In this document: one piece after another, positions 1-64,000 of the stretch | Layout: the number at the start of each line of letters is the position of its first letter | Position numbering within the stretch: position 1 is the first letter of the stretch | Position numbers and translations under genes: made by a program | NCBI RefSeq assembly: GCF_018350175.1 | Contig: NC_058368.1 | Location: forward strand, 45,448,001 to 45,512,000 | Source of the DNA: Felis catus | Taxonomy: Eukaryota | Reading direction: 5' to 3' | Length of the DNA stretch: 64,000 nt | The notes under the pieces: model-generated | The model's input: only the letters and a program-made list of their open reading frames with translations | What the model was told of the DNA's origin: nothing | Database searches by the model: none

Positions 1-680
1 CTTATGTCCGTGACCAAAGGCTGGTTCAATGCTTGAAAATCAAACAATCACCATATTAACAAACTAAAGAATAGAAACTGTAGGACCTCATCAGTTTGTG
101 AAGAAAAACATTTGTTTTCAGGTTTCAACTTTCAAACAAGATAAAAAAAAACTCTTAAGTAAATCAGAACAGAAGAGAACTTCTCCAACATGATAAAGAG
201 ACTATATATTGTTTGACTCCATTTATATGAAGTATGTAGAGGAGGCAAATTTATAGAGACAGAAAGTAAATTAGAGATTACCAGATGTTGAAGAGAGTTG
301 GAAATTATTTCTTAATAGTTATGGATTTTCTGTTTGTGATGATGGAAATGTTTTGCAAGTAGCTAATGATGATGGTTGTAGAATATTGTGAATCTAATTA
401 ATGCCACTGAATTGTAAACCTAAAAATGGATAACATGGTAAAATATTTGATATGTATAAAATTAAAAATCAAATGTATTTATATATACTCTCAGTGAACA
501 CATAGTTACTGAAATCACAAATACAATATTATTTGCAATCACTCAATAAATGAAATACTTAGGTGCAAATCTACCAAAACATATAGGACCTGTATACCAA
601 AATCTATACAAAAGAGATTCAGTGTTCATGGGTTAGAAGATTCAACATAATAAGGATGTCAATTTATCCAAATTGGCCTA

Positions 681-747
681 TAAATTAAAAAAAAATAATG
701 TTTGTTTATTTTTGAGAGAGGAGAAACAGAGTGAGCTGGGGAGGGGC

Positions 748-788
<41 letters not shown>

Positions 789-916
789 ATCTGAAGCAGG
801 CTCCAGGCTCTGAGCTGTCAACACAGAGCCTGACCTGGGGCTCCAACTCATGGACTGCAAGACCATCACCCGAAGGGAAGTCAGAAGCTTAACTGACTGA
901 GACACCCAGGTACCCC
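681..916 (-). mobile_element. Carnivore tRNA-derived SINE (CanSINE)
   Basis: Reverse-complement SINE body (GGCTCCAGGCTCTGAGCTGTCA), (GA)n tract, head ending CACCCAGGTACCCC. Confidence 0.92.
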
Positions 917-1007
917 AAATTTGACCTATGAATTTAACACAAGTCCTATCAAAATCCCAACAAGAATTTTTTAACTGTGGAAAAGATTTTTCTAAAATGT
1001 ATAAAGA

Positions 1008-1212
1008 GGGGCACCTGGGTGGCTCAGTTGGTTAAGCATCCAACTTTGGTTCAGGTCATGATCTCACAGTCCATGAGTTCGAGCCCCGTGTCGGGCTCTG
1101 TGCTGACAGCTCGGAGCCTGTAGCCTGCTTTGGATTCTGTGTCTCCCTCTCTCTCTGCCCCTCCCCCGTTTGTGCTCTCTTTCTCAAAATAAATAAACAT
1201 TAAAAAACATTT
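1008..1212 (+). mobile_element. CanSINE with TSD AAATGTATAAAGA
   Basis: GGGGCACCTGGGTGGCTCAG head, (CT)n, AATAAA tail, flanking direct repeat. Confidence 0.93.
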
Positions 1213-2090
1213 AAATGTATAAAGAAATTCAAAGCAATTAGAACATGGTAAGATGATTTTGAAATAGAATAAAGTTGGCGGAATCAGTTTACCAAATTGA
1301 CTGTTATTGGCAGAAGAATAGACACGTCAATCAATGGAACACAACTGAGAAACAATACATAGACAAATATCCCCAACTGATTTTCTTTTTACAAAAAGCA
1401 ACATCAATTCAATAGAGAAAAGATGCTTTTTCAACAAATGTTGCTGGAGAAATTGGAAAATGGAGAATATGAAAAAAATATTAAGTCTTACAGCTTATGC
1501 AAAAATTAATTCAAAATAGGTTGTGTGTTGTAGGTATAAACAGTAACACTATAAAATGTAAATTTTATAAAATCTTTGGAAAGGGCATGAGAGAAAATCT
1601 TTGGAATTTAGGTTTAGGCAATAAATTCCTAGACTTGACACTAAAGTATAATTCATTAAATAAAAGAAAAGCTTGATATATTTGACTTCATCAAAATTAA
1701 CACAGCTCTGTGAAAATCCCTGTTAAGAGCTACAGTCTAGGAGGAAATATTTGCAAGTCACATATCCAGCAAAAGGCTAGTGTCCAGAATATATAAACAA
1801 CTATCAAAAAATTCACCCATAAAAAACCAAAGTCCAATTAGAAAATAGACAAAATATATGAAGAGATATTTCACTGAAAGGGTTACACATACACAGATAA
1901 ATACACGAGAAGATCCTCAGCATCATTTGTCATTAGGGAAATGCAAATTAAAACCACAATGAATATTCCCACACTCCCTCTGTGAATATCTATAATAAAA
2001 AAATGGTGATTCTATCTTAGAGAAAGTAGATCATCCATACACTGCTGGTAGGAATATAAACCAGTACAGTCATTCTGGAACACTGACCAT

Positions 2091-2297
2091 TTCTTTTTTC
2101 TTTTAGATTTATTTATTAATTTTGAAAGAGAGAGCAAGGGGGCGAGGGGCATAGAGAGAGGGAGGGAGAGAATCCCGAGCAGGCTCTGGCTATCAGCACA
2201 GAGCCTGATGCGGGGCTTGATTTGGTGCCTCTGGGATCGTGACCTGAGCTGAAATCAAGACTTGGACACTTAACCAACTGAGCCACCCAGGTGCCCC
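2091..2297 (-). mobile_element. CanSINE
   Basis: Ends GAGCCACCCAGGTGCCCC; T-rich tail on the left. Confidence 0.9.
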
Positions 2298-3073
2298 AGA
2301 CAATAGTTTCTTGTAAAACTTAACATTCAACTACCATATGATCCAGTAATTGTACTCTTGGACTTTTAGTCCAGAGAAATTAAGACTTAGTTTACATAAA
2401 ACCTGCACATGAATATGTACAACAGTTTTATCCGTAACAGTCAAAAATTAGAAGTAACAACCTGGATGTCCTTCCATGAAGGAATGTTTAAGAAAGCTAT
2501 GGTACACCCATATGATGGAATACTACTAAGGAATGAAATGTAATGAACTATTGTTATCCATGAAAATTTGGAAGAGTTTCCTGGGGAATTACGCTGAGTT
2601 AAAAAAAAAATGCCAATCCTAAGTATTTATATACTGTGTAATTTCATTTATATAACATCATTAAATGACAACATTATGGATATGAAAAAAAGATTAGTGA
2701 TTGTCTGGAGTTAATGAAGTGCTGGGAAGGAAGTTGGTATGGCTATGAATGGACATGAAGATTCCTTCGAGTGAAGGAAATGCTCTCTTTCTTATCTATG
2801 TCTGTTGAAATCCTACTTGTGATGTTGTGCTACTGTTTTCCTATATTATACCACTGTGGGGAAGCTGGATAACACAGGGTACAGAAGATTCTGTTACCAA
2901 GGGAATAAAATTCAAATTTCCTACCTCGTTCTTCAGTGTTCACCCTAATACTCAGATACCATTTAAGACACATCTCAACCTATTCAGCCATATAAATGGG
3001 CTACATTTGATTTTATAAGATGCTTGACAAAATTTAAGGCAAAACTTGGGATCCATTTAAATAGAATTGTTCC

Positions 3074-3294
3074 TTTTTAAAAATCTTTTAAATGTTTTTA
3101 TTTATTTTTGAGACCGAGAGAGACAGAGCATGAGTGAGGGAGGGGCAGAGAGACAGGGAGACACAGAATCCGAAACAGGCTCCAGGCTCTGAGCTGTCAG
3201 CACAGAGCCCAACACGGAGCCGAACCCACAAACCGTGAGATCATGACCTGAGCCGAAGTTGGAAGCTCAACTGACTGAGCCACCCAGGCACTCC
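3074..3294 (-). mobile_element. CanSINE (felid type)
   Basis: Typical body; near-TSD TAGAATTGTT/TAGAATGGTT. Confidence 0.92.
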
Positions 3295-4384
3295 TAGAAT
3301 GGTTACTTTTTAAAAAATCCTTCCCTGTGTACTGACCCACTTCCTGGGTGGTGAGGAACAAACACCATCCGCAGCTTTCCAGCACCATTTATTTTTATTA
3401 TTGTGAAGTACCCTTTGCCACAGCTTTTGCATATGGCCCTCCCTTGTGTTACCACACTTTCTGGTCTCATTGTTTCTGTCATCATTTCTGGTCCCGTGAA
3501 CACCCTGGTGTGCCAGAAAAGGTTTGTACTTTTACTCATACCATCAATGCTTCCTATCCTGACCTAGACCTGATTCCTGGAATTCAATTCTAATAGCAAA
3601 TATCTGGCAATTAAGTCAGGCCTGGGGCAATTTGTCTCTGAGAAACTCGGGTTTCTACCCCTTCAGGAAGCTTCTCCTGAACAACCTAGCTGGAAGCATG
3701 ATACCTTTCATTAAAAAATCTGTAACACTTAATTTCTGTAGCTTTCACTGGATGACTCTTTAACTTGCTTGAAATCAGAAGTATATTCATATAAATTTAT
3801 AAATAAACACGTATCTGATCTTTCCATATAACCACGAATTCATTGGTACCCAAGACCAAATTTTACATTTCATTTTATTCCTCATCTTTGCACATAGGCA
3901 TTGCATCAAATATTTGACTGTTTACTATTTGTTCTCCGAACTTAAATGTATCCTAGGTCAGATGCAGGGGCTTTAACTCCCTCTAGCATAGTTGTTGACA
4001 ACTCCAATCCATCTCCAACACTAACAGATGTAAAACATAGTTTCAAATATAGGAAATATATTCATCTCTTGACACCAGTAATCCAGTTCCAGTGCTTTAA
4101 TCTTAAATAACACAATTATCCAAAGTTATGCCTTTTCATTCTGGGGTACTTTCCATATATAAAAATCACAATAATTTCTCAAGTAATATAGGTAAAATAA
4201 AATAAGGGATACACTAAGAAAGTGTCCTTACAAATATTAAGCAGTTTTAGTAGGATAAAACACCATTTATACCTTTAGCGCCTCAGACTAGATCGGAATA
4301 AGAAACCGTTGGACAAAGAAAGTTTTCATTTATGAGAAGGAAAATAATTGATAACTATCTGTTAATAACAGCTTGTATTGATGA

Positions 4385-4565
4385 AGTTTTTTCAGGAATG
4401 AACATATAGGCAGGTGAAGGGATGGAGGAAATAGGTGATGGGAGTTAAGAGTACATTTATCATGATGAGCACTGAGTAACGTACAGAATTGTTGAATCAC
4501 TATATTGTACACCTGGAACTAATATAACACTGTATGGTAACTGTACTGGAATTAAAATTATATTT
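4385..4565 (+). mobile_element. Carnivore L1 3'-end fragment
   Basis: GATGAGCACTGAGTAACGTACAGAATTGTTGAATCACTATATTGTACACCTGGAACTAATATAACACTG is characteristic of the carnivore L1 3' UTR. Confidence 0.8.
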
Positions 4566-6583
4566 AATACAAGTTTTTAAGAAGAATGAAAATATTATCA
4601 ACTAAATGTGAAACCCATAATAACTCAGTAAAGGTCCACCCTTGCATACCTTGCAAATAGAAATATGATCAAAAGCTGGACAGGTCTACTTAGATTTCAA
4701 AGAGATTCTTAATTTGAGGAATTATTATAGATTTTTATATAAAATGGGCCACACTTGTAAGCAGTTAATATTATTTTATAACGCAGATTATTTGAAGGTT
4801 CTAAAGAAACTTAAAAAAGGTTATAGGATGTTCTTGAAACATAGTTTCAGTAAAAGTTCAGAATTTAAAGTCATAGATGAGTTTTTATCCTCTTTCTAAA
4901 AAAACAGTTAAGAACTTGCACAATAACATAATATTTCATTTATATATTTTCCTTTGTATTTTCAATTACTCTGCTTACAATTACTATTAATTTTACGTAG
5001 TTAAACAAATATAATAATGAAGTGTCACCTACTGAATAAATCAAGTTTATATGGTAATTGATTTTTCTGGACTACTAGTGCTTACTTACTTTTGACAGAG
5101 GCTGGTTTTGTTTTTTCATTTGTTTTCTCATTTTCATATTATTGATTAAGATTGCTGGAAAAATTGGAATTGTTGTGGCTATTGTTTTATGGTATTAATT
5201 AATTTGATTTATGAATGGATTACACTTTGAGTAATTACATTATGACAAAGCCACACTAATGTAAATAAATCACTTCATTTGAATACACTACTTTTGGTGG
5301 TTGTTGCATTAAGTAAACTTTTCATTCATTAAAAAATATTTGTGATTAGAACAAAATCAATATCATAATTTTTCACTCTCTCCTACACACAAGATATTGT
5401 ACCCTGTTTACTATAATCAGGATCACACTGAAGACAAGAAAAAAAAAATCCAGCAATCCACGTATCTGATCCACGCATCCCAGGTTGATGTTTAATTAAT
5501 GGCCCAATAAAAAAAGTAAACATTTCCCTTAGTATCAGGTGAACTTCACAAACTCTAGGTTATAGGAAAGACACCTTCAGAAGTTTTCTGATACATGTGT
5601 GAAATGGTAGTAAACAAGAAATCTAGGAATGACACCTTCAGGACTGAATATTTGTATAAGAAAAAAAAATTAAATGAAAACAGAGTGAGAGAAGGTTTAT
5701 TTGGCAATGTGCAGGTGTAACAGTAAAATGTCAAAATCCCAATATTTATTAAATAAGGACATACTTTTGCACTAGGAAAAAAAATGGTGATCTGGCATGA
5801 ATAAACAGCTAAAAGTTAGGAAATCCTAGGTAGTTTTCTACTTATAGTTAGGCATTTCTTTTATTCCAGATTAAATAAACTCTGCAAGTAACTCTACAAA
5901 TAAATTCTATAAACAGTTTTAGAAAAGTTCTGCACACCACTTAGAATCAATAAAGTATAACAAAGGTCTAAAAAGGGAAAATAATTAGTTCACTTTCTTT
6001 TTAACCAATAAATAGGGTTTATTTTTCAAGTATAGGAAAAATGCTGCACTACATAAAGTTTACAGACAAATTAAGAAACTACTGGGGGAAAGATGGGTGT
6101 TTAAACAACAATTTGTAGAATATACATTAATATTGTACTTTAGAATATTTTTCCAGAAAGTTTAAACTTTTCTGCATTCTAGTGTGTTATTTAAAATGAT
6201 ACGGAGTCAAATGATGTGTGTACTTTGAGAAACTTTGCTTTAACGTCTGAGGGGGGAGGATATTATCATTGAAGCACAACCTAGCTTATCCTAATACACT
6301 TCTCAACTAAGACAAATGGAAAAGTAATGATATATATATATATATATAAATGATGAAAGAGAATGACTGTCGACTTAGATTTGTAAAGCCATAGACCAGA
6401 TCTTTAAAGAATGTAAATAAAATGTTATTTTCAGAAAAAAATAATTTGACACAATTCACTATCTACAGATCTGTTCTGTAGATAGATATTAGAGGGAATT
6501 CTTGGCAACTAATTATAAAATATATACGGAAGTGCAAGGGACCATAAACAGCAAAGATATTTAATAAGAACAAAGTGGGATGT

Positions 6584-6790
6584 GGACACCTGGGTGGCTG
6601 AGCCTGTTAAGCATCAGACTTCGGCTCAGGTCATGATCTTGTGATTCGTGAGTTTGAGCTTCGCATCGTGCTCTGTGCTGACAGCTCAGAGCCTGGAGCC
6701 TGCTTTGTTTCTATGTTGTGTCTCCTTCTCTCTGTGCCCCTCCCCTGCTTATATTCTGTCTCTCTCAAAAATAAATACATTTTTTTTAAA
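6584..6790 (+). mobile_element. CanSINE inside a degraded L1 fragment (~6400-7080)
   Basis: SINE body with TSD AAGAACAAAGTG; flanks have L1-ORF2-like composition. Confidence 0.88.
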
Positions 6791-7292
6791 GAACAAAGTG
6801 AGAGGGATGATGCTACTACATATGAAGAATTATAATACTACTACAGTAATGAAATTGATGAAATAAAATAAAGAGCACAGAAATAGATACACGTCTTCAT
6901 GGAAAGTTAATTTACTTCAGAACTGAAGGCCTCTTCAAGGTGAAGAGCAAAGTATGGACTTTTTAAGAAATGATGCTAGAACAATAGGATAGACACACTA
7001 AAAAAGAAAACAAAAAACTAAGAAACCTGAAATTTGATCTTTATCTCAAACCATGTTGAACAAAAAAATCTAACATGTAAAAGAAAGAACAATAGTGCTT
7101 TTAGAATACAATGTGGTGGGGGTGGGGGGGGCGGAATAGAAGATCTCTTCCTCTTCCTCATTTCTTTGTCTGCTTTCCTTACTTTTCCATTTCTTCCTTC
7201 CATCCCTTTATCTTTCCCTACCTGAACAAATCATTCCAAAGCCATTAGGTGGGGTAGAAGATAGTAAGTATCTGTATGAGTGTGTGCGCATG

Positions 7293-7294
<2 letters not shown>

Positions 7295-7336
<42 letters not shown>
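7295..7336. repeat. (GT)n microsatellite
   Basis: Direct reading. Confidence 0.97.
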
Positions 7337-7338
<2 letters not shown>

Positions 7339-9096
7339 GGGGGATATAGGCTGCCTAAAGCAAGGTGTTAAAACAACCCACATGAGGAGTATGCTTATGC
7401 AGGGGGTTGGTGAGTAAGGGCAGAGTGCCTGGTAACATATTGAATGATAAATACACAGGCAGCCCAGCATATGGTATCAAAGCTCAAGTTTAGTAAGAAG
7501 GGCTACTGCAAAGGAAAGTAGCCTGGCACAGTCTATGAAAGCATGAGCAGAGTCAGACTGCCCATGCAGAGGTGGAGGCAGTATGGCCAGGTGTAGGGTA
7601 CTGGATCTCTGGGAGGGTGAAATGGACACCAGTGTAGGAAGGCAGTTTATTAGAGCCTAAGTGGAATAAAGAACATATTCTTGTAAGAGAGTGGTCTGTC
7701 ATGGGGTGGTAGAATGGAAGAAAGGTAACCCAACATGGAGTACAAGAATCCCAGAAAGTTGAGAGGAGTGTCTTTGTAGAACGATCTAGAGCAGAGTTGT
7801 AGGTAAGTGGATCCAATTACTGGGAAGTGTTGGCACATAGACATGGTAAGAGGGACAGCTCTTTGGAAGTCAGCACAGCTTAGAAAATTAGCACCCAAGC
7901 AATGTGAGGAAAGAATCCATGAAGGATGACCCAACTTCATCTCCAACTTGTGCTGGAGCCCAAGCAGAGTGAAAAGGGCATTCACCAGGGAGGGTATCAG
8001 AGTGCAGATTAAGGTGACATCCATCTGAGCATCAGAACATGCATAGTCCATGTGGACTGCTTGAAGTGGTGGCCTGTTGCGGGTTGCCAGAGCCTGAGTG
8101 AGCTGAAAAAGGTATCTTTGAGGGATGGGGAAAGAGTAGGAGCACCGAGGGTTTATCGAATAAAGATGGATTAATTGAATAATTAAATATATTAAAGATA
8201 ATGTGAGTCAGGTATTTATTAGAGAAGGAAGTTATATACATGAAAAGGGAAAAAAAGAATAAACTCTGCTGTGTTGCATTAGAATTAATCAGTGGGAGCC
8301 TGATGATGATGTACAATATGCAATCAATATAGGAATAAACACGGATGATACTGTATGTGTGTACACATGCATATGTGTGTGAATATCTACATCCCCTTGC
8401 TCTGTCCACTTAGAGTGCCCAAGAACAATGATACCCCGAAAACAATGAGCACACCTAACATTCAGACATTGGTTTCTAAATTTGATTTGGCACACTAAAA
8501 AGACACAGGGCTTCTAAGAGAAATGACTGGGTTAGGGCAAAGTATAAAACGGGCCTGGGAAATCTGCACCAGAAAATAAGAAAGTGCTCGAAGAAAGATG
8601 GATTCTTGTATAAATGACACAGAGCTAGTTTGAAGGAGCTTCTATGGTTTACAATTCCTATCAACCTCATCACTATCAAGGAAGCTCAGTTTCTGCATCT
8701 CCTGCCATTAGCCCTGCGCTACTGTGAAGAGCCATCTTGGTTATGGTGCCTATCTTCACAAAGAAGCTGTGATTGATTTTATGAATCCAATGTGCCCCAG
8801 GCCTTATTACAAAACACAGTCAAATGGTAAATTTCCCAATCTTATGTAGTACATCCATATACCCACTCTATCATATCTGATTCTCTGAGCCTTTGATTCC
8901 TTCTTCTACCACTTGCCATAGCACTCTGGTAATTTTACTTTGTGTAATTAGTCCAACTATTTGTTCATGCTTCTAATAGCCATCCTAAGGGCATGATAGT
9001 GAGAAGTCAGAACCCCCACCTTTTGCTACATAAATAACCGCTTTCATTCCGCTTCTGTAAAACTGCTTATGCGCCCCACCCTAGTCGGAAAGTCCC

Positions 9097-9168
9097 CAGC
9101 CGCTACGCAACCCGGGCCCCAAGTTGCATCAGCCGCTTCGCAACCCGGGCTCCAAGTTGCATCAGCCG
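9097..9168 (+). promoter_or_regulatory. U3 enhancer-type tandem direct repeat, 2 x 33 bp plus a 6-bp partial unit (also at 15575-15646)
   Basis: CAGCCGCTACGCAACCCGGGCCCCAAGTTGCAT / CAGCCGCTTCGCAACCCGGGCTCCAAGTTGCAT / CAGCCG; 2 mismatches between the units. Confidence 0.85.
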
Positions 9169-9255
9169 AAAGAAACTTCATTTCCCAAGCTTCCCCGGGA
9201 CGAAATTACCCACAACCCCAACCACCACCGAGCAGAGAGCCTATCGCCAGCCTGT

Positions 9256-9284
9256 ATGCAAATGTAACTCAAAATGGTATAAAA
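9256..9284 (+). promoter_or_regulatory. LTR core promoter: octamer ATGCAAAT (9256-9263) and TATA box TATAAAA (9278-9284)
   Basis: Exact motif matches at the expected U3 position; duplicated in the 3' LTR. Confidence 0.8.
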
Positions 9285-9436
9285 GACCTGTAACCCCGTT
9301 TATCGAGGCTCTCCCGCTTTCCAACACTGGGGAGCCCTGGTGCACCAGTAAAGACTCTCTGCCGACGTCGGAGTGCCGTGTGGTTCTTTGCGCCAACTCT
9401 CATTCCATAGGGCTTAGGAGCTTGGCTCCTAACATT

Positions 9437-9454
9437 TGGTGCGTTGGCCGGGAA
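9437..9454 (+). other. Primer binding site complementary to the tRNA-Gly 3' end
   Basis: TGGTGCGTTGGCCGGGAA is the reverse complement of TTCCCGGCCAACGCACCA, the 3' end of mammalian tRNA-Gly(TCC) as I recall it; lies 2 nt after the LTR CA. Confidence 0.92.
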
Positions 9455-9557
9455 TCGAGGGAAGGCAAGAGAACCCCGGCCCCGTCGGTGGATGACTCTC
9501 CGGCCCGGGCCACTGACGGACTGACTGAAGACAGACTTCTGTGCCTTTGTCTACACA

Positions 9558-9566
9558 CAGGTATTG
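9558..9566 (+). other. Candidate major splice donor CAG|GTATTG for env mRNA
   Basis: Donor-like motif between the PBS and the psi hairpins, the usual gammaretroviral position. Confidence 0.55.
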
Positions 9567-9597
9567 TGTTCTATGTTTTGTCTCTGAACTGTGAATT

Positions 9598-9686
9598 CTG
9601 AGGCCGGCCGGCCACCTCAGTAGGAGTGTTGAAGGAGGACAGACGTGTCCTGAACCTTCACACCCCAGCCCCGAGGGACGCCTCGG
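9598..9686 (+). other. Gammaretroviral dimerisation/packaging signal (psi core)
   Basis: Hairpin CTGAGG...CCTCAG overlapping the palindrome GGCCGGCCGGCC, then two GACG-tetraloop hairpins AGGACA-GACG-TGTCCT (loop 9642-9645) and CCGAGG-GACG-CCTCGG (loop 9677-9680), matching the MLV SL-C/SL-D architecture. Confidence 0.85.
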
Positions 9687-9898
9687 TGGTGTCTGTAGGG
9701 GAGAACTGACAAGTTCGTCAGACTCCCCAAATCCGTAGGCAGGCCTCCCCTGCCATCTGAATCTGAATACCTGGCCGCGGCTCCTTGGTTGTTGTCTAGT
9801 CTGTGTTGTCTGGTCTGTGTCGACATTGTAGTCATCTTTGTGTATGTGTGTGTAAGTGTGCTGGTGTGGACGCGTGGACAGGACAGGACGACACAGCC

Positions 9899-10315
9899 AT
9901 GGGACAGACATTGACTACTCCTCTAACTTTGACTCTGACTCATTTCTCGGACGTCCAAGCAAGAGCTCACAATCTTTCCCTTGAGGTTCGGAAAGGTCGA
10001 TGGCGAACTTATTGTTCATCAGAGTGGCCCACCCTATCCGTAGGGTGGCCCCGGGACGGGACTTTTGACCTCTCTATTATATTACAGGTTAAGACGAAGG
10101 TAATGGATCCCGGACCACAAGGTCATCCAGATCAAGTAGCCTATATCCTCACTTGGGAGGATCTCATTCGGAATCCTCCGGCATGGATGAAACCCTTCCT
10201 CCCTTCCTACCCCCTATCTCAATCTACCCTTCTTCCCCTGAAAACCTCAAAAGACCGAGCCTCAACCCCCTCTTACAGCCTCCACCCTATAATCCGCCCC
10301 TGGCCCCCGCCTTGA
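9899..10315 (+). CDS. gag: Truncated Gag: matrix domain with myristoylation motif plus a short frameshifted tail (138 aa)
   Basis: ATG in strong context (GCCATGG), MGQT N-terminus, GHPDQVAYI motif of gammaretroviral MA; stop at 10313-10315. Confidence 0.7.
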
Positions 10316-10360
10316 CCCCGGTGGCCCCTACTTCCCCTCCTGCCTCCAGTTCCTCCTCCC

Positions 10361-10679
10361 CCTCCTCTCCCGGTCCTGTGGCCGTGCGTCCGGGGCCCGA
10401 GCCGCGGCCCCGCCCCCGCTCCCCGCTGGCGATCCCGGCCCCCCTTTTGCCCTGTCGGGGCGGCTCGCGCCGAGGCCGAGTCGCGCGCGGGGCTGCGCCC
10501 CGGGGATGCGTGCCCCGGCGGCGGCCCGCGGGACGCCGCGGCGTCGCCCGCCGCTGCGCGTGCGGTGCCCCGTGCCGCGCGGTCCCGTGGGCCGTCGTGG
10601 GGGGTGGAGGTTGTGGATCCGGAGCGCCGTTGGTCTCGCCGTCTTGCCCCGGGCGGCGGCCGCGGCGGTCTGGCCGTGG
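10361..10679 (+). other. Captured non-viral GC-rich cassette, probably a pre-rRNA ITS2 fragment (sense orientation)
   Basis: Abrupt switch to very high GC/CpG and almost no A; 10496-10560 (CGCCCCGGGGATGCGTGCCCCGGCGGCGGCCCGCGGGACGCCGCGGCGTCGCCCGCCG...) resembles the human ITS2 block I recall (GCCGGGGTTCGCGTGTCCCCGGCGGCGACCCGCGGGACGCCGCGGTGTCGTCCGCCG). Viral CA sequence resumes at CCC CTC ACC CGC (PLTR). Confidence 0.78.
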
Positions 10680-11325
10680 CCCCCTCACCCGCCCGGACTG
10701 GGACTATGAAACGGCTCCAGGTAGGGAGAGTCTCCGAATCTATCGCCAGGCTCTGTTGGCGGGTCTCAAGGGGGCAGGGAAACGGCCCACCAATTTGGCC
10801 AAGGTAAGGACCATAATTCAAGGAAAAGAGGAAAGCCCCGCAGCCTTTATGGAACGGCTTCTAGAGGGGTTTCGGATGTATACTCCATTTAACCCCGAGG
10901 CTCCAGAACATAAGGCTACCGTGGCCATGTCGTTCATAGATCAGGCAGCATCTGATATAAAAGGAAAGCTCCAACGGCTAGATGGGATTCAAACCTATGG
11001 GTTGCAGGAACTAGTTAGGGAGGCAGAAAAGGTATATAACAAGAGGGAAACTCCAGAAGAACAGGAGGCTAGGCTAGCAAAAGAGCAGGAAGCACAGGAG
11101 GAACGAAGAGATCGAAAGAGAGATAAACATCTAACAAAAATCCTGGCAGCTGTAGTGACAGAAAATAGAACAGGAAAGTCAGGGGAAACGAAGAGGCGGC
11201 CCAAAATAGAAAAAGACCAATGTGCCTATTGCAAAGAGCGCGGGCACTGAATCAAAGACTGCCCTAAGCGCCTTAGAGACTCAAAGAAATCTACCCCCAT
11301 ACTCACCTTGGGCGAAGAGAGAGAG

Positions 11326-11385
11326 TAGGGGCGTCAGGGCTCTGGAGCCCCCCCCGAGCCCCGGCTAACTTTATCTGTAGGGGGG
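11326..11385 (+). promoter_or_regulatory. gag-pol amber readthrough signal (TAG plus downstream pseudoknot-type element)
   Basis: TAG GGGCGTCA GGGCTCTGGAGCCCCCCCCGAGCCC...: in-frame amber codon, 8-nt spacer, then a GGGCTC/GAGCCC stem as in MLV-type readthrough. Confidence 0.8.
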
Positions 11386-14300
11386 CATCCCACCACCTTC
11401 CTGGTGGACACAGGAGCTCAGCACTCGGTCCTAACCAAGGCAAACGGGCCTCTGTCCTCTCGTACCTCTTGGGTTCAAGGAGCGACAGGAAGAAAAATTC
11501 ACAAATGGACTAACTACCGTACGGTTGATTTAGGGCAAGGGACAGTGACACACTCTTTTCTGGTAGTACCCGAATGCCCATACCCCCTTTTAGGACGAGA
11601 CCTCCTAACCAAGCTTGGAGTTCAGATCCATTTCTCCAAAGCGGGGGCCCAAGTGCTAAACCGGGATGGCCAGCCTATCCAAGTCTTAACTGTGTCCTTA
11701 CAAGACGAACACAGACTTTTTGAAACCCCGGTCACCACTAACCTCCTCGAAGCCTGGCTGCAGGACTTTCCCCAGGTCTGGGCAGAAACGGGAGGGCTTG
11801 GTCGAGCCAAATGCCAGGCCCCAATCATAATTGACCTAAAGCCCACGGCAATGCCTGTATCTATCAGGCAGTATCCTATGAGCAAGGAGGCTCATATGGG
11901 CATTCAGCCACACATTACCAGATTTCTAGAGCTTGGGGTCCTGCGACCTTGCCGCTCACCTTGGAATACCCCTCTCTTACCAGTGAAAAAACCTGGTACT
12001 CGAGACTACAGGCCCGTCCAAGACTTAAGGGAAGTCAACAAAAGGACTATGGATATCCATCCTACGGTCCCCAATCCCTATAACTTGCTCAGCACCCTGA
12101 GCCCAGACCGCACCTGGTACACAGTACTGGACCTAAAAGATGCATTCTTTTGCTTACCCTTGGCCCCCCAGAGCCAGGAACTGTTTGCTTTCGAATGGAG
12201 GGACCCTGAAAGAGGAATCTCAGGCCAATTAACCTGGACCCGCTTACCCCAAGGGTTCAAAAACTCCCCCACTCTCTTTGATGAGGCTCTCCACAGGGAC
12301 CTAACTGACTTCCGGACTCAACACCCAGAAGTAACTCTACTCCAATATGTGGATGACCTTCTTCTGGCCGCCCCCACAAAGGAAGCCTGCATACGAGGTA
12401 CCAAACATCTGCTTCGGGAATTGGGAGACAAAGGATACCGGGCATCCGCCAAGAAGGCCCAGATTTGCCAAACCAAGGTAACCTACCTGGGGTACATACT
12501 GAGTGAGGGGAAAAGATGGCTCACCCCTGGGCGAATAGAAACTGTGGCTCGCATTCCGCCGCCCCAGAACCCCAGAGAGGTACGTGAATTCCTGGGAACT
12601 GCTGGGTTCTGTCGCTTATGGATACCTGGGTTCGCTGAGCTAGCCGCCCCCCTCTATGCCCTCACGAAAGAGAGTGCACCCTTCACCTGGCAGGAAAAAC
12701 ATCAGTCAGCCTTTGAGGCCCTAAAAGAGGCCCTCCTCTCCGCCCCGGCTCTCGGGTTGCCAGACACCTCCAAGCCCTTTACCCTCTTCATAGACGAGAA
12801 ACGAGGAATTGCCAAAGGAGTTCTAACCCAAAAATTAGGGCCCTGGAAGAGGCCAGTAGCATACCTGTCCAAAAAGTTGGACCCTGTGGCAGCGGGGTGG
12901 CCCCCATGTCTTCGTATCATGGCAGCCACTGCTATGCTGGTCAAGGACTCTGCCAAATTAACCCTTGGACAGCCACTAACTGTTATCACCCCGCATGCTT
13001 TAGAGGCCATAGTGCGGCAGCCACCGGACCGATGGATAACCAACGCACGCCTAACCCACTACCAGGCCCTCCTACTGGACACGGACCGCGTCCAATTTGG
13101 ACCTCCGGTTACCTTGAACCCTGCCACGTTGCTACCGGCACCGGAAGACCAACAGAGCGCACACGATTGCCGGCAAGTACTGGCTGAGACCCATGGGACA
13201 CGGGAAGACCTTAAAGATCAAGAGCTCCCAGATGCGGATCACTCTTGGTATACGGACGGGAGCAGTTACATCGACTCAGGTACCCGGAGGGCGGGAGCGG
13301 CGGTAGTAGATGGCCACCACATCATATGGGCACAATCACTACCTCCTGGCACGTCTGCACAAAAGGCCGAGCTGATAGCGCTCACCAAGGCCCTAGAACT
13401 ATCCGAAGGGAAAAAGGCTAACATATACACAGATAGCCGATATGCCTTTGCAACGGCTCATACACACGGGAGTATTTATGAAAGAAGGGGCCTACTAACC
13501 TCAGAAGGCAAAGAAATTAAAAACAAAGCTGAAATAATTGCATTATTAAAGGCCCTTTTTCTTCCCCGAAAAGTAGCCATAATTCATTGCCCCGGGCATC
13601 AGAAAGGACAAGACCCAATTGCAACAGGAAATAGACAGGCAGACCAAGTAGCCAGGCAAGTCGCTGTGGCAGAAACGTTGACTTTGACCACAAAACTTGA
13701 AGAAACCAATCTTACGACCAACAAATATGCTTACACCCCAGAAGACCAGGAAGAGGCAAAGGCCATAGGGGCTATACTGAATCAGGACACTAAAGACTGG
13801 GAAAAAGAAGGAAAGATAGTCCTTCCCCGAAAGGAAGCCCTGGCAATGATCCAACAAATGCACGCCTGGACACATTTAAGTAATCAGAAGCTGAAGTCAC
13901 TGATTGAAAAAACTGACTTCTTAATCCCTAAGGCAGGCACCCTCATAGAACAGGTGACCTCCGCCTGTAAGGTCTGTCAACAGGTAAACGCTGGGGCTAC
14001 CCGAGTGCCAGAAGGAAAACGGACTCGTGGTAACCGCCCAGGAGTCTATTGGGAAATAGACTTTACTGAAGTAAAGCCTCACTATGCGGGGTATAAGTAC
14101 TTATTAGTGTTTGTAGACACCTTTTCAGGATGGGTAGAAGCCTACCCCACCCGACAAGAAACGGCACACGTGGTAGCCAAGAAGATTTTAGAAGAAATCT
14201 TCCCCAGATTTGGACTTCCCAAGGTAATCAGGTCAGATAACGGGCCGGCCTTCGTTTCCCAGGTAAGTCAGGGGCTCGCCAGGACACTGGGGATTAATTG

Positions 14301-14899
14301 GAAATTACACTGTGCATATAGGCCCCAGAGCTCAGGACAGGTAGAAAGAATGAATAGAACAATAACAGAGACCCTTACTAAATTGACCTTAGAGACTGGC
14401 TTAAAAGATTGGAGACGCCTCCTATCTCTGGCCTTGTTAAGAGCCAGAAATACACCCAACCGTTTCGGGCTCACCCCATATGAAATCCTTTATGGGGGAC
14501 CCCCCCCTTTTGTCAACCTTGCTCAATTCCTTCTCCCCCTCCGATCCTAAGACTGATTTACAAGCCCGACTAAAAGGGCTGCAAGCGGTGCAGGCCCAAA
14601 TCTGGACACCCCTGGCCGAACTGTATCGGCCAGGACATCCACAAACTAGCCACCCATTTCAGGTAGGAGACTCCGTGTACGTCCGGCGGCACCGCTCTCA
14701 AGGATTGGAGCCTCGTTGGAAGGGACCTTACATCGTCCTGCTGACCACGCCCACCGCCATAAAGGTTGACGGGATCGCCGCCTGGATTCACGCATCGCAC
14801 GCCAAGGCAGCCCCAAAAACCCCTGGACCAGAAACTCCCAAAACCTGGAAGCTCCGCCGTTCGGAGAACCCTCTTAAGATAAGACTCTCCCGTGTCTGA
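11329..14899 (+). pseudogene. pol: pol (protease-RT-RNase H-integrase), open to 14550 with a +1 frameshift at 14508-14511; IN C-terminal domain continues in the next frame to 14899
   Basis: [38 protein letters not shown]; RNase[42 protein letters not shown]; second frame LSTLLNSF...WKGPYIVLLTTPTAIKVDGIAAWIHASH...IRLSRV*. Confidence 0.95.
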
Positions 14900-14933
14900 C
14901 TGCTAATCCACCTTGTCCCTGTACTAACCCAAA

Positions 14934-15326
14934 ATGAAACTCCCAACAGGAATGGTCATTTTATGTAGCCTAATAATAGTTCGGGCAGGGTTTGACGACC
15001 CCCGCAAGGCTATCGCATTAGTACAAAAACAACATGGTAAACCCTGTGAATGCAGCGGAGGGCAGGTATCTGAGGCCCCACCGAACTCCATCCAACAGGT
15101 AATTTGCCCAGGCAAGACGGCCTACTTAATGACCAACCAAAAATGGAAATGCAGAGTCACTCCAAAAAATCTCACCCCTAGCGGGGGAGAACTCCAGAAC
15201 TGCCCCTGTAACACTTTCCAGGACTCGATGCACAGTTCTTGTTATACTGAATACCGGCAATGCAGGGCTTTCTTCCGTACCTCCTACCTCTCCTGGGACC
15301 CCTACTCACCCTCCTACTCATACTAA
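14934..15326 (+). CDS. env: Truncated soluble Env product, 130 aa (signal peptide + ~94 aa SU N-terminus + 18 frameshift residues)
   Basis: Open ORF from the native ATG (AAAATGA); hydrophobic signal MVILCSLIIVRA; 8 Cys in the mature part; no TM helix in frame. Confidence 0.6.
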   Translation: MKLPTGMVILCSLIIVRAGFDDPRKAIALVQKQHGKPCECSGGQVSEAPPNSIQQVICPGKTAYLMTNQKWKCRVTPKNLTPSGGELQNCPCNTFQDSMHSSCYTEYRQCRAFFRTSYLSWDPYSPSYSY

Positions 15327-15451
15327 CCATTGGGCCATGCGTTTTCGGTCGCCTCATGGCCTTCATTAATGATAGACTTAATGTTGTACATGCCATGGTG
15401 CTGGCTCAGCAATACCAAGCACTCAAAGCTGAGGAAGAAGCTCAGGATTGA
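14934..15451 (+). pseudogene. env: env (RD-114 type) with a large internal out-of-frame deletion at 15261-15268
   Basis: SU N-terminus up to YTEYRQCRA is joined directly to the TM anchor/cytoplasmic tail (QGFLPYLLPLLGPLL...AEEEAQD) in another frame; no furin site, fusion peptide, ISD or CX6CC present. Confidence 0.95.
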
Positions 15452-15462
15452 GCTTCCGGGAC

Positions 15463-15477
15463 AAAAGCAGGGGGGAA
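15463..15477 (+). other. Polypurine tract
   Basis: AAAAGCAGGGGGGAA immediately before the TG of the 3' LTR. Confidence 0.9.
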
Positions 15478-15912
15478 TGAGAAGTCAGAACCCCCACCTT
15501 TTGCTACATAAATAACCGCTTTCATTCCGCTTCTGTAAAACTGCTTATGCGCCCCACCCTAGTCGGAAAGTCCCCAGCCGCTACGCAACCCGGGCCCCAA
15601 GTTGCATCAGCCGCTTCGCAACCCGGGCTCCAAGTTGCATCAGCCGAAAGAAACTTCATTTCCCAAGCTTCCCCGGGACGAAATTACCCACAACCCCAAC
15701 CACCACCGAGCAGAGAGCCTATCGCCAGCCTGTATGCAAATGTAACTCAAAATGGTATAAAAGACCTGTAACCCCGTTTATCGAGGCTCTCCCGCTTTCC
15801 AACACTGGGGAGCCCTGGTGCACCAGTAAAGACTCTCTGCCGACGTCGGAGTGCCGTGTGGTTCTTTGCGCCAACTCTCATTCCATAGGGCTTAGGAGCT
15901 TGGCTCCTAACA
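15478..15912 (+). repeat. 3' LTR (435 bp)
   Basis: Directly follows the polypurine tract; no differences from the 5' LTR found on manual comparison; the same 74-aa shadow ORF appears in both copies. Confidence 0.97.
15825..15830 (+). terminator. Candidate non-canonical poly(A) signal AGTAAA in R of the 3' LTR (copy at 9347-9352)
   Basis: No AATAAA downstream of the TATA box in the LTR; AGTAAA lies ~65 nt after TATA and is followed by a GT-rich stretch (GTGCCGTGTGGTTCTTTG). Confidence 0.65.
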
Positions 15913-16849
15913 TTAGCATCATCTCTAAGTGTCTTTGCTGGGGTGTTAAACTGCATATTGATAAACTCTCCTTTAGTCAACTTTGTTTTCCACACATCTC
16001 TTGATTCAGCACCCTCACAGTCCAGTCTCACATGTATTTTTCTGGCACCTATGAATGCATGTTGGCTCTGGGAATACTCTGGCTAAGTTATATTCAACTT
16101 AACCTTATTTATTGGCTTAAATATTGAGAATAGTTTCTGAGAATAGGAAGCATTTCTTATCTTGAAAAGAAGAGGGATTTTCTTTGTCTTCCAGAAAGAG
16201 GATGCACTAGCCTTTAGCAGCAAAATGTATGGCATACTTGCAGAGAAATTAGATTCTCAGTAAACTCTGGAAATTTAAGATTTTCAAGTGAATCAACCAA
16301 GATGATCCCAATCCATGCCTTGTTCTCCCTCCCACTCCCCAATCAGGCCCCTGACTTTAGTGAGGCAGATGCCAGTACCAAGAATGTAAGCTTCTATGGA
16401 AGTCTGATTTTCCTTTGGTTGAGCTCCAGGACTAGTCTTCAGCTCTTTCTGCTGAGCGCAGGAGAGGAGAGTCCTTTATAGCTTTCAAGGGAGCCCTCTG
16501 CCTTTCTCCCTCCAGTTGTCTTCCTCCAAAGCATTTATTACAACATTTACCACAGCATTTATTGCAACAACTATCTGATTCCATTTTCTCTTTAAATAAG
16601 ATTTCTGCCCAATTCATTCAATTGCATGATATGTTGCCTCAGCCAGTGCATTTTCTTCTATCATTATGTGAGCTCAGTTCAGTGAAAATTCGAATTGTAT
16701 TGTGCCTACATAGTGAACTATGGACATAACTATGAATTATGACATTAGGACTCTGGGGACAGAGAACATGACACCTACAGCCAGTGATGGTGCCCTCATT
16801 GCCAACTGAATGACAATGATCTAGCTCCAAAATTCTAGTTTATTTAGGG

Positions 16850-17230
16850 TCTGTCCTGGCACTAACTTTTGTAGGTTAAGTTTCCTGGGAAGTAGACTCT
16901 GAGAAGGAGATTCATGCAAGAAGTTACCGGGGAATCTTTTTTAGGAAGAGTGCCTGTAAAGATACCTGAAAATGGGATTTGGAAGAGTGGAGAAGTTGAA
17001 GTCATTACAGAAGTCTTAGTTCCCCTGGGAACCCTGGATGATCATATGGAAGTACTCTAAGTTAGGGGAATCTGGACTTTTATACTCCACACTGAACAGT
17101 AATTGGATTCTGGCTGCTCCAGGAAGCAAGTGTAAGTTTGAGCAAGGCAGTGTTCTTCAGTTAAGGTAAACCACAAGTAGAGAAGTCAGCAGGGAGCCTT
17201 CAACCATCAACACCCTCAGGGGCTAGGACA
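16850..17230. mobile_element. Old ERVL-class solo LTR fragment (LTR16-like)
   Basis: Resembles remembered consensus (TTCCTGGGAAGTAGACTCTGAGAAGGAGATTCATGCAAGAAG); heavily diverged. Confidence 0.45.
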
Positions 17231-17776
17231 ATTACTTCTGCCACAACACATTACTATCAAAGGGCATAAATGACTCAGCAAGTTTCTTTCACTTCAAGCC
17301 CTGAACTACTGGAAGGGTAATGCTGTCCTTTATCACAAGGGCGTGGGATGTGAGAGCAGGCTTTTCTGCATGAAGATTGGGTATCATGTATGTGGCATGG
17401 TAGTAAATTATTTTTTTGAACTGTTGAAAGAAAGTGACAATTTCATTTCCTCCAAGGTAAAATCCTTTTTGTCTTTTTTCTTTTTCTTTTTTTTCTCCCT
17501 GGTTGACATTAAGGTGTTTCTCTGAAAAGATTTCCACAAATAGTCATGCAGAAGTTTGATTTAATTTGTTCAGACCCAGGAAAATTGTGCCTTTGGGAAA
17601 CTTATTTGGCAAGAACTATTTAGATTAATATCCTACACTGAAATTAGCTTCTGAAAGTGCAAAGTGATAGCCTGAACTACGTTCCAATAACTTTAGCATT
17701 TCATATTGAAATACAGACTATTTTCTAAATTAAACAATATGAAAATGGTTTAACAGGTACTAACAGTCAATTAGTA

Positions 17777-18104
17777 CAGTTGACCCTTGGACAATGTGGC
17801 AGCTGGGAGTGCTGACTCCCTGCACAGTTGAAAATTCATCTACAACTTTTGACTCCCCCAAAACTCAATAGTAATAGCCTACTACTGACTGGAAGCCTGA
17901 TCGATAACATTAAGAGTCATTGGACACATATTTTGTATAGTACATGTATCATATACTGTATTCATAAAGTAAGCTAGAGAAAAGAAAATGTTTATTAAGA
18001 AAGTCATAAGGAAGAGAAAACACATTTATACAGTATTTATTGAAAAAAATGTACATGTAAATAGACCCACACAGTTTAAATCGGTGTTGCTCAAGGGTCA
18101 ATTG
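17777..18104. mobile_element. Tigger-family (Tc1/mariner) non-autonomous DNA transposon
   Basis: Terminal inverted repeats CAGTTGACCCTTG ... CAAGGGTCAATTG flanked by TA on both sides. Confidence 0.88.
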
Positions 18105-18108
18105 TATA

Positions 18109-18219
18109 TTTTTTAAATTTTTTCAATGTTAAGTAAACTCTACTTGACACATGGGCCTGAACTCATGACCCCAAGATCAAGAGTCACATGCTCTCCCCAC
18201 TGAGCCAGCCAGGCATCCC
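18109..18219 (-). mobile_element. Short CanSINE
   Basis: GAACTCATGACCCCAAGATCAAGAGTCACATGCTC...TGAGCCAGCCAGGCATCCC; TSD TCAAGGGTCAA(T/C)TGTAT. Confidence 0.8.
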
Positions 18220-19984
18220 TCAAGGGTCAACTGTATTCATTAAAGGCTGTAACTGGAATCAAGTGAACTGAAGTGTTTAGTAGGAAGTTAAATATGATGT
18301 TGCAATGACAGATATCTGTAACATACTGAAAGTGACTACCATAAATACAAATTAAAAGTTATCCAAACATTTTATGTTTGGAAATACTAATACACTTTTT
18401 TCCAGCAAAGGACTCAAGATGAGTTTTGCAAAAATAAATAAAATAAAAAATGAACATGTTTTGTAATGTATATCACTAATCAATTGAAACACAGCCAAAT
18501 TCCAACTGATAAAAAAGGTAATATTCCTGTGATAAAATTATGAAAATTTTAAAATAATATTTTTATTTTTCAAACAGTACTTTTATACCATAAAACTCTC
18601 ATTATTTTCTTCAGTATTCTTACACAGTAGAAATATTTAATTGTATTTCTGGACAATACACACATAGTGAGATAAAATACTACATATCCATCAAAATCAC
18701 TATAATATGAAGACCTTACGATATCAAGTTTTGGTGAATATCTACAACAATAGGAACTTTCATATCCTGCTAGTGGGAATATAATTGCTATATCCTTTTG
18801 AAATTAGTTAGGCATCATATATTAATGGTGAAAATTTATAAGCCATATGAGCCCCAAAGTACACTCTTAGGGGTGGTCCCACAGAAGTGGGCATGTATGT
18901 GCACTAAGAGAAGTGTGCAAGGTTTATGAACATAATGAAAGCAGTCACACCAAGAATCACAGTCTATGATTTCTAGCATAGAACAATTCAGTGTATGAAT
19001 TTCAAAGATTGGAAGAATGCAGAACAATTACAGAAAGAAAAAAATGAACATAGAGTGGAACCCAAAACAAGCTTAAAATGAAAAATTTAAGATTTCTGAT
19101 ACAGTAAAAAGCAGCAGTTTGTAAGTATTTGAAGGATTATCAGAGTTTTAAATGATAGAATAGATGTAAAGCAAATCCAATAAACCACAAAACCCCTGTG
19201 CCTGATTTTAATCCTTATTATGGACTTTGCAAAATGCCCCTGCCTGACACCTGACCTCCATTTGGGCCCTTCCAGTCCATGAACCATGCTCTTGTAGCTC
19301 TGAACCCCAAACAGCTGATCACAACGTATTCTTAACAGGACTTGGGAAACACTGCAAGTAATTGTGACAGTTCTCCCTTCTGCAAAACCACATATCGGAC
19401 TCCTTGCTAGGAATTCATTAAGGAGAAGCTTTCTACATTTGAAAGTCAGTCTGAGCTAACTTTAGAGAGGAAGCAAAACATCATAGCAATCACCATATTA
19501 TATGTAACCCTTTCTCACAAGTCAGATAAGGAGCAGTCTGCAGCCCTTCCTAACCTATCTGGTTCCAGCATAAAAGTACTCTTTTCTATGGCTGTCTCAC
19601 CAAGCAAACTTGCCAAAGATTGGGCTGTCCACCTCACTTGCACCAATGTCACTTTGGCCAAGAATTATTTATCCTCTTCCAGAGGGACCTGAATATGACC
19701 TGGAGAGATTCCATTACCTGAAGGGAGAGTCAAGGGTAGGTGATGTTTGGGGCCCTAGAATCTAACTCATGGGAAATCAAGTTTTTTTCAGTTTTATAGA
19801 CCAAGACCAGCCAGTTGTTTGCTTGTAAATCTCAGGCAGATCTTATTACCGCAACATTCTGCTGGACCCTCATAACCACATTTGGGTTGTTCTATATTGG
19901 CTTCCCATAAAACTTTTACTGATTTGCACTTTGATTGAAAGCCATCGGTTTATATTGAAGTTTGCTCTAAAAAAACAGCTGTAT

Positions 19985-20210
19985 GGGGGCATCTGGGTGG
20001 CTCAGTCTGTTAAGCAGCCAACTTCTGCTCAGGTCATGGTCTCAAGGTTCATTGGTTCAAGCCCCGCATCTGGCTCTGTGCTGACAGTTCAGAGCTTGGA
20101 GCCTACTTTGGGTTCTGTGTCTCCCCCTCTCTCTCTGTTCCTCTCCCACTCATCTGTTTCTCCTTCTCTCCCTCTCAAAAATAAATAAACGTTAAAAAAG
20201 TTTAAAAAAA
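19985..20210 (+). mobile_element. CanSINE
   Basis: GGGGGCATCTGGGTGGCTCAG head, (CT)n, A tail. Confidence 0.92.
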
Positions 20211-20753
20211 AGTTGTATAAATTGCACTATAAAGATGATGACACTATTTCTCCTTCAATCACAGTTTCTTTTCCCCTCATATCCTCACTGCAATGAGGGC
20301 ATCTTGAGATTAATTTCCCTCTGTTGTAAGTAGAAGGAACAGCTTTAATATTTGTGAATAGTAGGATTTTTGTTTTGTCTTGTTTACTTGTCTCATAGAC
20401 ACAGTGATTTGGTTAACTGAAAGGTTTCTCTTTCTATGCTAGCTAGTAATCATAGATCGCAATCGATAGCTCATATACAATCATGGCTAGACAATAATGG
20501 CAGTCCCTGGTCTTTTTTTTCCAATATCTTTTAATCTATATATTTTTGTGTCCTCCTGCTTACAATTAAAGACATGCCACCCTCTTTATGAATTTCTGTA
20601 AGCCACTATCCTAAGAAAGGGAAAGAATAATTAAATAATATTCCTTTGTCCTTACATGTGTTTTTCATGCTCATTGCATTGTTTAAAAAATTAAAAATAA
20701 AACAAATCATATATCTTATAATTCAAAGTAGATTTAAATAGAAAAGAACTTCT

Positions 20754-20964
20754 GGGGCACCTGGGTGGCTCAGTCACTTAAAGGTCTTAGTTCAGCTCAG
20801 GTCCTGATCTCGCTTTTGGTCAGCAGGTTTGAGCCCTGCATTGGGCTCTGTGCTGACAGCTCTGAGCCTGGAGCCTGCTTTGGATTCTGTGTCTCCTTCT
20901 CTCTCCCTCCTCCTCTGCTCATGCTCTGTTTCTTTCTCAAAAATAAATAAACATTAATTTTTTT
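20754..20964 (+). mobile_element. CanSINE (first of a tandem pair)
   Basis: Typical head, body and tail. Confidence 0.92.
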
Positions 20965-20980
20965 AAATAGAAATGAACTT

Positions 20981-21150
20981 GGGGCACAGGGTGGCTCAGT
21001 CAGTTAAGCCTCTGACTTCAGCTCAGGTCATGATCTTGCACTCTGTGAGTTCGAGCCCCATGTCGGGCTCTGTGCTGACAGCTCAGAGCCTGGAGCCTGC
21101 TTTGGATTCTGTGTCTCCTTCTCTCTCTGCCCCTTGCCTCTCATGCTCTG

Positions 21151-21197
<47 letters not shown>

Positions 21198-21236
21198 AAT
21201 AAATAAACATTAAACATTTTTTAAATAAAAAAAGTA
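20981..21236 (+). mobile_element. CanSINE (second of a tandem pair)
   Basis: Typical head and body, long (CT)n, A tail. Confidence 0.92.
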
Positions 21237-24200
21237 AAATAGAAATGAACTTTTATATATTTACAAGGCAAGATTTACAATAAATACATAGCATTTACTA
21301 AATATTTATGCTATGCAAAATATTCCAAAATGATACAAAATCATCAACTTTTCTAATTAATTTTGGGAAGATCACCTATTACACACCTCAATGCTTGATG
21401 ATGTGGCACCATAAGTAACATTATAGCACCAAATATAGAAATAATGGAAACTTAGCAACTCTTAGGTTTGGAGGGAAGTGTAGTAAAAAACAAAAATACA
21501 TATCATTCCAAAAATAAAATCACAGACATAAATTTAATAGCTAGTGCTCTTCCAATCTGTGATACAAGCAGATGATAAACTTTTCTTTTTGGTTTTCCTT
21601 AACCAGTAAAATTATTTAAAACAATTATATACACATGATAATCTTAAAAAAAAATAGTAAATTTCCCAAATTGGAAATTACTCAGTCTATATTTCCTATA
21701 AATGTCGCAGTAAATTCAAAGAGCAGTGATAGAAATAAAATCAATTTATTAATAAATACATCATAACAAAAATAGTATACTGCCCCAAACCAACTATCAA
21801 TAAAATAGAAAAAAAAAAAGCTGTAAATCTGTGGTACTTTTCTTTGTTTATCTTTGAAACACATCAATGTTATATACATTTTTAAGTGAAAGATTCAACA
21901 GAGCTAATGAGGAATTTAAATTTTAAAAATTGTTTAAAATAATTCTAATGAAAACAGAAAAAGATGTAGAATTTGATCTAATTTTTGCATTAAAAAGCTA
22001 TTCTAAAGCAGATGTAGCAACATTATCTTATTTAAAAATTGATGAGTGTTTCTAAGAAATTATCTTATTAATTCAAGAAAAAATAGAGTACTCAAAGTGT
22101 ATGCGTGTGATAAATATGGCATTGGTAAATTAATTCTGTTAGATAACTGCATCCATAAATGACACCATGACAACTGTCTCATATTTTCAAAGTGCTGATC
22201 AAGTAATCTAGTCCAACATAAATAAAAAGGTGAAATACTTTGCGATTAATTTTACAATCATAAATCCCAAATAGCAAAGCCTGATATAATATAAAAAATA
22301 TAATATAAAATAATATAATATAAAATAATATATAACATAATATAATAAATATAAGCTGTAATATTATAACTGATAATATAACACAGAAAGTAATAATATA
22401 AACTCATGTCATGTATGAGCATTCAGACAAATAATATCAGAAAAAATAGTGGCCTAATCCAGCAATATACTAAAAGGATAGTTTACTATAACCAAATAAG
22501 GCTTATTATATGGTAGTTGAAAAGCCAATTGGTATAATCAACTAGAGCAATAATTCAACAGAAATAATTAACAAACTAATAACTAATAAAATCCATCTTG
22601 ATAAAGTTTTAAAAATAAATTGGTATAAGTCAAGTTTATTCATCTCAAAATATTTTATAAATAAAGATATGGTTTGATATGATGAATAGTATCTAATCAA
22701 AACATCATTCATACTACTAAATATATTTCTATCAGAATCTGGAAATTTATCATAATTAACCATATTAATATACATTTAAATATATTTAAGATATACATAT
22801 ATTTGTTTCTCAAAATGTAAAGATGGTATAGACCTAACAAAATATTCTCATGGACATTTTCAATTAACTTATTCATTATAATATTATTTTAATGTAGATA
22901 AATTAAAAGTACCTGTAAACTAATTACCCTGACTCTTTTAGAAATACAAAATCCAAGTAAACTGAATACAAAGCAATGAAATGTAAGATCTGGCCACCAG
23001 TTTCATATGAAAGACAATATTATTTTGATGCAATAAAAGTCTTCTTTAAACATAAGTATGACAGTAGCCACTGTTGGAAAAGTTTCCTTAAAGTTCAGCA
23101 TTTCTATATAAGCCCATGCCAAGATTATTTGAATAATTCATTATTATGCCGTACCTTTTCCAGGCCAACAATAAATAAATAAATGAAAACATCATGATTG
23201 TAGTATATCTAACTTTCCTTTCCCTTTAGTCACTGACAATTAAAGTCGTACACTGCTATACTACTATGTCACACAATGTCCTTTGCACGCACTGGCAAAT
23301 CCATATATAATTTTTTAAATAGCTTAAGTGACTATACTTTAATATTTAAAAATAGCCTTATAATTCTGAATTGTTACCAAAAGTGTTTTTGTATGCAATT
23401 ATTTAAGTAATTTAAATATACTCAGATAAATCCAGGGGCCCACAAGGACTACCATTGCCATTTTGAGATTAAATTGTGTCAGTCTAACCAAAACATTCAT
23501 CTATTAAAACAACACATTAAAGTTAATCACTCCCTTTTTAGTGTTCACCTGCATCACTGTAATCAACATCTGTAAATGGTATTGACAATCTATCTGGATA
23601 CACAAGGAAATCAACTAAAAATTATTATACCTAAGAGGGCTCAGGAAAACAAAATATATCATGATGCTTAAATTATTTGTCCTAAGTGCTTATTTTCTCT
23701 ACCTATCTTTTCAGTGGTAAAACACAAAACTCCCAGCCACTTAACAACATGTGTTCTATGGCAAATTAAGTCTATGTGTTTCAATTTATCCCAACTTATG
23801 TACCCAGTGCCACAAAAGATTGTCATATTTCATTTACTAATCCACAACTTTAAATTGCTTGGAACAAGATAGACAAAGAAATTGTGTGGGGATTTACTCT
23901 CATTGTCTTGGGAAGAATCAAATCCTTTTACAAATTGGAGCTAATAGTGGTCACTGTATAGTGTAGTTCAAAATCGTTAGGACTGTATTATATGACTCTA
24001 GAGTACAGTATATTTTTAAACACTGAGTCTGCAGTCTTAATATTTTATGAATATTTTATTTTATAAGTTGTAAGTTATGAGTTTTCATAACCTATGAAAA
24101 GGCCTTAGAGGTACATAATATTGAATGCTTGTTCATGAAAAATTGCATATTTGTGAATTCATCAGCAAAGTAAAGGAGAAAAATAACAAAAAGCTCAAGA

Positions 24201-24504
24201 TTGGCAATTGGGAATGTGAGCAATGGTCCCATGATTACTATTTATGAATTAACTGGGTTTCACTAGGTAGGTCACTTTGTTTGGATCTTGGTTTCCTTAT
24301 CTGTCACAATCAAAGCGCATGGATAGGAAAACCACTGAAGGCCCCCAAGTCTGAAATGTTGTTTCTATTGTGGTGATCATTCTATCATATTTGCTTGGAT
24401 AATTATGTTTCACACATACTTCAGGCTACTAAAGCCTGCCTATCCCACAAGCTATACTTCTGGTAACATTTTATCAAGATTTCTTTAACCATTTAGACAA
24501 ATTT

Positions 24505-24722
24505 AAATTTTTTTTAACTTTTTTTATCTTATTTTTGAGACAGAGAGAGACAGAGCATGAACAGGGGAGGGGCAGAGAGAGAGGGAGACACAGAATCTGA
24601 AACAGGCTCCAGGCCCTGAGCTGTCAGCACAGAGCCCGACGCGGGGCTCGAACTCACGGACCGTGAGATCATGACCTGAGCTGAAGTCGGACGCTCAACC
24701 GACCAAGCCACCCAGGTGCCCC
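24505..24722 (-). mobile_element. CanSINE, relatively young (CpGs retained)
   Basis: TSD AACCATTTAGACAAATTTAA on both sides. Confidence 0.94.
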
Positions 24723-24870
24723 AACCATTTAGACAAATTTAAGTAGCTTCTCTTTAAATTTCTATAGTTTGTATAATATGTAGTATATTGGGTTTTACAG
24801 TATTCATATGACTAATACGGTCCTTGTCAGTTCATCTGTCTTGATTCCAAACTAGAAGTCAGGAAATACT

Positions 24871-24963
24871 TATTTTTTTAATTTTATTTTTTTAACGTTT
24901 TTTTGGTTTTTGTTTTTGTTTTTTGTTTTTTTTTGGAGAGAAAGAGAACTTGAACAGGGGAGG

Positions 24964-25017
<54 letters not shown>

Positions 25018-25145
25018 ATCCGAAGCAGGCTCCATGCTCTGAGCTGTCAGTAGAGACCCCAAATGCAGGGCTCAAACTCACCAACTCAAGATCATGACCT
25101 GAGCCAAAGTCAGTCGCACAACTGACTGAGCCACCCAGGCGCCCC
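24871..25145 (-). mobile_element. CanSINE with long (GA)n
   Basis: TSD TCAGGAAATACTT. Confidence 0.93.
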
Positions 25146-26595
25146 TCAGGAAATACTTATTATTCATTTTGATGAGTCCCATTCTTCTGCATCACTCCTT
25201 CCCCAAGGACCTTATTGTGTGCCACATGTACATGGCAGATAATTTTAATAAAAAGTGTATTGGACAAACCCAGGAAACTGGGCTATCTCAAACTTAAATC
25301 TTAAACTGCCTAAGAGAGCTGCTGGGTCTTCCTCTTAACTTATTTGGCCTTAGCAGTTCTTTGGATAGTCCCTGGAAATCTCGGCCCTGAATAAGTCATT
25401 GCTGATTTCAGAATTCGCTAATGGTATTGTCCTCCTCGTTTCAAATTTGCTACCCACTATCCCAACTCCTAACCCTGCATCTCTTTCATGGGCCAGATTT
25501 TTGTATTTTTGTCAGAAATTTTGACAAAGCTCTTTTTCAGTAGTTCTCCATTAGGAAAATATTTTAACCATTTAGAAGACAAAGAAGTTTAAAAATTTTG
25601 TATTTTTTTTCAGAAAATTTATCAGAAACTTAGACCAACAAGGTCTTTTTCAGTATTTTCACCACTAGGAAAATCTTTTTTAAACATGTTGAAGAAAAAG
25701 AATTAAAGAAAATGGTATCTGGGGAATGGCCTTCAAATCACTGTAATGTACCTTTATCAGAGCATTGATCACACTTCATTTTAATTGCATGTTGACTTTT
25801 TACTGCCCATTGGACTATGAATTTCTAAGGGCAGGGATTTTTGTCTTTTATCTCTGTTTACTCAGTACTTAGCATAAAGCCTGCCAGAGCACCCACAGAG
25901 CACGCAATATCTGAATAAACAAGCTCGGAGCCAGGGTGTGGGTGGAATACATGAAAAGTATAAATTGTGGTTGATGCCTTAGAAAAGCTCACAACCTATT
26001 TATGGTGACAATCTGGGGTGTATAAAATATGGCACTAGAAAAATCATTGAGTAATTCCTAGATCTCATTGTCTTTGAGGAAATAAAATACTGCTAGTACG
26101 AATCTAAACATTCAGTGAAGTGATGGAAACCTGTAAGAAGTATGGGGATGTTAAAAAAAAAGTTAATTAATTGAGCCTATAATACTTCTGCACATCGCAT
26201 ACTATTCTAGAATGCTCAAAAATGTTAAAATGGATATATAAAGAAAGCTGACATAATAAATTGGTATGATTCAAGTGACAACACGGAAATCCCCAGGTAA
26301 ATCTGGGAAGAAACAAATCAAAACTAATGGCATTCTTCTCAGTGAATATTGATACAAACATAAATTATAATTTCCATTAAGTTCATGAAGTGTTAATTAA
26401 AATTCTGCTCTACAAAGCATTACATACTATATGTGTATAAATGTTAGTGATAACATATTTTACTACTCCTAATTTATCATCTTCAAAATGCTGTACACTC
26501 CAAGAAATACAATAGGCAGATTTGATCTTTGTGAGGAATTGCCTTGTCTACATTGATAACTGTATTATTTTCCAGAAATAATTCCTTTTGAGATA

Positions 26596-26685
26596 TGTGT
26601 ATATGTGTGTGTATGTATGTGTGTGTATATGTGTGTATATATATATGTGTGTATGTATATATATATATATATACACACACACACA
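26596..26685. repeat. Compound (TG/TA/CA)n microsatellite
   Basis: Direct reading. Confidence 0.9.
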
Positions 26686-28450
26686 TCCCTCAAATGAAAC
26701 TATCATAACTTTATGTTTTTCTAATCTATATTACGTGAAAATATCAAGGGGGATTTTCCACTCTAAAATGTGAGGTCTTTAATGCATTTGATATTAATAA
26801 TATTTTACTTTTCAAAGGTAGGTCCACCAGTAATTTCAGTTATTTCTGTATACTACATAATATTCAATTTATTTTTTCTAATTATTTTCTCTTAACTGAT
26901 GAAGAGATTAACATCTGATTTCTCATTTTTGTGTAAGTAACCATATATTTATAGGAGGGCTACACTAGAAAAAGCCTGAAACATCAATATTACTATGATA
27001 GCTTCCTATTAGTTTGGCGTATATAAACATTTTCTTAAAGTACAATAAAAAAAATCAGGAAATCTAATTTTCCCATTCCATTTCAGCATTCGAACCTCCA
27101 TCTTAGGGGTCAGAGCCACCTTCCAAAAGTAAGATCCTTGAGTTTACTTTGACTACCAGATTTTGCATGTTTTGCATATGTAAAAACACTAATGGACAAA
27201 TAACTAGGGGAAATTCCTCCTCAATAAGATTAATGTTATTATTATGACGGTTAGCATGTGTTGAACCTATTTTCCAGACACTGCACTGAATGCCTTATGG
27301 TCAATTTGCTTTTTTGCTTTTTTTTCTTTTTACAAATGAAGGTTACAAAAATTGTATATTTGGTCAGCGTGACATAGCAGAATCGAATTTAAGGTACAGT
27401 TTTTATGTCTTCAAGCTTGTACTTCATAGACTACTCCATGAAATTCTATTCTGTTAAGACATACTGTAACATATCTCATTTTTATAAGGTGAAAGGGGCA
27501 TGACAATGCTTTTTGCAAGAAAGAAAGCATGCCAATGATATTCATAACACCATCACGGACTATTTTGAGAGTGGGTTTTGGAATAATGAGAATTTAGAAA
27601 GCACATGAGAGTCTATGTACAGCCATATACAGAAACAGTTAATCATTGCTACGGGTAGTCATTTGGATGGGAAGAAATCCATATAGAAATCACACATTTT
27701 TCTTCTCCTTGATTCCTTTAAGAAGAGTCACAGAGAATGCATTTCTGGACATTCTTGAAAATTCAAGCTTCTCTGGACTTTGAGCCAGTATCTACTACAT
27801 ATTATCAAAGGGAATTTATGTTTCTTAGCTTAGTACATAGTTAACGGGGCTTAAAATGAATTAATTTGACATCAGCTTGTCCAACTTGTGTCAGGCACGT
27901 AAGGAAACAGGCTCAGAGGAGCTAACGCTAGTCACCCATGGCAAAGGAAAGCACGGTTTTTAATAATTAGAAGAGATGAAATCCATTCCCAATTTGAGGC
28001 CACTTCTGCACATTCCAGTTCCTTTATATGAGATATATATGAGATATATTAACCTTATTTTATACTTATGAGATGCCAGTGTATTTCTCATAAGATTTCT
28101 GTAAAAATGCCAAAGAACTATGCAAAAGTGAAGTTTTAAATGACCTTCCAGGCAATACAGTTATAGGGTGACAGAGCATAGGTGCTGGTTATAGGGAGGG
28201 GAGTGGACCAGGAATATCATCCTGCCACTCAAGGAGATCTCCCTGGAATATCCCTCCTCAAGACAGGACACAAAATACCAGGTCTAGTCCACTACATTTG
28301 TATGACTGCTTCATGAACTGAATTAAAAACATAATTCAAACAATTAAAAACAAAACAGTTTTTTTTTTAAATCAAGTAATTCGTTATCACAAGGCTATTG
28401 AGTCTAAGCATCAGAATTTATTGTGAGGACAAGTTTAAACTGAGCCACTA

Positions 28451-28662
28451 TGGGCTCAGTCAGTTAAGCATTTGACTCTGTTTCAGCTCAGGTCATGATC
28501 TCATGGTTTGTGAGTTTGAGCCCCGCATCATGCTCCACGCTGACGGTAAGGAGCCTGCTTAGGATTCTCTCTCTCTCCCTCTCTCTCTGCCCCTCCCCTA
28601 CTCACACATTCTCTCTCTTTCTCTCAAAATAAGTAAATAAAGAAACTTTAAAAAATAAAATA
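28451..28662 (+). mobile_element. CanSINE
   Basis: Body and A tail; near-TSD TAAACTG(A/G)GCCACTATG. Confidence 0.9.
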
Positions 28663-29403
28663 AACTGGGCCACTATGACATCTGATGAAATCTTCTTGAG
28701 AAAGATGATACTTCTTTTGTGTGCAGAATGTGGAAAACAAGAACATCATCTGGAGTCAAACAAATGAAAAATGAACGGTGACTCCATCATTTGTTGGGTG
28801 ATCCAGGGAAAGCTACTTAATCTAGATATTGGTGTCTCAATTTCTTCTTTGTAAAATAGGGGAAATTATAGGCCGCAGCCCAACGTATTGGAGGAAGGAC
28901 TAGTTACATAGTATTTGCAAATTATGCAAAATACAGCAGTCTCTAGGATGCAGTGTAATTGCTAGTAGTATTAGTCCAAAACAAACAATAGCAATTCATA
29001 AACCTGAGATGACCACTTCTTTTCCTTTTAAGGCATTTCTTCGTTCTTTGTTTGTTAATAACAAAAGTTAAGCTATAAACCTTTTATATTCAAACGTGCC
29101 CTGAGTAAAATTTCAGATTTTTTATTCTTTGATACAAAATGTACCCTACTCTGCAGATCACACTGAGTACATATTAATGATGTTAAGTGCTTGCTCTTAT
29201 GAAATGGAACCTAATGTCCAAAATCTGGAGACCTTTCTACTATAACTTCCTAGGCAGACAACAGTAAACAAGCTGTGGCCACTCACGGTCCCTTAACAAG
29301 GACTGTTCAGTCCTGTTGCTGCAGATATTGGACTGTACTACTGGTATCACATGATGATCACATGGCAAAACAAGCATGTGAAAAGGAACAGTTGTGTTTC
29401 TTT

Positions 29404-30487
29404 GAAGCAGTAGATCTAATACCTTTTGGTTTCAGGGTCTTCTATACATTTAAAAATCATTAAGCACCCCCAAACAACTTTTGCTTCTTTGGGTTTTATC
29501 TATGAATGTTTGATGAATTAAAAATTAAAACTGAGAAATCTTAAGAATACTGTTAGCTTATACATCAATAAATCTGCAACATATAAACAAAAAATGACAA
29601 ACTACCACATCATCTAAGACAACAATTACTGAAATCTTTTGTAGATTTTTAAAATATTTGGCTTATTAGAAGGCAACTAGTTTTTCATATCTGCTTCTGT
29701 ATTAAATCTGTTGTAATATATGTTTCAGTGAAAATATAAAACAGTAAATACGGCCTAATGCAAACATGTTTTTGAAAATAGAAAATTTAAAAGACTTTTG
29801 AGAAAATGATGGATATTATTTGAAATTCCTCTAAATAGGTAGTAACAGTTCCTTAAGTATGAATTACAATGCAGAATCTTAATTCACACTAAAGCTGCTA
29901 CTTTAGTCCAATATTCTCTCTTGTCCTTTTTTTAATGTTTTTTAAAGTTTATTTATTTTGAGACAGTGGGGGGAAGGGCAAGGGAGGTGGGGGGGGAAGA
30001 GAGAGGGAGAGAGGGAGAGAGGGAGAGAGGGAGAGAGGGAGAGAGAGAGAGAGAATATACCAAGCAGTCTCTGTACCTTCAGCACAGAGCCCAATGTGGG
30101 GCTCGATCTCATGAACTAGGAGATCATGATCTGAGTCGAGCTCAAGAGTAGGGGGCTCTGTATTCAAAAATTGAGATTTCAAAAAAATGAACATTCTTTG
30201 CTAAATCATCAAGGCATTCTTAAGTAAAAGCTGCTTCTTTTTTCAAACATATTCTTATATACTGGTGAAGATACAACGATAACTAGTAGGTTTAACTTGA
30301 CTGTCTTAACTCATGCTAACACACTGGCAGTCTTACCCATGACTGTTTTTCACCAGGGATAAAAATATCAATTGAGAGGAGATGGCAGATAGTGTTTTGG
30401 CATATTATGCAACACATTTGACCACAGAGAGACATCTGAAAGATCATTGGAACCTCTGGAGTTTTAGGGAACACTTTCAATGAATTG
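29404..30487. mobile_element. Charlie1-like hAT DNA transposon fossil interrupted by a SINE
   Basis: Start resembles remembered Charlie1 terminus (CAGTAGATCTAATACCTTTTGGTTTCAGGGTC...AAAATTAAAACTGAGAAAT); end ...GGAACACTTTCAATGAATTG. Confidence 0.6.
29927..30150 (-). mobile_element. 5'-truncated CanSINE
   Basis: T tail, (GA)-rich tract, CAGCACAGAGCCCAATGTGGGGCTCGA. Confidence 0.85.
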
Positions 30488-30557
30488 TTTACTTATAGCA
30501 AGGTTTGAGCTGGTTGCATCTTCCCTAATATATTTCCTTTTAAAAACTGTGATTATT

Positions 30558-30774
30558 GGGGCGCCTGGGTGGCGCAGTCGGTTAAGCGTCCGACTTCAGC
30601 CAGGTCAGGATCTCACGGTCCGTGAGTTCGAGCCCCGCGTCGGGCTCCGGGCTGATGGCTCAGAGCCTGGAGCCTGTTTCGGATTCTGTGTCTCCCTCTC
30701 TCTCTGCCCCTCCCCCGCTCATGCTCTGTCTCTCTCTGTCCCAAAAATAAATAAACGTTGAAAAAATAAATAAA
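30558..30774 (+). mobile_element. Very young felid SINE (SINEC_Fc-like)
   Basis: CpG-rich GGGGCGCCTGGGTGGCGCAGTCGGTTAAGCGTCCGACTTCAGCCAGG; perfect 17-bp TSD TAAAAACTGTGATTATT (30541-30557, 30775-30791). Confidence 0.95.
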
Positions 30775-31384
30775 TAAAAACTGTGATTATTTAAGAGTTC
30801 ACCTATAGCTAGCTGCAAAATGTTCCTAGAGAACATTCAAATGAAAATAAGGGAATTTAGCATGTCAAAGATTAAATACTTTGCCTAAGGTCACAGAAAA
30901 GACTAAGGATATAACTAAGATTTAGGCCTTTTTGAAAAATCCAGTTCTCGCTCCTGTGGTGCATTTCGTTGTAATTTAATCTCATAAAATAAAATTTTCT
31001 AAGGCATTAATTCTTTCTAAAACGTTTCCAACTTCTGACAAATCTTTGACAGAAATCTTCTGGACTCAGAAATTACATGTCTTGAAATTTTAAAGATCAC
31101 AAATTCATAACAGATTTAAAACATAATATGAAGAAAATATATGATGTAACTAATAGGGAAAACACTGAATACTTACTTCTCAATAAAATATGAACCATAT
31201 GTAAAATACATTTCTAGGCTACATGTCTTTAGTATAATTTAAGAATAATATATATTAAACCTTATTTTTTGTCAGCTGTATACATTATCAATCATTAATT
31301 GCTATCTGTAAAAATCCACTGTTGCCTATTTAAACCAGCTAGAAATACTGAAAAAATGTTCTCTAAATAAAAATAATTATTTTA

Positions 31385-31625
31385 GGGGCACCTGGGTGAC
31401 TCAGTCAGTTGAGCATCTGACTTCAGGTCAGATCATGATCTCACAACTTGTGAGTTCCATCGAGCCCCACGTCAGGCTGTGTGCTGACATCTCAGAGCCT
31501 GGAGCCTGCTTCAGATTCTGTCTCTGTTTCTCTTTCTGCCCCTCCCCTGTGCGTGTGCTTGCTTGCTCTCTTTTTCAAATATAAATAAACATTAATGAAA
31601 TTTTAAAAAATGGTTTTAAAATAAA
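31385..31625 (+). mobile_element. CanSINE
   Basis: Typical head, body and tail. Confidence 0.92.
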
Positions 31626-31799
31626 TGATTGTAATTTTGAATTGTAAAGTATTGTTGTAAAACACCAATTAGAAAGCAAAGTATTAATACTGTTACTTCC
31701 AGTTTTTCCTATATATCTTTTAATAACAGTGATCAAATACTTAGGGATATTAAAGCTATAAGAATGAAAATATTTACTTAGGAAAGCCCATATGTATTT

Positions 31800-31800
<1 letters not shown>

Positions 31801-31858
<58 letters not shown>
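31801..31858. repeat. (GT)17(AC)12 self-complementary microsatellite
   Basis: Direct reading. Confidence 0.95.
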
Positions 31859-31868
<10 letters not shown>

Positions 31869-33769
31869 TTTTACAGTAAAGGAGTTGTGTATTGGTAAAC
31901 CTATTGGCCTTCAGATTTCAAGAATTTTGGTCCCAAATTAAGTCTGAGGTTTATATCTTTTCTGATTAACTAAAAATATAACATTTCACTTTATATGTAC
32001 TCTGCTATTTTTTGAACATTTCTTTAAAGGCCACACAGTCTTTACCTCTGTAGCCCTTCATGCCAAACATTGTTCTTTTCATATAGTGTATGCTTAATAA
32101 ATGCTGGTCAAATGGACTTTTTAAATGTATATTTAGAACTCCCCATTTTCTTGGTAGAATAATGTTCATATGACCTATGAATGATGGAGAGTAAGATGAA
32201 GAATGGATCATTTAGATTTCATTTTCTAGAGCACATGGCCTTTTTTATATGCCAGCATAATGGATACATGGGTGCAGGGAAGCTGGGGAATTTTTCTCCT
32301 GGGTCTGTTTCATATTTATCATCTATGTTGCCACTGGGTACACAAGGTCTATGCACTTTCTAAGAGGATTTCTGCCTAGAGAGCTATATGTTATTTTTCT
32401 GCTAAGATGATCAGTATAAAAATGACAAAGTATTTGCAGCCAGAGTTCAAAAGTAGTTCCTGAAACTAGATCATGTTTTTCTCAGTCTTAATGGAGTCAA
32501 CAGTGTAGCTGATTTTTTAATGCTTATTCTCCCATATAGAGAAGAAAGCCCTGAAGACTCACTTGGTCTAAAATTAATAAACTAAGCAAAGGAAAGGCCA
32601 GTTAGTTTACTGTCTATGTGAATCAAAAGGATGCGTGAATAAGCTACTGCCCAATCTACAATTATATTTATGCAGCCTAACAAAGCGGTGCCATTGTGTT
32701 TGTTTCCAGGACTTTGTCAATTAAGGTAATGGTAAAATTTACTGTGAAGGGTCTTGATATCCCAAAGAAGGATGTTGAAAAGTCACCGTTGATCTTGTTA
32801 CTATTTATGAAACATTTCAACCCAATAATATTGTAGGTGCCCCTCTGCCATTTTTATGATAAAAGCACTTAAACTTGACAGTATAGATATTCTTGAATAT
32901 CCAAATAATTGAACTACAATATTTATAACCATCTCTTCACATCTCTGTCCAGAAGATGTACAATTACAAAATAAACAAAAAACACAATTCAAGAGAAAAT
33001 ACTGACTTGAGCGGACTAGAATTGAATGGTATTAATCTCCCTCAGCTGCAGTCTTAAATGCATATGTGTGTAGAGAGAGACAGAGATTGAGGGGAAATTT
33101 CATTTGTTAAATTTTGGATTCTTAATGTTTGTATTTATTTTTATGCTCTGTATTTCTTAAGTTAAAGGGATACAGGAACAAAAGATGAAAATAGATTAGG
33201 AGGTAAAATTGGAAGTGTAAGGACTAAAGGCTATTCCTAATTTTCTTCTGACTAAAGACTAAGATTTAGACATTCCACTGAATATTATTTTTAAAATTCA
33301 CTTTCTTAAAATCTTAAATGTTAGTTTTCTTATTTAGTGATGATAATACCTCTAAAACGTATATCGGAAGTGACTGCCATATGTTGTACAATTAAATCAG
33401 TCAATACTGTTATATAATCATTCAAATTGTATCTATTGCAAAGAATATGAGAAAGTGTTATTTGGTACCATATGATTTGGAGAAGAATTTTGCTTGGTGT
33501 AAGATTGTCTTTTAATGGCAAGGTTGTTCATATAAACAACATGTGTTAGTGTAGAATTATTCTAAGTAGTATTATCTAGCACAGTTTCTAAGACTCCAAA
33601 AACTTCTGCTGGGACCATTAATTTTAGAGAATACCCATCAATTTTAATATTTTTATCATTAGAATGAATGCTTCCATATTGCTTACCTTTTTTTGTAATG
33701 AGTCCACTTCAGTGTTAAAACACTTAAAATTTGTCTAACACACAATGAAGATGACGATGACAAGAAAAG

Positions 33770-33995
33770 TTGCTACTGCTCAAAAGCACCTATTACGTGC
33801 CAAATAATACACCAAATGCCATACATGCATGATTTTTGTCAATCCTCACGATGACTTTTAGGCAAAAACCACAATATACTCAATTTGCAGATGAGAAAGT
33901 GTGTCTCAGGGAATTCAAAACTTGTCCAAGGTCACCTACTATTAAATGACAAAATGGAGATTCAAGCCCAGGTTCTGACTCCAAAGCCCAAACGC
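33770..33995. mobile_element. MIR fossil
   Basis: Core-like CAATTTGCAGATGAGAAAG...AACTTGTCCAAGGTCAC...GGAGATTCAAGCCCAGGTTCTGACTCCAAAGCCC. Confidence 0.75.
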
Positions 33996-35681
33996 AGGAT
34001 CATCAAGCAATAGAGCCTCCTCTAACGGAAATGATTCACACGGACAGGACTTCTTCTGAATTGGGGTTTGATTCATGAATGAAGTTGATTGTAACAGTCA
34101 AGGTGAACCTATAATGATGTATAGCTACATGTTCTTACACTATGCTTACATTAAAGACGACTTAGATTGTCTTTTTGGTCAGTAGGATGACCTGAACATC
34201 ATCATCATGTATGATGAAGGCCTGTTCATCCAGTGTCCCTTCACTACCTCCCAAAACATAATCTGCTGTCAGTACAGATGAAACAGTGTTTAAAAAAAAA
34301 CAATAAAAAAGTATAATTCTATCCATCCAAAGGTGAGCAAGTCATGACCTCTAATGTAGTATCTGAGCAGACTCAGTGCTTAAAATGGCTACATTGGGAT
34401 CTGTCATAGATTTGAACACTAGTCACTTTGCTTCCTGGATTAACAGGCTAAGCAATTTTCATTCAGTGTTTAGGTAGCAAGCACGCATCAGTTTATAAGA
34501 CCTATAAACTAAAAGGTTTAGAATTCCTAATAAGGTCACTCCAAGCTTTTTCTTACTTAAGAAAAAAAATTTAAAGTATACATTTGGATTATTGAAACTC
34601 TTTTTCCATCCATAATACCATTCATTCAGCAAAATTTACTGAATGAATACGAATATCCAGGTACTGTTCCAGAATCTGCGATGTATAGTTACATAGTTTC
34701 ATCTGTGGCCTCAAGTGCTTACCTTTGCAGGTGGAAAATGAAGAGGAAGACAGGCAATAAATGAGAAAACAAGTATGAATGTAATAATTGAGTGACATAT
34801 AATAAACATAAGGTGAGGGTTTGTAATGGAGACCAAAAGGGCTGGAGGAATGTTGAAGTCAGTAAAAGATTACATGAGCAGGTAACATTTAAGCTAAGGA
34901 AAGATGGTTATAAACAAAGGAAAAATGCTTTTTAAAACAAATAAACAACAAAACTGAAAAAGTCCTGCATAGCTGAATTGTAAGGAAAGAGCAGAAGAGT
35001 GACCTGAGGTAAAGTCCGAGGAATATTTAGGCAGAGGACAGAAGATATTCACAGATTTAAGTCTCATACGTATCAACAGTCTAGTTAGGATATACTTCTT
35101 TATATTTACCAGTTATACCATAGATCTCAACGCTGAAAGTCTGGGGATATCGTATATTCATGGTTATTCATCAGCAGAGCATATCTCACTACATAAGTTG
35201 GGGAAAGTTTCAGATTATTCCAACCCAGTAGCTGATCAAGAACTTTAGCTGAAGAAGTTGTATTCCCTTTCAACTGGAGTTTAAAACGTAACTTGCCAAA
35301 AGTACTGTTGCTGTACCAGATAGCAGTGGGGGAAATTCTCAGAATGTTTCTACTTTCCAAGTATTCACCATTTTATAAATTTAAGAATATGCATTGTAAT
35401 CCTTAACTAAAATAAGGTTGCAAGAAATAACATGTATGTTAGAAGAGTTAAACAGCCAATGTAGTTCTCCTAAATTTTATATTTTTAGTTTGAAACTTTT
35501 AATCAAACTAGATTCATGCCCTATCATCTTGAAGCCCTCTAATAAATTCTCATTGCAAATTAGGGTAAATTTAAATATGTTAACTGGCCCAAAAGGCTAT
35601 GCATGGCCTGGTTTCTGTTTACTTCTCCAAACTCACCTCATACTGCCTTTCTGCCTCCATCTGCTATACTCTACTAGCCTC

Positions 35682-36090
35682 TTTTCTTTCTTTCTTTCTT
35701 CCTTCCTTCCTTCCTTCCTTCCTTCCTTCCTTCCTTCCTTCCTTCCTCCCTCCCTCCCTCCCTTCCTCCCTCCCTCCTTTTTTCCTTTCCTTTCCTTTCC
35801 TTTCCTTTCCTTTCCTTTCCTTTCCTTTCCTTTCCTTTCCTTTCCTTTCCTTTCCTTTCCTTTCCTTTCCTTCCTTCCCTCCCTCCCTCCTTCCTTCCTT
35901 CCTTCCTTTCTCTCTTTTCTTGAGAAAGAGAGAGAGAGCAAGCAGAGATGGGCAGAGAGAAAGGGACCCAGAGTATCCTAAGTAGGTTCTGGGCTGAAAA
36001 GCCCTGATGCGGGTCTCAAACTCAAGAATCATGAGATTGTGACCTGCGCCAAAGTCAGACACTTAACCGAATGAGCCACCCAGGTGCCCC
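35682..36090 (-). mobile_element. CanSINE whose tail has expanded into a (TTCC)n/(TTTCC)n polypyrimidine microsatellite (35682-35920)
   Basis: SINE head ends CACCCAGGTGCCCC at 36090; pure-pyrimidine tract adjoins the SINE tail position. Confidence 0.88.
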
Positions 36091-36898
36091 TACACTATTC
36101 GCTTTTCTGTCTGGAACACAACAATCTCGCTTCCATCCCTGGGCCTTTGCATATTCCAATTCCATTCTTTCTCCTTGAAAGCTACTCCCTCTGTATTTAC
36201 CATTACAGCTTATATGGATCACTTGGGTTAAATTACAGCTAATTGTAAGGACTTTGTAACCATCCCAGCTAAAGGAGCCATGAAACACCTTCCACACAGT
36301 AATTCCAGTTTTACTTTATCCTATGGCTTTTTGTTCAAATTTCATAAAACTAATGTGCACCAGTTTAATCTAAAATTCAGTTTGGAATTACATTATTTAT
36401 TTTGCATTTTAACTTCCATCTCACTCCACAGAAATGTTAAGCACCATACACAGGGAAATAACACCTTTTCTATAAACCATGGTTACCAGAAGAGACTACA
36501 ATAGTGCCTAGGGCCTGCATGACATAGTGTCAATGAACAGTGATTCAGTAGACCCAGAAAAGAGAGTATTGCAATTATAAGATCCTCAAAGAGTTACCTT
36601 TACTATAGTGTCTATCTTAGAGCTATAAGAAGAGTCATACAAATCCATTTGCTGTATTTATTGTAGAAATATTTTCAAGGACTTTTCATAATCACTTTGT
36701 AGTCTATAAAAAGTCTCTCAATGTTAAGAAAACAAACGTTTGTTTTAAACATAGGTTTGTTTTGCTTTAGGGGAACTTTATCATTCTTGTGGAAATATTG
36801 TCCTTTCTTCTCTGGCTACTAAGGACTTTGAGTGAAACTCATGACACTACTCCAGTGATGTGCAACGTTATGGGGTATAAATGTCTATATACCACTAT

Positions 36899-37103
36899 TT
36901 TTAAAAAATTTTTAATGTTTATTTTTGAGAGAGTGTGTGTATGAGCAGGGGAGGGACAGGGAGAGAAGGAGACACAGAATACAAAGCAGGATCCAGGCTC
37001 TGAGTTGTCAGCACAGAGCTCAACGCAGGACTTGAACCCACAAACTGTGAGATCATGACCCGAGCCAAAGTTGGACACTTAACTGAGCCACCCAGGCACC
37101 CCA
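36899..37103 (-). mobile_element. CanSINE
   Basis: Near-TSD AAAT(G/A)TCTATATACCA. Confidence 0.92.
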
Positions 37104-40100
37104 AATATCTATATACCATTCTTATCTGTCTTATATTTTCCCTCTGAATTTCACTTATCCTGTTTTCATAATTTTATAAATGTTGTATATTTATAATATT
37201 ATAATGACCTTATACCTTATGTTGAATAAAAAAATGAGTAAAAATTTCATTTCTAATCGTAAATGACCACTTCAAAATTTTGCAATAATACTTTTGAAGC
37301 TAACCCAGTAAACATTTATTGGTAAGCTTTTATGTGATAAACGGTTTTCTAAGTGTTTCCACGTAATTTTTTTAATTCTAACATTGTTTCTCAGAGAGAC
37401 ATATTAGGTACTAAGTTACAGATAATAAAACCAAGAAAAATATACAAGTAAATGGCCTTAAACAAGTAATTTGTGATTGATAAAAATTAAGCAAGTCCTT
37501 TACTTATGTCTCCAAAAATCAGTTTTTTCTTCCAGTATTCCCTAGAGCCATCAACTGAGACATCAATTTACACATTCTACTAAAAACCAGACAGCTACAC
37601 GAGCTATGTTTACTCTTCAAGGATGAAAATATTGATATTATCGAGAGTCACAACATCTAGAACTACTTATCTTCATCTTTCTTTAAAAGGCAGCAAATAC
37701 ATACAGCAACCTGTAGCATAAACTGATCATAATTCTGTTTTAGAATTGTTTTATTAGCCTAAACCCCTCATTGTGGTACTACGTATGCAGTGTGGGTGTT
37801 TTTGTTGTTTAATTCTTATGACCAGACACCTGTCTTAAAGCCTGAGGGAGCCATAGATCAGGGATACTCCAGGAGCCATCTGCTGCTGACATTCCCAGAC
37901 TATGCTGGGTCAAGTTTCCTGGGAGTTATATAAGAAGTCTTCTGTGACCCGCCCCTTCAGGCCTATCAGGTCACATTGATAACTGTGTATGATTTCAGAG
38001 AGGGCCACTTCTCAAAAGGGAAATGTCAAATTGAGTGAATCTGGGGATTGACATATAAGGTACTTAACAAAGTAAAATAATTTTTATAATTTTAATATGA
38101 AAAACTAGCTGTAGAGTATATTTCAGTGAAAACACATTTTTCCTTCACATGATAATCTCATGTTCTCATGATTCCTACAATGCATCAAGTCCAGGAACTT
38201 GGAACTTGAAGTCCACTTTAGCTCATTGGGAAGAAGCTTTGTTTCTTCAACTTAAATTAATTGTGTAAATGACAATGGCCTTAAAAATGAGTAGGGCTAT
38301 TCTGGGTAATCCAACAGTAAGGAACCCTGTTTGCCTTTGAAATTCCTGAAGTCTGTAGAATACTTTCAAAGAAAGATCTTTTTGATCGTAGGAAATAACC
38401 CCTTAAAAAATATTCTCCGAGTGTAATCTACAATTCAACTTCTCTAATTACATTTCTGCACCTGTGATTAGTGTTAAATGGATTAATAGTTTCTATTCTT
38501 CCTGAAAATGAATCTTCATTGATCTCATCGGAGAGCAAAAGGAAAAAAAAAAACATTAAAACTTTTACTATGAAATCTCAATGCCCTTAAGCAAATGGTC
38601 TGGCTGAAAGGTGGTAAAAACTACTAAATATACCCTGGAGCAGCTTGTCAGAGGATATCAATTAATATTGCTAGATTTTTATTGCTTGATATGCCATTAC
38701 TTGCACAATCAGTACTATTGAATTATTAATAGTCGACAGAGCCCTGGGACTTGCCTCAATTATTTCCATTCACACTTACAGAAAACTTTTAAGACATTGG
38801 AAACATATATCAGGTGCAGCTAGAACTTTTGTCATGTCTATTTCGAGATCCTGTTTTTAACTAGGAATCACAAGGTGATGCGCAGGTTCTTTATTTAATT
38901 TTAGAGATTATGGGTCAATGAGCCGCTGTAACACTATTGTCTGATCAACTGCAGGACCTTCTCAGAATAGATAATTCAGAATAAAATAGTCAATATTTAG
39001 TAAAATTTCCAGAGACATCTCTAAAATAGACTAGGCTGTGCACATACTTACTTGAAGGACTTCTTAGAGTTCCCAAAGAACGAAAAAGCCGTTCACTCCT
39101 CCCAAGGAAAGAAGTGAAGAGATGCATCCTAGCATTCCAATCAATCAGTGCACCAGAGTGATTAGACCCACCACGTTTCTGATTAAAACATTGTGCTGGC
39201 CAGGGAGAGACCACCACTGTGGTCAACACAGTAACCGTGGTTTGTTAACATCGATTTTGTTTTGTGAGAATAAATTGATTTATGATAGGGTAAGTGAAAG
39301 TGAAAGGACACTTGTGAATATCTAATCAAATTCACCTCACCTGTACTACTGCCTAAATAGAACTATGTGTATTATCCCTTGTGATGATTTACTGCTGTGC
39401 ATTTTATAGAATTGTAACAACTTTGTTATAAGACAGTAGGACTCTAATGTCTATTTTTAAAGTATTCTCAGTAACATATTTTCAATATATTATAAAAATA
39501 TTCATTCTCACTATATAAATTTTTGGCCCTCATTATGTCAGTATGTTTCTGCATTTGACAGGCAAAGGCATTTTTGAGCGATCCTCATGATAAGCACAAC
39601 AGTCTGGTGGTTTAAAAACTTAGGGGAAAAAAGATTTTGACAAGCCTTAGGAGCTTATAACCTGTCGCTCTCAACAGGAGTAGATTTTTTAAATGACAAA
39701 ATACCACTGTAAAACCTAATGGGAAAGCTAATAAAGTCACATGATGTAGAAGAAGTCACACTTGGTCATCCAGAACATTATCTTTGGAATAACTAAAATG
39801 TAAAAACCTTTAAATTAGCATCTGGTCAATCAAAGTAACTGGTTATAAAATAGTCTGCTGAGTTACAAATACTATCCAATGTTTTAACAGGAGAAAGATA
39901 GTATTTGATATAGTGAGTGGGAGACTTTCATAAAGCAATATCATTCATTTGTAGTCCAGTCACAAACAACCAAAAATATCCTATTTTTTGTCGTGAAATT
40001 ATATTGATGATTAGTGATTCTTAAGAGTTTAAAATAATTGTATGTTAAGAAATAATGTTGACATTACAACACAATGGTGACTGGAGTATTTTAGATTGAA

Positions 40101-40529
40101 AATGCGTAAATAAATTAAGGCAAATTTCCTCTAAACAAAGTATGTAGGTATATAATACTAAAGGGATATACAATTCACCTAAGTTTATTTGTAACATTTA
40201 GTGGGAAAAAATTAAAACTTAGACATACAGACGAGTTAATATTTCAGTTTGGTCATTCTCCCAAATGGATTTTGGCTTTCTCAGAGAGCTACAGATAACG
40301 TAGAGGGAAAAGAGTCCTGAGCTGTCTTTTTTCCTCATCACAATGCCTTCCTTGCACCTAGTCGTTGTTCAAAGGAATTTATTGGTGATCAAGAAAAAGA
40401 AAAACTGGTCATTGGGAATCAATTCCATAAAAAGAATCTTTCCTTTCTGTGCTTAAAATCTCACTGAGCATTTGGTGAATGCAGTGACACACTTTTAAAT
40501 GAGAGCTTTTAAGTAAGAATTCAGAGGTT

Positions 40530-41990
40530 TCTTATTTTTAAAGATTGCTTTGACTGAAGTCTTTTGTGGTTCATTAAAAATTTTTGGACTGTTTTATCAA
40601 TTTCTGTGAAAAATGCCATGGGGCTGTTGATAAGGAGTCCACTGAATCTATAGACTGCTTTGGGTAGTATGGACACTTAAAAAATATTAATTTTTGTGAT
40701 TCATGATCACGGGACATTTTTCTTTCCATTTGTTTGTGCCTTTAATTTCTTTCATCCAAGTCTTATAGTTTTCAGTGTACAGATCTTTGACCTGTTTGGT
40801 AAAATTAATTCCTAAGTATTTATTTTTCTTTTTGATGTTACTATGAATGGGATTATTTTATTTCTTTTTTGGATAGTTAACTGTTAATATATAAAAACAC
40901 AAGTGATTTTTGTATGTTGTTTTTATATCCTGTGACAACTGAATTTATTTATTATAAGATTTTGTTGGGTGGAGACTTTAGGGTTTTTTACACATCATGT
41001 CATCTGCAAATAGAGACAGTTTGACTTCTTTTCAATTTGAATGCCTTTTATTTATGTTCTAGTCTACTTGTTCTTGCTAGGATTTTCAGTACTATGTTGA
41101 ATAGAAATATTGAAAGTGGGCCCCTTTGTTTTCCTCTATATCCTGGAGGAAAGATTTCAGCTTTCTACTGTTGAATAGGATGTTAGTTGTGGGCTTGTTA
41201 TATATGTATTTATTATGTTAAGGTAAATTCTTCTATAGTCAATTTGTTGAGATTTTTATCTTAAAGAATGTGGGATTTTGTCAAATGCTCTTCCTGAATC
41301 AAATGAGATCAACATATCTTTTTTTATTCTTCACTCTGTTAATATGGTGTATCATAGTAATTGATTTTCATGTAATTCAGCAATCCTGCTTCTGCATAGA
41401 TACTTAGATACACCTCCATAAGGAGATACATGCACTCCCGTGTTAACTGCAGTATTATTCACAATAGCCAAGACCTGAAAAAAAACCTAAGTGTCCACCA
41501 ATGGATGAATAAATAAAATATGAATATATGTGTATATATAATTTGATATATATGTAATATGTATACAGTGGAATACTATTCATTTATAACAAAGAAAACT
41601 CTGCCACTTGAGACAGCATGGATGAATGAGGGCATCATGCTAAGTAAAATAATTAAAAGACAAATACTGTATGATCTCTCTGGTATGTGGAGTCTAAAAG
41701 AGTCAAACTAATCGAAACAGAGAGTAGAATAGTGTTTGCCAAGGTCTGGGGAAGGGGACAAATGGGAAGATGTTGGTCACAAGGTACAAATTTTCAGTCT
41801 TAAGCAAGTTCTGTAGACCTAATATTCAGCATGGTGACTATACTTAACAACGCTGTGTTGTGTGCCTGAAATTTGCTAAGAGAGTACATTTAAATGTTCT
41901 CACCACACATAGCTATGTGAGGTGATGGATGTGTAGACTAACCATACTGTAGTAATCATTTTACAATATGTATGTATGTCAAATTAAAAT
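40530..41990. mobile_element. 5'-inverted L1 insertion (antisense ORF2 segment ~40530-41373 plus sense 3' end ~41374-41990)
   Basis: T-rich antisense L1 motifs (CTGAATCTATAGACTGCTTTGGGTAGTATGGACA, CATGTCATCTGCAAATAGAGACAGTTTGACTTC) then A-rich sense 3' end (TTATTCACAATAGCCAAGA); flanking repeat AATTCAGAGG. Confidence 0.8.
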
Positions 41991-42909
41991 AATTCAGAGG
42001 GTTGTGAGATAATTAAAACTATCAAACCCTACCATGCTAACTAAACTCTAGGTTCAACTTTATCCTTTTTGTGTGTGCTTTACTTTATGCAAAATCTGAT
42101 TATTCAGTTATATTAGTATTGATTTAAAAGCTAACTTGAAGCTAATGTACAAATTTGGCCCAGAAGGTTTTTGAGATACAATATGTCTGTTGGTTACAAC
42201 ATGACAGGTAATCTCTCTAGAATTGGATGAAGTGGGATTTGTAGTTCTATAATTCTACGGGGAAAGCAATGTAACAGCTGCTAAATAATGTGATTCTTAA
42301 ATGGCATTTTTTTACAAGTAGTAAGGATTTTTAATTGATGTATTTAGCAGGTATTAAACAGCTCTCTACACTCCTGTCCAGTGGGAAGTGGTTGTCTTGT
42401 GCCCCATGCTGTTATTCCATATGGCAGAACTGCCCATGTTTAAAATTCTTTCCATTCGGACCTGATCAAAATCTCTAATTTAGACTTGCATTTGGAAATG
42501 CTGTAAGGAAATATGAATAAAATATCACACCTAAGTTAAGGTTTTCTCCTCTATCCCTCTCTAGCTCGGACAGGCATATGTAGCTATGTTCTGTTTCAGG
42601 ATTAAGGCAGGCTCTGATAATTATTCATGTGCTGGTTGATATCAGAAGAAACATTCTTCTTTAAAAAAAAACTTTGAGTGGAATAAAAATTCTTATGTAA
42701 CATAAAGGCATTTTCAAAGAAGATTTAATATACTAATATGTGAGAACAATTTATAAAGAGTAAAGTTTGATACAACGTAAAGTATCCTTGGTAAACATAG
42801 TAGTTGTACTTTTATATCCATTGTGATGAATTGCCCTAAAAAGGAACCAAGACAGTAGCAATGAGGTGTGGTAGAAAGAGCTCAGGATTTGTTTCAAGTT
42901 TTTATTTAC

Positions 42910-43105
42910 AGGCACCCGGGTGGCCCAGTTGGTTAAGTGTCTGACTCTTCATTTAGGCTCAGGTCATGATCTCAGGGTTCCTGAGCCTACCTCGGAGTCT
43001 GTGCTGAAAGCATGGAGACTGCCTCCCTTCCTCCCCACCCCTCTGCCCTTCCTCTGCTCATGCATGCACTCTCTCAAAATAAATAAATAAACTTAAAAAA
43101 ATAAA
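42910..43105 (+). mobile_element. CanSINE within a short antisense carnivore L1 3' end, itself in a MIR-like fossil
   Basis: SINE body; L1 tail motif TTTAGTGATTCATCACTTCCATATAACACTCAGCACTCATCACAACAAG; flanking repeat AAGAGCTCAGGATTTG. Confidence 0.8.
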
Positions 43106-44444
43106 TTTCAGTTCATTACCATGTTGTGTAATATTAGCTTCAGGAGTAAAATTTAGTGATTCATCACTTCCATATAACACTCAGCACTCATCACAACAAG
43201 AGCTCAGGATTTGAAGGCAGGTTATCTGAGTTCCAATCCTTGATCTAAATGTATTGGCTCTGGGTTTCATTTAACCTCTCTAAGCTTTAGTGTTCTCTCC
43301 AAGAAAGTGTGGATAATAATGTAATAATATGATATTTACTATTTGGAGAAAATTCAATAAAGCATTTGAATAATATCACTTAACATCTAGCCTAATTTGT
43401 GGCACATTTTAGTTATTCAGTAACTATTCAACAAATATTTTAAAAATTCCACATGAGGATACAAATATTAGTTGCTGTTCTGATTAAGTACCCAGAATTA
43501 AAATAATCCCAAGACAAATGGGATTATTTGCAACAAACAAACAAACAAAAAATCAAACCTCCTTTGTGCCCAAAGTTGTCAGAACAGATTAAAAACTAAA
43601 ATGTTCTTTGAACTGGTGCCCGATATATGTTTATTAAATTATATTTGTACATTACCACTGCCCTGAACAGAGGAAGTAAAATATAGATTTGTCAGATTTA
43701 GGAAAAAGAAGCATTCTTCCTGTTTTCCAGTTGCGCCTGTGTGTGTGAAGGGACCAGATGGTAGGGCAGAGGGACTAGATGGCTCACATATATTATCAAG
43801 TACACAGCACATAAATCAATACTCCTTTAAAACCCAAGTCTAACTTAAGAATGACTTGATCAGATGCAGTATAAGTTATGTCGTCTCCAACATAAAATAT
43901 GCTGTTAACAGAGTAATCTTGTTGGTGGTGTTTTGTAAAAACTATAATAGATAAATGATGTGTAATATATAAATTATAGATATCCTACCCAGGTAGTTAA
44001 TATTGTGAAGTTAATGAGATTCTGATTTAGAGGAATGCTTATTTCCACAAATTAATCTTCATTTGGAAGACTGAGAAATCTTTATGGAATGTATAAAGTG
44101 AAGACTATCGTTGCTGAATTTCGCCCATGCTTGACATTATAACATCTTGCCACTAGAGCTCATTGTTGCTCTTTCCATAGATTCCAAGGTTCAACCTCTA
44201 TCAATTTTCTTTTTTTCTTCCTTTCCTCCTCCCCCTACCCCACTTCAGATTGTTTTGCTAGCTGGCATAGTCTTCTATTAAAAAAAATAGCACATTCTAA
44301 AAATATACTGATATTTAAGAATAAAAATATCCCAAGATCTGGAATCTCCCTTTAAATACATGATAAGATATCAAAACTATGGCAATCTCTGATAGTATAG
44401 CACCTCATAGAAAAATTTCAAATATCAGTCATGTAAACAAATGC

Positions 44445-44654
44445 CTTTTAAATTTTTTAACGTTTCTTTAATATTGAGAGAGCATGAGCATGAGCATAGG
44501 AGGGTCAGAGAGAGAGGGGGAGACAGAATCCGAAGCAGGCTCCAGCCTCTGAGCTGTCAGCACAGAGCCCGACGCAGGCTGGAACCTACCAACCGTGAGA
44601 TCATGACCTGAGCCAAAGTCGGACACCCAACCGAGTGGGCCACCCAGGCGCCCC
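44445..44654 (-). mobile_element. CanSINE
   Basis: Near-TSD AACAAATG(C/T)CTTTT. Confidence 0.92.
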
Positions 44655-46884
44655 AACAAATGTCTTTTAGTTACACATATTACACCATGTTTATCAAACA
44701 TGTTAAATTGTTCATTTGCAAACATTTGCCAAGCTTGATCAATAAAAAACACGAAAATATTCTTTCATATATAATTTGGACTACTTCAAAATCATCTCTA
44801 TTGTAATTTATTAGAAACTAATCCCTTTAAATATCCAAATATAATTTTAATTCTTATTTCAAAATGTGTATACACACACACACCAATAGTTCATAAAGAG
44901 CCTTTTAACTCCTCATTTTATAGAAGAAACCTAGGTTTCCTCTCTCACTCCAAATTAAGATTTTGTCACATTCAAGTTGCATTTGAAAAGAAAAATATTT
45001 AGAAGTGCATGATAAAAATATTTATAAAGAGGTAATAATCATAAGTTCTCTCCACTTTCTAACTGATCCTGTGTTCTCACACTTGTCAAATCAGTGCACG
45101 CTCTTGCTGCTTTCCTAATAACTCAGAGATCATCTGCAACCCAAAACCCATATCCAGTCAAATAGAAAATGATCCTCTTTATTGTTGCCCCAAACTCATA
45201 TTACATGTGTGTGACTCTCTGGGTTCTGTTAGATAACAGAAGGCCCAAAGAAAACATCTAAAATAATTGAATTTGTCTCTATTTACACTAATTCAATGAT
45301 TACAAAGTTGTCATGCTCATACCAACCTGTTTAACTATAGATGCTCTTTCTCAAGGAAAACTGATTTTCCAAGGAACCCGATAGCCCAAAGCAAGATAAA
45401 ATTCCAACCTAAAATTTCCCTGAATAGTTGTAAGATGGATTTCTAATTCATTTATGACCTCTTTCATTTTCTAACAACATTTTCAATTAAAAACACAATT
45501 TAAAAATGTGTGCATAAAACACACACACACACACACACACACCCACCTGTTAAGCTTTGACCACAGTGCATTTACAAAAGCTCATTTCATAACAGAACAG
45601 ATTACTCTAACTTGGCTCTTCCAATTTGCTCTCACTCCACTACAGACACAAGCCTTAGGCTCCGAGCTCACCTCCCCATAACTCCCACCTGATTGAGATT
45701 TTGCTTCTTTAGCTACCACAGGAAGAGATTTCCTTTTTCTCTAACCTCTGCTTTACTGAGGTAGATTGTCTGAGTATTTTTCTTATAAATCCTCAATTCC
45801 CTATTTGAACAATAACAGATAAATTGCTCATGTACATTTATAAAATGCCAGGCTACGAAAAGGAATTGGACCGAAAATGTAGGTTTATATTTCAATAACT
45901 GGTGTAGGTAACTTTCCTATTTTTTGCCTAGTTAATTTTATATTCTGAGAGAGTTCCCAGGGATACAGGCAGGGTAAGGGCTAGGAGAAGGAAGATGGAC
46001 AATGTAATTTGAATGAGAAAGATGTACAGTGATACTTTTCCTTTCAAATTACCTGACAATTCAAGAGACATGGGTTATATATTAAGGAAAGAATGGAGTC
46101 CAGAACAGCATATTCCTGCCTGCCTGGGACTGTCTTAGATAAATGGACAGCTTTCTGTACTGTGGAAGTTAGATATTATATTCAAGATAAAGGCTTTGAC
46201 TGACAGATCAGTATCCTAGAAACACCTGGCATATCAATATCTTCATGCAAATAAGGACAGCCATTCTAAAGTCATTAGCTGAACTTTTGGTTGGGGGTGG
46301 GCCTGTATCACTAAAATCAAGAGTGCTGAAGAACTTAACATTTCCACAAAAATCCACAGATCAGAGAAGCTACATGTTAAAAACAATATAAGCTTAAAAC
46401 AACTATCAATGAAAATTGTTGAATTTTTGAAATTGATTTTTTTCAATTCAAGAGTGAATTATTTTATAAAATGTAAAATCTTCCAGACCTCTTTTATTTT
46501 ATAATTATACACAAAAGTAGCTCATGGCAATGAGAATGATAGTTACATGATGACTTATAAAAATTAAATGTACAGAAAATACCAATGATGGTTATCATTA
46601 ATAGATGATAGTACTGGATTTTTCCTTTTGTTTTCTAACTACTGCCTTATACATTTTTGCTTTCCTTAGCATATTTAGGTAATCATATATATTATTTTTG
46701 AAAAAATAGTAATCACTATTATAAACACAATGAATATACTTAAGCTGTCCTCAACTATAGGGAACACAACGGTCCTTAAAGCCTAGATTTTTTTTTCATT
46801 GTACTATCTTCTTTGAACTCTCCCCGTCCTTCCCTCTCATTTTTTAGCTAATGATTTTGGGATTTAAAACTTCCAAATTTTGGA

Positions 46885-47083
46885 AGCTCAGTCAGTTGAG
46901 GGTCCAACTTCAGCTCAGGTCATGATCTCACAGTCTGTGGGTTGGAGCCCCGTGTCCAGCTCTGTGCTAACACCTGGGAGCCTGGAGCCTGCTTCTGATT
47001 CTGTGTCTCCCTCTCTCTCTGCCCCTCCCCCACTCATGCTCTGTCTCTGTCTCAGAAATAAACATTAAAATTAAAAAAAAATA
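46885..47083 (+). mobile_element. CanSINE, slightly 5'-truncated
   Basis: TSD TAAAACTTCCAAATTTT. Confidence 0.92.
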
Positions 47084-48449
47084 AAACTTCCAAATTTTTA
47101 AGAGCTCCATGAATTCTGATTTTACTTTGAAATGTTTTTTAAACAAAGTAAAAACCCATCAACCACAATATAGACAATGTGTTGTGAACAGTCATTATGT
47201 TATCCTACCCTTCTTTTTATCCTAGAAAAAGGAATGAAGATTGGTAACTAAAAATTGCTAGTCTCATTGAAACAATTTTTATAAAGGGAATTGATGCTTA
47301 TGTAAATACAGAGTGCACACTTATGCAAGCAGTAGTTAACCTTTAAACTGTATCCAACCCCTCCTGAGCACAATCTCAGATATCAAGTTAACATCAACTG
47401 AACCAATGTTCAGTCATCAACTGAACCATTTTCATCTTGCAGACTCTGTGGAAAAATTCACCTATAAAATTACTTATTAGGTGTTTACCATTTACAATCT
47501 TTTCAGCCACAGCTTATTTTCATATGGTTGAAGAACTGCCAACTATATCTTCTCATATAGCACATTTGCACAAAAATTTTTTGGTGTTCCACTTTTTTTG
47601 TACAGAAGACACTAATTTCCCCAGTTATTGCATAGAATTGTTTCAAATTCCTAGGCGATGTAGCTCCAACGTCTATAGTGATTTAAATATTCAGATAAAA
47701 TTCTAAAGAAATACTCTTCATTTTCATATTATTTTACATGTGGGAACATGATTCATGTTTTGTGTGTATATATGTGTGACAGAGTATGTGCCCTGTGTGT
47801 TTGCGTGTGTGTGGTTGAGGAAGGGTTACAGAATTATGTAGTAATCCATGTAACAAACAAGGAGAGTCTGTACTGATCAGGAGAATAGTTAGTAAGCTCT
47901 ATTCCTTGATCATAAGAAATGAGTTTATTGTGTAATATATTTTCAAATATTCCTATATAGATTATCTGTGTTTGTGCTTTATTTACAATTATTTACTTTT
48001 CCATCTTAAGTCACGTTTACAGAAAAACTCTACTAATTCCTAGGCTATCACAGTTTATTGACAAGCTGAAATGACCAAACAAAATGAACATATTTAATCA
48101 TACACTCAAAAGCTATTTGGATATCTTGAACGAAATAATGAAACTCACATATACCTACAACTACCTCAAACTTCTTTAAAAAAAAATTTACTGATTAGTT
48201 TATTATTTTCCTTGTGCTTTCTCCTCAACCAATTGAATTGGCCATTTAATTTACAATGAAGTGGTCAGAAACCTGGGTATCCTCCCTAAATTAATTTACG
48301 CATGTTTACCTCCAAATTACCATCCCTTAATGATCACTTAAAACTAATCCCTTTTCCTCATGCCCCTAACACTTTTCTAGTATGGGCTCCTATCTTCTTT
48401 CCTATGATTTACTGCCAGAGACTAACTTGTCTGCAGTCTTGGAAACTAC

Positions 48450-49470
48450 CAGACGTGAACAGACATTTTATTGTGGAGGATAAGCAGACAGCAAATAAGC
48501 TTGTGAAAAGTTGTTGAACATCATCTACCAAAAGGGAAATGTAAAAACCACAATGAGATATCACCAAATACCTATCAAAATGATACACACACACAAACAA
48601 CACCTATGAAAATATCAAACGTTGACTAGGAGGCAGAGAAGCAAGATAAGTAATTCCTATTTTGCTGGTGGGTATATAAAATGGTATAGCCATTTTGGAA
48701 CAGTTTGGCAATTTATTAAAAAAGCTAAATACGCAGCTACCATAGAACAAACAATCGTAATCCTGGGTATTTATCCCAGATGAATGAAGGCACATTCACA
48801 TAAAAACCTGTGCATACATGTTTACAGCAGGTTTATTCATAATAGCCAAAACCTGAAAACAGTAAGGATGGATGGTAACACAAGCTGTGGTACAGCCATA
48901 CCCTAGAATATTACTCAACAAAAAAATGGAAGAAAGTATGAGTACATGTAACAACCTGAATAAATCTCCAGAGAACACTGAGAGCAAAATACAAGTCCAA
49001 AAGTTACTACTATATGGATCCATTTATGTATAACACCCTTGCAATGACAAAATTATAGAAATAGAGAACAGACCAGTGGTTGCAAAAAGTTAAAGACCCA
49101 GTAGAAAGAAGGTCGAAGGTGGAATAGAGGATCATGATCTCACTGTTCGTGAAATCGAACCTGGCGTCAGGCTCTGCACTGACAGTGTGGAGCCTGCTTG
49201 GGATACTTTCTCTGCCCCTCCCCCACTCATGCTGGCTGTCTCTGTCTCGGTCTCTATCTCTCCCAGAATGAATAAACTTAAATAAAAAAGTAGGTGGAAT
49301 AGAGAGTTGGTGTGATTGGAAAAGGACATCATGAAGGATCCACACATTCATGGGATTGTTAACTCTTGACTGTGAGATGCATACACAAATCCACACATAG
49401 GACACAATTGCATAGAGCAATAATTACACACATACATGCAAATGAATATGAGTAAAACTGGGGAAACCCA
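48450..49470 (+). mobile_element. Old L1 3' region interrupted by a truncated SINE (~49130-49290)
   Basis: GGGAAATGTAAAAACCACAATGAGATATCACC, GTTTATTCATAATAGCCAAAACCTG motifs. Confidence 0.78.
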
Positions 49471-49484
49471 GACAATGTTGGTGA

Positions 49485-50045
49485 GAGGAGAGAAACTATC
49501 ACACAGTACAAGAGAGACTGAAGTAAATTCTGCTCAGACAAAAGGCAGAAGGGTTTTTACTCACTGAGGCAAGCTAGTGGAAAGGGGCTGTGGGAAGTCA
49601 ATGGGAAGTTTGGTCAGTGTGATTTGCCATCCATGTTTGTAACTGGCACTTCTTCAAGTTAGGCTCCTACCTTCCCGCAGATGCTGCTGTGCTATTTTAT
49701 AGATTATGTTTCAAAGGAATGGCTCCCAGGTCCTTGAGAAAGACATTCTTGTGTTATAGAAGATTTACATTGCAAAGAGGCAGAGAAAGAAGCTACAATA
49801 CCAAGTGTTTTTTAACATGAAATTGTCAAATTGGTTTCCATACAACATCCAGTGCTCCTCCCAACAGGTGCCCCCCTCAATGCCCATCACCCACCCTCCC
49901 CTCGCTCCCACTCCCCATCAACCCTCAGTTAATTCTCAGTTTTTAAGAGTCTCTTATGGTGAGTCAGGAAGAAACACAACTAAAATTTAGTCAAGCCAAG
50001 GAGAATGTTCAGGTTGTGTTGGTCACTTCCAAACCATTTCTCACA
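49485..50045. mobile_element. Old ERV1-class solo LTR (MER31/MER67-like) with a short antisense carnivore L1 3' fragment inserted (~49807-49958)
   Basis: TTTCAAAGGAATGGCTCCCAGGTCCTTGAGAAAGACATTC...GAAGATTTACAT; homologous to 60861-61345. Confidence 0.55.
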
Positions 50046-52175
50046 CTGCAGTGAGTTTGAATTTCCCACAACTACTTCTGTTCATAGGTGAAATATCTGT
50101 CAGAAGCCCTCCCAAATCGATCATACTGTCTTCCTGGGCTACTTTGAGAGCATCCTCTACTATGGTGTTTATGTTGTTTCATACCCAGGTTTTTTTGTTT
50201 GTTTGTTTGTTTCTTTGTTTTACTATCTATCTGCATTCCTATCTCCCACACTGGACTGCAAGCTTTCTGAAAGCAAGGACTATATCTCTGTCACCAGTGT
50301 GTTTTTAGAAGGTAGACCAGTACCTGGCACAGTTTATTCATTCATCATATATCTATTAGGCGCTTAAAATGTGTTACAGACTGTATCAATCCTGTTATTC
50401 ATGTCACTTATTTTTTCTGAGTCTCTTTCTTAAAATTTACATATTTTACATCTCCAAAATCATGCATAGTTATGTTTTTCCAAGTGGTTAAAAAAATGGT
50501 GTGTGCTCCATTCAGGATATTCAACATACTTAAAATTGAGCAAATCATTTTTTCCTCCACATCTGCTCCTTTTTCCTTTTATTTACTGTAGTTAAGGGTA
50601 TCATCATTCATCTAATTCCTCAAGCTAGAAAATACGGAGTCATGCTAAGCCCTTCTTTTTCAGCTGCCACATTTATTTGGTGACAGATCCTGATGATTGT
50701 GTCTCTCAGATGTTCCAAATTTCTGTTTCCTCTTTTTCATACTTAAGGCCACTGCTTTAGGTCATCATGACCTAGACCTCCTGACTGCCCAATCTATTGC
50801 CCACATTCCAATTAGGTAATTTTTTTTAAAGAGTGGAATCTAATCAGCTCATAATTTCTCCATTTAAAGTATTTCACAGCATTTCCTTTCTTTCCTTCCC
50901 ACCACCCCATTATGAAATGATAAACTTTGAAGTCCTTAGTATGGTATAAAATGGCATTCATGATACAGGTCAAAATTCACTTTCTACATTCTTCATTTTC
51001 TTTCATGCATCTTATGTTCCTCAAAAAGTGATGTGCCTAGAACACCTCAAGCTTATACATGCCTTGGTATTTTTGCACATTTCTAATTTTTATTTTTTAG
51101 GATGCACTCCTTCTCTCTGCCCTTTCCGCCACATCCTTATCCTGTGCATATCACACAAAATAATGTTCAAAGCAGAAATACATCTCCTGTGAGAAAATGT
51201 TCTCTGACTACACTCTAAAGTTGATTTAAGTGAACCATCTATGGGTTTCACCCATCTATCTGTCTATATATCTATCAACCTCTCCAAAAATTACAATTAA
51301 ACAAATGTTGCAAGCAAGATAATTAGAAATCGACAAATATTGGAAATTACAGACACAAAATTAACATGGAGGAACAAATGCAGAGTATCTCCTGGAATTT
51401 CCACTTACAATTAGAAACAAAACTAAACGAGGTGTTATCCATGTTTACCTGGCATGCCTGGGATTATTTACTGTAACACTTGAATGATAAAGGTCAGATG
51501 CAGTGTATTATAGCCTTTTTCTTAACAATGTCAACCACTTTAAGTTAGTAATGATGTAAGAAGTTGTTTTAGGAGTAGGGCAAAAAACATCGAGAGGACT
51601 TGAATCAAAAATGTTCATTATAGCATGTGCTGTAAAAAATGTGTAGTTCAAATTTCATTTCATGTAATTTGTGAAGAAAATAAAATATAGCTTGCATAAT
51701 GCATTTCATAGTAATAACATTATTCATGATAGATGAGTAAAACTAGAAAATTTGGTTTATTGCTGTGTGTCTTGTCTGAATAACGGCTAAAATGTACTTG
51801 TGCTTTCAATTAGTATCATCGCCTTTATATAGAGAGTCAAGTGCGGCCAAATTGCATAGAGAGGTGAACTGACAATTCGTCAATTCATTGGCTCAATTAC
51901 ATCCCCCAAAGAACCACTTTGGATTTTAGATTCAAGATGGATTATTTACACTGATCGAATTAACCAGTTCAGAGATAAATCTCTACTCTGTGGACATAAC
52001 TTGGAAATAAATATATACCTACAAATCATTTCAAAAATTCTTGCTGTTTCAAGCTTCTATGTTACTACTTTCATGACTAACATAACATGAAGAAAGTTGC
52101 CATATATTTTTACTTACTGGTGCTTGATCTGGGATGTTGAAATTTAGACAGGTGCTATATTCCTTGACGATGCCC

Positions 52176-52378
52176 TTTAAATTTTTTTAATGTTTATTTA
52201 TTTTGAGACAGAAAGAGCAGGGAAGAGGCAGAGAGAGAGGGAGACACAGAATTTGAAGCAGGCTTTAGGCTCTGAACTGTCAGCACAGAATCAGATGTGG
52301 GCATTGAACTCACAAACAAGAGATCATGAACTGAGCTGAAGTTGGTTGCTCAACTGACGGAGCCATTCAAGTGTCCCT
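52176..52378 (-). mobile_element. CanSINE (diverged)
   Basis: Typical antisense body. Confidence 0.88.
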
Positions 52379-52535
52379 TGATGATTCTCTTTGGAACTGG
52401 AACGGGAGCCATTAATGACAAGGAATGGGAATTGTATCTTTTATTTGCAAAAAAATATCTGATTACTTATACTACTTTACTGCTTCCTAAAACACAGATA
52501 AATTTGTATATTTTTCTTAAGTGATCAATTATTCC

Positions 52536-52744
52536 CTTTTTAAAGTTTATTTATTTATTTGAGACAGAAAGAGTCCATGTGAGTGGGGGAGTGGCACAGA
52601 GACAGGGAGAGAGAGAGAGAGAACCCCAAGGATTCTGTGTGCTGTCAGCACAGAGCCCAATGTAGGATTCGAACTCTGTGACATCATGACCTGAACCGAA
52701 ACCAAGAGTTGGATGCTTAACCGACTAAGCCACCCTGGTGCCCC
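52536..52744 (-). mobile_element. CanSINE
   Basis: TSD AAGTGATCAATTATTC. Confidence 0.92.
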
Positions 52745-55700
52745 AAAGTGATCAATTATTCTTATCAGAATTTAAGTTCAATTCATTGATTAAATGACTT
52801 TCATGATATATCATGGAAAGTTAGATTCAACTAGAATAATTTTTGAGAATGAAAATATTTCAATAAGAAATTCTCACTTCATTCACAAAATACCACTTAC
52901 TAATAATTATTGCTACATGTGGCTAAGTTTACTTGCTAATTTACTTGCCAAAATTTTCAGTAAATATTTCTTAAATATTTTAGAATGCAGTTTGGAATAA
53001 ATGCTTAATAATTATGAAGATTACAGTGATATTATTTTTTAATCGTGATTAAAAAAAAAGAAGAAAGTAAAGATTATTTGAGGGATGTGATTTTGGACAC
53101 AGAGACCAGGCTTAAAAGCCAGCAGACGTTTGGAAATGCAATGTCTAACAAAGCCTGAGGTGGCACTAAATGCTTGTGTGGAAAAAGGCATGCTTTTCTT
53201 GTACTTTGATTCTACAAAGTTCATCCTTTCATTATCCTCCATATTTTTGCCTTTGCAAACATTTTCCCTTTGCCTCAATAAAAAACAACTGCTCTTCTAA
53301 GACACTGCTGAGACTTCTATCCTTTGTGAGGCCACCGTTGATCATTCTGGTCAGTGTTGAACTTTACTAATTCTGCACACTGGAAGTCCAGGAATTAGCA
53401 TGTGGGCTCCAAACAGAATGAAGTGATTTTGTTTTTTGTTACTGCTCTGTGACATTTACGTCATCAAGTTGTGCAATTACAAAAAGCATCATTTCTTCTG
53501 TCTTCCCAACTAGGTTATGTTTTCTTGCAAACCCTGATTGCACTGTTGGCTTCTTTTACATTTCCATAAGCATTAGCAGTGCCTTGAAACTCTCTATCAT
53601 ATCATGCATTTTTATCTTTGTCAATGGTCCTACCACTCTCTCAGCAGGTCTTGCATCCAGTTATGTACATGTTTCTGTTGCCTCTCTCCACACTAGAATG
53701 TCAGCAGAAAGAGAGCAGGGATCTTTTCTTTCTTGATCCCAGCAATTTCTCAATGCCTAGAAGAGTTCTTGGCCCCAAGTAAGCTCTCAAATATTTGTTG
53801 AAAGAATGAAGGGACAGATATCTGGTTAGGTGGCAGCTATTTACACATAGTGGTTAATTTGAGCAAGGGTTAAGGAACAAGCATTCTGAAAGCCCACGTC
53901 CCGCAAAGAATTAGAAAGAGATCCCAGAGAGTGGTTTTGATCAGATTTCCATTTAAGTGAATTCTCCCTTTGATAAACAATGTGACTTGGGCAAATTGCA
54001 AATACGCCTCAGTTTCCTCATTTGTCAAACGGGGCTGATAGTATACACTCTCAACCCATAATCTTAAAAAAATAAACATGTGAAAATATTTGTCAACTCA
54101 TATAAAACACCATACACTATTACCATACAGTGCCGTGATACTGGTATCTGAGCTTATTGAATTTATGTCTCGCAGATTGATTCTTTACAGTTTTAATATA
54201 TATTAATAAGTAGGCTCCCTTTATATGTATAAATAAGTGTATGATTATTCTCTAATGTTTTCTACATGGTAATGTACATACGTGTGAAAATGTCTGTCCT
54301 ACAGCTACCATTGAAATCAATATTCAATTTCTGTCCATAGATGGCAGCAATGTACCAAATCTTAACTTTATAGGTGACCCTGTGAAAAAGTTATCTGTAT
54401 ACTAAATACCATGTTCTCTTAATAGGACATGAAAATTATTTAAGAAGAACTATAGCATCAATGGAATATGAACAAAAAATGTAAGAAAAAAAATCCTCCA
54501 CAGCCAGTCTCAGTCCTTTATTCAGTGAACTAAAGGGTTTCTTCAGTTTGCCCAGCATGGGAGTCTTTGTCATTTTAACTGAATGTCACAAAAGATATTG
54601 ATAAAAATAAAACTCTTTTAAGATAATAGCCATTCAAAACAATACCAAGAAAATGCCCTGTCTTTCAGTAGTGGCTATTAAAAATGGATTAATACATGCA
54701 TGCAGCTCTCTTTTATTTGTTTAAAAAATTAAAATGACCAGAAAGCGCTTACATCCAGAAACCTTTTATAAAGAAAGAATGGCAGAATGCAAAGAAAGGA
54801 GATTTCCAGATTTAGACACTGAAGACAAAGCAAACCAAGAGAAATGGGCCCATGGGAGACAAGAAAAGCTACAAGACGAGGTTGAACTGGAGAGAAATAT
54901 AATAAATCTAAACAATGCCTCAGACTGCCCATCAGAGCACAAAACATTTTGGTCAGCCATTGAATTTTCTGTCTATAAAAGTCCCTATCACATGTTGAAT
55001 CACATTGGTTCATTTTTTCCCTTTGTAAATGAAGAGTTCATTATGAATGCTTTGGAAAATTACGCCTATGTTGAGTGCAATTGTGTGGAGGAAATATATT
55101 TCCATTTTAAATCATGAGAAATCAAAGAACGGTGCAAAATTCCCCTATTGTGCAACATTTAAAACCTGAAGATAATCTTTTGGTATTGGAAATATTTTAG
55201 CACTTAATTTAAATGATTTGGAGAGAAGCATGTACCTAAAGAAAAGAAAAAAAAAAGAGTAAGAACTATTGAGAAAGAAGTAGAAAAAAGACACCACAGG
55301 ACTGCCCAATATAAGGCTACACAGGGATAAAGCCCATGGACGAGAAAGGACTGTTGAGTTATAGCACCTCGCAAGGTTCAAAGCAAAATTACAAAACAAC
55401 TTACAGATGTGGGATTTATTCATATCAGGGGTAGGTCTTTTAATACTGGCTTACTTAGCTCTTTGACTCTAAAAAATCCTAAGTCCTGTAAATCCTCCAG
55501 GGCCTACTATCTAATTATATTGGATATCCTGCATGTCTCCTTAATAAAAACTACCTTATTGTTTAATGGTTGGACTTCAGAGTCTTTGAAGACTAGGTTC
55601 TGCTCAGTTAGAAATAAATTCAACATGTTGCTTACCTTTTGCATAGTTCCTAATTTGGAAGTTTATTTTCCATCTCATCATTCCACAACCTACCATATCA

Positions 55701-58374
55701 TATATTTTCCTCAATAAGTTTATTTTCACCAATCTATCAGTATAGACTGAGGAACTGCTCCCTAACTTTTTTCCTGTTTTTCTTCCCCCTATGGTGAAAG
55801 TCTTCTCTGGTACAACAAAATATGGATTTCATGCAGCCCCACATGTTTATAATTACATTAACTCACAGAAAATTAAATCAACAATACACATCAGGTTTTG
55901 GCATTACCGTTCAAGAAGAAATAAAGCAAACAGGTTCAGGGAAGTATCTAGAATAGGAAACCTGCTAACATTTGGCACAAATTTCAAATTGCCCATTAGT
56001 CATAAATGTGGGTTTTTCAATTCATATTTTCTTGAAATAAATCTGCAGGATAAAATGTACCCAAAATATCTTCATTACTACTGCATAAAAAAGTGATGAT
56101 AGCAATGAATGTTTTTGGAAGCTACTTGTATTTTTGGTAAATAAGGTTCTGAAAAGTACAACCTTCACAAATGTTTCTTCTTTCCCCTTGATTACAACAA
56201 TTACTCAGTTGAATAAAAAGATTCAAATTGAATACTGTGTACCATGTGTATTTTTAAACTCTATTTCTACAAGCTACTTAAGGGGACAAATAATAGATAG
56301 ATGTTAGATCTATACTGAGAGATCTCTTGGGGTGTATGTGTGGTTACAATGGAAATTGTTTTTATGAAAAGATTGTATTAGGGTCATTCGTTGCTATTTT
56401 GAGTCCTGTTGTTACTCTGAGTTAGAAAAATGATGAACATTCTTACTGAAATTACCGATATAAAAATAGTGGAATTTCTTGATTACACTTGTAACTTTAA
56501 AAATAATTAGAAGTAATGAGAATCTACTGTTACCAGGAAAATATAAAATTCTTTCAAGATAATTCTCACACCTGTTTCCATAATCTTCTACTGTTGATTT
56601 CTGGTAAAAATAAAGTCACCAATTCAAATGACAAAATGTACTTTCTGAGTGCACCGTTAATCACTAGACACTCGATAGCACAGCTATCTAATGGAAATTA
56701 TTTCTGAGATGACTGTATCCAGGTAATTCCACCCCCAAATATAAGTGTTTTATTTTATCACCCTATTAGATGGAAAAAAAATTTCTCATTTAATGAATAG
56801 GAAAAGGTATTGCAAAGAAGATGTCAGAGTATATATGATCCAACGTCCTTGTACTAGAGCTAGCTTATAGATCAGACTGTAAACACAATGATTGCACAAA
56901 TGTTTAAATGTCTTCTTTCCATTAACAGGAATGATGAAGCTCCCAGAAAGCTGAATGATTAAAAGTGTGTGTGTGGGAGGGGTAGGGACAGCAGATTCTT
57001 ATCTAAAATGCATACTGTTTAGTGCTGCACATCTCAAAAAGCTGTTACAGTGATAGCAAAACAGAAACACTGAAGTGTATAGGGTGCTTTTCAAAAGCCA
57101 GGGTGGTTGAAATTACCATGCCAGGAATAAACCATATGATATGTGGTCTACCTTCTCAGGAGGGAAAAGAGGAGGAGGTATTCTAGCATAAAAAAGTCAT
57201 CATTGCAGTATAAGGTATTAAAAATTGCTAATTAAAAACATATAAAATTATACTTCATATGTTTCTGTCTTTGCGAATTTAGATGGTTATTTCGAAAATC
57301 TTTAAGAGTTACCAGTAGAAGCTGGGAATAATTCTGACCCCAAAATTAAAATCTATTTTTGCATTCTCATTCGTGGCCATATGCATTAAGTATCATAATT
57401 CCATTAAGAAAAATATGCTTACGTAAAATGCCTGCATAATAAAGTTATAATATTGTATCTGTTGATTTTTATAATAATATATATACTTTAACATTGTCTA
57501 CAAGGAACAATCCTGCATTATAGATACTTTCATTGTTCTTTGCCTGTGCCATAGCTAGGAACTTTATTACATTTAATGGGAAACTAATAAATGTTTATTG
57601 ATAAGTGAAATGCATAGTATTTTTCCTAAAAATGATGGCCTCCCCTCTCAGTATTATATGGTCAAGAGATACATAATGGAGACCGTTCTTCCCTAATTCT
57701 AACATCCATATCCCCTTCTGCAGTAACAAGCCAATTAATGTGTTACTGGACTCATAACCACAATGCATCAAGGGATCAGTTGTTCTATTTTATTTTCATA
57801 ATCTCTTAATAGGTTCGGCAATACTTACCCTGCCAATGACAAATAACTTCTGGACCTGCCAGGCCTCTCAAGCCTTTTTTCTATCTCTAGTATGAATTTG
57901 AGGTCTCAGTCCTCCATTTTTTTTCTCACCATCATTCCTATTCCTTTATTCCAGAGTAAAACATCCACATAGCATATTTACTTAGTAGTTTTTCAGTGAA
58001 AAGACATTTACTACAATGGATTTCTTACCAATTGGAGGTTTTTCATGGTAATTGCTGGAGATTCCTTGTTATTACAACTATGCATTCTAATTTTGCCTAA
58101 TGAGCCAATTCTAGTGATAAAGAAAACCCCAGGGCAGAGTGAAGGCTGTTACTTTTGGAATAACAAATGCCATAAATGATACCTCGCAGCTCAAGAGTCG
58201 GAATAGACAGCATGAGGTAGGAGGCTTTGCTGGAGTTTACAAGAGAGACTTCTATGGAAGCTCAATGGTAAACTCCTTGAGAGATTACGATTGCAGTTAT
58301 TTCTCCCAGGATTGGAGGTGACACCAGGAATTCTGGTCAGTCTGCAATGATGTTAATGTAAAAGCAGTGTCTGT

Positions 58375-58680
58375 GGATCAGAAGATACACAAATACCATA
58401 TGCACCCACTCATAGATGAAATTTAAGAAACAAATGAGCAAAGGGGACAAAAGATAGAGAGGCAAACCAAAACACAGATTCTTAGCCAGAGAGAACAAAT
58501 TGGTGGTTACCAGAGGGAAGATGGGTGGGGAGATGAGCAAAACAGGGGATGGGGACTAAGGACTGTACTTGTTGTGAGGAACACCGAGTGTCGTAGGGAA
58601 GTGTTGAGTCATTACACTGTACATCTAAAGTTAATATTACATTGTATGTTAACTAACTAGAATTTAAATAATAACTTAAA
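58375..58680 (+). mobile_element. Carnivore L1 3'-end fragment
   Basis: GAGAACAAATTGGTGGTTACCAGAGGGAAGATGGGTGGGG...GTATGTTAACTAACTAGAATTTAAATA. Confidence 0.85.
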
Positions 58681-58681
58681 A

Positions 58682-58866
58682 ATTTAATGTTTAATTATTT
58701 TTGAGAGAGAGCGCGAGTGAGCGAGCAGGGGAGGGGCGGAGAGGGAGGGAGACACAGAACCCAAAGCAGGCTCCAGACTCTGAGCTATCAGCACAGAGCC
58801 TGAAGTGAGGGTAGAACTCACAAATCGTGAGGTCATGACCTGCCTACTGAGCCATCCAGGTGCCCA
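58682..58866 (-). mobile_element. CanSINE inserted in the L1 tail
   Basis: Antisense body ending GAGCCATCCAGGTGCCC. Confidence 0.88.
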
Positions 58867-59108
58867 TAAAAACTTTAAAAACTTTTAAAAAAGATACAAA
58901 AGAGAGTTTTGTTTACTTAAGTCATGGGTCATGAATTACACATTTATTCCTTCTAATGATGATTTGAATATGATAATATGAGGGATGAGGGGTACATTTA
59001 CTGGGGATTTACTGTGTGTTAGAGCAACTACATACACTGTCATTTAATAATCCCAACAATCTAAGGCAGGAATTTGTATCTTCTTGTGGTAAAAAATAAG
59101 ATTGAGAT

Positions 59109-59302
59109 GGGGCACCTGGGTGGCTCAATTGGTTAAGCAATTGGCTTTTGATCTTGACTCTCCTACTTTGTGAGCTTGAGCTCCACATGGGGCTCTGTGT
59201 TGACAGCAGAGTCTGCTTGGAATTCTCTCCCCCGCTCTCTCTGTCCCCTACCCCACTTGCACTCACTCACTCTCTCTCTCAAAATAAATAAACTTAAAAA
59301 AT
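59109..59302 (+). mobile_element. CanSINE
   Basis: Near-TSD AAAAAATAAGA(T/C)TGAG. Confidence 0.88.
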
Positions 59303-59996
59303 AAGACTGAGGGATATTAAACAAATTGACCTCATAGATATAACTCAAAGAGACAATGCTGACATTTGGGGACTGGGTGTCTCTGGAATGGTTAGCTCTT
59401 TCATGATGTCATATACTCACCTCATTTTATAGAGCATTTTTATAGAGGTGTGATATGTGGGAATATAGACAAAAGAGGCAGCAACTTGCTTTTGCCTGGA
59501 GCACCAGGGTAGGAATGGTTAACAGAGGAGAGAATAGAGAACTTTTTGTGGGTAAAAAAATATATGCTCAGAGAATTCCATCATAGAAAATAGGAAAGCC
59601 CTGGCATGCAAGACACTCATGAAAACTTTGGCACGAATGGATCTTAGGGAATAAGAGAAGGCTGTTAATAAAGATGAATTTATAGAGATAGGCTGGAACT
59701 AGAATTTAAAGAGCCTTATTACCTGCATATGAGATAGTCAAAAAATATTAAAGAAAATCACTAAAATATAAAAAAAAACATAGTCACCAGATATATGTAA
59801 AAAATATTTTCTATCAGCTTTTTTTCTTCTTGGAATAGAACATGGTAAAATATTTTTTTAAATATATGTATTTTGGATTTAGTTAGTTCAACATTTTCAA
59901 TTCATAACTGAGAATATTGAGAGATTCATAAAGGTAATGAATTTTCCAAATCTTAAAGTTACTTTTGAAAGAACATTGCCTACAAGAACCAAGATC

Positions 59997-60210
59997 TTTT
60001 TTTTAATGTTTATTTATTTATTTTGAGAGAGAGTGAGAGTATGTGAGCAGGGGAAGGGCAGAGGGAAAGAGAGAGAGAAAGAATCCCAAGCAGGCTCTTC
60101 ATTGCCAGCACAGAGCCTGACATGGGGTTTGATCTCATGAACCATGAGATCATGACCTGAGCTGACATCAAGAGTTGGGCACTTAACTGACTGAGCCACC
60201 CAGGTGCCCC
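59997..60210 (-). mobile_element. CanSINE
   Basis: TSD AGAACCAAGATCTTTT. Confidence 0.93.
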
Positions 60211-60860
60211 TAGAACCAAGATCTTTTAACTCCATAACTTCTCCATCATGCTATGAATTCTTGCTGCTGTGCTGACATGTGAAGAAATATAAATGTTATC
60301 ATATAAACATTGTCTTTGACATATACCCATAGATATAGACTAAAATAACTAAAGCTATTCCAACTTGTTCCAAACTTTGAAATGTACTAAGTCCAGAGAC
60401 ACCTCCTTGTCTGCCATTTACTGCCATATCCGCCTTCCAGAAAAACATGAAAGGTCATATTTCAGATGCAGAAGCTTTTTCCCTAACTGGGACACAAAGA
60501 CACAAATCTATAGGATGAATGCATAATTCCCCCAAATGGGCTTCTGGGTCTCAAACTGCAGCTTCAGTGTATTTTTGTATTTCTCCTACAGACTTTGGTG
60601 GATCAATCCACGCCCCCCCCCCACACACACACGCATGTACTTTAATCAATGTATAGTTTAATTGAAATGAAAAAGTCACTCTACTCTAAACTCTGTATTA
60701 TAATCTTTGGTTTATAGGCCTGCATCTTTTAGTACATAGTGAGATTCTTGAGAGAAGAACTGAACTCCACCTTGTCATTGTCATTTCCAGCATGGTACAT
60801 AATAAGCACTCAGTAATACAGTATACTAAATAATGGGTTCACAGTCATGAACGAGGTAAA

Positions 60861-61345
60861 TATTGCCCAAAAAAAGTTGCACCAGAAGGTATTAAGCAAG
60901 GGAGACTTTATGTAACACTATTGCAATGGGGAAAGATTGAACTGAACTCCAATGACACAAGGTGGCAATTTTTAAGCTGAGGATGAGCTGATGGAAGAGT
61001 ACTGAAGAGTGGCATTGGAGGAGAGGTTAGTCAGTGTGATTAGGCCATCTGTGTTTGTTGATTGGCACTTCTCATAGCTGGGCTCCTGCCCTCCTATACA
61101 GATTCGGCAACAGGGCCTCTACCCTTCTCAATTATTCCATTTCAAAGGGATGGCGCCTTTGACATTCCTGGGACAATCCCGTGTTGTAAAACCGGTAAGA
61201 GGTTGAGAGAAGATTTACATCTTTAAGAACAGAGGAACAATTTACACATGAAAGTTGTCTACATTTAATGCTCTAAGAAAAGGCAGGTCAGGGACTTATA
61301 TCTGGAAGAAATCTATATAAGCTTAGTCAAGCTGAGGGCAATTTT
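60861..61345. mobile_element. Old ERV1-class solo LTR (MER31/MER67-like)
   Basis: Shares ordered blocks with 49485-50045 (GTCAGTGTGAT, TGGCACTT, GGCTCCT, TTTCAAAGG.ATGGC, GAAGATTTACAT, TTAGTCAAGC). Confidence 0.55.
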
Positions 61346-62486
61346 TTTTAAGCTAAGGACAATTTTAAGGAAGTCAAAGTAAATATGGTTCTATGGTCTT
61401 TTTACATTGAGGTTAAAGAATAATACAAAAAATGATTGAATATTACAATATTTTATATATTTTGTGAATGCTACATATAAGCAAAGAAAATGCAAATAGT
61501 AAATGTGGAAGGATCTCAAATATTACCTTGATTCATTTGGCTCTTTATTCTACAATCATGTATTCATCACATTTTTCCAAAACAAGGCTCTTGGAATGGT
61601 ACTTACAAAACAGCTGAAATCCTACATTGAAATATAGGATAATTTTATCTCTGTAAGTAAAAATAGGTTTTAAATGGATATTTGCATTTATTAATGATTC
61701 TAAGTAAGCAAATTAGTTAATAAAAGTTAGCACTTGCTTCTGTTTCTCATATTTATGATCAATAACACATCATAGAAAAATCATGAAATTCCTAGTGGAA
61801 ACTGAAAGTTAAAATTTCTGAGATTATGTTTTATCTCACAGTGGGCCAAGATAGAAATAAGTTCAGATGAAAGTAATATTGTTAATGAAAAGAGAAGTAA
61901 CAGGTAGACCATTCTCTCAGACATCTGATTGTAATGAAAGCGATTCATTGTTAATTTTGGCCAGAAGTATCCCACTAAGAAGATCTGTCAGATTGTTAGG
62001 AGGGACCCAACCTTTATAAACCAATTCATCCCTTCTTCCCCTTACCAGTTCATAATGAATTGCAATTCCCTGGCTAATAAACTCCTTTTTTTGTACATTG
62101 GTAGTAAAAATAAATATGATGTGTGTGTGAAAATGGGGGGGTAATGTTGATGAGTGACGATTGTTATTTCAAAACTGAATTTTTTTTCTAATAATAGCTG
62201 TGAATGAACTTACTGTTGAAAACTATCTGTCCTAGGTTTTGGAAAAATCATTTTCATGGTTCTTTTAATGATGAAAATGTAGAGCAAGGATCCTATTCTG
62301 GGAATAAAGATGTTTGAAACGATTGTAGAACCAGCACATTGAAATTAAGAAAGTTAAGGCATATCCTTTCCTGGTGGCAGAACACTAAAGATCACACTTG
62401 GACTGCCAGTCCTACCTGCACTGTTTAGATAGTAGACTATACTCAGTGTCATTTAATGATAAAAAAAAAAAAAACCCTAGATTTTT

Positions 62487-62634
62487 GGGTATCTGGGTGA
62501 CTCAGTCAGTTGAGCATCTGCCTCCTGATTTCAGCTCAAGTCATAATCCTGTCAGGTGTCATTGGATCGAGTGAGTGTGGAGTCTGCTTGGGATTCTCAC
62601 TCTCTCTCTGTCCCCCTCCTTCACTTACAGTAAG

Positions 62635-62679
<45 letters not shown>

Positions 62680-62718
62680 CACACACGCACACATGCACAC
62701 ACACACACACACAGAAAG
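62487..62718 (+). mobile_element. Diverged CanSINE with (CA)n expansion (62638-62712)
   Basis: GGGTATCTGGGTGACTCAGTCAGTTGAGCATCTG head; TSD AAACCTAGATTTT-like. Confidence 0.8.
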
Positions 62719-64000
62719 AAACCTAGATTTTGGTACATGATGTGATACCTAATTACTGTGTTCTGGTGGTCATTCTTGGTAGGAGTTATAGGGAGAAACC
62801 AATTCTGGAAGATGAAATGGAATTATGTTTCTATTTTAATCATCTTTAGAGGATGGCCTGACAAGTGGCTCATATTAGGTTATAAAATGAGGATTTGGCA
62901 GGTCCATTGCCTGCAGTAGAAAGGTAAGAGAGAGATTGTTGTTATTTTTAATTGGGGTCTTAAAAGCTGAAATCTAGACCAGGTAAGGAAGAAATGCCCA
63001 CAGGTCCCATGACAGAGAGAAAGCTGTCTACCACTATCTGAAGGAAAGCAGAAATTTAGAATACTATTTAGTAGGAGATCCTTCCAGAGCGGCTTAGTTC
63101 TGTGAACACTGAGAAAAGCTACATATAATTTTGTTTCCCCATTTTTAATTCCTGTCATCCTAAAGTATTTAGTAAAATCTTGTTATAGATTATAACTTGG
63201 TTGTGGTCATCATCTGGGGAACTGACAGAAGAATCTAATATCAGTATTTGGGAAAAGCGGTATGAAAGATTAAAAAGGTCCGAGAGAGGTGAGTGTGACA
63301 TGAAAACAGATGACTTTATAAGACAAGAGTTAGTGAGGAGATGAGCTACTCTGAGGTGAATCTCTGAATTCCCAAGTCTCCAAATGGAGGATTCCCAGGA
63401 ATATCTTGGGAAAGAAATCCAATAAAGTATTCAACTCCCACCACTTAAGTGGGATGTGCATTTAAAGGGTACATGACATGAAAAGTTGACGAATTCTGGG
63501 ATGCAGGTTTACCAAAATAATGTGTAGAGTACATAATGAGTTAAATGAGTATGACACAATTATTGGATTCATCATATAACACTAAAAAGTACAAAGAAAG
63601 TCTCTGTATTTTTCTGTAAATGATCTTATCTTATACTTCATTAGCTTGAAAGCAAGGGACATCAGAACAGCTGAAGCTGATACTCTCCATTGGAACCAAT
63701 AATTTAAACATGTCCTTGGACATTCAGTTGCTTGAAAGACTTGATCTTTCAGAATCCCATTTCTTCTCTGTTTCTTTCTGACTTCATATCTGGGTATAAA
63801 TTAGATAGCTAGGTGGTAATGATAAATGTGGCTTATGAGACTCAGCTTGGGTTGCTCCTTAATGCCATCAGTTAACCATGGATGTATGAATAGTTATCAG
63901 GAAACATGCCTATACCCATGGCCTTAGATCAAGGCACCAATAATTTCTCTTTGATGTTGAAGTTCCTAAATAAGGGTCATTTCAACTCCAGACTTTTGTT

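What the first reader, a model, noticed from the sequence alone, without database searches (positions are those of the whole stretch)
9000..15912. Identical LTRs around a multiply defective genome with intact cis signals: a natural helper-dependent vector
Seen: I find no difference between the two 435-bp LTRs and CpGs are well preserved, implying very recent integration. Yet the interior has a gag deletion, a foreign replacement cassette, an NC stop codon, an IN frameshift and a large env deletion. Every cis element needed for mobilisation is intact (PBS-Gly, dimerisation palindromes, two GACG hairpins, PPT, TG/CA ends, TATA, poly(A) signal). Inference: most lesions arose during replication before this integration, and the genome was carried in trans by a replication-competent RD-114/ERV-DC helper. 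It may belong to a small lineage of cargo-carrying defective copies and may still be mobilisable, which matters for feline cell lines used in vaccine or vector production.
Basis: partly seen in the sequence, partly recalled or inferred. Interest (0 to 1): 0.75.

Follow-up and report, generated by a model that had tools for sequence, protein, structure and literature searches.

The report
Cat provirus carrying permuted rRNA spacer
A young, broken cat retrovirus in the genome has swapped part of its capsid gene for a rearranged, ring-like piece of the cell's own ribosomal RNA precursor, and a sister copy with the same cargo exists elsewhere, so the crippled genome was probably spread by a helper virus.

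Summary
Confirmed: an RD-114-type provirus (97% to L001) with two identical 435-nt LTRs, a 100-nt p12 deletion, a 438-nt gag segment replaced by foreign DNA, an NC stop, an IN frameshift and a 1,180-nt env deletion. The packaging and replication signals look preserved, but the target-site duplication has one mismatch. New here: the foreign cassette is host pre-rRNA ITS2, sense strand, and it is an exact circular permutation of one contiguous 322-nt ITS2 interval. Reverse transcriptase entered and left at the same 7-nt pyrimidine patch, and the internal seam has at most 1 nt of homology. Felis catus gene models P0001/P0010 carry the same permuted insert and seam but lack this copy's p12 deletion; P0001 has a private 133-nt deletion and lies on a different-sized chromosome. 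So the capture predates this integration and founded a lineage of at least two capsid-defective copies, most simply spread in trans. LTR identity alone does not date the other lesions (95% bound about 0.3-1.5 Myr). Reads, the empty allele and the sister locus's DNA were not seen. This is a new variant of known helper-dependent ERVs and host-RNA patch repair, and possibly a fossil of a circular ITS2 RNA.

The parts
8996..8999 (.). Left copy of the 4-nt target-site duplication; differs at its first base from the right copy
9000..9434 (+). 5' LTR (TG...CA). 33-nt tandem repeat in U3 at 9097-9168, TATAAA at 9278, AGTAAA at 9347; lacks a 47-nt block present in L001
9437..9454 (+). Primer-binding site (tRNA-Gly type, from recall). 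Differs from L001 at the position where RDRS C1 is also reported to differ
   Evidence: PMC4313119 text
9596..9690 (+). Core encapsidation signal: GGCC palindrome at 9602-9613 and two GACG-loop hairpins (9642, 9677)
   Evidence: Rfam RF00374, E 0.0017, below gathering
9899..10315 (+). Gag stub: intact matrix domain, then out of frame after the p12 deletion; 138 aa
   Evidence: Pfam Gag_MA E 2e-50
10264..10268 (+). Junction of the 100-nt p12 deletion, 5-nt exact microhomology relative to L001; absent from the sister copy
10358..10364 (+). Left copy of the 7-nt pyrimidine direct repeat (virus/ITS2 crossover site)
10365..10560 (+). ITS2 piece B, the downstream part of the native interval, placed first here
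   Evidence: equals P0004 aa 272-338 (66 of 67 codons) and P0002 aa 40-106 (67 of 67)
10561..10686 (+). ITS2 piece A, the upstream part of the native interval, placed second here. Ends in the right copy of the 7-nt repeat (10680-10686). The B|A seam at 10560/10561 has 0-1 nt of homology
   Evidence: equals P0004 aa 232-273 (42 of 42 codons)
10687..11328 (+). Rest of gag: C-terminal capsid and NC, with a premature stop at 11248-11250
   Evidence: Pfam Gag_p30 model positions 81-201 only
11326..11387 (+). gag/pol readthrough pseudoknot
   Evidence: Rfam RF01073, 70.1 bits, above gathering
11329..14899 (+). pro-pol: PR, RT, RNase H and IN core open for 1,073 codons; IN C-terminal domain in another frame after a frameshift near 14500-14511
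14934..15451 (+). env remnant: signal peptide plus SU to about residue 110, a 1,180-nt frameshifting deletion at an 8-nt microhomology (15261-15268), then the TM tail
15458..15477 (+). Polypurine tract region, identical to L001
15478..15912 (+). 3' LTR, identical to the 5' LTR
15913..15916 (.). Right copy of the target-site duplication

Best explanation
An RD-114-type virus co-packaged a discrete 322-nt fragment of host pre-rRNA ITS2. During minus-strand synthesis RT left the capsid gene at a 7-nt pyrimidine patch and entered the fragment at the matching patch. It copied to the fragment's 5' end, continued from its 3' end (across a ligated circle, or by an end-to-end jump on a linear fragment), arrived back at the same patch and returned to the virus in p12, skipping 438 viral nt. 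The product kept the gag frame but lost the capsid N-terminal domain, so it could only move when another RD-114/ERV-DC-type virus supplied Gag-Pol and Env. It kept its packaging and replication signals, integrated at two or more places in the cat germline, and each branch picked up its own microhomology deletions. This copy is a young, protein-dead passenger. SHOWN: anatomy, ITS2 origin, permutation, and a sister sequence with reciprocal lesions. INFERRED: RT origin of the junctions, RNA template, trans-complementation, and that the sister is an independent integration.
For: ITS2 origin: 14 non-viral database ORFs contain the insert pieces. The C-termini of the three tested map to position 1 of the Rfam eukaryotic LSU model in 6 of 6 loci scanned. 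The insert is 83% G+C with 3% A; human ITS2 is given as 83% GC (PMC7544222 passage). Permutation: 14 of 14 rDNA-type ORFs continue past piece B into non-A sequence, 13 of 14 show A upstream of B, and 0 of 14 have the seam. Codon count of the native interval (107x3+1) equals the 322-nt spacing of the two 7-nt repeats. Lineage: P0001 and P0010 (Felis catus RefSeq/UniRef) have the seam and both viral junctions. P0001 differs from the window at 1 of 159 aa. P0010 shares 4 residues with the window against L001 in MA-p12, with none private. Both keep the p12 segment lost here, and P0001 has a 133-nt gap at an 8-nt microhomology with no GT-AG or GC-AG register. P0001 lies on a 169,388,855-nt contig (recalled as cat A2). 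This window's piece carries RNF17, ATP7B, TDRD3, SCEL and ZNF608 by unchecked scan notes (recalled as cat A1). Host-RNA patch repair at microhomologies is established (PMC4997597 passage), and HIV-1 packages nascent rDNA transcripts (IGS; PMC4931115 passage).
Against: The sister copy is seen only as predicted proteins. Its LTRs, flanks, pol and env were not seen, so gene conversion between existing proviruses is not excluded. The chromosome assignments rest on recall and on AI notes. ITS2 was compared at codon level only; no cat rDNA DNA was obtained (searches found none). The link to 5.8S is weak by tools (1 of 80 loci, E 0.002). No protein with the env-deletion tail or the p12-deletion stub was found elsewhere, so those lesions are single-copy so far. 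The target-site duplication is imperfect. No paper seen shows ITS2 specifically in virions or as a circle. No reads were laid.
Confidence: 0.72

Rival explanations
1. One capture event, spread without virions: the insert-bearing gag segment moved between already integrated RD-114/ERV-DC proviruses by ectopic gene conversion or duplication, and the other lesions arose in the germline after integration.
For: The sister's flanks were not seen. Identical LTRs are compatible with up to about 0.3-1.5 Myr of residence, and with two interior point lesions by chance (p 0.76). Microhomology deletions also arise by DNA end-joining. Scan notes report inter-locus conversion between L1 copies in this genome (unchecked).
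Against: The window and the sister share all 4 MA-p12 residues against L001, upstream of the insert, so a tract would need to be long. CpGs are largely preserved, and the excess of CpG loss over L001 is not significant (19 vs 10, p 0.14). Two large deletions within a short residence time are more typical of reverse transcription (established knowledge).
Confidence: 0.13
2. The permuted order was already in the host: a minority of cat rDNA units carry a tandem duplication of the 322-nt interval, or a small rDNA circle (microDNA) existed, and a B-A slice was patched in at the RNA or DNA level.
For: rDNA is multicopy and heterogeneous; the ORFs found differ among themselves. microDNAs are 100-400 bp and GC-rich (PMC5587290 passages).
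Against: 0 of 14 rDNA-type ORFs have the seam, and a search of shorter proteins across the seam gave 0 hits among 58 candidates. microDNA junctions typically show 2-15 bp repeats, whereas the seam has 0-1 nt (inferred from codons). The insert is in the sense of the transcript.
Confidence: 0.1
3. Assembly artefact: rDNA reads were spliced into the provirus and the LTRs were collapsed.
For: No reads were laid. No listed run held all sampled words of the insert region (best 0.86).
Against: The same insert, seam and junctions occur in RefSeq/UniRef cat gene models that differ from the window by reciprocal deletions. The junctions sit on precise microhomologies.
Confidence: 0.03
4. Co-opted antiviral truncated Env (Refrex-1 or suppressyn-like): the locus is kept for a secreted Env stub.
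For: The stub keeps the signal peptide and 109 of its first 110 residues are identical to L001. Refrex-1 arises from truncated ERV-DC env (PMC5923473).
Against: The stub ends at about residue 110, before the SDGGG motif at residue 166 of L001 Env. That motif is recalled as needed for receptor binding in this Env group. There is no evidence of expression or fixation.
Confidence: 0.02

Closest known systems
RD-114 virus-related sequences RDRS A2, C1, C2a, C2b, D4, E3 (Shimode 2015, PMC4313119; text parts 1-4 and 6 of 6 read, supplement text read, primer table is an image and was not seen)
   Same: ERV-DC-type gag-pol with BaEV-type env; young, often identical LTRs; defective; PBS variant at the same position as RDRS C1; the RDRS env screening primer matches exactly at 14942.
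   Different: None of the 5 published TSD hexamers or 2 published flank primers matches. No RDRS is listed on A1. No host insert is mentioned in what was read. The env qPCR and Cel-I primer sites of PMC9046391 fall inside this copy's deletion, so those assays would miss it.
recKoRV in koala (PMC5696478, passages read)
   Same: Non-autonomous recombinant with viral LTRs and leader, coding region replaced by foreign sequence, present at several germline loci.
   Different: Its cargo is another retroelement (PhER, 4.9 kb) and it occupies 15 or more loci. Here the cargo is 322 nt of host pre-rRNA spacer, and only two copies are indicated.
Patch repair / deletion-with-insertion by co-packaged host RNA, e.g. 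7SL inserts (review PMC4997597, passages; PMC5086612, passages)
   Same: A viral deletion bridged by an unlinked host RNA through short microhomologies.
   Different: Known cases in the passages read come from culture or patients. Here it is in the germline, was inherited by further copies, comes from ITS2 and is circularly permuted.
ERV-DC genotypes I-III (review PMC5923473, parts 1-3 and 5 of 5 read)
   Same: gag-pol family; repeated recombination with RD-114 is described (RDRS E3 pol).
   Different: ERV-DC has a gamma-type env; the env remnant here is RD-114-type (97.5% block to L001).

Membership tests
RD-114-related proviruses (RDRS) | gag-pol closely related to RD-114 | tested here: met
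   97.2-97.5% identity to L001 over the main blocks. L001 is taken as RD-114 from its recalled length (8,406 nt); 3 of 5 published pSc3c coordinates matched and 2 did not.
RD-114-related proviruses (RDRS) | RD-114/BaEV-type env rather than ERV-DC gamma env | tested here: met
   109 of 110 N-terminal residues are identical to L001 Env; the RDRS env primer matches.
RD-114-related proviruses (RDRS) | Identity with one of the six published loci | tested here: not met
   TSD hexamers 0 of 5 and flank primers 0 of 2. The GenBank sequences LC005744-9 themselves were not available.
RD-114-related proviruses (RDRS) | Insertional polymorphism among cats | not testable with these tools
   No genome is held and no reads were laid.
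Helper-dependent (non-autonomous) ERV lineage, recKoRV/VL30-like | Cannot encode a functional Gag/Pol/Env set | tested here: met
   Capsid model positions 1-80 are missing; there are also frameshifts, a stop and the env deletion.
Helper-dependent (non-autonomous) ERV lineage, recKoRV/VL30-like | Cis signals for packaging, priming and integration retained | tested here: met
   Sequence level only: (5 substitutions and 1 indel versus L001 between the PBS and the gag ATG, plus 1 substitution and 1 indel in or at the edge of the PBS).
Helper-dependent (non-autonomous) ERV lineage, recKoRV/VL30-like | Same inactivating junction at two or more independent integrations | tested here: inconclusive
   The same junctions and reciprocal private deletions occur in P0001/P0010 on a different-length contig. 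The flanks and LTRs of that copy were not seen.
Helper-dependent (non-autonomous) ERV lineage, recKoRV/VL30-like | Packaging and transfer in trans shown | not testable with these tools
   Needs bench work.
Pre-rRNA ITS2-derived sequence | Native context directly upstream of the 28S rRNA 5' end | tested here: met
   ORFs containing A-B end at LSU model position 1; piece B lies about 790 nt upstream by codon count.
Pre-rRNA ITS2-derived sequence | Native context downstream of 5.8S rRNA | tested here: inconclusive
   The P0004 N-terminus hit 1 of 80 loci (E 0.002); otherwise it is recognised from recall.
Circular RNA template | Back-joined seam present in RNase R-resistant RNA with ITS2 flanks on both sides | not testable with these tools
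   Only the permuted DNA copy is seen.

The most novel reading that the evidence does not exclude
Cat cells make a covalently closed 322-nt circle from the middle of ITS2 as a by-product of pre-rRNA processing or decay. An RD-114-type virion packaged it, RT copied it exactly once round, and the result was fixed in the germline and amplified by helper virus. This would be a genomic fossil of an undescribed mammalian rRNA-spacer circular RNA with its ligation site readable at base resolution.
Probability: 0.3. Interest if true: 0.82.

Novelty: new variant of a known kind. Interest (0 to 1): 0.66.

Why it matters
It is a natural record of a retrovirus capturing a non-coding nucleolar by-product. 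The permutation gives the exact two ends of a discrete ITS2 fragment, a sharp prediction that one RT-PCR or a seam k-mer search in RNase R data can test. It shows that a capsid-dead, cargo-bearing RD-114 genome reached the cat germline more than once, a small feline parallel to recKoRV. In practice, env-based RD-114 screens and knockouts that target the deleted interval would not see it, and databases mislabel the chimeric gag as 'translation initiation factor IF-2-like'.

Tried and rejected
No whole genome is held, so other loci and the empty site could not be searched in DNA. Rfam on the provirus found no rRNA core match in the insert, as expected for a spacer. Exact insert patterns gave 0 hits in viral contigs and 0 in metagenome contigs, and the insert had no DNA hit in 80 fetched rDNA loci. 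The insert as viral duplication or window-local sequence was rejected: nothing significant (best E 0.53 against L001/L002, 0.065 for self-palindromes in the window). The insert as coding mRNA was rejected: all six frames are open, there is no codon-position bias and Pfam finds no hit. Sequencing-run search: 20 of 24 rows from 9 studies hold part of 10250-10750, the best share is 0.86 and none is complete. Other copies of the env deletion: 1 candidate (P0017), which lacks the deletion tail. Exact look-up of three window stubs: 0 of 3 in the collection. Structure at the seam: in the circular fold the seam is not in a hairpin loop and ranks 49 of 322 positions for local pairing, so there is no support for ends juxtaposed by a stem. 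The entry/exit patch is predicted unpaired, which is weak. There is no APOBEC3 signature (38 G>A vs 39 C>T, mixed contexts). The CpG-loss asymmetry is not significant. The bacterial promoter scan was irrelevant. Earlier scan notes held nothing on this element. Literature searches listed no paper describing an rRNA-spacer insert in a feline ERV; the library lacks most subscription papers, and the 1980s RD-114 clone papers, ECE1 (Beyer 1987) and Anai 2012 were not read. Passages of PMC4138527 supplements (12 RD114 alignments, no coordinates seen), PMC10878261 and PMC11240321 added nothing on this locus.
Full report
1. Observation. The element at 9000-15912 is a provirus with two letter-identical 435-nt LTRs, the only two copies in the window. 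Its closest fetched relative is L001 (8,406 nt; 97.2-97.5% over the main blocks), then L002 (70-83%). I take these as RD-114 and BaEV from recalled lengths; 3 of 5 published pSc3c coordinates matched L001 and 2 did not. All five lesions are real in the assembly: a 100-nt frameshifting deletion in p12 (5-nt exact microhomology), replacement of 438 nt (Gag residues about 190-335) by 315 non-viral nt, a stop in the NC knuckle at 11248, an IN frameshift near 14500-14511 in a homopolymer tract, and a 1,180-nt env deletion (8-nt microhomology). The PBS, palindromes, two GACG hairpins, readthrough pseudoknot, PPT, TATA box and TG/CA ends are present. The poly(A) hexamer candidate is AGTAAA, as in L001. 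The 4-nt target-site duplication has one mismatch.

2. What LTR identity does and does not show. Zero differences in 435 nt gives a 95% upper age of about 0.29 Myr at 1.2e-8 per site per year (the rate in PMC4313119), or about 1.5 Myr at a recalled 2.2e-9. Two point lesions would both miss the LTRs with probability 0.76. So identity shows youth, not that the lesions came first. Differences from L001 in PR-RT-RNase H are mostly silent (54 synonymous vs 12 non-synonymous codons of 787): the divergence built up in working viruses. CpG loss is not significantly skewed (19 vs 10, p 0.14).

3. The cargo is pre-rRNA ITS2. The insert is 83% G+C, 3% A and CpG-rich, with no match in the viruses or the window. 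A protein search with the insert read in the gag frame gave 9 hits among 3,245 candidates. With their cluster members these comprise 14 unnamed ORFs without viral sequence and 2 cat gene models with it. The C-termini of the three unnamed ORFs tested match 80 of 80 fetched loci (loci chosen by that peptide, so the count is not independent). In the 6 loci scanned, Rfam puts position 1 of the eukaryotic LSU rRNA at the match. The N-terminus of P0004 reads as the 5.8S 3' end from recall; by tool the support is weak (1 of 80 loci, E 0.002). These ORFs are spurious translations of rDNA, and the insert comes from the middle of ITS2, sense strand, about 790 nt upstream of 28S by codon count. The species of those contigs is not given; identity to the insert is near complete (42 of 42 and 66 of 67 codons for P0004).

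4. It is circularly permuted. In rDNA the order is A then B, contiguous (P0004 residues 232-273, then 272-338). In the provirus it is B (10365-10560) then A (10561-10686). All 14 rDNA-type ORFs run from B into unrelated ITS2, 13 of 14 show the exact A core upstream of B, and none has the B|A seam. Both virus/ITS2 crossovers fall at the same ITS2 point, a 7-nt pyrimidine run repeated 322 nt apart, and 322 is exactly the length of the native interval (107 codons + 1 nt). From the flanking codons the seam has 0 or 1 nt of homology. The copy is therefore one full turn of a 322-nt unit opened at the crossover patch. My split among ways of making it: end-to-end jump of RT on a linear fragment 0.4, covalent RNA circle 0.3, three independent jumps guided by the only pyrimidine patch 0.12, native tandem rDNA variant 0.1, DNA circle 0.08. 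Folding gave no sign that a stem brings the two ends together (seam rank 49 of 322).

5. A sister copy. P0001 (XP_044908082.1, XP_044909062.1) and P0010 (UniRef A0ABI8ABT8), both Felis catus, contain both viral junctions and the seam. P0001 differs from the window at 1 of 159 residues across the insert and capsid remnant. P0010 shares 4 MA-p12 residues with the window against L001, with none private. Both retain the p12 segment deleted here, so in them the insert lies in frame in Gag (net change -123 nt). P0001 in turn lacks 133 nt of capsid at an 8-nt microhomology with no canonical intron register. P0010's tail jumps 3,942 nt to the env acceptor region, which may be a modelled intron. Neither copy can be derived from the other by loss alone. 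P0001's contig is 169,388,855 nt, recalled as cat chromosome A2, while unchecked scan notes place RNF17, ATP7B, TDRD3, SCEL and ZNF608 on this window's piece, recalled as A1. Whether the two RefSeq accessions are one or two loci is unknown. No other protein carried the env-deletion tail or the p12 stub.

6. Mechanism. Shown: the capture removed the capsid N-terminal domain (Pfam Gag_p30 positions 1-80 absent) in a common ancestor of two sequences. Inferred: since gammaretroviral Pol is made by readthrough of Gag (established knowledge; pseudoknot), that ancestor needed Gag, Pol and later Env in trans. Replication-competent ERV-DC loci and RD-114 recombinants exist in cats (PMC5923473, PMC4313119). 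A tract at 11250-11800 that is 6.5% diverged from L001, against 1.6% downstream (36/550 vs 55/3460, boundaries chosen after looking), suggests recombination with another ERV-DC-type genome in one of the two lineages, which fits co-packaging. The main rival is conversion between resident proviruses (0.13).

7. Comparison and novelty. By sequence it is an RD-114-related provirus, but it matches none of the published loci by TSD or flank primers, and two env assay primers fall in its deletion. Non-autonomous germline recombinants (recKoRV) and host-RNA patch repair are known; HIV-1 packages rDNA intergenic-spacer transcripts. Five searches listed no paper on an ITS2 insert in a feline ERV or a permuted spacer in any ERV. 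The library omits most subscription journals, the older RD-114 clone papers were not read, and the primer table of PMC4313119 is an image that could not be read. Verdict: a new variant of a known kind. Interest 0.66.

Noticed in passing
window 8996-8999 and 15913-15916: The single TSD mismatch is at the first base after the U5 end and equals the viral unprocessed TT dinucleotide. It may come from repair templated on the 5' overhang at integration (inference).
   Followed up: partly
window 11250-11800: NC-protease tract about four times more diverged from L001 than the rest of pol; a likely recombinant tract from another ERV-DC genotype in one lineage.
   Followed up: partly
P0001 / XP_044908082.1, XP_044909062.1: RefSeq names a Gag-ITS2 chimera 'translation initiation factor IF-2-like'; two accessions carry the identical protein, possibly two loci.
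   Followed up: partly
P0010 N-terminus and p12: The sister model lacks two residues near the MA start, and both sister models have a p12 stretch without the PSAP motif found in L001.
   Followed up: no
window 9035 and 9097-9168: The LTR lacks a 47-nt block present in L001 and has a 33-nt tandem repeat. A 433-nt RD-114 LTR insertion in PAX3 is reported in cats (PMC11240321), close to this LTR's length; the sequences were not compared.
   Followed up: no
P0017: Unnamed ENA ORF of an RD-114-type Env only about 80% identical to the window's env stub, i.e. a more diverged relative.
   Followed up: no
P0002-P0009, P0011-P0016: Protein databases hold long spurious ORFs translated from ITS2 into the 28S 5' end of rDNA.
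   Followed up: yes

Follow-up and report, generated by a model that had tools for sequence, protein, structure and literature searches.

Organization and affiliation of the provirus

A defective provirus of 6913 nt was found at positions 9000–15912 of the analyzed window, a stretch of 64,000 nt of the Felis catus genome (contig NC_058368.1) to which all positions given below refer unless stated otherwise. It has paired LTRs and the LTR–gag–pol–env order of an RD-114-related provirus, and its Pfam domains follow one another as Gag_MA, Gag_p30, RVP, RVT_1, RNase_H, rve, and TLV_coat (Table 1). The two LTRs are identical (0 differences in 435). The intact gag, pol, and env frames of a replication-competent RD-114 were not found in this element: gag has lost the N-terminal part of CA, is frameshifted, and carries an in-frame stop, while most of env is deleted (about 1.17 kb relative to the RD114 reference, with the N-terminal part alone left). 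In the CA–NC region of gag, the open reading frame 10093–11250 is closed by an in-frame TGA at 11250.

Table 1. Features of the insert-bearing provirus in the window.
Feature	Positions	Strand	Description or basis
5' LTR	9000–9434	+	435 nt, TG...CA
gag: MA and remaining p12	9899–10357	+	Pfam Gag_MA, E 2.3e-50
5' junction microhomology CCCCCTCC	10358–10365	+	Common to viral p12 and ITS2 (L005 1501–1508); alignment with insert-less relatives and ITS2
ITS2 piece B	10366–10560	+	ITS2 nt 758–952 (L005 1509–1703), sense; own-genome searches
ITS2 piece A	10561–10680	+	ITS2 nt 631–750 (L005 1382–1501); own-genome searches
3' junction microhomology CCCCTC	10681–10686	+	Common to ITS2 (L005 1502–1507) and viral CA
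gag: C-terminal part of CA, then NC	10687–11328	+	Pfam Gag_p30, profile positions 81–201 of 201
pro-pol open frame: protease, RT, RNase H, integrase	11329–14550	+	1073 aa; ORF list, Pfam
env remnant, RD-114 type N-terminus	14928–15326	+	Pfam TLV_coat
3' LTR	15478–15912	+	Pair of the 5' LTR

An 8406-nt IMG/VR record (L058) served as the RD114 reference; the envelope glycoprotein YP_001497149.1 is recorded on a contig of 8406 nt. The window provirus had 97.2–97.5% nucleotide identity with this reference over positions 9035–10299 and 10681–15268. Its env remnant was 96% identical to the reference over 120 aa, and 96% identical to the representative of the 90% protein cluster containing "envelope glycoprotein [RD114 retrovirus]" (YP_001497149.1). 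On these nucleotide and env values, the element is an RD-114-related provirus of the domestic cat, defective and of the RDRS type, combining an ERV-DC-like gag-pol with an RD-114/BaEV-type env. RD-114 itself is described in the accessible text of PMC5923473 as an ERV-DC gag-pol fused to a BaEV-type env. Identity with FERV1 was considered and dropped, FERV1 being ERV-DC-like according to the accessible text of PMC4199695 and the window provirus having an RD-114-type env and LTR.

The non-viral block in gag

The G+C content reached 0.80–0.86 in 200-nt windows between positions 10300 and 10699 and was about 0.5 on either side. The strictly non-viral letters, positions 10366–10680, comprise 315 nt with 82.9% G+C, 9 A, and 59 CpG, and are bordered by two short motifs that the virus and the insert have in common, CCCCCTCC and CCCCTC. 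The first-pass annotation, made from the sequence of the window, had placed an extremely GC- and CpG-rich, A-poor non-viral block at 10361–10679, which was accurate in composition and correct to within 5 nt at each end. It had also proposed that the block replaces viral sequence, with the end of p12 and the N-terminal part of CA missing; consistently, the Gag_p30 match begins at profile position 81, and 438 nt are gone relative to RD114. The replaced stretch corresponds to positions 1514–1951 of the RD114 reference, i.e., the end of p12 together with roughly the first 100 residues of CA, and the motifs YWPFS, DLYNWK, and QPTWDDCQQLL are present there both in the reference and in insert-less relatives from the same genome. 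The lengths of 438 and 315 nt differ by 123 nt, so that the exchange is in frame. Alignment with insert-less relatives and with ITS2 located the junctions in CCCCCTCC and CCCCTC.

Signs of LINE-mediated retrocopying (a 3' poly(A) or a 7–20-bp host target duplication) were not found in the block: there are 9 A in 315 nt, no A-run is visible, and the flanks are viral gag. The reported lack of a poly(A) tail thus held, and so did that of a target duplication; the annotation had, however, passed over a 7-nt direct repeat, CCCCCTC, on both sides of the insert, which is a junction microhomology and not a target duplication.

Five of the six reading frames have no stop across positions 10340–10700. 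Because this is expected at 83% G+C, the open frame across the block is uninformative, and a coding role for the insert was rejected, gag being broken in every copy. The chimeric frame appears in databases as "translation initiation factor IF-2-like [Felis catus]" (XP_044908082.1 and XP_044909062.1, 278 aa, with 99% identity over the ITS2-encoded stretch); UniRef entry A0ABI8ABT8 (337 aa) represents the chimeric frame as well.

Origin of the insert and its permuted order

A search of the cat genome with positions 10340–10700 returned four rDNA places on contig C37, each matching the query in two pieces of reversed order. Rfam placed 5.8S rRNA upstream of these matches and the start of LSU rRNA downstream; the donor is therefore the genome's own rDNA ITS2, located between 5.8S and 28S, as the annotation had proposed from a supposed resemblance to mammalian ITS2. 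In the rDNA sequence L005, ITS2 occupies positions 752–2503 (1752 nt, 80% G+C). The insert differs from it by 5 mismatches in 315 nt: one in piece B, a C>T change at a CpG, and four in piece A, three of which are common to the four insert-bearing proviruses described below and one of which is private. Altogether, four of the five mismatches are shared by all four proviruses, and three of those four are C>T changes at CpG.

The insert is circularly permuted: ITS2 nt 758–952 is followed by nt 631–750, while piece A lies directly upstream of piece B in rDNA. The back-join from nt 952 to nt 631 (L005 1703 to 1382) lies at positions 10560/10561 and has no shared letters. In ITS2, the two junctions with viral sequence coincide at one site, L005 1501–1508, the place of CCCCCTCC; this motif occurs seven times in ITS2 and only once inside L005 1382–1703. 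The two pieces and the shared CCCCCTC together represent a 322-nt ITS2 unit (nt 631–952, L005 1382–1703) exactly once. A reverse transcriptase jump onto and back off a linear precursor, which had been the first explanation offered, does not fit an insert that is permuted and has both viral junctions at one ITS2 site. A back-join combined with a unit-length donor is the pattern of a cDNA of circular RNA.

The natural order of A before B was present in contig X16 (word depth 829), in the RNA-library contig X6, and in the bulk of 2034 ITS2 reads of RNA-seq run X24. This bears on the possibility that some rDNA units once had nt 631–952 tandemly doubled and served as a linear donor, in which case two ordinary jumps at CCCCCTC, that is, two switches at one motif, would suffice. 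Spacer duplications are common in rDNA evolution, and the assembled rDNA units are only four in number and partly truncated. However, no such duplication was found in the present ITS2, in X16, in X6, or in the bulk of the X24 reads; the present ITS2 has no long-period tandem repeat or internal duplication and contains only short-period, low-complexity arrays. Moreover, the older ERV described below would require a second, different duplication (about nt 789–952) with the same end. We consider a doubled linear donor quite unlikely.

Four insert-bearing proviruses

Four assembled places in the genome matched the whole 361-nt query at about 100%, all of them proviruses that have LTRs of their own and lie in unrelated flanking sequence (Table 2). 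Besides the window copy, these are located at C17:17.8 Mb and at C2:28.8 and 66.8 Mb. The insert junctions are identical in all four. The first-pass annotation mentioned neither the three further proviruses nor the permutation of the insert.

Table 2. Insert-bearing proviruses of the cat genome.
Copy	Target duplication	LTR pair differences	Segment missing
Window copy	ATAG/TTAG (3/4 bases)	0 of 435	91 nt of p12 present in the other three
L039	CTTA/CTTA	3 of 436	133 nt of CA present in the window copy
L040	TAAT/TAAT	0 of 435	Same 133 nt of CA as L039
L041	GCCC/GCCC	0 of 435	Same 133 nt of CA as L039

Perfect 4-bp target duplications thus surround three of the four copies. The 91-nt deletion private to the window copy lies near positions 10262/10263 and shifts the frame. 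Read from the ATG, gag meets its first stop after 138 aa in the window copy and after 344, 346, and 47 aa in the other three; three kinds of env deletion were distinguished among the four. In a tree of 31 rows built on 1.8 kb of NC–PR–RT, which is rough since its bootstrap had not settled, the four copies and the RD114 reference formed one group (support 91/99), within which L039 paired with the reference (100/100). This placement of L039 fits recombination among co-replicating genomes.

The identical insert, the individual flanks, the target duplications, the near-identical LTR pairs, and the differing secondary deletions point to a single capture and subsequent spread in trans to four loci. 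Because four of the insert differences are shared and only one is private, and because the 91-nt and 133-nt losses are complementary, the common ancestor already contained the insert together with both of the segments lost later, and its descendants integrated at least four times. A genome devoid of the N-terminal part of CA cannot make its own particles, which suggests that this spread used the proteins of related helper viruses.

RNA reads across the junctions

In the raw reads of the oligo-dT RNA-seq run X24, the back-join (a step back of 322, from L005 1703 to 1382) was present in 24 reads with 15 different start places. Another 60 X24 reads continued beyond L005 1507 with a consensus of 30 letters that equals positions 10687–10716 of the window. 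Four letters, at L005 1435, 1472, 1492, and 1520, are diagnostic for the provirus as against rDNA; those at the first three positions were found in about 15% of X24 reads, namely in 58 of 383, 70 of 433, and 71 of 477 at L005 1435, 1472, and 1492, respectively. Both the back-join and the junction on the capsid side are thus spanned by RNA reads of an independent run, which shows the chimera to be real and to be transcribed. An assembly chimera, against which the annotation had asked for junction-spanning reads, is also contradicted by the four assembled loci with identical junctions, and a chance GC-rich look-alike, such as a CpG island, by the 5 mismatches in 315 nt to ITS2; either explanation has a negligible likelihood.

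The back-join reads of X24 need no source besides the provirus transcript, because they are fewer than the reads entering gag (24 against 60) and about 15% of reads carry the provirus letters. In run X21, the back-join was absent among 195 ITS2-aligned reads. No pile-up of molecule starts or ends was seen on L005 1200–1900 in four runs of oligo-dT or single-cell libraries, and there was no step at 1382, 1540, or 1703. The X24 library was oligo-dT primed and fragmented and is therefore blind to circles and to cyclic-phosphate ends. As the libraries are of the oligo-dT or single-cell kind, this survey of RNA ends neither supports nor weakens the existence of a discrete ITS2 RNA.

A second ITS2 capture in an older ERV

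When the genome was searched with the whole ITS2, 22 matches at 15 places were obtained: four rDNA units, six ERV places, and five low-complexity places (74–87%). The other weighty matches, apart from the four proviruses above, were located at C1:83.46 Mb and C18:91.92 Mb (L044 and L045), both on the opposite (minus) strand within an older gammaretrovirus-like ERV. The same kind of search with ITS1 (1107 nt) found no copy outside rDNA; for the 5' ETS, three weak copies outside rDNA were found, and the two that were examined had no tblastx match to the provirus and no retroviral coding similarity.

The two copies of the older ERV show about 90% identity to each other, and in one of them the paired LTRs are 87.7% identical. 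In their pol, a stretch of about 1553 nt has given way to antisense ITS2 of about 148 nt, while relatives without the insert, e.g., at C46:27.46 Mb, keep this pol stretch. In the reading direction of the ERV, the insert consists of the reverse complement of L005 1579 to 1538/41 (95–97% identity to the present ITS2) and then of L005 1703 to 1585 (84–87%). Both viral junctions again fall at one ITS2 site, L005 ~1576–1590, with GGGA and GGGG.CCGGGA shared. This insert is likewise permuted and unit-length, covering L005 ~1541–1703, and thus has the pattern of back-join and unit-length donor seen in the young insert. Its internal join starts at L005 1701–1703 (2-nt ambiguity), i.e., at ITS2 nt 950–952, and the back-join of the young insert is at 1703. 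The older insert differs from the young one in its internal join, orientation, viral gene, and ERV family, and is therefore a separate, independent capture.

By our estimate, a second join would originate within 2 nt of the first with a chance of roughly 5 in 1752 if breakpoints are uniform. This argues against a series of at least three unrelated template switches along ordinary long pre-rRNA, in which chance and local microhomology would account for the positions in common. Reverse transcriptase is able to make repeated switches, and short matches are frequent between p12 and ITS2, each of them C-rich, with CCCCTC occurring 11 times in ITS2; yet such switches would have to leave exactly at the entry site twice, in separate events, and to resume at the same point (1701–1703 and 1703). 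Chance switching is accordingly very unlikely. The topology and join origin common to both captures point instead to a particular molecule derived from ITS2, either a circle or a species with defined ends. To our knowledge, no such molecule has been described so far.

Proposed mechanism of capture

We think it probable that an RD-114-related virus took the 322-nt ITS2 piece by copy-choice of reverse transcriptase on a discrete ITS2 RNA, circular or end-defined, and subsequently spread. This reading builds on the observed donor identity, permutation, junctions, four separate integrations, and transcription, and on the second permuted ITS2 capture with the same back-join origin. Copy-choice and RNase H activity are known properties of retroviral reverse transcriptases.

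In a single event, ITS2 nt 631–952 would have entered gag in exchange for 438 nt. The minus-strand cDNA would depart from gag at CCCCTC and anneal to CCCCCTC(C) within a co-packaged ITS2 RNA; reverse transcriptase would copy this RNA down to nt 631, resume at nt 952, and proceed to its own entry point, where the template would be exhausted and the cDNA would return to gag at the upstream CCCCCTCC. The template may have been a closed circle with nt 952 joined to nt 631. Alternatively, it may have been a single linear fragment with its 3' end at nt 952, copied in two legs: once the first leg was finished, the uncopied 3' part would still be available, and the second would halt where RNase H had removed the template. 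Either template would force the exit at the entry point, which would explain the exact unit length in both events. The older ERV can be read in a similar manner, as the product of reverse transcriptase on a sense ITS2 RNA with a 5' limit at about nt 789 and resumption at nt 952. The capsid-defective product would then have been packaged and integrated through the proteins of related helper viruses, giving at least four proviruses.

According to the accessible text of PMC4997597 and PMC4931115, particles of MLV and HIV-1 contain nascent or precursor non-coding RNAs, and those of HIV-1 also contain rDNA spacer transcripts. Nuclear precursor RNAs in virions are the donor pool proposed here. The accessible text of these papers reports pre-tRNAs, pre-snRNAs, and intergenic spacer transcripts and does not name ITS2; moreover, the cat case is a genomic fossil and not virion RNA.

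Several points count against this reading. The short homologies at both junctions (8 nt, CCCCCTCC, and 6 nt, CCCCTC) are those expected of copy-choice, but microhomology junctions arise in DNA repair and replication too; that the template was an RNA inside the particle, circular or end-defined, is what we infer. The main weakness is the antisense piece in the older ERV, which demands plus-strand template switching or a route at the DNA level. The RNA reads on ITS2, from an oligo-dT library, show no step at the three positions mentioned above. The fold of L005 1360–1725 has an energy below that of all 100 shuffles (z −3.2), but it leaves 1382 and 1703 apart.

A rival reading is an origin at the DNA level, in which a small extrachromosomal rDNA circle (nt 631–952), or rDNA reached by template switching during replication, was joined by microhomology to unintegrated viral DNA or to a germline provirus, with loss of 438 nt of gag and subsequent transcription and spread. 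A circle opened at a single position yields a permuted copy of unit length whose two junctions map to the same donor site, either orientation is possible, which fits the antisense piece of the older ERV, and sizes of 322 and ~165 bp with high G+C resemble those of microDNA. MicroDNA circles are closed on a short direct repeat, of which one copy is kept at the join. In ITS2, CTT immediately precedes nt 631 and immediately follows nt 952, yet the join ...GCGCG|TGCGG... keeps no CTT. The join origin common, within 2 nt, to two events millions of years apart would also be unexplained, and all ITS2-derived pieces found outside rDNA in this genome sit in gammaretrovirus-like ERVs, which pass through reverse transcription. 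An origin at the DNA level is in our opinion unlikely, and copy-choice on an ITS2 RNA is preferred.

A further step, which we put forward only tentatively, is that felid cells make a discrete small ITS2 RNA, circular or with its 3' end at nt 952, possibly cut by LAS1L and ligated, that was packaged and, on two or more occasions separated by millions of years, reverse-transcribed. The inserts of the two ERVs would in that case be fossil maps of ITS2 processing ends (nt 631, ~789, and 952). RNA ends with a 2',3'-cyclic phosphate and a 5'-OH are substrates of the RNA ligase RtcB. The cut of ITS2 by LAS1L leaves a 2',3'-cyclic phosphate and a 5'-OH, as stated in the accessible text of PMC12292926, and the accessible part of PMC13201660 (Table 1) gives human ITS2 site 4 as C7559^GCGGTGT^C7566. 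In the cat, GCGGTG starts at L005 1383, 1 nt past the 5' boundary of the captured fragment, and this 6-mer occurs three times in the cat ITS2. The resemblance to site 4 thus consists of GCGGTG near the captured 5' boundary and of cleavage ends that could be ligated; the boundary, however, lies 36% along the cat ITS2, whereas the human site lies at ~69%. We treat this likeness as a lead and not as evidence.

Comparison with known systems

As in retroviral transduction, host sequence lies inside a provirus with viral sequence on both sides, and viral sequence has been replaced. Colinearity with a host transcript (read-through or co-packaged mRNA), as expected of transduction, is lacking here, since the insert is a permuted copy of a Pol I spacer. 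Oncogene capture and the short host insertions of HIV-1 (references 84, 88, and 89 in PMC4997597), instances of transduction by non-homologous copy-choice, share with the cat provirus a host sequence between viral flanks, short junction homologies, the loss of coding sequence, and a helper-dependent defective genome. In contrast to oncogene capture, the donor is not an mRNA, being a non-coding Pol I spacer; the copy is permuted and unit-length, there is no selectable gene, the insert is fixed in the germline at four loci, and a second ERV lineage took the same spacer region. Transduction of host sequence by retroviruses is known, and the permuted, unit-length capture of a spacer is new.

Another virus comparable in this respect is influenza, in whose haemagglutinin a piece of 28S rRNA was reportedly inserted. 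There, too, a viral polymerase copied ribosomal RNA sequence into a viral gene; influenza is, however, an RNA virus, and its insert came from mature rRNA, with no permutation and no germline record.

The RDRS and ERV-DC of the domestic cat are the nearest relatives in the literature, resembling the four copies in their 97.2–97.5% identity to RD114, RD-114-type env N-terminus, 435-nt LTRs, and young integrations. The four copies differ from those described in the accessible text of PMC4313119 and PMC5923473 by large env deletions and by a gag without the N-terminal part of CA. Neither literature searches nor the accessible text of PMC4313119, PMC5923473, PMC4199695, and PMC11240321 revealed an insert derived from rRNA or ITS2 in RD-114, RDRS, ERV-DC, or other cat ERVs, or a permuted spacer capture.

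The cat insert is a rare fossil of a retrovirus copying nucleolar spacer sequence and then spreading. It is direct evidence, at the genome level, of a retrovirus taking up nucleolar pre-rRNA spacer sequence and of a crippled product that was still able to multiply in the germline. In practical terms, NCBI labels the chimeric frame as an IF-2-like translation initiation factor, and about 15% of the reads over part of ITS2 in the oligo-dT run X24 stem from the provirus. The four loci are also young markers of RD-114-related activity in cats.

Second ITS2 capture and insert-bearing proviruses

In an older gammaretrovirus-like ERV lineage, a piece of ITS2 (about nt 789–952) that is circularly permuted and in antisense orientation stands in place of about 1.55 kb of pol. 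The back-join of this piece originates at the same ITS2 position as that of the insert in the window. The lineage comprised two copies (L044 and L045), which were about 90% alike. Two short 5′ ETS-like pieces were also located outside rDNA in the cat genome assembly (G000); no recognisable retroviral sequence surrounded them.

ITS2 and 5′ ETS-like pieces in the cat genome assembly
Feature	Location	Context	Identity
Antisense permuted ITS2 piece, copy 1	L044 (G000:C1:83451501-83461500), about 4848-5002	Older gammaretrovirus-like ERV	
Antisense permuted ITS2 piece, copy 2	L045 (G000:C18:91915401-91925400), about 4848-5008	Older gammaretrovirus-like ERV	
Short 5′ ETS-like piece	G000:C13:14709419-14709557	Outside rDNA	82–86% (range for C13 and C42 pieces)
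Short 5′ ETS-like piece	G000:C42:13867461-13867583	Outside rDNA	82–86% (range for C13 and C42 pieces)

Among the insert-bearing proviruses, L039 (G000:C17:17814801-17824800) grouped in the NC-PR-RT region with the RD114 reference genome (100/100), not with the other three copies; over 4.08 kb it had 51 mismatches to the window, the other two insert-bearing copies having 6–7. This grouping and the mismatch counts suggest that RD-114-related genomes recombined after the capture. The 4-bp flanks of the window provirus, ATAG (8996-8999) and TTAG (15913-15916), differ by one mismatch, whereas perfect 4-bp duplications flanked all three other insert-bearing proviruses. The chimeric Gag-ITS2 frame (10093-11250 in the window, and its copies on contig C2) was named by NCBI “translation initiation factor IF-2-like [Felis catus]” (XP_044908082.1, XP_044909062.1), presumably because the translation of the spacer is Arg/Pro/Gly-rich.

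rDNA units and ITS2 in RNA reads

Irregularly spaced along contig C37 were four full ETS-ITS2 units, one of them inverted, and two partial copies of the 5′ ETS. The units end about 390 nt into 28S (from about position 2897 of L005, the rDNA sequence taken from this contig) and are followed by AT-rich non-rDNA sequence; LSU rRNA was not found in the 10 kb beyond the break (L060, G000:C37:13098341-13108340). These breaks may represent assembly collapse or truncated units adjoining the nucleolus organiser.

In the oligo-dT-primed RNA run X24, reads ending within ITS2, at L005 1263 (27 reads) and near 1500 (13 reads), carried untemplated A-tails; such reads may derive from spacer decay intermediates that had been oligoadenylated and were therefore caught by the oligo-dT priming. 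ITS2 variants were present in 25–65% of reads at L005 1478, 1485, 1487, and 1551 in X24 and at 1522 and 1560 in run X21. The variant sets of the two runs, which come from two individuals, were not alike, and the variants look like intra- or inter-individual rDNA polymorphism with no relation to the provirus.
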